This document shows positions 1 to 64,000 of a stretch of DNA of 64,000 nucleotides, piece by piece. The notes below the pieces were generated by a model. The model was not told where the DNA came from. It saw only the letters and a list, made by a program, of their open reading frames with translations, and made no database searches. The DNA is taken from NCBI RefSeq assembly GCF_006345805.1, contig NC_043001.1:65844001-65908000 (forward strand), in the 5' to 3' direction. The number at the start of each line of letters is the position of its first letter. Positions within the stretch are counted from its first letter, which is position 1. This stretch comes from Octopus sinensis (Eukaryota). The position numbers and the translations under genes were made by a program.

Positions 1-2580
1 GAGAGGTTACACTTTCCGCTTATGATGTTGTGGGCGAGAATGAGATCACTACGGCGGCGGCGTTTTTCAAGAGAATAAAGGTCGAGCGTCCTCAGCCTTT
101 CTTCGTAGGACAAATTTTTGAGACCATGAACCATGCGGGTAGCCAGCTTCTGGACTCTTTCGAGATGCTGTATGTCTTTGAGGAGATAAGGAGAAGAGGC
201 TTGAATCCCATACTCCAATATGGGTCTCACCAGCGTGACATAGAGTGGTAGGAATATGGCTGCTGTGACCATTCCGAATGACCGTCGAATCAAGAATAGA
301 ATTCCGCGTGCTTGTTGGCAGCATGGACGCACTGGGCCGAAGGCGAAAAGGAGGAATCCATCAAGATACCTAGGTCCTTTACCTGATCGGTCCTCTCCAG
401 CAGCAGACGACCCGGCTCGAAATCAAGTTGAGTTGCAGGAGTAGAGCCGACAGGCAGATGAGAGCACTTTGACACGTTCAGACACAGGTCCCAATCGTTA
501 GACCACTTCCAAATTTGGTGGAGGCATCGACGAAGATCCTCTATATTACCGCGAGGAGCGACCAGTTTGATATCGTCGGCAAATAGAAGGGTGTGTTGCG
601 TGAGGTCGTCGGGCAAGTCATTTATGAAGACTAAGAACAACAAGGGCCCAAGCACTGAACCTTGAGGCACGCCACTGCTCGCACTGGAGACGTCGGACCG
701 CGAACCATTAACTTGGACTTGGAAGGAGCGATCTGAGAGGAAGGCACCAACCCATCGTACAATATCCGGATGGAAACTATATGCTTAAAGCTTGACAAGT
801 AATAGGCGGTGGTTTACCGAGTCAAAAGCTTTGGCAAAGTCCAGTAAAACGATGTCAACAGCATCACTATCATCGAGGATGCGCGCCACCAATTCTTCCA
901 TTACTAGTAAGTTGGTCAAGCATGATCTCTTCGGCACGAAGCCGTGTTGGGAATCAGAGATAGAGGCTGTGTTTAGGAGGTGGAGCATCATACTTTTCTT
1001 AAGGATGGTTTCGAACATCTTGCTGATTATTGATGTAAGGGAAACCGGTCGGTAGTTAAGCGGGTCTTCGCGGCTCCCTTTCTGGAAAATTGGGCAGATT
1101 ATCGCTGTTCTCCAGTCTGCAGGTATAACACCCGTCGCCAATGACATATTGAATAGTCGTGTTAAGGGCTCGCAGATGACCGGAGCCAACGCTTTGATAA
1201 CCGTGGGTGTATGCCGTCAGGGCCGTGACCCTTGTTGACATCGAGGCCTTGAATAACACGTTTGACTTCGTCCCGCGTGATGACCAATCGAAGCATTGGA
1301 GGTACCGATCTATCAAATGGAGGGGGTTCACGACCATCATCTTGTTTGAAAATAGTTGAAAAAGCCTCGGCAAATAATTGACTCTGTTGATAAGGGTCCT
1401 CAATCGATACGCCTGTTGAGTCTACCAACGTTGCAATCTGGTTGTTCAAGCTGGAATTCCGCTGGACATGGGCAAAGAAGGTTTTTGGATTGCTACTGGC
1501 ATTTGCCGCGATTTTGTATTCATAACTGAAGCGTTCTTTCTTTTCGATTTTCACGGCTCGGTCTCGTTGAGTTTTGTACACCTCAAAAGCTGCAGTCGAA
1601 TCCAGATTTTTGAATTCAGCCCAAGCAATATCTCTGAGTCGACGTTCTCGTTTAACCCTCTTCGTCACCCAGGGCTTGTGTTTCTTCCTCTTGGGAAGCC
1701 CAACGAGAACTGCCTGGTCAGTCAAACAGATTACATATGCTTTGAGGGATGACCATAGTTCGTCAACTGAGGACAACGTCATCAGGGATCGCCAGTCCAC
1801 AAGCGCGGAAGCCTCGGTTAGAATTTCAAGATTAATTGCAGAGAAGACTCTACGTGGCAGCGAAGTAGTCGTGGGCGCAAAAAAAGTTGTGTGCATGACG
1901 AACTTCAGGACCGCATGATCACTCTTGGCAAGAGGGGCGCACACAGATACGTCTGACACTGATCTTGGATAGCGGGTGTATACCAGATCTAGCATAGATG
2001 GCTGCTGCCCAGACCGATGCCTTGTCGGATATTCAACATGTTGCGATAGAAAACAATCTTCAGCCACGTCAAGAAGGGCCTGGCCGAACCGGGAAGATGT
2101 TGTACAAATTGATGTGGGCCAATCGATCGTGGGAGCGTTGAAGTCTCCTAGTACCAAACAGTCATGCGAAGCTGAAACGAATCTTATCGCTTCGAGTAAA
2201 TGAGCATCGTCCTGGGGGTCGGCAAGAGGCGGCCTGTAGACAGCCAACACGGGCAGGCAAAACTCAGATAGGCTCAGCTTGCAATAGACGGCATCGAATT
2301 TTGTTGCAGGCTGAGCATTAGTGGGTAGAATACCGCTGGACGGTTTGTGCTCAGACTTAACATACACAGCAACACCTCCACCTCGCCTTTTTCCTCTGTC
2401 ACATCTGAAAAGGACGTAGCCCTGCAGGTGGATTTCTGAGTCCTTTACTGCTGGAGTCAGCCAAGTCTCGGTGATAGCTATCACATCAGGGGAGTCACGT
2501 ATGGCCAGTGTAAATAGTTCACTGAACTTTGGGATAAGGAGCACGAGTTGGTGTAGACGATGCTGAGCTGTGAAGTCTGA
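1..2580 (-). pseudogene. ORF2 (APE endonuclease + reverse transcriptase) of the CR1-type LINE, disrupted
   Basis: Protein continues across ORFs 2481..2669, 1162..2601, 785..1189 and 290..670, with frameshifts near 2540, 1190 and 310 and an in-frame stop at 785-787. Confidence 0.9.
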
Positions 2581-3394
2581 GGGGCGGGAGTTGGGGAACA
2601 AGCAGAATAAGGGGTATCAGAGATAGCATCGTTGACGGGGGTATCAACTTCACTTCGATTTGCCCTCACATCACTTTCCCTGTCAGCACTACAGCATGGG
2701 ACCAGAGGTAGGACTTGATTATCTGTCCATCTTGGATTCGTAAACCCTTCTCTCCCATTTGTTTCCTCATCTTTAGTTCGGATATCAGGTTTCTCCGGCG
2801 AATCTCTCTCTTAGTGAGTATTCCTCGCGAAAACCCATATTGGGGTCCTCCCAGGCATGCGTCTGAGCTCTGTTCAGAAAGACTGAAGCCTCCCGATCAG
2901 AAGAAAAGATTACCCTTATTGGGCGTGGTCTAGTATCTGCGGTTGGGTTCGCTTGGAATCTTCCTAGCCGAGCGACCTTAAGGACACTGACCTTTTCGTT
3001 CACAGAGAACAATTCTCCAACCAAAATGGAAACAAAATTAATGTCATCTTTTAGGCGGTTTATGCCTGTATCACGGGTGGATTCAGCTTTACCGTAAATT
3101 ATTGCTGATCTTGAGTGGGCAAAATGTTCTCTACTATGAGCTGTGGTATTCGATTCTTCATTGAGGATTTCGAAAGGGTGGTTTCATCATAGCCATCGGA
3201 CTTATGTCGGCCTGTGGGGTCGATCGGAATGGGTTTAGTGGTCATAATTTTCCCGCCTGGTTTGGAACTGCACTGCCTCCTCTTCTTCGGTTGGGGGAGC
3301 GCCACTCCCCAGATGAACTCACATCGAGATCGTTCAGAATTGGTTGAGCAATGGCATTAATGGGAAGGACAGGTGAGGGAGAATCCAAACGGAT

Positions 3395-3982
3395 TTTATC
3401 GTGATCAGGTTTCATAGCCAAATCTGCCCCTCTGGAGTTTTGACTACGTTTCTTCTTTTGGGGAAAACAACGGTCTTCAGGAGGGTTTGAGTCTACGCTC
3501 CTCAAATTCGGTTGGGGAACCTCCGAGACCGAAAAGGCAGATGAGGAAGAATCCGCACAGGAACGATCATGTGCAGAAACGACCGCCGGTTCCTTCGCCT
3601 TCTTTGGCCGCTTCGATTTTGTTCCCTTCGGTTTGGACGTCTCCAGGGAAGAAATCAAGGGTGACTCTGCGTCAACAGGAGACTGTTTATCGTGGTCAGG
3701 TTTCATAGCTAAATCCGCCCCACTGGAGTTTTTTGACGACGTTTCTTCTTTTGGGGAGAACAACGGTCTTCAGTGGGTTTGAGTCTACGCTCCTCAAATT
3801 CGGTTGGGGAACCTCCGGGACCGAAAAGGCAGATGGGGAAGAATCCGCACAGGAACGATCATGTGCAGAAACGACCGCCGGTTCCTTCGCCTTCTTTGGC
3901 CGCTTCGATTTTGTTCCCTTCGGTTTGGACGTCTCCAGGGAAGAAATCAAGGGTGACTCTGCGTCAACAGGAGACTGTTTAT
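3395..3982. repeat. ~291-bp tandem duplication inside LINE ORF1
   Basis: 3395-3690 and 3686-3982 are near-identical. The peptide KQSPVDAESPLISSLETSKPKGTKSKRPKKAKEPAVVSAHDRSCADSS occurs twice. Confidence 0.95.
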
Positions 3983-4996
3983 TCAGTAAGAGAGCAACAA
4001 CAGACTTTAGGTGCTCGACCTCTTGTTTGAGCAACAGCAACTGCTCGTTGAGCTGACTATTGGTAGGACCATCATCTTGATGAGAAGCCTTCTTGCAGAT
4101 CTCAGTTTCGATCCGTAGGTAGCTGACATGATGGATGGTTGACTAAAAAAATCTTCTATGGGCTCTAGGACAATCGGAGTTAAATCGGAACAAAAAAACA
4201 GGTGCAATCCTTGTAGGAGTAGGCAACAGCAGACAAAATCTGAGAGAGTTTGGGCTGAGCCGAATCACAATCCAAGATTGAAAGCAGACGGTGCAACGAG
4301 TCGGAACCCTTCCTAATTGTCTGAAGCAGCTTTAGGATAAGGGATAGTATGTCCAACTTTAGAATATTGATATGCATGCAGAATGTTCCACTCGATTAAA
4401 TATCATTTGACGTGCCATTTAGTACTTCAATAATTGCATATTCGCATGTTTGTATTGTGTGAATAATGTGTTTATGTGCGAGAAGGCACATGTTTTTGAC
4501 TATCGTTATTTAGATTATAATTTCTCTTTTTTTTTTTTTTCTCACGTTTTTCCCTTTTAAAGTATTTCTTTTTAAAGTAATTATACGTTGGAGAGGGCTG
4601 AGGGTTTTAAGCATTGCTCATAGCGCAGCTTTTAAGACTAGCTGATCTATATTCGTCTGTATTTTTTGTTGATAGTTTTATCTCCGAACATTTTATTTTT
4701 TTTTTTTTTTTTTTTTTTTTTTCTTCTCCTCTTTTTCTTCCTCTTCCTTTCTTCAAGGCTCACTCTGTATGTATTAGTTCGAAATAATGAGAATAAAATA
4801 CGGAGAAGGAAACGAAAAGAAAGGGAAAAAGACGGGATCTGTCAGTTATTATTGTTATTACTATCACCTTCACCACCATCACCATCATCATCATCAATGA
4901 CATTCAACATAAATTGAATATATTCTCTCACCTCTGCCACTATCTGGCATATAGAGGTGCTTACACTTATCAAGTATTCCCTCTAAACTTACAGTA

Positions 4997-5186
<190 letters not shown>

Positions 5187-5368
5187 AGGCGTAGGAGTGG
5201 CTGTGTGGTAAGAAGCTTGCTTATGAACCACATGGTTCCGGGCTCAGTCCTATTGTTTGCACCTTGGGCAAGTGTCTTTTACTATATCCTCGGGCCATGT
5301 GAGTGGATTTGGTAGACGGAAACTAAAAGAACCCCGTCGTATATATATATAGAAAGAGAGAGATAGAG

Positions 5369-5454
<86 letters not shown>

Positions 5455-5547
5455 AACTTACTTGGATAAGTGTCTTCTACTATAGCCTCGAGCTAACCAA
5501 AGCCTTGTGAGTGGATTTGGTAGACGGAAACTGAAGGAAGCCCGTCG

Positions 5548-5596
<49 letters not shown>

Positions 5597-5826
5597 GTAT
5601 GTGTGTGTATATGTTTATGTGTGTGTGTTTGTCCCCCCAACATCGTTTGACAACCGATGCTGGTGTGTTTAGGTCCCCGTAAGCTAGCGGTTCGGCAAAA
5701 GAGACCGATAGAATAAGTACTAGGCTTACAAAGAATAAGTCCTGGGGTTGATGTGCTCGACTAAAAAGGCGGTGCTCCAGCATGGCCACAGTCAAATGCC
5801 TGAAACAAGTAAAAGAGTAAAAGAGT
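5187..5826 (+). mobile_element. tRNA-headed SINE(s), family A (head/body + internal microsatellite + 3' tail)
   Basis: A-box GTGGCTGTGTGGTA and B-box-like GGTTCCGGGCTCAGTCC. Body ends GGTAGACGGAAACT..CCCGTCGT, followed by (GATA)n, a second partial body, (TA/TG)n and a tail ending CCAGCATGGCC...AAGTAAAAGAG. Same family at 58932. Confidence 0.85.
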
Positions 5827-5913
5827 GTATGCATATATACATATATATATTACATATATGTATGTGTGTTTATGCATATATTTATATCTTATTTATATTA
5901 TATAATATATATA

Positions 5914-5961
<48 letters not shown>

Positions 5962-7199
5962 ATATATATATAGGTAAAAAGCATATTTTGTGTAACCAAG
6001 ACAATGAAAGTTAAACAACCTGAGATTATAGAATTCACAAAAAAAAGGATAAATACACGCAATGTTTTTCAAATCTTGGAAATATATGGGACCGTATTTA
6101 ATCATTTTATTTATGTGCTATATTTTAGTAAATGTTGTTTTAACCAATATTATTTTGACAAAGTAAAAGCTACGCCTCGCTATTCAGTTATGTCAACGGT
6201 ATTTCAGCTACCCTACATAAATATATACATATGTGCTTCAATAACACTAGTGCAGGGTTATTTTTTAATATTCGCTAAACTTAGCAGCATTTGACATTTT
6301 CGCTTTTTTTTCTTAGTTTATGTGAATGCTTTGTATACTTTATATAAAATAATAATTAACGTCATATTAAATTTAAAGTTTAATATTTGATGTGTTCCAA
6401 ACGGGTATTTCTTATGATGAGAACCATATTAAGCGAAGAGGAACCGACAAACTTTGAAGGAGGGGGTGACACAAATAAGGGAACATTAAAAAAGTGACAG
6501 AAATAGAGAAACCGTTGAATAAATACAGATTGGTTGCTTGCATGTAGATGTAAGAGGGTGAGAGGTTGTTGTTACTTCTGCATACGTCGGAGTAGAATAA
6601 CAATTTTTTTTTCTTTTTAACGGGGAGACTTGCAAAAATTATAGTTTTCTTCTTTTAACCTCCTACTTCTGCGATTTACAGAAACTATTTGTTTAAAAAT
6701 ATCCTAAAATGTTTTTTACTTTGATTCTGCTTTTGCGATTGGTCAGTTTTCGGGGGAAATAAAATGGGGGAAACGAAGGAAAAACTGTTATATTTCATTC
6801 CCGGGATTTCTTACTTAAATATTCAGTCTTTGTTGTTACTATTGCTATTATTGTTGTTGTTGATGTTGTTGTTGTTCTTGCTGTTGTTGTTCTTGTTGTT
6901 GCTTTTGATGATGATGATGATGATGATGGTATCACCATTAACAATAACAGCATAACGAGGCAATAAGGGAACCTCAACGTGGCAGCTCAGATTGGCAGAA
7001 ATAGCAACTAAATTTCACTCCAATAACTGCATCCGAAAAAGATGCCCTAGATATAGTTTGTCTGAAAAATGATAGCGTGATCACAGTTTTCTCTTCCAGT
7101 GCTGACAAGGGTTAAACAAGAACAAGAACAAATATTTTACCGTCATCTTCTAGACTTCAAACTACCCTGATCTTTCTACTCATACCTTCCATCATACTG

Positions 7200-7293
7200 T
7201 TTCACCACCGCCGTCAACAACGACGCCATCGCTGCTGCCGCCGCCGCAACCAACGCCACCATTACCACCACCAACACGACCATCACCACCACC

Positions 7294-7348
<55 letters not shown>

Positions 7349-7395
7349 GCAACAACAACAACGACTCCAGTACCACCACCATCACCACCACCACT
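7200..7395. repeat. Compound (CAC)n/(CAA)n/(GCC)n trinucleotide tract
   Basis: Direct reading. Confidence 0.9.
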
Positions 7396-7567
7396 ATAAA
7401 TTCAATCACCATTGCTATCAACGTGATTGTCCTATTTGTCAAGACAAAACTACCACCTCTGTTGCCTTCACTCGACATTTTTTTGCGTTAAAACATTAAC
7501 AAGGACGATATATATGGAAAAATAATTTCTAATATACTTACATATTATGCATGTATACATGCATTTA

Positions 7568-7598
<31 letters not shown>

Positions 7599-8409
7599 AT
7601 ATATGTGTATATATATATATATATATACAGGTGCACGCACAAACAGACACACAAAGACGCATATATAAACAAATATATATAGATATAATAATATATATAA
7701 ATGAATATATATATATGTATATATATATGTGTGTGTGTATATATATATATATGTATATTTATATATGTATATATATATATATTCATTTGTATCTGTATGT
7801 GTGTGTGTGCGTGTTTATGGATGTGTATAGTCATTTATATATACTTATATGCTTCCATACACACACACACACACATGGAAAGAGTGATAGAAGCAGCAAC
7901 ATGGTTATAATTATGGAAAGGATATTGTTGGCTAGTGTACTGTTTGTTGTAGTTACTTCAAATGTCTCCATCGTCATTACGTTCTTTGGCAATCTAATGA
8001 TTCTTTTTTCTGTTATAACTCCACAGTTTTGAATCACTGTGGCGCCACATACCAATAATGTGTTGTTGAAGACTGTTTGCTGCTGGGATAAGATCTCAAA
8101 ATGTCTGTATTAACTAATTTGCTTAATTTTTCGGTGGCTTATCACTGTAATGTAGACCTCATTACATAACAGTCTTTAAAAAAATACAAAAATTCACTTC
8201 TAAAAATACTTTTTACCTTAAGGAAAAATATATTCACTGTCTTTCTTTATATTTTATAATTAAGTATGAATTGTAGACACCAGTGAAACAGAATCAATAG
8301 TACTCAGTAGCAAACGAAATCACGTCCCAAAACCCGTGCTTACTTAAGCTCATGCAATTTACGATGGAGCTGACTAAATTATTTCATTTCGATGTGCAAG
8401 CACTTTTGA

Positions 8410-8552
8410 TGGCTGTATAGTAAGAACTTTGCGTCTCAAGCATATGATTCAGATTTCAATCCTGCTGCGTGTCCTCTTGAGCAAGTATCTTTCCGGGCCG
8501 ACAAAGCTTTCTGGGTGCAGCTGGTAAACAAAAACTGAAAGTTGCGTCGTAT

Positions 8553-8596
<44 letters not shown>

Positions 8597-8945
8597 ACAT
8601 ATTGTCTGATAATCGCACTGGCGTGAAAGTCGAGTCGTGAAAAGAACTCTCAGTCATTTTTTAATAAATAACTATAGCTTCCATAACATACTTTGAGTAC
8701 TCCTTATGTGTGTAGCTTTGTGCTTGTGTTTGTCCCCAACCTCCCTTGACAACCAGTGTTGGTTTGTTTATGTCCCTGTAATCTAGCAGTTCGGCAAAAA
8801 TAATCCAATAAAATAAATACCCAGCTTTAAAAATACCAGGCTTTAAAAATACTTCAAAAATTTCTGGGGTCAATTTGTTCGACTGAACGTTTTAAGGCGA
8901 TGCCCCAGCATGACCGCAGTCTAATGAATGAAACAAGTAAACATA
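8410..8945 (+). mobile_element. Degenerate family A SINE with internal (CA)n
   Basis: TGGCTGTATAGTAAGAAC head, CTTGAGCAAG, AAAACTGAAAG..CGTCGT; tail GTTCGGCAAAAA...CCCCAGCATGACCGCAG...AAACAAGTAAA. Confidence 0.7.
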
Positions 8946-9377
8946 AACAATAACAAATTTGATTGATTTAACTAGATTCTTTACTCTCCGATTCTGGTTA
9001 CCAATATGCTTATAAATTCGACTTTTTCTGTGTAAATGTTTTTTTACCCGATATTTTCATGCTATTATTTATAGCTTTATCAACTTCGACTTGCACGGTT
9101 AAAAATGAATTATTTCACGTTTCTCGAAGTTTCTAAATTCGTATGACGTAATCAGTAGTGATTAACTGATATCGAACTCATGAGTATGGGATAGAAAACA
9201 AAAATAGTTTAAATAAGGACTAAACATTAACGTGAACATTCGACCGGGAGATATTGTGAAACCTTCCCACCAATAAGCCTCTGAAATCTAACAGAATCCA
9301 ATGTTAAGTATTATTTATTAAAAGTATTTTAATATATTGAGCAAATTTAAAATTTAATTCAGGAATATTTGATCAAT

Positions 9378-9394
9378 CAGTAGTAGTAGTAGTG

Positions 9395-9427
<33 letters not shown>

Positions 9428-9428
9428 A

Positions 9429-9462
<34 letters not shown>

Positions 9463-9549
9463 TGTTGTTGTTGTAGTAGTAGTCGGATAAGTCATTGGCT
9501 TCCTTTGCAAACCAAAGTTGTTAATAATATGCAGACATTTACAGATGTA

Positions 9550-9587
<38 letters not shown>

Positions 9588-9604
9588 AGAGAGAGAGAGA
9601 TAAG

Positions 9605-9663
<59 letters not shown>

Positions 9664-9665
9664 TG
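9378..9665. repeat. (TAG)n, (TA)n, (GATA)n and (GA)n microsatellite cluster
   Basis: Direct reading. Confidence 0.95.
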
Positions 9666-9755
9666 AGCTAATAAAAAACGGAGAAGAAGACAAGAAAACG
9701 CACAACGCGAGGTACATGCAAAGTATTAATAAGACGCTCGGGGAAGGAAAGAGGT

Positions 9756-9790
9756 GTTTTACGTTTCAAGCAAAGTTCTTCTTCAGAAAC
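9756..9790 (-). ncRNA. Minimal type-I hammerhead ribozyme motif (dimer type)
   Basis: Minus strand reads GTTT-CTGAAGA-A-GAAC(TTT)GCTT-GAAA-CGTA-AAAC: stem I GTTT/AAAC, CUGANGA core, stem II with one mismatch, loopless ACGT stem III. Confidence 0.75.
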
Positions 9791-11623
9791 AGGAGACAGG
9801 GGAAAGTCCAAAAGAAAGCGAAGCCGGAGTAAAAAATCGCCAACAATCCACATGTAGTTATACATACATACAGAGAGAGAGAGAGAGAGAGAGAGGGAAA
9901 GAGAGAGAGTGAGAGTGAGTGAGTGTGTGAGGGAATGAGAGACAGAGACAGACAGAGACAGAGACTGATACAGAGAGACAGACAGAGACTGAGAACAGAG
10001 AGACAGATAGACATACAATCAGACAGACATAGTCAGAGGTAGAGATAAAGTGAAAGACAGATAGTAAGGGAGAGAAAGAGAGAGAGAGAAAGGGAGAGAG
10101 AAAGAGATAGAGAGAGAGAAGAGGGGAGGTATGCAGAGATGGAAAGAGTGGGTAAGTGGGAGAGATGTCGGAGAAGTGGAACACTGACACAGTAAGTCAG
10201 ATTATAATATTTATTATATGGCAGAGGGAAGCTACCCCAGAGGAGCGTACTAAGTACAAATATGGTAAGGTCCCACATATATGATATTTTATGTAGAATA
10301 TACTAGTGAACCGAGATAATAATCAAATAATTAGTAAACAAAACTCCTATGAAGTGTTGAAAAACTAAAAACAAGAAAGAGTTCACTATCATAAGTAATC
10401 TCACAGACTCACCTCTCTCTCCCTTTTCTTTCTGTCTGTCTATTTATCCCTCTCTCATTCTTTCTTCCTCCCTCTCTCTCATTTTTTCTTTCTGTCTATC
10501 TCTCTCTTTTCCTTTCTCTGTCTCCCCTCCCAACAAATTACAGTAGAGTAGAATATACTGAAGATTTCTTACACGATCAAATCCAAATGATTTTTGAGCG
10601 GTTTCTATTATCCCAAAGTTTCATCAACTGATTTTATTAGTTACCTTCTCTGTAAATATAAAAATGTTAAGCATTGTACTAATTATTGTTAGTAGAATCT
10701 CAGTTGATCAAAGTTTTACTCTTTACTGTGTTATATATTGAAGGCCTAACTATAATTAACAAAACTCCTTAATAAAAGTTTCTGTCTAAAATGGGACTAA
10801 ATGCAACGACAGAAAATAGGTATTCGTTGCCCATTTCAAAATAGTCGAGGGATGTATCGATTGCAGAATCGGTAGAATGATATTTAGCTGTGTGCGTATG
10901 TATTGAATTCAAGTCCCGTCGAGATCAACGGTGATTTTTCAATCTGTGGTTGATAAAATGTCACTTGAATACTGATATCAATTAAAGTAATTGCCTCCTC
11001 AAAGTTCTACCTAAATTACAATTGAAAATATTCCTAGACATTTTTTGATGTTAAAAACCTGTTTTGCTAGTGGTTCATCTAAGACTATACTTCAGATTTG
11101 GTTAAATACAACATAGGCATTCGGATTCAGTTCTACAGCGTACCACCTTCAATGGTTGCCTTCTCCTGCAGCCTCGGGCCTTTCAATTCCTTATGAGAGA
11201 ACAATACAAAAGCCATGTGAGTGTGTGTACGAGTGCTTACTTTTAAGTATGCTACCTAGCTGTTTCACAAATGGCTTCGAAAATATAGAAAAATATGCAC
11301 CGGTTTTAAAGTGCTGAGATCGACTAAAACACTTGATGATGATTCCTCACCATGGCCGTTGTCCAATAGGGTACTGTCAAGAGGTTGAAGCTATAGTGAT
11401 GCTCGTTTAGCAGCTGATAGTGGGAATATACATTTGTCATGCTTAATTATGAATTTCTTATGCTTTACTCTCGCTATTCCGAGTTGTCCTTCATTCTTGA
11501 ACAGTGGAAACAAACGTTTGCAGGGATTACTTACATTGGTATTGTTTGGTTTTCTTCATAGGTAATCTAATTCGGCTTAGATAATGCTTAGATACTAATA
11601 TGCTGCTTTGGAAGTTCTGAGGC

Positions 11624-11687
<64 letters not shown>

Positions 11688-11844
11688 AATAAGAATGGAT
11701 GAGCACTAAGTGGACATTCAATATGCTAGAAATAGATCACCTACGATCTACCCACAAAGAAAAAGAATGTTCTCTAGAAAATTTCAGCAAAGACCAGAAC
11801 ATTAGCGGGTAAGACAAATGAAAATATACAAAATAAAGAATTAA

Positions 11845-11909
11845 TCGTAGACTATTTTCGCCATTAACGATTTTACTTACGTAACAACGTCCGTGGCTCT
11901 TCAGTACGA
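11845..11909 (-). ncRNA. Type-I hammerhead ribozyme motif
   Basis: Minus strand reads TCGTA-CTGAAGA-GCCA...TGGC-GAAA-ATA-GTC-TACGA. Stems I and II are perfect; stem III is degenerate. Confidence 0.75.
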
Positions 11910-12404
11910 CCGTTCTAATTCAATATAATTTGCAGAGTTATACACAAGTTGTCCTCATAAAATTACACGTGTGTACAGTTCTACCGAATACATTGGGGTT
12001 ATTTTCAAATGTCCCAGCTCTGGCGCGCTAAATCCCGGAAACTGTTCTGCAGAAGATAATTCACTGCAATGAATGTTGCCGGTTAGAGAACATAATTATT
12101 CAAAATTTAAATAATTAGGGTGATAAATTGAATATTATTTTAATTAACATCAATTTAAAACCAGTGGCCTAGCATATAGAAAAACCTGAAAATTCATAAA
12201 AATTTTATTACATGCGTAATATTACATGCACTTAGATCGTAGATTATCTATTTCTAGCATGCTGGATGTCCACTTAGTGGTCATCCCTACTTATATGCAT
12301 GTAATACAATTTTCCTGAATTTTCAGATTTTTCTATATGCTACGCTACTGGTTTTAAATTGATGTTAATTAAATTAATATTCAATTTACCACCCTCATTA
12401 TTTA

Positions 12405-12457
<53 letters not shown>

Positions 12458-12530
12458 ATTTATGCTGTGAAATTAGATTTAATCCTAAATCTAATTTTCC
12501 CTGTAAGTTTGGATTTACTCCCTAATATTA

Positions 12531-12588
<58 letters not shown>

Positions 12589-12756
12589 AACAAAGATAAA
12601 TGCGATACAATAAAATTAATTATAATCGCCGGTGTACCAGTACACGCCATATATTATTCATATATCATTACATTCAAGGCGAAGAGTGCACTAGATACAC
12701 AATAGCTGGATAAATTTAGTGAGATTAAAATTAAAAACTTTTACAAACTTAGCTTT

Positions 12757-12829
12757 TCTTATACTGCAGTTTCGCCAAATTCAGTAATAAAAATAATATT
12801 TATTTACCCAGGCTGGCTCTTCAGTAAGA
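12757..12829 (-). ncRNA. Canonical type-I hammerhead ribozyme
   Basis: Minus strand reads TCTTA-CTGAAGA-GCCA-(long AT-rich loop)-TGGC-GAAAC-TGCA-GTA-TAAGA. All core nucleotides are present, with a 5-bp stem I, palindromic loop 3 and GUA cleavage triplet. Confidence 0.9.
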
Positions 12830-15800
12830 TTCCTGTTAATGATGGGAAGACCATATTAATAGACCCATGTGCGTCTATTGAAATGCTCTTTCTAAACTAT
12901 TCAAAACACTGCGCAGACTCATTATATTATATATATTATATATATATATATATAATATTAGGGAGTAAATCCAAACTTACAGGGAAAAATTAGATTTAGG
13001 ATTAAATCTAATCTCACAGTATAAATATAGTTTAAATTAGAGATAAAACCACTATTAGACAAATCAAACAGTGAAAAATATAAACCAAAACATAAAAATA
13101 AAAATAATTAATATAATATACAAAATATATAAAATATAAATTTAAAATTTAAATTATTTAAATTTAAATTTTTTTATTTATATTTATAAATTTTTATATT
13201 TTTTAAATTTCAAATTAATAAATTTTTAAACTTTTAAACATTTTTTTTTTTTAGATATGTATAACTATCAAAAAGTATTAAAAAGTTTAATATAAGATAA
13301 TAAGTAAAACCATTACGTACGTTTAATGGCCATACCTAATTCAAATTACAATAATTTAAATTCAATTAAAAATTCGAATTATAGGTATAGTCAATCTTCA
13401 GGTTAAATAAATATGCAAATATATTTAAACAATATTTTTTAAGAAATAAATAAAATAATAATTTTTCTCATAAAATACTCTATTATCAAACTAGAAACCT
13501 TAACGATTAGGATTATGTCATACAATCCAATTATAATGTTAACTATTAATTTTTAAAGCAAAAATAAATAGAAAATGTATTTATATATTCAGATATAATA
13601 TGGCTTTAAAAAACATAATAAACTCACGAATAACCTAATCTCAGTTATAGTCAATATCTAATTACCTAATTATTTAACAAAAAAATAATCAGAAAAATAA
13701 TCACTATTCATATCATTAAATTTAATTTCAAATTTAAAATATTTGAATAATAACTAAATTATTATCAATAAATATATAGGAATATATATAAATATAATAA
13801 TTAAGATCTAAAATAATCTCTATCAATAAATATATATACGTATTATGAAAATCTAAATAAATTAATTATTCCATTATTACTTACGAAATATATTAAAAAA
13901 TTAAAACATTAAAAATGAAAAAGCAAATTATAAACGTATAACCTATCTTAAAAAATCCCTATAACTATTTAACGATCAATATATCTCGTTGGCTAATTAA
14001 TAACTTACAAAAGCCGAATAGTTAAGATCTAATAATGAAATAATGAAATACATATCTTCAGCAACTAAATACTTATACAATCAAATTATCAATCCGTAGT
14101 TATATAGTATCCAATAAATACCATATAACATAAATTATTAAAATATTAAAATAAATTTAATAAAAATACTTACTTAGTTTTCGAAAATCGTCTCATTAAC
14201 TAAACTAATAATAAACAAATGGAAAATTCTTTAACAATGAAAACTACGAATATATTTTATAAATGAAAAATACTACTACAAATTATCAATTGAAAATAGC
14301 TATATTTAAGCTATAATAGAACAAAGTCAACTATTAGAGATATTTATGAATATATAATATGGCTTAAAAAACATAATAAACTCACAAATATCCTTAACTC
14401 AGTTATAGTCCAAAAATTTAATTACCAAATTATTTAACTAAATAATCATTATTCATAATTTAGATTTAACACTTCTAATAATTGTAAAATATTTAAAAAT
14501 AATAACTAAATTACTATCAACAAATATAGTGATTAAAAACTAAAATTTACGCTATCAATAAATGTATAGACATATAAAGAAAAATTAATAAATTAATTAA
14601 TCCAATACTACTTACATAAATATTAAATATTAATATAATATAATTATGAGATACATTAAAAAATTAAAAATTAAAATCAAATTAAAACCAGAAACCTAAC
14701 TTTAAAAAATCGTATAACTATTAACGATCTATATATCTCTATGGCTAAGTAATATCTTACAAATAACGTAGAGTTAAAATCTAATAACTATATACATAAC
14801 TTCAACAACTAAATCATTACATAACAATCTGTATTTATATAGTATACAAAATAATACAATAAGACTTATTAAAATATTTCAAAATGTTTAAATTTAAAAA
14901 TCTTAAATACAAATAGATTAATTAGCTTTCCAAGGCTGTTTGATAAACTAAAATTTTAAAACGGAAAACGTTTTTAAGCGTTTATAAGAATACTCGTGGA
15001 ATTACGTTATTAACAGAAATAGAATAAATTGATGAAAAATTCTTTTAACAATGAAAAACTACGAATATATTTTATCAATAAAAATTGGGAATAATTGTCA
15101 ATGGAACAGCTACAGTTTATCAATAAATATAAATAGAATGAAGTCACAATTATAGAATAAAACCACTATATACTATAAGATTTATTATCAAAATAACTAC
15201 AATAAATTATACTTAATACTCAATAAATTAAATAATTAATATAACAACCAATTACTGTGTATACTCTAAAAATCTTATAAGATTTAATGAATTTATATTA
15301 AAAAAATTACGCAGTAGTAAAATTAATATAAATAAAAAATAAAAAAATAAAAAAATAACTATTAGACACATCCAAAATTAATTCAGTAGTAATTCAAGCA
15401 TTATCTATAATATGACCAATAATTAATATAAAGAAACTATATTCTAATAAAATTCATTAATAATATTGATTAAATAAACATCTAAATAAATCTACTTCAA
15501 ATATGTAGAAATACATTTCATTATTTCATTATTAGATCTTAACTATACGGTTTTGTAAGTTATTAATTAGCCAACGAGATAATTGATCGTTAAATAGTTA
15601 TAGGGATTTTTTAAGATAGGTTATACGTTTATAATTTGCTTTTTCATTTTTAATGTTTTAATTTTTTAATATATTTCGTAAGTAATAATGGAATAATTAA
15701 TTTATTTAGATTTTCATAATACGTATATATATTTATTGATAGAGATTATTTTAGATCTTAATTATTATATTTATATATATTCATATATATTTATCGATAC

Positions 15801-16264
15801 TAATTTAGTTATTATTCAAATATTTTATAATTAGATTTGAACTTAAATTTAATTATATGAATAGTGATCATTTTTTTGATTATTTTTTTGTTAAATAATT
15901 AGGTAATTAGATATTGACTATAACTGAGATTAGGTTATTCGTGAGTTTATTATGTTTTTTAAAGCCATATTATATCTGAATATATTTTCTATTTATTTTT
16001 ACCTTAAAATTTAACATTATAATTGGATTGTATGACATAATCCTAATCGTTAAGGTTTCTAGTTTGATAATAGATTATTTTATAAGAAAAATTATTATTT
16101 TATTTATTTCTTAAAAAAATATTGTTTAAATATATTTGCATATTTATTATCATTAACCTGAAGATTGACTATAACTATAATTCGAATTTTTAATTAAATT
16201 TAAATTATTGTAATTCGAATTAGGTTATGGTCATTAAACGTACGTAATGGTTTTACTTATCTTA

Positions 16265-16326
16265 TTGATTGATTGATTGATTCTAGTTTCAGCTTATGAG
16301 CTGTGGCCATGCTGGGGCACCGCCAT
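16265..16326 (-). mobile_element. 5'-truncated SINE 3' end with (CAAT)n tail, inserted in the right arm of the foldback
   Basis: GTGGCCATGCTGGGGCACCGCC plus (ATTG)n; absent from the left arm. Confidence 0.7.
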
Positions 16327-16605
16327 TTACTTTATTAAACTTACTATATTAAACTTTTTAATACTTTTTTATAGTTATACATATCTAAATAAAAAAATGT
16401 TTAAAAGTTTAAAAATTTATTAATTTGAAATTTAAAAAATATAAAAATTTATAAATATAAATTAAAAATTTTAAATTTAAATAATTTAAATTTTAAATTT
16501 ATATTTTATATATTTTGTATATTATATTAATTATTTTTATTTTTATGTTTTGGTTTATATTTTTCACTGTTTGATTTGCCTAATAGTGGTTTTATCTCTA
16601 ATTTA

Positions 16606-16675
<70 letters not shown>

Positions 16676-16799
16676 GACTGCTATTTCCAGTAAATATTGG
16701 TGCATTGTTGTACCACTATCTTATTTATACTGTAACCTGATGGTGCTTTGTTTTACTGGGAATCAATGCCACTGTATTGCACTATTTAACATTTTTTTT

Positions 16800-18200
16800 T
16801 TCTTTGCAAACTTTTTCATTGTTATCGCTCTGACAACAGCTAGGCGTTTCAGACAAGTATATACTGACATTGATGCAGCGACATTAGAGATTTTGTCTTG
16901 GTGAATCTAGCCGCTGAGGACTAATGAAATTTACGTTAACAAACGTAATTTGGTAAGTTCGAAATCTAGATCCTAGATTATCCACATCTGGGTTGTACAT
17001 GTATTAAATGCTCTTCCTACAGGTAAGAGGACATTTTTTTATGTTCGCCGCCCGCTAACATTTTTACCAGTGTATATATACAGTGAAGATTTACTTGACG
17101 CTACCTTCTGTCTTGAAACTGGATTATTTGAACCATTTCGTTAGCCAACGTAGCGTCCAACCACCACCCTCGATTATACGGGGGCTAGTTAAGAATATTT
17201 CTGCAAGAATCTCTAGATTATCTGCTAACTATAGAATCTTCGAATCTCATGCAACTTATTATAATGCTGCTCAAGCTAGGGCTGGGTACCGTGAAAAATT
17301 CAATATAAACAAGAAGCAGGCATACACAACGCTGGTAATTCTTCCAACTGTGATGCACACTGTATACCACCACAACATTACCGCTTGAGAACTCAGATAA
17401 AGAATAGAGGCCAGAAAGAATTGGTCATATCAATGAACTACCAACGAAAACTCAGAGACACACACGACATAATAATTAATCTGCTTGTTCCAATTCTGTA
17501 CAACATACTCGATCAAATAATCCTAACAGATATAGGAATTAGGTTGCCCTCAAGTTCAACTCGATTTTCGGTTTGCATGTTTCAACCAAGATCACTGGAA
17601 ATTTTTTTGTTGCTGTGGACAAGTGTTTTCCTAAATCTAATCGGTATCATGCTAAATTTAATCGACACACCGTGAAGGTATCCTACGCCAACTTCGCTAG
17701 TTTAGAGCGGGCTATACATCACATAAACAATAGCAAAATGCGGCAAAGGTTTAATAACTCACTTACTGGATCTAGCGAACATTTGCATCTAAATACCAAC
17801 TACGATCAATTTGTAGTAGTAGAAATAATTATGATAGAGCTAGCACGGTAACAACACCTGTAAATGCTCGTGCAGATAAATATCAAGATGTTCTTAGCTG
17901 AATCTCTGTATGAGTACAAATTTTGTATATAAATGTACAGTGCACACAACGGGAGAGCTCTATGTTTACATTGGGCAGACGGCTGATTCATTTAAGAATC
18001 GTTATCGTAACTATGTTGCCAGCTTTAAGACAATCAATAATCGACATTCAACATCTTTGGCAGATTTTGTATGGCGACTGAAGCAGGATAAAATGAAGTA
18101 CAGCAATACCTGGTCCATGGTAAAGTATGCGAAACCATATTAGACAATTAATAGGAGATGTTGTCTCTGCTCCAAAAAATCCCTGTCTATTCTGCAGGAC
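16800..18200 (+). mobile_element. Penelope-like element, deleted/decayed (RT thumb + C-terminal GIY-YIG endonuclease)
   Basis: PPSIIRGLVKNISARISRLS...YYNAA; VDKCFPKSNRYHAKFNRHTVKVSY; FVYKCTV...YVYIGQTADSFKNRY...STSLADFVWRLK...CCLC. Confidence 0.88.
16904..16979 (+). ncRNA. Degenerate hammerhead motif in the PLE 5' repeat
   Basis: AATCTAG-CCGCTGA (2 changes from CTGATGA)-GGACT...AGTTC-GAAAT-CTAG-ATC-CTAGATT. 7-bp stem I and palindromic loop 3. Confidence 0.65.
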
Positions 18201-18207
18201 TAATTGG

Positions 18208-18445
18208 GAGACCCCCTTCGATCATGAATGAACATGGGATTGCACCTGGAAAGTTACCCTCCGAGGTACAAATCCGGGCAAGGTTGTTTGTGGAAGGCCA
18301 GCAGTCGCCCATCCATACCAGCCTCCCCTCTCCACATCACTGATGTTATCCAAGGGAAAGGCAAAGGACGATACAGCTTGGCACCAGTGATGTCGCAACT
18401 CATTTCTACGGCTGAGTTAACTGGAGCAACGTGAAATAAAGTTTT
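18208..18445 (-). mobile_element. SINE family B, 5'-truncated (RTE-like 3' tail)
   Basis: Near-identical to 23270-23500. Confidence 0.75.
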
Positions 18446-18610
18446 TCACCCCTAAATATTTATAATTGAATATAAATTCCTTAGTTACTATTATTTATTA
18501 GTTTCTTTTGCATATTCTTAGTTTATGCATTTGTATGCAAATATAGTATTGGTATATCCCATTTATGTTCATTAGAAATTAAATAAATAAAGAATTTTGA
18601 CGTGTATGAA

Positions 18611-18915
<305 letters not shown>

Positions 18916-18916
18916 C

Positions 18917-18959
<43 letters not shown>

Positions 18960-19125
18960 TCGACGGGTTTTTTTCAGTTTCCGTCTGCTAAATCCACTCA
19001 CAAGGCTTTGGTCGAGCCGAGGCTATAGATGAAGACACTCGCGCAAAATATAGCACGTAGTGAGACTGAACTCGGAACCTTGTGGTTGGGAGGCAAGCTT
19101 CTTACCACACAGGAATTCCTGCGCT
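18960..19125 (-). mobile_element. Family A SINE head/body
   Basis: Reverse complement of the 5187/58932 head (CTTCTTACCACACAG; TTTCCGTCTGCTAAATCCACTCACAAGGCTTTGGTC). Confidence 0.8.
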
Positions 19126-19127
19126 TG

Positions 19128-19189
<62 letters not shown>

Positions 19190-19204
19190 GCGTGCATGTG
19201 TAAA

Positions 19205-19500
19205 TATATCACAGCAATGACCAGACTATCGAATGTTGTTATACATCGCTGGTCACAATGCACTTCCCATCGTTTTAGCTTTCGAATGGCGCCACCCTGC
19301 TGTGTAGGGGAGCTGGCCAACATTCCCACTGATCCCACTGATCCCACTGATCGGAAGGCTATTCCGTTGCAGGGATACCAATTTAAAACTGAGTGTACTG
19401 AACCAACATGGAATGATGTTGCTCAAGAGTACAACGTGCCACCCGGTCCGGAGATTGAACCCACGATCTGTCAACCGTGAGTGCAACTCCCTAACCACTA
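19205..19500 (-). mobile_element. tRNA-headed SINE, family C
   Basis: Minus-strand head TAGTGGTTAGGGAGTTGCACTCACGG...GGGTTCAATCTCCGG, then CTCTTGAGCAA. Confidence 0.7.
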
Positions 19501-20029
19501 GGGTATATATATATATATATATTATATATATATATATATATATAATATGATAGCTTACAAAGGAAACAAAGAAAGAATAAAACATATTTACAAGCCATAT
19601 CTGAATATGAACAACTTAATGTTGTACTTGGCTGATGAGAGAATGAAAGAATCACCTGACCCAAGTATTTCGAACATCAGAAACATTAGTAATGCAATCA
19701 AATCGCTATCCTTTTCATATTAAACACGTAAAAATAGCGTTTATTTTTCGCATCATAATCCAAATTTGGGTGAACAGCTCCGAAGTTTTAAAACAATCAC
19801 AAGTTACCACGTAACGGCATAAAATCTATAATAAACGACTTATCGACGCCTTGAACGTTGTAAAAATAACATTTCCCAGTATGCAAGGCCTTTGGTGAAC
19901 CTTCAATAACTTAGAATTTTAGTTGTTGGAAAATCCAAACGGTAAATGATCCCCTGAGACCCATTATTTTTCATATTAACATTATGACTGAGTTGATTGC
20001 CGAAAGGAATTGGTGTTTAGTCAAAGAAA

Positions 20030-20700
20030 ACAGATATGGTAATTACACGATCAATTCCGGCTATGAATGTCAGAAAATTCTCAAGGGTCCTTGCTTGCTG
20101 CAACGTCTGCACTGTTGATGTTGAAAGCCTATTTATTAGTAATCCAGTTAAGACTACTCTAAAGATTTGCCTTAATACCACCTACTACCAACTATCTGCA
20201 CAAAAAAAACTACCAGACACGTTATTGATATACAACGACGCTAAGATAATTTTCATTTCCCAAGTCGTTAACTTCTATGCCATCATGATAGAAGAGTTGG
20301 TTACGTGTTAGTAATATGATCCGTTGGTTATAACATAAAGTTAGATGGGTAGAAAACTGAATATAATTATCAACAAACTTATACCTTTCTTGTCGGAATG
20401 CACAAGGTACGATCCTGATCATTAATGACTTAGAGAAAGCACAATACATAAATGGATCCATTTTTTTGGCACAGTTATTACACTTGCAATACATATATTC
20501 AACACAGGGTCTTCCTTTAATAACATGGTACAACAATGATTTTGCTACAGAGAAGAGAACATCATTTTCTAGAACAATTTTTACCATAGAAACTCCGTTT
20601 TTCATGAAATGGCTCCAGTGTTTTGTAAAATGGGCCGTCACTAAACGGTATGTTTTTGCTAGAAAGTGGGCCGATTTCTGTGAAAAAAAACTTTTATTTC
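20030..20700 (-). mobile_element. Possible highly decayed Gypsy-type gag remnant
   Basis: Only weak motif echoes across frames (KHWSHF; QKNGSIY; LQQARTLE). Confidence 0.25.
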
Positions 20701-20769
20701 CTAGAATTAAAGCGGGTTATTTGCGTCTTTTATTAAAGGAAGAACATATTTATGTTTCTTTCTATTTAT

Positions 20770-22384
20770 AGCATCAAGTCTGCTCTCTGAAGTAACCAGC
20801 AAAAGTCATCAAGCATGTCATCACTTCTCCTTATATAGAGTTTCCATTTGACTTATGTCTTGGTGGAATCTCTCACCATGTTTGCCGCTGACATCTGCTG
20901 CATTCTGAGGAAATAAAGTTAGATGCGAATGCAAATAGTGAACTTTGAACGACATATTACACCCTAATGATTTGTACGAATCAATCAACTTTCCTACAAG
21001 TAGCTCATAGTTGGCTGAAACTTTGCTATGCATCCAATTCCAATACATTTAAAGTGTTTTCAAAATTATCGTCTGTCAAAAGTTGTCGAATTTGGGGACC
21101 GACAAACACCTCTTCTTTGATTTTCGCATGGCTTAGTTTGGGAAACTTAATTTTGAAGTACAAAAATAGTGGCTCTTCTAGATTTAACTTCTTAACAAAC
21201 TGTTTGATAAAGCCTAATTTAATATGCAATAATGACAAAATTATTTTCTCCTTAGCGATTAGTGGTTCACGTATAACGTTATATGAACTTATTTCTGATT
21301 CATTTCTCAATGGCCATTCACTACGGATGTAATGCTCTTCCCGAGCACGGCTGTCCCATTGACACAAAAGCACGTGTACTTAGCAAACCCAGCCTGTAAG
21401 CCACTTACAATCGCTACAGCTGCCAAGTTTCTTTCCTTTAACCTAGAAGCCAGTAACTCGCTCTGCATTTTCGTTAATTCCGAACAAAATCGTTTAACTC
21501 ATCCTGTGCTACGAGTTTCGGTCTGGCCTGTTCTGATGCAGGCACATACAACTCATCGTGTTCACAATTCTCTTCTGATTCACTAGTATCGGATAAAACC
21601 ATTTTGCAGGTACCGCAGGTACCGGAACGCTAGCTGAATGAAGTACAGGCCGAATAGCGGATTTCAATTCGGATACACCACCGACGACACACTCTTCGTT
21701 GCTGTACCTGTTAAGAAAATAAATTATATTATAGCATTTCCTATATTTAATGTAGGGAATGAAAATAAAAACATTTAGGTAAATATGTGCTAGGCTTAAT
21801 GCAAATAAAAACACACTTACCTTTAACATCTACAAGACAGAAATAGCAGTCAGAATGGTGGTATTGTGGTTTACGCCAGATCATTGGTATGCCAAATTGC
21901 ATACCTTTTGACTTTCCCAAAGACCATTTTGAAAGATCATTGGTACATACTGTGCAACAGATATATGTGCTGCTCAACTTTTATCTTGGTCTCCTATCTT
22001 GACACCAAAATATAAGTAATACTGTGTTTTTTTACCAACGGCGTATTGTTTCTTGCATTTTTCTGGAATGTCACAGCACCACAGATATAACAAAATTTTT
22101 TCTGGGTGATTTCTACACTGCCCTCTTGGCATTTTAAGGCAATTTTTATTCTAATTAAAGATCTAATTAAATATTTACAGGTATTTTATAGTTTTTCACT
22201 CAGAAAAATCTGAAAAAAAATTAAAATTATAAAAATACCCTAATATTAAAAAGCCAAATTACCATAAAGTTGAGAAATTCTGTGAGAAACGGTTACCATT
22301 TTCGTGATCTACACATAAAACATCCCTAAAAAACGTTATTCTCGTCTCTGTAGTCGAAATAATGTTCCTTTTTGTTGTACAGTG
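20770..22384 (-). mobile_element. Chapaev3 (CMC) DNA transposon remnant with internal deletion
   Basis: 5' TIR CACTGTACAACAAAAAG next to TTA. ATG at 22132 (MPRGQCRNHPEKFCYICG); CCTVC..W..GK..MQFGIPMIWRKP..HHSDCYFC zinc finger; WDSRA, LHIKLG, FVGPQIR, MSFKVHYLHSHL, HGERFHQDI. GT-AG intron at 21708-21820. Confidence 0.85.
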
Positions 22385-22533
22385 TAATTATAGGCCGCAT
22401 ACCTGGCTACACAATGCAACGAAAACACATTTCAAGTGTATCTTCTTCAGATTTAAGCATGTATATATGTATGTATGCATATACGTATGTAAATGTAAAT
22501 ACATGTATGTGTATGTGCGTATATATATATATA

Positions 22534-23198
22534 CGAGGGGAAGTCAAAAATTATCTGCACTTTCGCCATAACATATCTTTATTATTGTCACACTGATTTC
22601 TGCGCATGCGTGTTTATAGTTGGTACTATTGTGGTCACGTGATCGAAGTTTGATCCTGACCATGCCATTTTTCTTTCTGGCTTTCCAGTGTAAGCATGGC
22701 CGCTCCACTAACAATGTGCACCAAAGAAGAACAGAGCAGTGATCCGAGAGATGGTAATGGTGAACCGGTTCACCATTACCATCTCTCGGGCTTGCTGAAT
22801 CTTCTCGTCAGTAGTGGAGGTTGACTGCCGTCCTTCTTCCTCTTCGTGCGTCACGCTTGTCCGACCACTTTTAAACTTCCCAATCCACCCCTACACACTT
22901 CTACGCGGTAGTGCACTGTCCCCGTGTTGTACTAAAAGCATCCGATGAATTTCAGCACCCGACACACCTTCCGACTAGGGAGTCAGATCACTGCTCTTTG
23001 TTCTTCATTGGTGCACATTGCTAGTGGAGCGGCTATGCTTACACTGTAAAGCCAGAAAGAAAGATGGTGCGATCAGGCTCAAATTACGACCGTGAGACTA
23101 AAATAGTACTAACTATAAGCACGCATGCGCAGAAAGCAGTGTGACAATAATAAAGATATGTCATGGCGAAAGTGCGGATAATTTTTGACTTACTCTCG
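22534..23198. mobile_element. Non-autonomous mariner derivative built from two head-to-head 5' ends
   Basis: TA|CGAGGG...CTCG|TA termini and ~210-bp inverted arms. The minus strand encodes a mariner N-terminus (MCTNEEQRAVI..AEIHRML..GRTSVTHEE..GR.ST). Confidence 0.9.
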
Positions 23199-23213
23199 TA
23201 TACACACACACAC

Positions 23214-23269
<56 letters not shown>

Positions 23270-23271
<2 letters not shown>

Positions 23272-23595
23272 CCCCCTTCGGGTATGAATGATGATGGGAT
23301 TGCACCTAGAAAGTTAACTTCCGAGGCACAAGTCTGAGCAAGGTTGTTTATGGAAGACCAGCAGTCACACATGCATACCAGCCTCCCCTCTCAACGCCAC
23401 GGTAGTTATCCAAGGGAAAGGCAAAGGCCGATACATCTTGGCACCAATGACGTTGCAACATATTTTTACAGCTGAGTGAACTGGAGCAACGTGAAATAAA
23501 ATGTCTTATTCAAGTATACAACGCACAGTCCGGTCCGGGAATCGAACTCAGTACCCCACGATTGTGAGTCTGACGCTGTAACCACTGAGCCATGA
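23270..23595 (-). mobile_element. tRNA-headed SINE family B, full length
   Basis: Minus-strand A-box TGGCTCAGTGG and B-box GAGTTCGATTC; tail TGCAATCCCATCATCATTCATACCCGAAGGGGGTCT resembles RTE 3' ends. Confidence 0.85.
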
Positions 23596-23857
23596 TATAT
23601 CATGTTTTACTTATTCCAAACATTGGGCTAAAGCCATGCTAGGACAATGCTTATCGCTTTAAGAGTTTTTAGTCGAACGAATCGACCGCTGTGCTTATTT
23701 TTAAAGTCTGATTTTATTGGTCTATTTCACCGAACCGGTACGTTAGGGAGACAAACAAAGCAACAGCAGTTGTCAAGCGATCGTTGTGGACATAATACAC
23801 ACATGTACAAACACGCGCGCGCGTACTCACACACACACACACACATATATCATATTA

Positions 23858-26800
23858 AGACAACAAAGCCAAGGCTGTGTGGAATTTTCAGGACATTTAT
23901 AAAGAGAAAATTAGACTTACAGCAGTTTCTGGGAAATTAGGGATATCCCTTCATCAGAGATGATGTGAGATAGTAAAATAGAGGGAAATAGTAGAGTTCA
24001 ATATAAGGAGTTATTTTAGAAAATGATGGAAATAAGAAGTATAGGGGGAAATATGAGAATAAAAGTAAAAATGAAGATATATGTAGTTTCACTTCCATTA
24101 TCCAAGGAAAGTGGTGTGTAGAAGTGGTAGAAATTCTTCTTGTCCGTGATATGTAAATTCCGATAGGAGTTCATATTTTGTCATTACAAATGGAAAGTGT
24201 GGAGATGTAGATTCCATGTGCTGTTCATTCAAAAGGGGTCTTGTGTTGTGAATGAAATTTCGAGAATGTAGTGGTAGTATTAAGTAAATAGAGAGGAGAG
24301 AAAAGATGTGTATGTTAAAATGAGGAGAATGGTCAAAAGGAATAGGTGAGAAAAGAAGAAAGAAAGAGGAAAGAAAGAGGAGGAGAAAATGAAAAAGGAG
24401 TGTTAGTTTGTGGTCAAGATATTATGAAGGGGAGAAGAGTAGGAGAGGGATAGGAAGACATAAGAATATTAGGAAGGGATACGTGTGAGGAGTGGGAGGT
24501 GGTGTGATATGTTTGGAAGGCACTTAGGTGGGAGGGAGGGATACAGAAAATGGCACAGCGGGGTTCACTAAAGTGAGTAGTAAACCTTAAAAAGGAAGGG
24601 AGGAATAATAAGATATAATGGTCAAGTTTCTAAAAATAGACAGAGGTGTTTCTTGTACTGGCTAATGTGATAGTGAGGGCTGAGGAATCAGAGAGAGAAA
24701 GAAAGACGTGTATATTGATATACGCACACGAGCACACCCATACATATACGTGTGTGTATGTACTATTATATAGTCCTGTGTACTTATGTACTTAAATCTA
24801 TACGCATATATGCATATCTATATATATATGTACACACACCCATAGATATATGCATACACACATTCACATGCGTACATATACACACATAGACATACATACA
24901 TATGTATACACACACATATATATATACATCCATACACATGTACGCACACATTTATACATGTCCGTATATGTATTATTAAACAATTAAAAAATAAGATAGG
25001 AGAGTTAAAAAATTAAAAATGGAGATAATGGAAAGTCAAATAGAGTTGCTAGAAATTAACTAACGGATGTTCGAGATATGTAGCCTGTGGTGATTTAGGG
25101 TGCATTGAGATTTGTGGTAAAAGTTGAAGGTATGAAAAAGCGATGGTTGTATGGTACCTACGGCCTCATTATATTTATTTAGTAATATTGAAGAGTTGTG
25201 TTTTAATATGTGGAATGCCTCTTTTAGGCATAGCTTACAGGCTGAGTGTTGACCCCGGTATGGAAGTCCTGAATCTATTATAGACCATAACATGATATAT
25301 GGAATATTTCTATTTTTGAGATGATTTATGTGACTTGGCGACTGTTGTGGATTTACTGTGTTCATGTCTAAAAGAATTGAGAAGCGCAGCGTATCGTTGT
25401 TTAAAATTTATAGTTGATCCAATGTATATGGTTGTAGAAATGTATAACGTGTTGAGGATGGTGCATTTTAAAATTACGTTAGACCTTCTGCAACGGGTTT
25501 GTAGAGGGAAGTTGGATCCAGGGCGGCAGTTACATGGTAGTGCATTGTGGGGATTAATCTCAGGAATGGAGGAGGTATTACTGTCTAAGGAGAGGTTAGC
25601 GAATGGGATAGATTGGTCTGTTATTAACATTATTCTTACTATTATTATTATTACTATTTCTATATATATTGTTATTTATCATATCTGTAATAGTGGTGGA
25701 AGCTGGAGTTGTAGTATTCTGGTTAGTATCAGTGGGATTGGTTAGGTTTTTGTTGTGGTCTAAAGTATGGGGTTTGATATTGGAACTATGTTTATGTTGG
25801 GAGCTTGTGTATTTAGTGTTGTTACAGTATAAGTTTTGATAATAGAGAGAAAATTTTCGTGTATTAGAGGCTATTATGATAGACTCAAAGCTGGGCAGGA
25901 AGAAGTAGGATAACATTAAGGTAAATCTATTAAAGATAGCGTAATATTTATGTTGAGGGAAGTTGGAGTCCAGTATATTAAAAAAGTATTTAGCTAAGTT
26001 CTTAACATTTAGTGCGAAGTGTGGTGTATAACATAGAATTGAGCATCCACCGCTCTTTTTTGGTTGCTTAGGGGTAGTGTAATCAATATTTTTAGAAATT
26101 AGAGGGGGGTAATATTGACTGTTATTGTTAGCTGTTGTAGCTTTTGACCTAGTGTTATATGTGTGCGTGTGGTGTCTAAGCTGTCTTAACTTGGGTTCTC
26201 CCGGGGTTCTAGTATAGTGTATGTGTAGTCTGTTGTGATTCTGATGGTTGGCATGGCGTTGTGATATGCTTTGAGATATATGTTATTTGAGCCTGGTATT
26301 AGAGATGTATTTTATTTATTGGGAGAAGCCGCTGGCAGCGAACGCTTGGTTGTAATATGGGGTATGGTTATTGAATATTCCCTCAGTGGATGAGAGGTCA
26401 GATATACGAATCGAGATACCCTTAATTATATTATCAAAGGTAGAATTGTTGTGATTGGAATTAATGTTTAAGTACTTAAGGTATTGGTTAGGTTTGTGAT
26501 ATGAGGGGTACTAGGAAGTTTCTAAGTTTAAAGTTCGTCTAAAAAATTAGTGGTTTTGTGAGAATTTTCAAAAGTAATAGATAGGTTGAGGTTATAGAAA
26601 AAATTGTGTAGATCTTTCCTAACTCATTCTAAAGAGGATTTATTAATGCCCTTGGTGACTAGCCTCCCTTGATGTTAGGGAAATGTATTCGGAGCTGGTG
26701 GAGTATGTATAGTCCAACGAGGTGGTGACTTGGACGGAGTAATGTCAAATAATTTGCTATGGTTATTGTTTTTGTGGTTGGCTCGGCACCAAAGTTTGTC

Positions 26801-27927
26801 CTCGAAAGAAATAAGGGTTTTACGATCATTAATAATTGTGTTAATTCTAGTAAGGTTAGGTTAGTTATATTCCTACCTAGAAGGAGAGCTTTATTAAGAA
26901 GTTTGGGCGGAATAGAAGAATAGTAATTATTTATATCGAATTGTAGGAAAGAAGAAAAGATTTTGTTGTTCAAGAGATGGAACCATGTTATGACTCCACC
27001 TGTATAGGACCATAAGTTGACGTTCAATTTTCCCTTGACGCTTGGTATTATTTTACCCAGAATATTTTGGCTTATTCTTCCCAAGTCTGATTTGGTAGGG
27101 CATATGAGGCGTATAGATGGTTTAGTTATGAAGTCCTTATGACCCTTAAGGTTGAAGTGTGGAGATGTAGGAGAGTAGGGTTCTGTGCGATCGTCCACGT
27201 GTATTTTGTTCATAAGCTTGCATTGATATTGTCAAAGGCAGATGTCGGTACCAGCTTATAAGACTTGTATAGTTCCTTCTTGATGAATTTGGTGTATTCC
27301 TCGATAGTAATCGGATCCATATTTCCCGTTTTATCTGAGAAGGCGATGAAGTGATCCGTTTTATAGTTTGGGATAGTTGTTTTTGGAAGGGGGATTTATA
27401 TTTAGAGAATTTAATGTTACTAATCATCTGAAGTATATCTGCTTCGAATTTGTCGGGTTGGGGATTGTGTGGAGGCTGTTTATAGGATCGAAGACTGTAT
27501 GTATTGGTGTTATTATCGCTCCGGTTGTCGTGGAAGAAGGCTTTCCACCGCATTCTTCGGATGATGTCCTTAGTTTTGGTGAGTAGGAGTAAGAGGAAAG
27601 TTTTTATGAAGGAACAGATATATCCTTAAGAGAGATGCCAAGGACTTGTTTACCCATTATATTAGTGTTACCTGTAACAAATGCTTGTATTAGTAAGGAA
27701 GCAAAGGTATGAGAGGTATTGGTATCCAGAAGACCCAACGTGGCAGGTAAGGCTACGTAAGTGCTATGAAAGGACCGTAGTTAAACTCTCGGTTCGATAA
27801 TAATACGAGTGAGGAGTCTAATGTGGGTCTTGTATGAGCATGTATATGCTAAATAAACTGAGACAACAAAGCTAAGGCTGAATGGTATTTTCGGGACATT
27901 TATAAAGAGAAAGTTAGTCTTGCAGCT
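23858..27927 (-). mobile_element. Near full-length Penelope-like element with direct terminal repeats (pLTR)
   Basis: ORF from ATG 27657 (ISLKDISVPS..IIRRMRWKAFF); RT (LKGHKDF..RLICPTKSDLGRIS, FLQFDINNYYSSI); GIY-YIG (ILKCTI..IYIGSTINFKQRY..H; CKLCLKEAFHI) ending ~25100. Repeat 27862-27927 matches 23858-23925. Many stops and frameshifts. Confidence 0.92.
23914..23961 (-). ncRNA. Hammerhead motif in the PLE 3' pLTR
   Basis: Minus strand reads TCT-CTGATGA-A-GGGA...TCCC-A-GAAAC-TGCT-GTA-AGTC. Confidence 0.7.
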
Positions 27928-28599
27928 ATATATATATATATAGACCAAGAGAAAGTGGGACAGGAAAGTGTGAGGATGGTCGGTATGTGTGTGTAAATGT
28001 GTGTGTGGTGGCGTGTATGTATATGTGGTAGCATTTATGTATTGTAGCGTGTGCGCGTGGGGTGGTAACCCTGTTTGTGCATGTGCGCGCAATGTGTGTG
28101 TGGTAGTGTGTGTGTGTTTAGTGTGTGTGCGGCATTTTATTGTTGTATTTTTACAATTTTACAAATTATGAGTAGTTTCATGTGGACAGAGCTTTCAATT
28201 TTACAATATTATAAGTGCTTCAATAATCTTAAGGTAAATGTTTACGTTGTCACATTGACAAATAGCTAATGTGCTGCACAACTGACAACTGTAAGGAAAT
28301 GACAAAATTTTCCCTTTACTTTCCGATAGGCTACAGCAGGTTGAAGCTTGCGAACACTACTTTAACCGATCAGCGTGCAGCTTAGACGTTCTAGCTTGAT
28401 GAACGCGATAACTCAGTTGATCTTCACAGTCCTTATTTATAGTAACATCTTAACCAACCCGAGTTACCGATAAAGGCTTTGGCTATAATCAGATGTTGAA
28501 AAATATCTCATATAATAGTCTCGTCTTAAATATTCTAAACTGAAGCTAAGTTCAAACTCTGATTGTTATTATTACCAATTACTACATATTTTGAATAAA

Positions 28600-29890
28600 A
28601 TTCATTTAGATCAATATCGATATTCTTTTTCTTCTTCATATTATTATCCATTCAGAAAAGAGAATATTCTTTCATCTCTTCTAATTTCACTTGAATCGTA
28701 AAGTTAGCAATATGAAAATATTGAAAACATTTTCTTACCGCATTTTATTATAGTTTTCAAATGATTGCTTAATGGTATCTGCCGAATATTAAGGTATCTA
28801 AATTGTGGCTGATGCAACAAATTCTGCTCCGAAAATGTATTTATTGTCTGGTCAATATATATCTCTTTACAATTTGAGCATTTGATGCCGTATATCATAT
28901 TTCTGCATTTGGAAAAATTCTTCGGTTGGTTTTTGTGTTGATATGATAACAGGTATGTATTAACTGGCATGTATCACACTGATTACCACTTCATTTGGAC
29001 ATCATGAATGTTTTATCATTGTTGTTAACGTCAAACTTCTCTTTGTCAACAATCGCTTCAAGTTTTTTTCTGGTTGCCTTTTACGTTTAACAAATTTTCG
29101 ATCTGTAATTTAATTTTTTATATGGTTATTTTGTTTTATGATTGATAAGTTTGATTTGTCGACGTTAAAACGTTTTGAGAGTATAGATTGTGGATAACTA
29201 TAAGTATGATATTCGATCTTGTGTTCCTCTTGGTTTGTTCTATAGGTGTTTGTTTTGGACGTTATATACCATTTTCTACAGATAGGGATGGATATTTTCG
29301 TTTGAGTACAAATCCCTTGAATTCTGTGAGTGAGTCGTTTATTTCTGGCAGCTTCATTATCTACAAAAGTACAAATATTGGAGGCTGGACAGTATGGAAT
29401 ATTATGTTGCTTATGTGCTGAATAACATGATTTGAAGTTTATATACTGACGTGTATCTGTGTTTCTTGCATAAGATTGTCTATTTTGATGTTGGTATTAT
29501 TTGTAATTACCGTATTGCTAATCTCCTTTGTGAATTTTAGAGTTGGCTATAGATCGTTCGGAATGAAGCTGAATTCCCCCAAATTATCTGCAGATCTTGT
29601 GAAAATTAGGAAACATACGTCAAGATATCTTTTGCATGCGCCCTCTATATATCTTCTACAGTCAGCACCGTAGCTTCCTCTACTTTTTGATGCGGTTTTT
29701 GTTCCAAGTATCTCCATAGCGGAGCAAACTTAGTTCCTATTATCATGCCGCTAAACTGAAGGTATTTTTCTTCTTAAAAAGAAATTTGTTATTTTCAAGG
29801 ATAAACCTGAGAGCGTCTAATGTAAAATCTATGTTGAATCTAATGGGAATCATTGATCTGTTTTACGACCGAATATTTAATTACTGTCAT
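28600..29890 (-). mobile_element. Penelope-like element of a second type (Neptune-like), decayed, RT 3' half + GIY-YIG
   Basis: YLQFSGMIIGTKFAP and KRYLDVCFLIF RT motifs; NMIYGIKCSNCKEIYIDQT GIY-YIG motif. Confidence 0.8.
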
Positions 29891-29964
29891 TCCTAAATCA
29901 TGTTGTATATTTGTGAAGTGACTTATTATATACATGTGTGGTCGTGCGCGTGTGTGTATTTGAA

Positions 29965-30240
29965 TGTGTATATACAAACCACAGTTGTATATGTAAAAAT
30001 ATACATGGCTGTTTTGAGTATAAAAGTATACAAGACTGTTTGTGTAAAAGTAAACACATCCGGTGTGTAAAAGTAATATACGTGTATATGGGCCATCTGT
30101 GTATGTAAAAAGAAATATATACGACGTTTGTATGTGTAAAAATACATATGCTTGCTGTGTGTGTATAAATATTCACGATATCTCTGAATGTAAATATATA
30201 CACGACAGTTGTGAATGTAAAGCTATATACATTTGTGTGG
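29965..30240. repeat. Diverged ~26-bp minisatellite
   Basis: Recurring GTAAAAATATACA..GTTGTGT-like units. Confidence 0.6.
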
Positions 30241-30615
30241 AAACAAACTAACTTATTGAAAGTCTATTTTGTGTTGTTGGCAATATAGATAAACGTTAAA
30301 CTGAACTAACTTTTTGTTGTATTCAGGTTAGAAGCCAGGCAGTACAAATACATTATTTACTGTGTTTGTATGTTTAGAAGGCGAGAAAATAGGTAAAACG
30401 AAAGAAGAAGAAAAAAAGAAACATAGCTACAGTTAGGGAGGCCGAGAGGGAAAGAGAGAGAGAGAGAGCAAGAGAAAAAGAGAGTGAGACGCGAAATACA
30501 AACCGTTAGAGAGAGCGAGTGAGAGAAAGATAGGGACTGATAGACAGGCAGTGACAAAACATAGAGAAAGAAGCGGAGAGAGAAGAGAGAAAGAGGGAGA
30601 CAGATGTTGTTATCT

Positions 30616-30654
<39 letters not shown>

Positions 30655-30969
30655 ACAGAGTAGAATGAGAGACGTAGCTGTGGCAGATATTAAAAGAAGA
30701 AAAGAGAGAAGCCTAACAATGCTACCGAGCGATAGATACGTTGAATAGACGATACAGTGTATCACATGGCCAAACAGAGCATGTGATTTGGCTAAACAAA
30801 CACAGCACGTGACCAAAAAAACAATGTAATGTCTAAAAATTATCAAAAAGTAATTATCAATTATCAATTATTCCGTTATGTTTTATTGTTATGATGTTGG
30901 TTAAAAATGAAAGATTAAGAAATAGAAAATAGTGACACTGATCAATTTTAGACAGGGATATATAGATAA

Positions 30970-31017
<48 letters not shown>

Positions 31018-31489
31018 GGGAAAGAGAGAGAAAGATTGCAAGCACAATCTTTCTGTTTATAAAACCGAAGTATGTCTCCTTTCATCCCCACTTTCTGTCT
31101 CTCTTCATTCTATCTCTCCATCTCTCCCTCACCGTATTTCTCTTACGCTGCGGCATGATCTCCAGTCCAACGAAAGCATTCTATATTCTTTAAAAATCTT
31201 AAATCATTACTGTTCAGCTATGGATGTTCTCTGCTACATATTCATATGAATCTTTCCAAATGTCTTCTGCATCACTATAATTTGGTAGAATATAAAGTTC
31301 AAATTTAAAGAAACTAAATAAAAGATTTAAGAGCTCTTAAAATTTATGGATTTTTCTCGATATGAATTTCGTGTCATAAAGCAAGTGGAAGGATAAAATG
31401 CTACTTACACAGACGCATATGGGTCGTCATGCTTTTCCACTTTTTCTTGCTGCGTAACTGAAATTAAAATCATATTCATGTGATATTGT

Positions 31490-31730
31490 GTGGTTCCCAC
31501 GAGTGCTGTCTCTTCTCTTTGTCTTATCAATCGCTACTGCGATGGCCTCTGTTCCTCAGAGGAGCGTAGTCTTGTACGTCTTCCATCCAAGACCTTCAGA
31601 ACAACTTGTCTTTCCATTCAGTATCATTCTCGTTGTGTCCAATTCCCCAGTTACCCACTGCCATTAAGCAATGCTCAGTTCCTTCTTCCCAGAACATCGG
31701 TCCTCTTTAATCATTTCCCTATTCAGGTCT
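31490..31730 (+). mobile_element. 3' fragment of a CR1/Jockey-type LINE ORF2
   Basis: VSSLCLINRYCDGLCSSEE...SSFF/PRTSVLFNHFP C-terminal signature. Confidence 0.6.
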
Positions 31731-32071
31731 GCAGGTGTTGATTTTCTACAATCTAAACCAAACATGGAAGGCATCAAGCCAACTTGTGTAGAAGAGTTTG
31801 CAAAGGTCATGGATCCTGGCTTTACTCTGCACTCTGTAAGTGAAAAATTGAATAAACATTAGGGAACTTTGACACAGTTAGAGGTGTGTATTTAATAGGG
31901 ATTACGATTAAAACATGTCTTCGATTAAAACATGTAACGGAGCACACACACACATATATATATATCTGTATGTGCGCATGTTTGTGTAATGATATATACA
32001 CAAACATACAAATAAGTATGTATGTATGTGTATAATATAAACATGTATACACACGCACTCACATATGTGAA

Positions 32072-32352
32072 GGTGCGTGGTTTAGTTGTTAGGGTATTCG
32101 GCTCAAGATCGTAAGGTCGTGAGTTCAATTCCTGGCGGCGCGTTGTCTACTTGAGCAAGACACTTTAATTTTCGTTTCTCCAGTTCACTCAGCTGGAAAA
32201 ATTGCCTTGTCACGCTGAATCTCTCTGAGAACTACGTTAAGGTTACACGTGCCTGTGGAGTGTTCATTCAGTTGCACGTTAATTTCACGGGCAGGTTGTT
32301 CCATTGGTCGGATCAACTAGAACCCTCGTCATTGTAACTGAGTGAGTGCCAT
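32072..32352 (+). mobile_element. tRNA-headed SINE (B/C-related head, different tail)
   Basis: GTGGTTTAGTTGTTAGGG A-box, GAGTTCAATTCC B-box, CTTGAGCAAGACACTTT, CTCCAGTTCACTCAGCTG. Confidence 0.8.
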
Positions 32353-32366
32353 GAATATATACCCTT

Positions 32367-32404
<38 letters not shown>

Positions 32405-33524
32405 TTCAGCAAAAATTTAGATTCGAATGAATATGGTACTTAATTTAGATGCACCAGAAGTTTGTATGGTGTTATCCATAAAAATTTGTGGGGTGATTAT
32501 AATCAAAATAAGCAACAAGAATGACTCCGGTAATATATATATATATACATATATATCTTACATTTTCTACTATTTGTTTTAGTTATTGGACTGCACATAT
32601 GCCGAGGCACTGCCTTGAAAGGTTGAGTCGATCAAATCCACTTCAAGGTGCTACACAGTGGGACTGAATGCAAGACCACATTGTTGGGATGCAAGCTTGT
32701 CTATCAAAAACCGTGGAAGAAATACATGTTGCGTAGTACACATATATAAACAACATGCCACTGTTAAAGCAGAAATAAACCATAAAACTTACAATAATTT
32801 TTCCGTGCATTATCCAGTGATGCACCTGGATACATTAACTTTGATGTTCCTGCGGTCTTTAGGTATTTTATATATTTCATTATGAGACACCTTCACCTAA
32901 GAGAGCCAACCGGGATTGATCGATTTCCAGCTTGTGTTCACTACCCCTAGGGATCGAATATCCTGATTCATAGCTACTTTGAAGCCACCTTTGCTGCTCT
33001 CACAGTCAAGCGGATGGCCTTTTTCCCACTGGCCCCTGGTTTATGTTTAGTAACCACCGTATTGTTAGATACTAGTTTATTATAACTTATACGTTGCAAT
33101 GTGTTTGATATTTCACTATATTCGAAGCAGGGATATGGTAGTAACACTTTAGACCCGGTAGAAATATATCACAGTACATACAAAATGTCGACCAATCAAT
33201 CAGTAATCTGATAAACCTTCGACTCGGCCTGTTGAAACTCTAAAATCTTTAATAAGGAAATCTCATCGATAAATACAGATTTATAGATGAATGCAGTGGC
33301 GATATCTAGAGATATTCGGAAATTACAGCCCTTTCTGATAATTTTGATTAAAGGGTTATGTAATTAGAATAAAGCGTTTGTTTTGAAGCAATAATGCAAA
33401 ATTAAAAGTTCTGACAAACTTTTCAACCAAAATAGAATTCGGATTGACTATTTTTAATATATAAATATAGAAATATTAAAATTTCGAATTCTCTCTAAAG
33501 GAAACTACGGCAGCGGTACTGGAT

Positions 33525-33939
33525 ATTAATAGATATCGCCAAGCTAATATGGCAGTCCAGAAATATAGCACGAATGCTGCCGTTGATTAACTCCAAGAAG
33601 CCATAGTCTCTAGCTTGCTATGTGACACACGAACCTGTGTCCATTATAACCTTCGAACAGGGGAGGTCAGCCGCTTCCCCTTGCTGGTCAGGCATCTGCA
33701 GACATGTTTCAGGGTATTTGTCCTGCTCTGCATTGATAAGGGACAAATACTCTGAAGCATATCTGTAGATGCCTGACCAGCAAGGGGAAGCGGCTGACCT
33801 CTCCTGTTCGAAGGTTATAATGGACACAGGTTCGTGTGTCACATAGCTAGCTAGAGACTATGGCTTCTTGGAGCTAATCAACGGCAGCATTCGTGCTATA
33901 TTTCTGGACTGCCATATTAGCTTGGCAATAACTATTAAT
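33525..33939. mobile_element. 415-bp near-perfect palindrome (MITE/foldback, possibly Academ-type)
   Basis: ~199-bp inverted arms around a 17-nt loop, about 8 mismatches; termini TTAA|TAG...CTA|TTAA. Confidence 0.8.
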
Positions 33940-36469
33940 GATATATAAATATTTAGTAAGGAAGTTAACAAATCTTCTCTAAACTGCCGTGGATTGACTT
34001 CATTTAGTATATGGCCCAATTATATTGATTTTCTTTGTACTTTTGACGTTCATACCTTTCTGAAACATATTAGTATGGAAAAAATAAATAAAATTAATTC
34101 AACCAGCAAAAAATAAAAAAGAAAGAAAGAAAGAAAAAGAAAAACGAAAACGAAAAACTGTCTGAAAGTCGCCTTCTCGAGAATTTATACCTTAACTTTA
34201 ACAGTTTATATCGATGCCCGATTATTTTATATATTTACAATTCGTTGCTATTTCGTGTCTGTATCAAATCATTCTTAGGTAGTTCTCTTACAGCAATAAT
34301 TTTATATAAGCATATAAATAAGTGATTTAAACATAATATAAGTAATAATTTCATCAGATGATCTTTTAACAATCTCACACTTCTAAAGCAAACTAAACAT
34401 GTCATCAGTATTATTATACCCAAACAAAAGAGTAGAGAGACGAGAAATTCACCAGACATTTGACACACTGAAAAAAATAACCTACCTGTCAAGTTGGGGT
34501 AAACAGCATGTTTACTGAATAACAAGTCTCATTCAAATCTTCCTACTTCGAGGCTTAGGACTCATTAACAAATTTAATTTGTAACAACTGTGGACAGGTG
34601 CAAGAAATCAAAAACTTAATTTAGCTATTTCTATTGAATATATATCCAGGAAGATTTAGTTCATTTCATGATAACATCATCAGCCGCTATTCGTTATAAT
34701 TTGAAAACTAATTACATTTTGGCCACCTTCAACATATTGAAACATATATCAATAACCTTTGCAGAATCTACTTTGGCTTTTATACTTTCATGCTGAATAA
34801 AATAATGCCAATTGTGTACTAATTGAAAATATCCATGTTCCAAATTTAAGGCCTTGCACTTACGTTAGGTATCAGTCCTTACCTAAAGTTCCTACAAGAC
34901 TCGTTAGTTTCTATACTACAAATTTTTATTTCAAAGATAGAACAGGGCAACGAGGGAGCTTCTGAATAGTTGCTACAATTACTAACAAATATCTCCCTCA
35001 ACCTTCTATTTCCTGAAATTGCACATTCAATAATGTACTAGCGCTGCACAAAACCTGAAGAAGAAAAAAAGACAGAATGGTCAAGTCTGGAATGTCTTTT
35101 AGATCTCTTGAGTTACGGTTGATATGAAGTTAAACAAAAACAAAAATAGAATGTTGGATATGTTTTGTCTTTGTTGTTATTTACTCAATGTGGTGCTTAC
35201 CAATGAAGAAAACATCTATTTTGTATTGGAAGTTATTTTTAGTGATATAATTCTTTGCATTACAGCCTGGCGTTCATTTCACATAACAGTAGATGTTTAC
35301 GAGATCCCATGGTTGGAAATGGCGCAGACATTGCTTCTAGCATCGTAGTTTTTGCTTCTATCTAGTACAATCATTTAATCTCGTCGCTAAAACATTTCTT
35401 AAGTTCAGATATAATTAACTTAAAGCTAAAATCCAGGATCGTTTTTTACATCTAACTGCTTTAAATAAACTTTTACACACCAGACTAGAAACAAATTTCC
35501 TCTCTGAGGCGATTTGTAACATAAACAAGAGTCACTTGAAAACCTGTGTTGTTTTCCCTAATGAAATATTAAAGATATTGCATGCAATAACATGAATGTG
35601 GTCTATAAATTATGTGCAGACAGGTACAGACAAGTTGAAAGTAATTTAATACAATACCGGAATTATAATGTCAAGTTTGTATGGACACATATAAATGAAT
35701 ACAAGTGGCTGTTCGATTCGTATTGTAAAGATATATAATGTACACACATAAATACAAAGAGAGATACATATATAAACACATAGACACACACTTACACACA
35801 CATGCACATATATTCATAAATTCCTATTCTCAACCAAGTTACTTTAACGTCGTCTTTAACGTTTCTACTTTTACTAACTTGGTCAGGTCACTGGTTATTT
35901 TATTTAATAGATAGAAAAGGAAGTGACTGTGAGCTTTCTGCAGGGATTAGTGGCAACGACGGAATAATAAATCACGGCTCGTGGATTACCATCAGACCAA
36001 TGCTGGCAACAAGAAAGTAGACCCTTTTAAAGGTGCCTGACGGTGACATGGTATGGTAAGCTGAGCGACGGATTAATCTACTACCCTAAAAATGTCAAAG
36101 AACATTCGACTGCTTACAACACCGTTTCTGTTTACCTAAGTAATAGGCTGACAGAGGCTGTGCTAGACATTAGATAAAAGTCGTATGCAATGGAATGCTG
36201 GCAACAAGAAAGTAGACCCTTTTAAAGTAGACCCCAAACCAAGCGATTTCAAAGTGAGTATTTTATCACTACGGTATATTAACCTCTATGTAATCAATTG
36301 CATTAAAATACTGATTTCAAATTTTGGCATACGGCCAGCAATTCCAGGAAGGGAACAAGTCAATTATATCGACACCAGTGCTCAACTGGTATATGTTTTA
36401 TCGAATACCCACCAACAAAGCCTATCTGGGTCGACTGTACAGATCACAGACTTTTGCTCTGTTTAGTTG

Positions 36470-37760
36470 ACAATTAAGAAAATGGAGAACCTATGCTATC
36501 CTTATCTACTGGCTTACAGAATGTTCTATCTAGATATTGGCATGGAATTCGGGATCGAGAAATGTGGTGTAATGATTCCCAAAAGGGGAAAAATCAGTAA
36601 AAGCCATTGGATCGAGCTGGAAAGTGGCGAAACTATAAAGGAAGTCGGAGAGGAAGGATATAAGTACCTGGGTATCATCGAAAGAGATAAGATGAATGAA
36701 TACAAGATGAAAGAAATGTACAGGAAAGAATATTTGGGGAGAACTCGGCTTATGCTCCAATCGAAGTTAAATGGCCGTAATAAGATTAGAACAATTAGCA
36801 CGTGGGCGGTTGCTTTGATAAGATACGGGGCAGGAATAGTATCTTGGAAGAAGAATGAATTACAAGAGATAATCCGGAAAACACGTAAATTACTGACAAT
36901 GAACAAGGAACAAAGAGTGATGTATCGAGATTGTACGTAAAGAGGAAAGAAGGAGGCCGGGGATTGATGTCTTGTGAAGGTTGTGTAAAGGAAAAGGAGA
37001 ATAGCCTGGCTTGGTGTGTCAAGGGGAGTAAAGAAGAAATAATTGAAGCAGTGAAAAGTGAACGAAGCCGTAGATCCAACACGATTTAAGAAAGACTAGA
37101 GAGAACAGATGAAGAAAATTTGGCGGTACAAGAAAATGCACAGCCAGTTCTTGAAGAATAAAGAGGAGATTGATTGGAATGGAACCTGGCAATGGCTGCA
37201 GAAGGGAGACTTAAAAAGGCATTAGTGCGCAGCGCTCAAGAATAGGTTCTCAGAACAAACTACTCCAAATATCACATTGATAAAAGCAACGACTCGCCAC
37301 AGTGTAGGATGTGCTCTGAGAAGGGAGAAAGGGTAAGCCATATTGTTAGTGAGTGCTGTAGGCTCGTACAACGCGAATACAAAAGGAGACACTGCAATGT
37401 GGCCAGATATATTCACTGGCTATTGTGCTGCAAAACAAATCACGAGAGAGCCGAACAATGGTATGAACACAAGCCAGAGGGAGTAAGGGAAAACGTATAT
37501 TACAGAATACTCTGGGATTTTAACATACAGTGCGATCAAGTCATAGAGGCGAGACGGCCAGATATCGTGATAATCCATAAATATGAAGAAGAAGCAAAAA
37601 TAATAGAAGTTGCAATACCAGGCGATCCGAGGGTGAATTGTAAGGAAACAGAAAAGTGTAAGAAATACCAGCCTCTGCGGGACGAGATAGGAAAGTAATG
37701 GTGATACCGGTAGTAATTGAATCATTAGGAGCAGTTTCCAAGAGCTTTGGTAAACATATA
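36470..37760 (+). mobile_element. R4/Dong-clade non-LTR retrotransposon, 3' part (RT C-terminus, CCHC, restriction-like endonuclease)
   Basis: DIGMEFGIEKC, YKYLGI, GGRGL, CRMC..E.VSHIVSEC, YKRRH, ILWDF.IQCD....RRPDIVI, IIEVAIPGD; followed by (TAA)n. Confidence 0.92.
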
Positions 37761-37808
37761 ATAATAATAATGATGAGGATGATGATGATGATGCTGATGG
37801 TAGTAGTA

Positions 37809-37878
<70 letters not shown>

Positions 37879-37882
37879 TGAT

Positions 37883-38020
37883 GATGCAGTACCAGGATGC
37901 CCTGATGCGGTACCAGGATGCCCTGATGCGGTACCAGGATGCCCTGATGCAGTACCAGGATGCCCTGATGCATTACCAGAATGCCCTTATGCAGTACCAG
38001 GATGCCCTGATGCAGTACCA
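37883..38020. repeat. 21-bp minisatellite (GATGCAGTACCAGGATGCCCT), ~6.5 copies
   Basis: Direct reading; degenerate copies also at 38195-38280. Confidence 0.95.
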
Positions 38021-38132
38021 TGTGGCACCCTAGGCATAACACCAACATGAACTTCCAGCTTATTGTCTCTTGGGGTCTCTGGGTGAGACTTGGAGCCAAC
38101 TTGTACAAATGTAAAGCAAAAGTCAAACATCA

Positions 38133-38195
<63 letters not shown>

Positions 38196-38869
38196 TGCCC
38201 TGATGCAGTATAATATCTGCCCTGATGCAGTACCAGACTGTCCTGATGCAGTACCAATAACTGCCCAGATGCAGTACCAGACAGTGGCTCTCATGGCTTC
38301 TGATCTTAACCGATTGGAAATGTTATCATGTACATTGTTTTGTCTTGGTATAAAAGATGGTCTACATCAAATATTCTGCTCAATACCACAGATTTGCTTG
38401 TCAGTTGTTTGACCATAACCTGTTGAGCATGTCCCTTAGTGGCTGACGATATGTGCATCTCTGATCATTAGCAGAAGTAGTGGGGGAGTATCATAGCCGT
38501 GTGTTGAAAGGAATTCTTAGAGATTTGGATAATTCACCTTTGGAAATATGGGTGGTTCGTTCAACATCCTTACATAATCTTTATTCAGGGACCTTTTGAG
38601 CGGGATGGGCTACTCGATCAGAAGAAAATTCTAACTGGTCCCCACCTGCCAGGTCATGTGGTGTTTATCTTGATATGAGATCACCATGTCGCGCACATAT
38701 GGTTGTGATGCATGTGCCTGGTGTACCCTTATCAGACGGGTAGTCATGATCGGTATACTGGGCTTCGTATAATTTACCCCAGTGTCACTTTGATGGCATG
38801 CACTGCTCCCTCACTAGTAATAATAATAATAATAATGATAATAATAATATAATAATAATAATAATAATA

Positions 38870-38911
<42 letters not shown>

Positions 38912-38920
38912 TGATGATGA
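38021..38920 (+). mobile_element. Two non-coding retroelement 3'-UTR-like segments, each ending in (TAA)n
   Basis: 38021-38132 and 38270-38817 each end directly in long (TAA)n tracts, as expected for TAA-targeting R4/Dong-type elements. Confidence 0.5.
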
Positions 38921-39075
38921 ATACCATAACGAATAGAAAGCAGCATGGACGTGTGACAGCGAGCTGCCCGGAAGATTAGAATAAATCTGAAACCATCACG
39001 TACCAGGAATGAAGAATCAACAAGAACAATGAAAGGAAACTATGTTTTAATGTAAGCCATCTCAGGAAACTATAT

Positions 39076-39132
<57 letters not shown>

Positions 39133-39223
39133 CAAAGTTAATCCAAACATGAAAACACAAAGAGAAAACACAACAACGCGTGGACGTGGAACAAGTATAG
39201 TATTATTGAAAGAAAGAAGGAAG

Positions 39224-39258
39224 GTTTAACGTTTCGAGCGGAGCTCTTCGTCAGAAAC
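39224..39258 (-). ncRNA. Canonical minimal (dimer-type) hammerhead ribozyme
   Basis: Minus strand reads GTTT-CTGACGA-A-GAGC(TCC)GCTC-GAAA-CGTT-AAAC. Stems I and II are perfect. It sits in a ~195-bp (TA)n-flanked unit, 39135-39330. Confidence 0.88.
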
Positions 39259-39353
39259 ATAGGAAATGGAAAGATCTAAAGAAGGGAAGACGGAGGAAAA
39301 AAAATCGCCAACGGTACACACGCGGTCATATATATATATACAAAAAAACTTAC

Positions 39354-39425
39354 CTCAGATACGCCGCCACAACAACACGTGTGTGAAAATGTAAACACAT
39401 AGCTTGCAATATTTCTATACGAAAA
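39354..39425 (-). other. Candidate 72-nt host exon
   Basis: Minus strand: CTACTCAC branch-like site, TTTGCAG acceptor, 72 nt open in two frames, GAG|GTAAGT donor. Confidence 0.35.
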
Positions 39426-39521
39426 CTGCAAATTTGTGAGTAGAATATTTAATTTAATATTTTAATTACATATACATCCATATTCATACAAGAGCTCAAT
39501 CTCTCTCCATCTCCCTCTCTC

Positions 39522-39620
<99 letters not shown>

Positions 39621-40319
39621 TGCTGTCTCTTCTCGGTTTCTCGCTTACACATCCATAATAATTATGAATACTAAAGAAACATCAACGCGTCGATGAGCAT
39701 AAAAACGAAGCGTGGTCAGCGGCCACTGGTAGTAGTAAACACACTTGACCTCTGCCGAGCGGAAGGGGTGCGAAGATCCTTTTGTCTCTATGGCTTACCT
39801 CTCCACCATCTGCCGAAACTATTTATAGACCTATAGAATATATGATCTATTCACCAATCTGATGCACAACTACAATAGTAGTGGTGGTGATGGTGATAAT
39901 GAACAATAAATAAATAAAAACATATTGATAATATGCTGCAGCTGCTGATACTAAATACTACTAATACTACAATACTACTACTACTATTATGATAGCACAA
40001 GAATCTGTGCCCCAACTATCAACCTTACCACTATATCACCCCTTCTACTGTTGCTGTTGCTGCAACCACTACTACTACTACACATAAAAACAATAATACC
40101 AGTGATATCAGTGATGATGATGATAATAATAATGAAAGGAAACGGGTGGAGCCTCCTCCTTATCATGGGTTGATTAATGATACATCTAATGATGGAGTTA
40201 CAATAAAAACACTGGTAATTGCGCAACCTGATAATCGCTGCCTCATATGAGTGACAATGAAAAATCAAAATATTGTGAATAACGGTGGTAATGAAACTGA
40301 AGCCAATGATGGTGACAGT

Positions 40320-41190
40320 GTTACACCCGGTAGGCTCAGAGATTCTAGTCCGGCTCCAGAAAGGGACCACCACACGGCGTAGATGGAGCAAACAAATTAA
40401 TGCGGTGGTCATGGAGTGTTACTACCTGAGCAACCCGGTAGATTAAAATGGTACTCAAATTAGGGGTTGCCGACAACGTATGTATGATCATTGGAGAGAA
40501 AATGGATTGTTTCAACTCACGGAACAAAGACTATGTGATCAAGCTAGAGCAATAAGAAAAAACTGTTGGTTCACAGAAGTAGAACTCGGAGCTATCAATA
40601 GATGGGTCATGGACAATAGCAGCATAGATAAGAATGAAAATACAATTCTTACTAATAAGAGTAATCTCATAGTACAGGAAAAGAGCAGTGGTAGTTTACT
40701 TGATGAGAGACGACATATAGATGATCTGAAAGAAGACGATAAAACTAATAACGACATGACAGATAGACAAAAGGCAATCTACGACAGAATAAAGGTAAGA
40801 CTACAGGAGAACGATAGCGACATTATTTGCAACCTTAAAAAGATTAATCGCTGGAAATTGAACCAAGAAACGAAAAATGTCAATGAAATTCTGAAATACA
40901 TCAGAAGGCAGCAAATATTGTTGTAGCAGAAAATGTGGGTGTCAATGTCAAGAAAAAGAAACATAATGGGTGTGACAAAAGAAAAGATCCATGGTGGAAA
41001 AGAAGAATCCAGGCAGGGTTAGACATGCTCTCCAAGGAAATCCCTGTGTTAGATCGAAAAGAGAAAGAGGAGCTTAAAAGCGAAACAAAAATACAGGGCG
41101 CTGAAAAGGAAGTATAATATTGAAAGAAAGGACCTGAAAGTGATAATGGAGGAACTGAAACAGCATCTCGTTGCAAAGAAAGCAAAGATG
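40320..41190 (+). mobile_element. R4/Dong-clade element, 5' (N-terminal) part
   Basis: RRWSKQINAVVMECYYLSNP...RQRMYDHW...TEQRLCDQARAIRKNCWFTEVEL; PWWKRRIQ. Confidence 0.8.
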
Positions 41191-42045
41191 GTAAGACAAT
41201 TACATCAATAGTTCTTGAATTGAAGTTATTTTATTAATATGAGAATGGAAAGCATGAAAAGAGAAAAGAAACTTGAAAGCGTAGAAAGAAAGCGAAGTTG
41301 ATATATTGTTGTAGACGTTGTTGTTGCTGTTATTGTTGCTGTTGCTGTTGTTGTTGATGTTAGCGTTACTGTTGTCGTTAACATTGTAGTTGTTTTTGCT
41401 GCTGTTATTGTTGTTGTTCTTGTCCTTGGTGTTGTTTAGCCTTCAGACATTCCTGATTTTGTCAGGAATGGGTCATCTCTGGCTGCACTATCCAAGATGC
41501 CCTCCATGTTTTAAATATACCTAAGGATGTAACTTGAAAGCGATTTGGCTATTATTTCAAGCAGATCAGGTGGCTACATAGAGTCATTATCCTGTCGAGA
41601 AAGAAGATTGAGAGAGAAAGGGGAGGAGAGAGGAGAAGAGAGAAGAGAAGAAGAGACGGGGATGGAGAGCAGAAGAGAGAGAAAAATAGAGAAAGAAAGA
41701 CGAGGAGAAATGTCGATCAAAAGATAAAGTGATGGCAACAAAGACGAAATTGACAATTCAGCCAGTTGTCAAGAGAGACTTATGCCATTATAGAGTAGTG
41801 ATGAATTGACATAACTCGTAGGAGGACGCCAATTTCATTCTGTGTACAGATTACAAGTTTCCAAGATTAATTCTATGATTAATTGTTCTTTTTACCTATT
41901 TTCTATGGCGTTTTGTTGCTGGGAGTAGTCAGTATTTTTTTTTAATTATTGTTCTGTAGTGGGAGATAACATTTGTCTCTGTATTCTTACGTTTGTTTGT
42001 CGGTCTGTGTGCGTGTGTGTATGTATTTTATGTGTATATATATTT

Positions 42046-42104
<59 letters not shown>

Positions 42105-42879
42105 CATTTGCATATACGTACACACACACACAACACACAGAAAGAGAGAGAGAGGGAGAGAGAAATAAGCGAATTGTTTATATCGTGCCAGTAATGCAAT
42201 GTAGTAACCTGGGTTCGCAATACTTTATACTCAATAACACAAGATTAAATATCTCTATATATCTTTCCGAGAACTTTTACAAATATATCTACACATACGC
42301 ACACAGGACCACTCACATACGCACACAGGACCACTCACACACACACACGCCTACACACACATACATACACAAGTACACACACTCACACACATATGCACAT
42401 ATATGTACGTATACATACATATACAGGTATGTATAATTTACATAATATTATAAATTTAGTCTCATAACATCCAAGCCTTCCAAGTGTGTAAAGGTAAATT
42501 AACAGTAATCGGACATGGATAAATGGAAGAATATTGCTAAGGCTCTTTATTACAGGCGGATTGAAACTATCATAGCCGGTTAATATGTCTTAGATATGTA
42601 GTCAAAAAGAAAGAAATAAATAACTGGTACAAAATTCATGGCTGAAAAATATAGAAACGAAAGATGCAGTCAAACTAATCATTTGGTTGTATATTTTCTA
42701 TTCAAAAGTTTCGTTTCAGTTTTTTACAACACCTCTAACACCCATAAACAGGATGCGGTGATTTTAGGCCTCCGGGAATAAAAAGCCCAAGCTTTAATTC
42801 TTGTGAAAGAAGCAGCATAAATCTATTCAGGCCATATTTTTTTTTATCCTGACATGCCACAGCATGTGTATATAATTCT

Positions 42880-43112
42880 TATTTCTTTACTACCCACAAG
42901 GGACTAAACATAGATGGGACAAACAAGGATAGGCAAAGGGATTAAGTCGATTACATCGACCCCAGTGCGTAACTGGTAATTGATTTATTGACCTTGAAAG
43001 GATCAAAGGCAAAATCGACCTCGGCGGAATTTGAACTCAGAACGTAGCGGCAGACGAAATACTGCTAAGCATTTCGCCCGGCGTGCTAACGATTCTGCCA
43101 GCTCACTGCCTT
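42880..43112 (-). mobile_element. tRNA-headed SINE family D
   Basis: Minus-strand head AAGGCAGTGAGCTGGCAGAATCGTTAGCACGCCGGGCGAAATGCTTAGC...GAGTTCAAATTCCGCCGAGGTCGA; copies at 57495-57935. Confidence 0.88.
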
Positions 43113-43189
43113 AATATAATTAAGTGCATATAATTCTGTGTGGGAGTATGAGTATGTGTGTGTGCATGCAAGCGGTTGCATGTATGTTT

Positions 43190-43434
43190 GCGTGTATGAG
43201 TTCATTTTAGAAAAACGTGTAAGGAGTCGATATCCTTCACCATCATCATTACAAGAAGTGGAGACTGTTTTATCTGCGGAATGGACAAAAATTCCTTTGG
43301 AAACATTCAAACTTTGTACGAGTCCATAGCTTGTAGAATGCAAGCTGTAATTACTGCCAAAGGCGGTCCTACTCCATATTAAAATGAATTTGTTTGAAAT
43401 TTTAAGGTGTTTCCATTATTTTGTTCAACCCCTG
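43190..43434 (+). mobile_element. Tc1 transposon 3' end
   Basis: ILEKRVRSRYPSPSSLQEVETVLSAEWTKIP...AKGGPTPY*; TIR ending CAACCCCTG|TA. Confidence 0.85.
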
Positions 43435-43492
43435 TATGTATACATATTAGTACATGCATATCAATACATACGTATGTGTATGTATGTACGTA

Positions 43493-43551
<59 letters not shown>

Positions 43552-44657
43552 TATATATATATCGTAACTTACCTTAGTTTATATCATATTGCTCCACTAA
43601 TCACACCCCGATATATATTAATTTGTATAGACATGCGTGAGTGTTTACATAATACAGTATAGGATATAGTTTATTATAGACCGTAATACACTGCCATACT
43701 GTTTTGTAGTGTTATATGGCATGGTACTGAATATGTCTTATAACACTGCCTAGAGAGCAAACAGTAAACGCTCTAAATTTAAACTCTGGAGTCCAAAACA
43801 CTTTTGACGACGAGTATTTCCTACTTAGATTTCTAATCCACTTAACAGAATCTTGTCTCCTCCACGGTGGTTCACTGCAATCATAAAGCATGAAAAACAG
43901 GCGTAAGAGGAGAAAACATTTAACGAAATACATGCCAGGGGTTATTTTAAATAAATATTTTAAATAATTGCCAGGAGTTATTTTAAAACTAAACAACAAC
44001 CTAAGTTTGAATAAAGAATTATATTTGGCAAACTAATTGTATTTCGAATACACATGTAATGAGATGTGAAATTCGCTGCTGTTGCACTATTTGAAACGGA
44101 CAATGTTGCCATGTTTACACAGGCGCAAGTGCACGCACGCACACACACGCACGCACGCGCGCATTGCACGGATACAGTATACAAACACACAAACACAAAC
44201 ATACATTCCTATATGCATAAAAGCACTTTCCCCACACGCACACATGTATATATTATATATATATATGTATACACACACATATATATACATACATACACAC
44301 ACACATATAAAGAGGATAAGACCATTATTTAAAATAACGTTCGTATCAAATGGCCAGCATGGAGAAACTATACAGGTAATAGTTATTACATATATATAAT
44401 AATATAATCATAATTATTATTAAGGGTACCGAAGAGGCACCAGCATGCCAGAAACAGCAGTTAAAACTGACTATAAAACCACATCATGCATTCATATAGC
44501 ACAGGCGAAAAAATAAATGAATAAAGAAATTAGCAAAACTTTAATGGTTCACCCCAGATTGACGACTTCTGAATCAGTAATAAAATATTTTGCCTTCCTC
44601 AGTGGAAATACATAAACATTAGTACATAATTACAAATATATGTAAGTATTCGTATGT

Positions 44658-44694
<37 letters not shown>

Positions 44695-44696
<2 letters not shown>

Positions 44697-44973
44697 CACA
44701 AAGTAAGTTAGGGGTTATAGGTGTAACCCACTAAGGGATAGTATTTATCCAATATACTGTTGGTAAAGTACCCAGATTCTTAATACATAAATGTTTTTAA
44801 TAGCAATGCAATTAACTCATTTATTGTATTAAACGGGTGAAGGTAAAGAAATATTTTACCGTTAATTTATAATACAAATAAGAAAATGGAGAAACAAATT
44901 TAGTTTGTTCATCAACTTTCGGATATTAGAATGTTGGATTATTTATTCATTTAACAAAATGAGAACCTTAATA

Positions 44974-45016
<43 letters not shown>

Positions 45017-45299
45017 ATATAACACAAAGTAAGTTAGGGGTTATAGGTGTAACCCACTAAGGGATAGTATTTATCCAATATACTGTTGGTAAAGTACCCA
45101 GATTCTTAATACATAAATGTTTTTAATAGCAATGCAATTAACTCATTTATTGTATTAAACGGGTGAAGGTAAAGAAATATTTTACCGTTAATTTATAATA
45201 CAAATAAGAAAATGGAGAAACAAATTTAGTTTGTTCATCAACTTTCGGATATTAGAATGTTGGATTATTTATTCATTTAACAAAATGAGAACCTTAATA

Positions 45300-45301
<2 letters not shown>
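44695..45301. repeat. Direct duplication of a 281-bp unit separated and flanked by (TA)n
   Basis: 44695-44975 and 45021-45301 read as identical. Confidence 0.95.
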
Positions 45302-45341
<40 letters not shown>

Positions 45342-45415
45342 TATAATTCAATACATATAAGATAAGAATACAAATGATAAAAATCATATAAATTATTGAA
45401 ATCATTAAAATCACT

Positions 45416-45547
45416 TCTTCCAGCTGTTTCAGCCTATGGTTAAAAGTAGTTATTTTAATTTTTATTGCCTATAGTTGTCAACATATTGAGGTTATAGGCA
45501 TTTAAAAATAGGGTACTTATATATATAACCATAGACCTCGTCAGATG
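45416..45547 (-). ncRNA. Hammerhead motif with very long stem II, cleavage triplet mutated
   Basis: Minus strand reads CTGACGA-GGTCTATGGTTA...TGCCTATA...TATAGGCA...TAACCATAGGCT-GAAAC-AGCT-GGA-AGA. Confidence 0.7.
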
Positions 45548-45835
45548 TTATAAGGAACTTTAAAAATATTAATATTAATACATTAAACATGATACACGTA
45601 TTATTTAATATATATTAAAAATATGAACAAATATCCATATAGACATATACATATACATATATACACATATACATACATTAGTAGAATGTATATACTTTTA
45701 CGTGTGTAAAATACATAAATAAATACAATTAAACAATAGGTCCAAGTAAGTATACCATTCGTCATATACATATATATACATATATACTGGAACATATAAA
45801 CACGTCTATGCTTAAGACCACATAAATAATAATCA

Positions 45836-45917
<82 letters not shown>

Positions 45918-46514
45918 TTAAAATTATACTTATATTTGTATTTTTATCCATCTAAATAATATAGTATCGTAGAATAATTCAACAAATTTTTTTTCAAAAA
46001 ATAAAGCTTTTGATGATGTATGATAGATAAGCTATAATAGCTATGCTTTATGTTATATTAATATTTTAGAGTTTCAAAATTATTGGGGGTTAGGGAGCGA
46101 TTATATTAAACCATAACCTATTTCTAATTGGCTAATACATTTGAATTTATACGCTTGATCTGTTGTTAGATAGTAGAAGGTCTAATTATTAAGTAAATAA
46201 ATCGTGTTAGTCTCTCGTATTAACAATGTATATCTTTAAATTAACTTTTAGATATTAAACGTAAACAAAGAGTTCCTATAATAATCAATACAATTGTAAG
46301 TTAAGGCATGAATAGATATTTACAAAAATAACCATATAAAACTCCGATCATATTTTATACAATCATAATGTATGCATACATACACACGTACCTATGCATA
46401 CGTAAACAAATACACATACGTCACACATCATAAACATACATCCGTTGAAATATACAAATATATACGTATATACCCACTCACATATACACAAACATACATG
46501 CACCCACATGTATC

Positions 46515-47410
46515 CACATACTCTCACAGAACGGAATATATAATAATCAGATGGGGCAATGTCCGGCAAATATGGTGGGTGGGCATCGTTTCCCCTCAAA
46601 CTCCTCCAGCCTTTAGAATGTCATTCTCGCTGTATGTGGCGGAGAATTATCCTAATGGAAGAACACCTTTCGTCTTGGAACAAAAGATAGTCGTTTTTCT
46701 TCTAGCGCTGACTTATGCCGCTCACGCTGTTCGCATATCTCCTTTGTTACCGTTTGATTTGGGTTTAAACGTTCAAAGTGGATTAAAGCTTTCGTATCCC
46801 GCCAAACAGATAACAACACCTTATGTGGGTGAAGATCTTCTTTAACTTAATGTGCCGGTGTTTCTTTTTCCCTAGAGAGAACCAATTTCTTGTCACCAGT
46901 CACTATTCGGTCAAAAATGGTTTGATCGTGAGACGTGACATCAAAGAAAAGCACACATTCGCTCTCTGCGCGCGATTAGATTCGGAAAGTTTGTGAAGAA
47001 CCCATTGACCTAATTTGATGATTTTTCAGATGACATACATGTATCGATGAATGGCTGAATTACAAAATTCAATTTTCTCAGCTAGTTCATCAACAGGTAC
47101 GGTGAGATTTTCTTCCACCAGGGTTTGCTGATCTTTCAGGACGAGGTTCGTCTTCAAGGCTGTATTTTCCGACTCAGAATTTCTGGAACCACAGTTGACA
47201 CTGACGTACGCTTCTTGTCCCATTCCCATATAATGCATTAATATTCTCGCACTTTCAATTGCGCTGTTGCCTTTATTGAACTCATAAAGCAACACATGCT
47301 GAATATGCTCCTTTGTCACTTCCATTTTTTTGAAGCCTCAAGGGCCAAACATAGAGTGTACAATACAAATTGAAGCGTATGGAAATACGTAGAAATGAAC
47401 AATTAAAAAT
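46515..47410 (-). mobile_element. Mariner transposase remnant
   Basis: MEVTKEHIQHVLLYEFNKGNSA (HTH) and HPPYLPDIAPSDYYIFRS (YSPDLAPSD motif); many frameshifts. Confidence 0.9.
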
Positions 47411-47429
47411 ATATGATAATAAAATGAAT

Positions 47430-50400
47430 GAAAAAGAAACAATACAACTATACAAGGAAGTGGGGGGATGGGTACGACTCCACATGACACGTTCCTCCAC
47501 TGGACCTTTTTATGGTTTACATTCACGCAGGACCTTTCATTCCCAAGATGTATACCACTTGCTTCCATCTTTTACCATACGTATCCGATGACAAGCACCT
47601 CTTCTCTAGCCTTATTTTCCTTCATAGAAGGAAAACAAAGAAGTTTACCAATCTTTGGCCAGAGATGAAGATACCAGACACCAATCCTTTCATTCGTGTC
47701 CTCCAGATAGCTTCTTTCACTATAGCAACCACTACCTTCTCTGTTCAGAGAGTGGATGGCGGAACAATATTTATGACTGACTCAGACAACAGCTGTAATC
47801 TTCCCAGACGTGACAGCAATTATTAGGCATAAACCCACACCTCTGCAATTCCCGAACACTGCATAAATGCGTGCGGAAAAGTTTCACTGTCCGGCCCACA
47901 TCTTGGGTAGGTGGATGAGCATGTGACACCATGCCTTGCGAGTTTATCGTGAAGTGGTAAGGCTAGGGACCTCTGGAACATGCTGGCTAGTTGACCATTG
48001 TCAAAGCCCAGAGTTTCTTCCAGTGTGTCATCACACTTGGTCTCTACCAACCCTCTATAGAATGACGAGGTCGAACCCACGCTACCAGCATTACCCGCGC
48101 GGCAGAGGAGCACAAGGACCTTACGACACTCGGCCTGCCAAGCACCCAACTTTGGTCTACGTTTGATTCATAATTCTAGTTCACTAAAACTAGTGAACCT
48201 AGGCAGCATCAGTTTAACGAACACACCCGTTCACCATTCAGGTAAAGCCAAAGATACTTTAGTCTCAGCGCGTGCTTGCACATTATCAGCCAAAGCATCT
48301 CTAGCCCACCTTTTAGCGGTTGTTGGCAACAGATAGAGCGCCTTACAAGATGTCCTTTGGCCTTCCATAAGAAGCGGAAGAGCAATCGTCCCAACTTGCT
48401 TAGCCACGAATCGGGGCCAGGCACTACGGTTAGGCGGTAGGTGATCACAGATGCGATAAACACATTTGCGACCTTCGCCCTCCCTTTCAGAGTTAGTCCA
48501 CCCACGACCCGTGCCAATCTTTTTGCTAATACCTTGGCTAAAATCTTTAACTCTGCGATAAACAGAGTAATGGGCCGAAAGTAATTTACTAGATCCCCTT
48601 TGTCTGGGTCCTTTATTAGCAGTCGTCACCACTCCCAGGGTTACAGATTTGGGTATGAACCCGTTCTGCTGCCAGTTGGTGAACACGCAAGCCAGCAAGT
48701 GCCCAAACAATTCTGGCATGCTATAATAAAATTCGTAGAGAAGACCATCCAGTCCTGGTGACCTGTCCACACGACAGTCCGACAAGGCATCGTCTACTTC
48801 CGCTGCTGTGATCGGCTTTTCACAGCATTCCGCTTCCCGCCCCGAGAGATGCGGCAAACCGGCGAGGAAGTCCGTAGGGTCTATCCTGCGCTCCGGTCCA
48901 CCGCCCCTCCCGAAAAGCTGGGCGAAATGCTCGTAAAAAACTTGCACATCTCGAGTTTGTTTACCAACTGCATATGTTGATTCGTCGTAGACCTTATTGT
49001 GGCAGCATTCTCCTTTTAAGCCTCTACCACACGGGCCCATCTCCCTGCATTGAACCCCTCTCGTTTCATTGCACAAAGCTTAGCTCTGACAATGCACTCC
49101 TCGTATTTAGACTCGAGGTGTTATTTGGGCGCCAATTCGCGGCCAAAACTTGGGATGCACTGCCATTTTTCAATGCCTCTTCTAGGGCCTTAACTAAGTC
49201 CCTTTCTACTCTATTCTTCTTAGTTGCTAATTCTTTACTAAATCTAATTGACTCAAACTTGATGGCTCTTTTGAGGGCACGCCAGCATTTGTTAATAATG
49301 GCGCCTGTCAGTGACTAATCTGGTTCCTGTACTCCTTACAGGTCAAAATAGACCTGTTGGGTTTCCAGTAGCCGAGTCCTTGTCTGTATATCCTATCTAA
49401 GACAAGCGTGTGATCGCTGTTGCTGACATAATGGAACTACGGAGCTGTATTATTACCCTTACGTCTAACTATAATTCTTATCTAGAAGGATTATAAGATC
49501 TAGAAGACCCATCGATCGTTCGTCCATGTCCACACTGGAGCTCCAGAAATTCTAGTCTATACTGATCTGCTAGCTGAAAGCGACTGAGCAGATCGGTGAA
49601 GCATGGGTTACTCCCTTGTATTTGGATTCGAGCCAACACAATCCACGCCTGCATCGCAGATTGTGTTAAAGTCACCTAATAATACTAAAGTATGAGACGT
49701 GCTTAGGAAATTTTCTAGGCTTCTGAAATAGTCAGACTGTCTAGTCCCGTAGAGGACGTAGACACCTACCAGCCTGAGAGTCTTACCACTGCTGATCGTC
49801 ACATCAAGAACGACCAGCCTGCCTTCCGGGTCAATAAAGATTGTTCTAGTCTCGAAAGCCAGATTTTTTACTGAGTAGAATCGCAACACCACTCCTTCCC
49901 CTTGGTTGGCATGGAGAAATAAATTTCTCGCAGCCGTTCAGGAAGAGGAAAAAAGCCCCCAATCTACCCAGTCTGGTTTCCGTGGCCACTATCACATCTT
50001 GTCTATGTGACCTGAAGTCATTAAGGAAGCGACCTTGCTTCCAGTCTGACATAGATTTCTAGGCCACGTACATTTAAACAGCTTACAGTGAGTGTATAAA
50101 TAAAAAGTCTTTCCTTTATTAGAGAAGGGATTATAATCCCTTCTCAGTCTTGTCCGTGTCTTGCGGGGATTCTTTGGTTAAGCCCTCGTACATGGACGTT
50201 TAAAAGTCCTTTCTGAGAGGGCTTATGTCGCGGGGGAAAGCGGGATTATAATATATTATAATTTATCCTATCTATGCAATAAATTTGGATTCCCTCTGGT
50301 AGGATGTTGAAATGTTCTTTGTAAAGTTCTGCAATCGGTATGTCTTGGAGTTCATCTGCTAAGAATTCATTCTTGGCATTTATTGCCACTAAATTGAACT

Positions 50401-51640
50401 CCGCTGCTGTTGAGAAGAGGGAAGGGGAGGTTTCTCTGGGACTGGAAGGGGTAGATTTGACTATTTTTTGTTAGGGTTGGGGGGACTATTTGGGAATCGT
50501 GTGTGTTTGCAGGGGATATTTTCTCTTGTTGGTGCTGGGGCTAGAGAGGGCGAGTTGGCTATTTTTTCTTTTTCTGTGATTTGGTTTTATAGGTTACGGT
50601 AGCTGAATATTTTTTCGTTTCTTCGTTTTCGGTTTTTGGGGTGGTATTTTAAAGTAGTAGCGAGGCCTCCTCCACTCTACCATCACGCGTAACTTGGTTT
50701 CTTCTCCAATCTGGATGGTTTCAGCGATTTCTTTGATGTGGGCAGGGGCTGCTTGAATAATTATTTCGAGCCTTTGGCCTTTCCAGTTTTGCTGCTCGAT
50801 TTTAGTGGCTTCGAAGATCGATATTTTATTCTCTAAGCCCATAATGAGTGTTGCGCAAAGACAGGCAACGTTATTCTCGCGAGGAATTTATACCACCGTT
50901 ATATTTGTAGTGTGCCTTCCCACGTAGGTCGGGAGCAGCACCAGCTGTTCTAAGTGGTTTTATGGATTGTTGCCTGGCTTTTTCTTTACTTTTAAAATGT
51001 ACCACAATTGTAGCGAACTTTTTGCCTCTTGTGAGAAATGTAATGTCTGACCAAATCGATTGTAGACATTTCTCTACGTCTTCTTTTGCTGCGATTTCTA
51101 ATTTTTTTTTGTTTCACCACGTAGATTTTGTACATTATAATCTTCCGTGTTGCATTTTCTACTATTTCGCTTTCAACTCGTACCCTTCTCTTTGAAACAT
51201 TTCTTTGTGTTGATTTAGCACTTCTGGTTCAACATTAATTTTTTATCTAGCGAGACCTGCTGCAGCAGTGTTTTTCTCAACGGAGGAGTAACTCATGGCT
51301 GGGGATTAAAACTTCTTTTTTGCAAACACTTGTCCAACTTGTTCGCAGCTTTAATTAATTCCTCCTCCGAAGAGGATATTTCGGAACCGCTAAGGTTCAA
51401 ATAAAAAAAATATCTTTTAGCCATGGCTATCTCTTGATTTTATCGAGAGAAAGCACAACTTGAAACCGCTGCCAACGCAGCACAAAACAGTTCAAATAAC
51501 AATAATTCAATTAACAGCAACCAATAATTTAAACTTCAATTCACCAAACGACAAAAATGGAGAACTTGGGCTGAGAATAAAAATTGCTCTAAGACAAAAA
51601 TACAAGATAAAATGACTACCTGCTTTTATAGCAAGTTGAT
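47430..51640 (-). mobile_element. Tx1/L1-clade LINE, decayed, RT core deleted
   Basis: ORF1 remnant at ~50150-51424. APE (SCLNVRGL, ATETRL, DPEGRLVVLDV, LVLLGDFN, GYWK); RT start (SPGLDGLLYEFY, RPITL, KILAKVLAKRL) joined directly to LTLKGRAKVAN; C-terminal PRCG..SETFPHAF.QC knuckle. Confidence 0.9.
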
Positions 51641-51726
51641 GCAGGCAGTTTATCCCGTCCCCCTCCGACTTTTAGTTCATGCAGTTGAAAAGACTGCATT
51701 ATTAATGGAATGATCCAATATATATA

Positions 51727-51812
51727 CATACACGCTGAATGTAGTCACTAGGTGCAAACATGGCAGCCTAGGATCGAATAAACAATATAAATAAAAGCCA
51801 CTGATACACAAG

Positions 51813-51851
<39 letters not shown>

Positions 51852-52272
51852 ACAGAATGAGAAAAGAAAAATTAAATAAATAAGTAAATAAAAGATACGG
51901 GTACAAACAATGCAGTGTACAAACCCATATACACGCACAGAAGACATACTAAACACATGAAAAACACGGATACAAACGTAACCGCATGTGCAGATACGGA
52001 TGCACAGCTCAGAGAGATGAAATGACGTAGACAGAACAAGAGGAGGCGCGTGCGACAGAATGCCGCTGAAGAGGTCACAGAATATGTGAAGAAAACTTTG
52101 ACAAGTAAACTAAAAAGATAATAATAAACTTAAAGTGAAGATCAAATAAATAGTGCGTGTGTTTAATCGGCAAAAGATGGTCATTCCAAGTATAACAATA
52201 TCTTTTTCAACACACGATTTCACATGGCCGCTGCCAAATGACTGAAACAAGTAAAAGAATAAAAGTAAAAGA

Positions 52273-52303
<31 letters not shown>

Positions 52304-52454
52304 TGTATGTATGTATGTATGTATGTATGTATGTATGTATGTTTGTATGTATGTATGTATATTCTTTTATTGGCTCCTAATATGTAGAATTATCTACGTT
52401 TCGATTCTTGGCTTCCGTATTTACACCTAGTGACTACATTCAGCAGCGTGTATG
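51727..52454. repeat. ~52-bp inverted repeats enclosing ~620 bp
   Basis: GCTGAATGTAGTCACTAGGTG at 51734 versus CACCTAGTGACTACATTCAGC at ~52424. Confidence 0.75.
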
Positions 52455-52921
52455 TTAAGTATATATTTTTTGGCATGGGGGTTCTCCCCTTGATCCACAT
52501 GTAATATGATACTCTGGTAAATACACCAGCACTCAGAGTGGCCACATACCATCCAACATACTAGCAGCTACACAAATACACGTATATATAATTTCATACA
52601 GACACGCGCGGGCGTGCACACACATATACATAAGCTTACTAAACAGTACATAATTCACATATATACCTAGATATATAGAGTTACTACACTTACAGGTATA
52701 GGCAACTATACAAACATACCTATGCCTCTACATTAATGTATATATGCGCTGATATACCTACTTAAATGTCCCCACACATTTAATTTTCTATATACATACA
52801 AACATAAAATAGTGACATGTTATCACACAGACACACACGCGCACACACGAACACATACACAGACACATTGACAAATACGCTTAACTTTTGTACTTCACGG
52901 ACATAGTACGCGCAATTCTTG

Positions 52922-52959
<38 letters not shown>

Positions 52960-53019
52960 TGTGTATGGGTGTGTGTGTGTGTATGTGTGTGCGTGTGTGT
53001 GTGTGTGTGCGTGTGTACA

Positions 53020-53420
53020 CATTCAACATATTTGGAAAATTGGTGGCAACCCAGGTCTTTAACATCTAACCCCACAAACAAAACTAATGTTCTATCAAGA
53101 TGTTGTCTGTTGTTATCTCAACATTACTATATCATTGCGAAACACGAACCCTTTATCGTTGGAACATCAAAAATCTGGATTATTTCCATCAACAAAAGCT
53201 TTACGCCTTGAAATGAAAGAACTCCATAGCTACGAGACACGCTGTCTAAAAATTATAAGATAAACAACACTCGAATCATGAATTCAGCCCTGATGAAACA
53301 CTGGCTCTGAATGTTAAAACCTGAAGGTAAGATGAAAGTAGACAGATTTCCACGTTAAATGATATTCAGTCAGTTAATCGCCGAAACCGCCCCACAAAAC
53401 ACGGATATCCTTTCCACAGA
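53020..53420 (+). mobile_element. RTE-clade LINE RT C-terminal fragment
   Basis: VVISTLLYHCETRTLYRWNIKNLDYFHQQKL; SALMKHWL..KMKVDRFPR.MIFSQL. Confidence 0.65.
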
Positions 53421-54160
53421 TATAAAGACCAATAAGAATTAATGTACAATCGTGTGCGAAACTACGTAAGTTATGGTATTTAGACATCCCAGATGTACAT
53501 GATTCACTAACTGATGCAGTGACAACCACCACTTTTGAAAGATTTTGTCTACTACTGGTTCAAAAAAGTCTTTAATATGAAATTGATTATAGTAAATCAA
53601 GTATGCACATTGGGTGAGACGTCCACAAACTGAATGATTCTGGTTTTGCATCAGAATATCTTTATCCCAATCAGATGCTCTGACAAGGACTAGGAGTCCA
53701 TTACTCCAGCAACGGCCTAACAATGCGTCATACAGTCTACCTTTCGTTCCTCGTTGCCACTATTTCCATGTTCCCATATATATTGCAAGGTAGTTGATGA
53801 TATTATGCACCCACATAAAACATCTTCAAACTTATTAGAAAGTGCTTCACACAACAAATAAGAACTTTCATTATTCTACTCCTTCATACCTCACTCAGCT
53901 CCTCCCTTCCTCCGACGTGTCTAGATCGAACCAGCCAAACTCACAAACATTTGTAAAGTTATAATCCGAATTTTTATCCATTTGACTACATCTATCTGCC
54001 AAAATAAGAGTTTACTAAGGCCCACTATATACTAACCAATCATCGAAAGCATATATAAGTCTCGCCTTTATTGTTGTTGAGGGAAATAGTATGATCATTA
54101 CAGGTAATATACGTATCTGTGATTATTGTAGGTAATAAACATACTATGATCACTGTAGGT

Positions 54161-54198
<38 letters not shown>

Positions 54199-54202
54199 TG
54201 TG

Positions 54203-54267
<65 letters not shown>

Positions 54268-55162
54268 CATGGCTATTGCAATATACATACTAGGATTAGT
54301 GGAATAAATATAAATACTTTGACTGATGTAGATCATAGAAATACTACAATAACTGATATGCATTCCCTTTCCAAACCTTTGAATCTATCTTAAAAGACGT
54401 CGGATAAAGTATTCTGGAATTAACCTAGAAATATTTCCTGGGTTTCATTTCTTGAAATCAACGCAAAATACTTTAAAATTGCTGTTCCGAAGTTTATGAC
54501 AAAGACTAATCCATGACAATACGTCTTTTCATTGATGTGTATGTTGTCGGAGAGGCTGTAATTGAAGTTGATCCTTTCACTAGTTCAACTATCTTTTCAT
54601 TAAGATGAAGTGGAAGACATAGACAGGCAGACAGACAAAAGTACACAATTGCGAATGCGAAGAGCATTTTAATTTTAATGTCAGTAGAATAATAGAAACA
54701 CTGATTATTATCTTTTAGCTAATAGACAAAGCAGTGTCCAAGACACTTACACAAACTGCAATGCTAATGAAAAGGAGGGGCGAAAGTGACTTCTAACCAG
54801 AAACTTGGCCTCCAGCATTGTAGATACCAATAAAGGTACGCAAAGTGTCAGACCATACTGTTAAACATGGTGATGGGTTAAGTCAATGGTGAAATTTGAA
54901 CCGGGACAAATACTGTTACGCATTCAGTGCAATATTTTTACAGTTCCTGGAGTCTCTGGCATGGATTGGGACGGTTTTTTAAATCAAACCTGAAAGGATG
55001 AAAGACAAAGTTGACCTTGGTAAGACTGGAACTCAGAAAGCTGTGAGACGAAACAAATAACAAATACCGTGAGACAAGCACTCCGACACATTAATGATAT
55101 CTACATACGATCCTGCCAATTTGCCAGATCGATAGATCAATCGAACGCTTTATTTTTCTTCC

Positions 55163-55207
<45 letters not shown>

Positions 55208-55452
55208 GCACGCACGCACGCGCACACACAAACAAATTAGGAAAAGATTTGCATTATCTATTTTTTTAATATACTTTTTTTGTGTCTTCTCTTTTGGTAA
55301 GTAATCACTTTGCAAAACCTATTTTCCAGTATTTTTCAACTCTTATGCATGCCTCACACAATCATGATATCTACACATGTTCTAGAAGTACTCGAATATG
55401 CAGATACGCTTCATGAGGACACACCTTAGATTATAACCCTATCTCTATACTA

Positions 55453-55501
<49 letters not shown>

Positions 55502-57164
55502 GTATGTGAGTTTAATAGTAGTTTAAAATAATCTGTCTGATGTTCAGCGCCAAATCATCTCACAATCAAAAGTAGAAATGTATTCTCTGTACAGTTCCAA
55601 TTAAGGAAGTGTTTTCCTATTCAGAATTCTTATTTTTAAAATCTTCAAATGGAAATTAATTGTTTTTTATTGTCTTTTATTATCTTTTCCCAATCAGTAG
55701 ATGTGGGAAATCATAGTAAAGAGCTTCATTAAATTTAATTTGAAGGTAAATTGGAATTTTATCCAGAGTACATGGCAATTAGAGTGACCTTAAAAGAAAA
55801 GCAAAATTTACCAAAATATAAATAAGGAATATATTGATATCAATGACCCTGTTTTGTAAAGTATGCAAAATGTCAAAAAAAAAAAAAGAAATTATTTGAT
55901 GTTGTGCAATTTATATAATTATTTTGAACTTGCTGCAATTGGCTCTACTAACAGGAAGTCTAAGAAAGGAATTAACTCTGAGAAAATTACATCAGACAGG
56001 TCTGATTTCAGTTTGGCTTTTCAAAGAATTCGGAGAGAATGCAAGAAGTACAGTAAATGTAATTATTCCTAATTTTAAAAAATTGTTCCTGCATTTATGA
56101 TCAGTTATTGTAAATACTAAATTCTTAATCAGGAATATCTTCAATATGCAATTTTTTCCTACATAAAATGTTATTGATGTTTCCATTAAGGGAATATATG
56201 GTAAAATAATTAGCAAGTATTCAAAGGAGCATTGAAGGCAGATAATCAATATTTCTCTGGGATTATTGGAAAAATTAGGAAGTGATTATCTGAGAAAATA
56301 TTTCTGTAAAATTCTTCATATTTTACTTTTTCACTCACCAAACTATGGTCATGCTGGGGCACAGTAAAAGTATTCAAAAACACAATCAATTATATTTAAC
56401 ACAATACTTCACTTTTGGTTACTTTGTCGACTTTGGAACTTTAACTTGCATAATTGTACTTAACTAAATGCCACAAAGTATTTAATCTTGCTAATTCTGT
56501 TGATTACATATCTTATTACATATCTTATTTTAGAGGATCTGAAGTTCTGAAAGTTTTGTCTTTCGACATTTATATTCTACAGCTAAATATTAAGAACGAC
56601 TAAAACAGAACAGAGAGGAAAGAAAAAAAAAGAGGCATGAACGGATTGGTTGTTTTAGCAACAGTTGAGATATTTGTTGTAGTTCTTTTCATCTCAATGT
56701 TTTCATTTATACTAGAAATTGCATTTAAATGTAATGATTAATACAATGTGTAATAGAATTCAACTATAGAACAAAACAACACAGCTGGCAACTATTTAGC
56801 AACAATAAAATTTACTTAGCCTGACTCCCATTTGTCGCTCCAAAATTAAGATAAAGGCATCATACTAAATGTATGCTTAACGAAATATTGTTGGACTTTT
56901 TCTCCCTAGTAAATGTTAAAAAAACATTCATTAGAATTTCAAAAACGAATTCATCGTTTATTCAAAAATGGCGGAAATTTAAAGAGGAAATTGGCATTGT
57001 CATGTGGCATAGGGTAAATGTCATTGTAATGATAATTTCCGTGTTGTGCACAACACTTCAGTAGGCTGCTAGCTATCCCCAGGCTAAAATAATGGCCTCA
57101 GCAGACACATTATCAGTGCAGTGGTCAGAATAAAAATATCTTTTGGTTGTATTAATCTTACTGC

Positions 57165-57450
57165 GCTATATATAATTGTCTACAGTTGTATTGCTTTCAT
57201 TGTATTATATATTAAATAAACGTCCTGAATTGTATTACTTTTATTGCAGTACATAAAAATGTCTGTGGTTTATATTATTTTTACTGGGATACATATAATT
57301 GTCTTCAAATAGATTTCTCACAAAGTAGTTTATATAAATGTCTACATTTATATTGTTTTCATTGTGGTATGGTATACAGTTTTCACAGTAGTACACATAA
57401 AAAATATCTACAATCTGTATTACTTTCCCTGTGGTATATACAGAAGTATA
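57165..57450. repeat. Diverged ~40-bp minisatellite
   Basis: Recurring TATAA(A/T)TGTCTACA..TGTATT.CTTTCATTGT units. Confidence 0.65.
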
Positions 57451-57494
57451 AAATTATTTTTCGTTGTATCACGGGAGAGTCATTAGGATAATAA

Positions 57495-57935
57495 TAGTTT
57501 CAAATTTAGGCACAAGGCCAGCAAGTTCAGGATTGCGAGTAAGTCGATTATACCAACCCCAGTGATTCACTGGTGCTTACTTTATCGACTCAAAAGGACA
57601 AAAGCAAAGTAGATCTCAGTGGAATTTGAACTCAGAACGTAAGAATGGACGGATTGCCGTTAAGCATTTTGCCCGGCTTGCTAACGATTCTGCCAGCTCA
57701 CCGCCTTAGTCTTTGTGATAATAATTTTTTCTACTAAAGGCACAAAGCTGAAAATTTCGTGGAGAACTACTCGATTACATCGATCTCAGTGTTTCACTGG
57801 TACTTAGCTTATCGACCACAAAAGGATGAAAGGATAAGTTAACCTCGGCGGAATTTGCACTCATAACGTAGCGGCGGATGATATGCCGCTAAGCATTTTG
57901 CCCGGCGCGCTAACAATTCTGCCAGCTCGCTGCCA
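57495..57935 (-). mobile_element. Two tandem family D SINEs
   Basis: 57495-57707 and 57725-57935 both match 42880-43112. Confidence 0.88.
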
Positions 57936-58749
57936 TAGTCATTATGATAATAATAAGCACACACAATGATTCTATTTCACTTCCTGATTTTTTATTCGTC
58001 AATTGGTTAACCATTTAATCTATTAACTACTCAATTGTTTCAGTAATCTTTCGGTCAACAAATCAATGAGCTAGGTTTGTCCTTGTGTCGCTTTTTGCAT
58101 GCTCACCGATGACATACCCTTTCTATTTCAGGTCTGCTTCAAGTCTGTCTATCTTATAGTTTACAGGTTCTATAGTTATATTCAAATGAATGCAAATGAG
58201 AATGTACATGACGAAAGGAGGGAGACAGAGGGGGAGAGAGACTGGGGGAAGAGAGAGGGGAAAACGAGATAGTGTGTGTATATGTGTGAGCATTCGCGCG
58301 TGTTTATGTGTGTGGGCAGATGCGGGTTTGTGTAATATAGTGTAGAGTTTGTCTGTATGTATGTATACATGTATGTGTGTTTGTGTGTGGGTGTGTGTGT
58401 GTTTATGTATACGAATGTGTGTGTGAATGAGTGCTTGTATGCACATTTACTTGTTGGAAGAAAGTATGGATCAAATTACAATTTAATGACTCATATTCTT
58501 ACATTCTAATAACTGAAAGCAATAAGGAATTCGGTATTTGAGTACTAAGGAACTACACACGCCAAGCATATATTCTCGCACACGCACAAAACATACAGAT
58601 GTATGTTTATTAACACACCAGTGTATGTTTATTAATCTAACTCCCGCCTCCCATACCATGTGTCTCCCACTTTCTTTATATCTCGCTCAGAGATTTATTG
58701 TTGCTTACTTTATCGACTCCAAACACACGCACACATATATATACATACA

Positions 58750-58841
<92 letters not shown>

Positions 58842-58931
58842 TATATATACATACATATATATAAACACACATACATACATAGACATACAAATCATATATG
58901 TATATTTTGACATATATATTTATATATTCAT

Positions 58932-59120
58932 AGGCGTAGGAGTGGCTGTGTGGTAAGTAGCTTGCTTACCAACCACATGGCTCCGGGTTCAGTCCCACTG
59001 CGTTGCACCTTGGGCAAGTCTCTTCTACTATAGCCACGGGCCGACCAAAGCCTTGTGAATGGATTTAGTAGACGGAAACTGAAAAAAGCCCGTCGTATTT
59101 AAGTATATATGTGTGTATGT

Positions 59121-59163
<43 letters not shown>

Positions 59164-59292
59164 TGTGTCTGTGTTTGTCCCCTCTACATCGCTTGACAGC
59201 CGATGCTGGTGTGTTTCCGTTCCCGTAAGTTAACGGTTCGGCAAAAGAGAACGATAGAATAAGTACTAGGCTTACAAATAATAAGTCCTGGG

Positions 59293-59347
<55 letters not shown>

Positions 59348-59550
59348 TGTGTCTGTGTTTGACCCCCCAACATCGCTTGACAACCGATGCTGGTGTGTTT
59401 ACGTCCCCGTACGTTAGCGGTTCGGCAACAGAGAACGACAGAATAAGTACTAGACTTACAAAGAATAAGTCCTGGGGTCTATTTGCTCTACTAAAGGCGG
59501 TGCTCCAGCATGGCCACACTCAAATAACTGAAAGAAGTAAAAGAGAGTAA
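58932..59550 (+). mobile_element. Family A SINE, full length, with internal (TG)n and duplicated tail
   Basis: GTGGCTGTGTGGTAAG A-box, GGGTTCAGTCCC B-box; tail repeated at 59160-59292 and 59340-59550. Confidence 0.9.
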
Positions 59551-59619
59551 AATAGCATATAAATATATGCGTATACATGCGCATATATATGTATGTATGT
59601 ATACACACATACACACACA

Positions 59620-59661
<42 letters not shown>

Positions 59662-60077
59662 TCACACACACACACACACTTATGTGTGCATATGTATATT
59701 GTAATATTATATTTTTCATATAAGAGACTAAAGATAGTCATATGTGCTGTTTAATCCTGCAAAGTTTAAAGACGGTTAAATTACTTAGGAGCAAAACTGT
59801 GGACGGTAGTATGTAAAGCAAAAGTAGTATGAAGAGAAATCTACAGAATTATGAGTATTATGAGAGGCATGTCAAAATAAAGAATAAAAGACGTTACCTT
59901 GCTCTTTTTCTTCTCTTCCCTCTCTCTTTAATATATATATTCTTTTATTCTGTTAATTGCTTCAGTCATTTGACTACGGCCATCCATACTGTTACTCAGA
60001 GTTGTCTGACGAACGGGAACGTGGGACTCTACTCTGAGTAACAGTTTTTGTGATATTTTTGCTGCTTTTTAGTAAAG

Positions 60078-60132
<55 letters not shown>

Positions 60133-60149
60133 TTTTTGCGTAATGAGAT

Positions 60150-60545
60150 AAAATAACCAAGGCTGTATAGATATTAGAGCATTTATAGATAGAAGGTCTT
60201 ACATCTGTTTCTAGAATATTAATTAATAATAATATCCCTTCATCGGAGGCAGTGTGAGAGGAAAAGTTAATTTATAGTTAGTTTCGATGTGATATAAATA
60301 GAGAGTGAGGTGGAGGGAAGAAAATAGATGTAAGATATGTATGGTTATTGAGTTCATAAATCCGTTTTATAGGCATAATGTATAAAATCCAAAAGTCCAA
60401 CAGAATCCTTTGAGTAAAATCCAAAAAGTCCAACAGAGTTTAATATGAGTCCATCCAAAAGTAAAGTTTATAGGCAATGTAAGATTCTCTTAAAGTTGGT
60501 TATTGCCAGTAAGGAATTTATATAGAATGTAGCACATTCAAGGTT
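60150..60545 (-). mobile_element. Inverted PLE 3'-end/pLTR fragment
   Basis: AACCAAGGCTGTATAGATATTAGAGCATTTATAGATAGAAGGTCTTACA is homologous to the 23858/27862 repeat and carries the same hammerhead type. Confidence 0.65.
60196..60250 (-). ncRNA. Hammerhead motif, one core substitution
   Basis: Minus strand reads GCCT-CCGATGA-AG-GGATATT...AATATTCT-A-GAAAC-AGAT-GTA-AGAC. Confidence 0.6.
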
Positions 60546-60546
60546 T

Positions 60547-62300
60547 GTGTTTAAACTGGTTTTCTGTAGAATGGGCTTAAGCATCGTTTTTGATGATGAT
60601 GTAACGAAGGCCAACTTTTTAGATATTACACTTAACTTACACAATAATTCGTACTTCCCATACCACAAACCATCGACTAATCTTAAGTATATTAGCAAAT
60701 TCAGTAATCATTCTAGGGCAATTACTAGGAACTTAGTTAAGAATATTTCATTTAGATTGTCTAAATTATCTGCTTATATTGACATTTTCAAAGATAAAGC
60801 CGAATTTTATAACCCTGCCTTACTTAAAGCAAGCTATACAGAGAAAGTTACCTGCACTAATTCCATTCAATCTTATTCTACCTTTAATAATGGAGACATG
60901 AAATCTAATTGTAAGGATATAAACTATATCAATTTTAATTTATATGCTAACACCAGACGGATGAAGGGAGATAACCCTTATTTAAACCCCTTTTTTCATT
61001 CTAAAGGTAAATCTGTCTTTCAAAGATAGTTACACTAAAATTAAGGTAACAAATATTAAAACTATTTGGTTAATTATTCCTTATGGGAGGCACATTTATT
61101 CTAATCTTCCTTTGCCGTTTCGCGAAGCTATTATTAGGAATTTTCCCACGAATTCTAGGTATTACCCTGTTATCAATTCACACACGGTTAGGATTGGTTT
61201 TTCCAACACAAAAAATATCTTACAAATTATCTCCTCATATAATATTAGCCTGTTTAATAGGGATACATTTACTAATACTAACATTAATTTAGCTAATACC
61301 AACCATCCCCTAGAAATATTAATAACAAGGTTATTGTATCTGAAGTCAATTACAAGAGAATCAAGTTTATGCCAAGTAACTCTAAAATTAAAAGTTCTCT
61401 ATATCAGTGTAAAATTACTTCAGGTAACGATGTATTTCTTTATATAGGCAGTTCCTCTTCTCAGTTATCTAAAAGAATTTCTAATCATTACACTACATTT
61501 AGGGATAGGAATAAACGTAACAGTACAGGGCTTAGTAAATTAATTTGGTATCTAAAAGATCACAATAAACAATTTAATTTAGATTGGTTGATTCTCTCAA
61601 TTTCGATCCATTATGATAAAGGCAAGGAATTCTGTCTTCTCTGTAATTCTGAACTATTTTAATTCTTTTTTCTAAAAATCCTTTGTAAACACGTTTATAG
61701 AGCGTGCATACCGATGTAAACATTGGCAGAAAAACACCTTTAGTTCATATAAGTGATATCTATCATTATATATAATTTAAACATTAATTTTCTTCTTACA
61801 TTTCACATTCACTAGATATATCATTTTCATATATCATTACTTTATATATCGTTATATATTTCTCATTTATTTGGTTTTTTCTTTCATTTACCCCTCCTCT
61901 TTCTTATAGGCTACTTTTGACGTTATATCCCCTAACGTTCTTCTTTTAAACTTAATAGTGTTCAATTAATTACTATACATATCCATCATATTCTGTTAAA
62001 AGGTCTTACTGACGAGTTTCATTTCTTCACTTCCCTGGAGAGAAGATTACGTTGTTTTACGCCATTTTATTCCTTTGGAATAATACTAGTGATATCTTCG
62101 AAACATGTGTCGAAAGTAAAAGAATTTGAATAACACGTGGATTTAACTCCATTTATTTATTTATATGCATATTATACAAAATATTTAACGTAAACCTGGA
62201 GTGTCTACCTTTAAAAACAAGGAGTTACACCCCCTTTACTTGTTTGATTTTTTGCTATCCTGGTAACTATTTATCTATTTTTTCGTGTTAATTGTTAACA
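60547..62300 (+). mobile_element. 5'-truncated Penelope-like element (RT thumb + GIY-YIG + 3' pLTR)
   Basis: NFLDITLNL..YFPYHKP...YISKFSNH...NISFRLSKLS; LYQCKITSG..LYIGSSSSQLSKRISNH...STGLSKLIWYLK...CLLCNSE; coding ends ~61756. Confidence 0.92.
62029..62117 (+). ncRNA. Hammerhead motif in the PLE 3' region, one core substitution
   Basis: ACTTCC-CTGGAGA-GAAGAT...ATCTTC-GAAAC-ATGT-GTC-GAAAGT. Confidence 0.65.
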
Positions 62301-62631
62301 AGGGAAAAATGCACACACACACACACATATATATTATATATATATTTAGATGTGTGTGTGAATGCGCACGCGCGTGTATGTGCGTGCACGCGTGTGTGTG
62401 TTAGAATAGAGTAGTTTGGGTGAAGCATTGTGTGATATTAAATTACATAATCTTGATAAGACTAAAACTGCGAAATGAAATAGAAAGTGAATAACAAAAA
62501 TGAAGACGAACAATAGTTGAAGTTTTACCTCGTATTTCAAGTACAAGGTAAATTCAACTACTGTTCTGTCTCTGCATTAGTAGTTCACTTTGTATTTCAC
62601 ACACGCATAAACACACACAAACACGCACACA

Positions 62632-62678
<47 letters not shown>

Positions 62679-62679
62679 T

Positions 62680-63100
62680 ATATATATGCATATATACATA
62701 CACATACGTACACACCTACATATATATGTATATATACATGCATATATGGGTACAGAACGTAAAAAGACTGAACAAAATGAAAAACGAGAACACAAAAAAC
62801 ACAAACATGGAAAACGAACTTTTTTCGAACAACGAAAGAAACAAATAGTGAAACGAGACAGGCAACATAAAAAACAATCCCGTCATGAGTTGCCCCCTGT
62901 TTTATCTACTCCGCGTTTCGAACGTTGGGATAATATGCGACTTTGCCAAAACAGTCGTTCTCGCAAAGCAAATTAAATGAAATTTGAGATTTTGCTGAGG
63001 GTTAAAATGGTAACAAAAACAGGACAGTAAGAACAAAACAGTAAAAAAAACGGTAAGGGCTGTTAAGCCATAACGATGTAATGTGGCGAACGCTGGAGAA
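62680..63100 (-). repeat. Dispersed repeat related to 18711-18915, with a degenerate hammerhead-like motif at 62904-62968
   Basis: Minus strand TTTGCGA-GAACG...CGTTC-GAAAC-GCGGA-GTA, then the shared segment. Confidence 0.6.
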
Positions 63101-64000
63101 AGGACTATTATAGGAGACAGGCAAAAGTAGGTCTTGTCTCTTGTAAAGCAAGAGGAACAAAGAACGATAATCGCTGGTCACGTGTGAGCACTGAGAGAGT
63201 CACGGAGGAAGAGGGAGGGAAAAAGAGGGAGAGAAAGAGAACAGTGAAGGGGAGGAGAAGAAAAACAAAAAGAAAGAATAATAATAGCGGAATAAAGGGA
63301 GAATAGAGATAGTTGTAGAATGCGCATTAGAATTATTAAGATATAACTTACTTGAAAATGGATGTGTGAAACTTTAATTAGTTCCTCTTAAAGATGACTT
63401 CTCTCATTCTCACAGGACAGCCTTTACCTAAAACAATAAACCCATTTGTCTTTAGAGAAATATAAACTATTAAAACTATATATCGAAATGATTTTCTGCT
63501 AGTGTACACGATCTGAATTTTATTATGTCCTTCAATTTTATTATTTAACTTTGTTTTTATGTATCCGTGTTCGGATCAGGTGTCAATCGCTTTATCATAA
63601 TATTTGCGAATATTTACTGAAAACAATCATGGACTAATCTCCCTGCGGAAATATATCTTCAGTATTAAAATCCACACATATCTAAGGATTCATAATTAAA
63701 TTGGTTTGCCAATTTTATCTTAGAGATCTTTTATTCTACTCAAAATGAAAGAGTTCTAACTTGTAGTAATACAGAAGCTTGACAAATGAATAATACCATC
63801 TTTAACATTCACACGAATATGTCAAATGCCTTTGATTTTAGGACTATTTCAACTACTTTTCTTTTTGATGATTATTATACTTTTCATAAAATAATCGACA
63901 TGTCTCCATAAATCTCAATAAAACTAATATTTCTGGGAATAGTTTAGTCTGTCTCGTCACAGCAGTAGGCAGTCCATGCTGAATAAATCTTAGCAAGTGT

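Follow-up and report, generated by a model that had tools for sequence, protein, structure and literature searches.

A dumbbell-shaped block with a hammerhead motif in Octopus sinensis is likely a mosaic of abundant repeats in a TA microsatellite

How a hammerhead ribozyme motif came to lie between long inverted repeats, within one block of non-coding DNA, is the question raised by a locus of Octopus sinensis. The block spans positions 12451–16606 of the stretch of DNA that was analyzed (64,000 nt; hereafter the window). The initial annotation described it as a circularly permuted dumbbell, i.e., a single 4.16-kb ribozyme element integrated from a circular or concatemeric rod-like intermediate. 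Our analysis reproduced the order and the coordinates of its pieces (f1, f2, a solo copy of f1, a hammerhead-bearing unit and the (TA)n tracts). The observation was thus largely right, while its interpretation is mostly replaced here: the block is likely composed of several abundant repeats that lie together in a TA microsatellite, rather than being a single giant circular RNA element. The features to which the text refers are as follows.

12410–12449, no strand: (TA)n target tract of the left flank, directly after a neighboring two-armed unit
12450–12528, plus strand: solo tail, flanked by (TA)n left and right; an inverted copy of f1; 13-bp hairpin, z -3.45
12529–12588, no strand: (TA)n tract
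12589–12922, minus strand: unit U, an abundant 334-nt hammerhead-bearing repeat with no homology to the arms
12757–12829, minus strand: type I hammerhead in U, core intact
12923–12954, no strand: (TA)n tract, putative priming site of the long arm
12955–13032, minus strand: f1, a 77-nt tail by which the long arm is optionally extended at its outer end; folds as a hairpin of 13 bp, z -3.86
13033–14049, minus strand: f2, the part of the long arm common to the inverted arm; 84% A+T, no ORF
13313–13401, minus strand: decayed hammerhead-like motif, left-arm copy; more damaged, outside the descriptor
14050–15507, minus strand: remainder of the long arm ("spacer"), with an old internal tandem of a 760–815-nt unit
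15508–15514, no strand: arm-arm junction, with a 7–8-nt insert that by eye is an inverted copy of adjacent sequence
15515–16606, plus strand: short inverted arm without tail, ending at the common (TA)n-flanked end of the family
16158–16246, plus strand: hammerhead-like relic, right-arm copy; helix I only with a 4-nt bulge
16267–16343, minus strand: short repeat piece with an (AATC)n run, right arm only
16607–16670, no strand: right flank, TTT(AT)n(AG)n

The long arm measures 2.55 kb (12955–15507) and the short arm 1.09 kb (16606–15515). The divergence of the tail pair and that of the arm pair were found to be alike. Alignment of f1 (12955–13032) with the reverse complement of 12451–12528 gave 75 matches, 2 mismatches and 2 one-base gaps (2.6% divergence), and that of f2 (13032–14049) with the reverse complement of 15515–16606 gave 977 matches, 23 mismatches and 12 gaps (2.3%). 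The substitutions and gaps are scattered, a piece of ∼77 nt (16267–16343) is inserted in the right arm only, and there is no N in the window; a simple assembly echo is therefore unlikely, as had been argued initially. The one-sided piece, which resembles repeats at 5764–5809 and 59493–59533 of the window, had been called a SINE insertion. The insertion is real, and the label SINE is a presumptive one given in that annotation. The description of the spacer as diverged sub-repeats was borne out, with 14341–15156 forming a diverged second copy of the 760–815-nt unit present at 13582–14340. A partial-tandem pLTR arrangement of the spacer was considered and rejected, given that the second unit lacks the 3′ end (there was a weak score only, and 7 of 200 shuffles scored as high).

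The block is non-coding. As annotated, no ATG-started ORF of at least 60 aa lies in 12590–17082, where stop-to-stop frames reach 95 aa. Under table 1, 12956–16606 contains no frame of at least 55 aa and no ORF for a reverse transcriptase (RT) with a GIY-YIG endonuclease. A mitochondrial or recoded ORF was rejected as well: the longest frames under tables 4, 5 and 9 have 67 aa, and the long ones under table 6 reflect the A+T content.

The case for a circle had been built on the two ends of the block, which join with a 3-nt TAA overlap and thereby rebuild the complement of the f1/f2 junction. The overlap holds, with its T placed at 12450 and not at 12451. What it had been taken to signify, i.e., circular permutation, does not follow from it, since any two inverted-repeat units that abut give the same rebuild. 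In a toy test with the order a..rc(a) b..rc(b), joining the outer ends yielded the reverse complement of the inner junction. The rebuilt junction alone is therefore no evidence of a circle.

The hammerhead of U lies on the minus strand, from 12829 to 12757. It has all the core letters and is the sole strict match in the 64 kb; the same strict search on block shuffles gave 0 matches in 30 of 30. Helices I and II are 5 bp long, cleavage is predicted after GUA near 12762, and helix III consists of 2 bp with a palindromic loop. The active fold of a monomer is predicted to be 6.2 kcal/mol less stable than the minimum fold, whereas pairing of two copies through helix III is predicted at -11.1 kcal/mol. 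The motif had been termed fully canonical, which is correct for the intact core; helix III is weak and of the predicted dimer type. As modeled, this is the usual metazoan type I form, which PMC4209133 describes as needing a second copy. An Rfam search of the 64 kb returned 0 matches at gathering score and nothing for the U hammerhead, and in 11000–18500 it gave only microsatellite-driven chance matches.

U is a non-coding unit, within the size range of 150–450 nt, with a type I hammerhead whose core is intact. No homology above that of shuffles was found between U and the neighboring two-armed unit, the arms, the spacer, the unit at 45340 or the adjacent element. No tandem head-to-tail copies of U are present in the window, where it occurs as a single copy. 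U is likely a separate retrozyme or pLTR-type monomer residing in the same microsatellite as the arms. Some high-depth contigs differ from U by about 3.5%, which hints weakly that U may be older than the arms.

The abundance of the pieces and the natural ends of the family were examined in public contigs from 4 runs (of 24 listed), which were compared with 12300–13100 only, at 85% likeness and with the (TA)n tracts skipped. Summed contig depth, which does not represent copy number, was 0.5–1.9 million on the first f2 bin and 0.2–1.3 million on the best f1 bin, with no more than 0.015–0.19 million on U; most single contigs listed in X1–X3 had a depth of about 30–100. All three sequences, f1, f2 and U, are abundant repeats. 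In each of the 4 runs, however, the arm end had 10- to 47-fold the highest summed depth of U. This far lower depth, together with the absence of homology to arms and spacer and with U's own (TA)n borders, speaks against one 4.16-kb ribozyme element.

In 4 of 4 runs, TA-like loose ends before positions 13020 and 13032 ranked with the best-supported ones. Among the matches listed, the contigs with these two ends numbered 36 and 36 in X1, 20 and 17 in X2, 38 and 18 in X3, and 29 and 13 in X6, respectively. Read-through from f1 into f2 was seen in 10 of the 32 contig pieces among the matches listed (6–11 differences each; 8 gap-free; 3 with at least 31 letters on each side), in agreement with the initial view of f1 and f2 as a single family sequence. 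Since many copies end in (TA)n at the position of the right-arm end and diverged others enter f1, f1 is optional as an extension of f2, comparable to the "tail" of Penelope. Two fixed 3′ ends and an optional tail on a single arm were therefore found in the contigs, the tail being longer than those published.

An A occupied position 13030 in 70–79% and position 13031 in 93–95% of the contig depth, and the end of the right arm at 16606 has this majority form. The TA-like loose ends and the majority A at both positions thus match 16606: at its right end the block stops where copies of this family commonly and naturally do, and not at a unique permutation point. In contrast to this majority form, f1 and the solo tail carry the same minority letters at 13030–13031 (the non-A depth at 13031 is 8–19% of the depth at 13013). 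These common letters, and a divergence equal to that of the arms, tie the solo tail to this locus and make it likely that it was derived from the same template as f1. The loose ends behind 13012 and 13029 were short and mixed, and one consensus runs back into the start of f2, so that they are ambiguous as to the recurrence of solo tails.

Both arms carry a decayed hammerhead-like motif that had been overlooked initially. It reads CUGAAGA, then a long helix II hairpin, then UUAAA where a hammerhead has GAAA, followed by a helix III that is self-complementary and by GUA. The motif lies 281 nt from the inner (tail-less) end and 358 nt from the outer (tail) end, and faces outward in both arms. A descriptor that was written after the motif had been seen matched the right-arm copy and 9 of 5000 dinucleotide shuffles (0 of 5000 with a helix II of at least 8 bp); a looser one matched four places in the whole window, including the intact hammerhead of U. 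In both arms the relic is without G12 and without a clean helix I, which suggests that the template already carried a dead or variant motif; the left copy is the more damaged. The orientation of the relic gives the probable polarity of the arms, with the 3′ ends pointing outward. With this polarity, the short arm is an inverted 5′-truncated copy joined head-to-head to the long one.

Several other features of the window were recorded. The interval 11684–12410 is occupied by a separate two-armed unit between (TA)n tracts, which comprises a permuted 538-nt unit, is abundant in public contigs, and has a minus-strand hammerhead (11904–11850) with a damaged helix III, likewise overlooked initially. 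Its short inverted arm has a tail of about 115 nt; similarity between the f1 tail and this tail (P-a) was not significant (41 of 200 shuffles). By eye, a CCCUAA-like motif lies ∼10 nt from (TA)n at three unit ends (12955–12970, 12390–12409 and 44696–44715). An AT-rich unit at 45340–45800 ends in (TA)n and contains, at 45544 on the minus strand, a hammerhead-like motif with a 107-nt helix II, GAAA, a palindromic helix III and no valid cut triplet; it is in the style of the arm relic, with no significant homology to it. At 44662–45339 there are two 280-bp units (44696–45301) that are 100% identical, with (TA)n between them, representing a very young duplication or an assembly echo. A 415-bp palindrome (93%) is located at 33525–33939, and inverted arms of 214 bp (87%) at 22534–23198, with a perfect 46-bp palindrome at 22744–22789. 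At 34683 on the minus strand the loose hammerhead descriptor was matched by a motif with a 4-bp helix II and no cut triplet, which may be due to chance. A 484-aa stop-to-stop frame at 1162–2616, minus strand, has an AP-type endonuclease domain (PF03372, PF14529) and is likely a LINE fragment.

To the right of the block, a plus-strand hammerhead-like motif (16914–16985), in which helix III is palindromic and 3 nt bulge out ahead of the core, precedes decayed frames like those of Penelope-like elements (PLEs). For the decayed element at 16671–18200, Pfam gave nothing above cut-off and a word search found no match; Atlas GIY-YIG clusters were matched at 0.88. The frames also contain what we take to be PLE-like motifs. 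The Atlas match and these presumed motifs provide a lead to a PLE-like identity of this neighbor.

What kind of event could have produced the block? The arms fit the known head-to-head layout of Penelope insertions without any circle. The Penelope-like involvement suggested initially is retained. We consider it probable that the block is a head-to-head insertion of a non-autonomous, Penelope-mobilized element with one tailed arm, accompanied by a solo tail from the same template. Under this reading, a protein-free AT-rich repeat would have been copied in by a Penelope-like RT/endonuclease acting in trans. The enzyme would nick both strands of (TA)n. One 3′ end would then prime cDNA synthesis at an outer RNA start site, giving the tailed arm of 2.55 kb (12955–15507), and the other at an inner site, displaced inward by 77 nt, giving the tail-less arm of 1.09 kb (16606–15515). 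Both cDNAs would join at about 15510, where the short insert, by eye an inverted copy of adjacent sequence, sits. An extra nick in the TA tract to the left, followed by priming at the outer site on the same template and a stop at the TA-like tail junction, would leave the solo tail, which to judge from its sequence is likely a cDNA stopped at that junction. U would have entered this microsatellite independently, earlier or later than the arms.

The layout of the block is that reported for PLEs. According to PMC8557442 and PMC3846280, PLE insertions include an inverted 5′-truncated copy placed head-to-head, with a tail at one end and with (TA)n targets. Poseidon protein, once purified, cleaves AT-rich DNA on both strands and extends them; its RT has two start sites, adjacent on the RNA and delimiting the tail, and hammerhead cleavage is dispensable for insertion in vitro (PMC11167929). 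The hammerheads of PLEs are described as having a long helix II and a small palindromic helix III (PMC4209133). Within the window, the neighboring unit at 11684–12410, which has a mirror layout and a better-kept hammerhead, supports the Penelope reading. Several points count against it: the tail is 77 nt long here vs. 30–40 nt in the PLE papers cited; neither a coding remnant of an RT or endonuclease in the element nor an autonomous partner was found in the window; no homology was seen between the arm element and the 5′ part of the decayed Penelope-like piece beside it; the relic is without G12 in both arms; and the loose ends that bear on recurrent solo tails are ambiguous.

The original proposal, a 4.16-kb rod-like RNA circle cut by its loop hammerhead and reverse-transcribed as a unit, can invoke the intact hammerhead core and arms able to pair over about 1 kb. 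It is nevertheless scarcely credible, since U is unrelated to the arms, has TA borders of its own and shows a much lower summed depth, its ribozyme is predicted to need a second copy, and the ends of the element do not coincide with the predicted cut site. The size is also at odds with animal retrozymes, whose units are given as only 170–400 nt (PMC7229834) or up to 972 bp (bioRxiv 10.64898/2026.07.22.740005). The defensible core of the idea is a circle of DNA. Here a single event would suffice: a TA fragment, carrying U as cargo or not, would be released and would prime cDNA synthesis at the outer site with each of its strands; the two cDNAs would close into a circle having a tail on either arm, and the endonuclease would cut this circle at the tail junction and integrate it. 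The solo tail begins where the right arm stops, and has the minority letters and the divergence of f1; TTT(AT)n occurs on both flanks and could be a target duplication. Furthermore, recognition by the D. virilis Penelope endonuclease requires the tail, as cited in PMC11167929, and PMC8557442 ascribes the tail to endonuclease resolution of an intermediate. A cut circle is, however, unnecessary, since the right arm stops at the end that the family ordinarily has without a tail; the junction identity is uninformative by itself, and no second example was found, an exact 22-nt arm motif having given 0 stretches in metagenome and viral contigs. We regard this route as quite improbable, and the same low probability applies to the fuller version, in which the block would be a frozen record of tail resolution, i.e., a two-tailed circle with U as cargo, cut at the tail junction and integrated whole, from a family of ribozyme-dead Penelope passengers.

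A process free of RNA was also considered. In foldback or Mutator-like DNA elements targeting (TA)n, f2...rc(f2) would be an element with long terminal inverted repeats (TIRs), rc(f1)...f1 a short MITE or a subterminal variant, and U an insertion between them. The 1-kb arms of 84% A+T with internal subrepeats and no ORF would suit such an element, TA-targeting foldback MULEs such as MuTAnT are on record (PMC4486113), and two abutting TIR units would yield the observed junction identity. The termini of f2 match when f1 is left out; f1 is, however, contiguous with f2 in other copies in the contigs, and this contiguity, gap-free in diverged contigs among the matches listed, implies that f1 belongs to the same family, which then has unequal ends here. 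Given also the outward-facing hammerhead relic in the arms and the absence of a transposase from the window, this explanation, and with it a cut-and-paste origin with no RNA step, is unlikely. A local snap-back duplication, in which repair through the self-complementary (TA)n copied f1, or a mis-assembly that joined haplotypes in inverted orientation, is very improbable. In its favor, the (TA)n tracts are palindromic, none of the public contigs crosses them (the comparison skipped those tracts), and the two identical 280-bp units at 44696–45301 show that a very young duplication or an echo exists elsewhere in the window. Against this stand the scattered substitutions, the 12 gaps and the one-sided insertion between the arms, and a window with no N; with U already in place, moreover, snap-back copying would have had to skip it.

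If the Penelope-mobilized, head-to-head reading is true, a long non-coding family with the appearance of a foldback element is a passenger of Penelope retrotransposons, mobile without an intact ribozyme, which would agree with the in vitro dispensability of hammerhead cleavage (PMC11167929), and its solo tails would provide a countable genomic read-out of the two-start-site model. Were the circle reading true instead, a very abundant, multi-kilobase AT-rich family would be filed as foldback DNA transposons in repeat libraries. In either case the block is no evidence for a giant circular ribozyme RNA. Neither this family nor solo tails were described in the literature that was consulted; the supplements of PMC11167929 and PMC8557442 and the repeat library of PMC13282606 may contain them.

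Three known systems invite comparison. MuTAnT elements, as characterized in PMC4486113, also have inverted non-coding arms inside (TA)n tracts, but their ends are symmetric with G/C termini, their TIRs are short (47 bp on average) and they have a transposase partner, whereas the block has unequal ends and arms with a ribozyme relic. The non-LTR retrozymes of animals, as outlined in PMC7229834 and bioRxiv 10.64898/2026.07.22.740005, resemble U, a non-coding, abundant 334-nt monomer with a type I hammerhead and a weak palindromic helix III; the permuted 538-nt unit of the neighbor at 11684–12410 is comparable to them as well. U is not in tandem here. The arm element is far longer than the retrozymes of these accounts and has no intact ribozyme; on both grounds it is not a retrozyme. 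The closest likeness is to Penelope-like insertions, which according to PMC3846280, PMC8557442 and PMC11167929 have head-to-head arms with outward 3′ ends, an extension on one end only, an AT-rich or (TA)n target, a hammerhead-type motif upstream of the ends and a hairpin in the tail. The block departs from them in having no ORF, a 2.55-kb arm of 84% A+T and a decayed hammerhead, as well as a solo tail in its flank, a feature absent from the PLE accounts cited here. By analogy, then, the arm element appears to work like a non-autonomous element of the Penelope-mobilized kind, rather than like an autonomous PLE.
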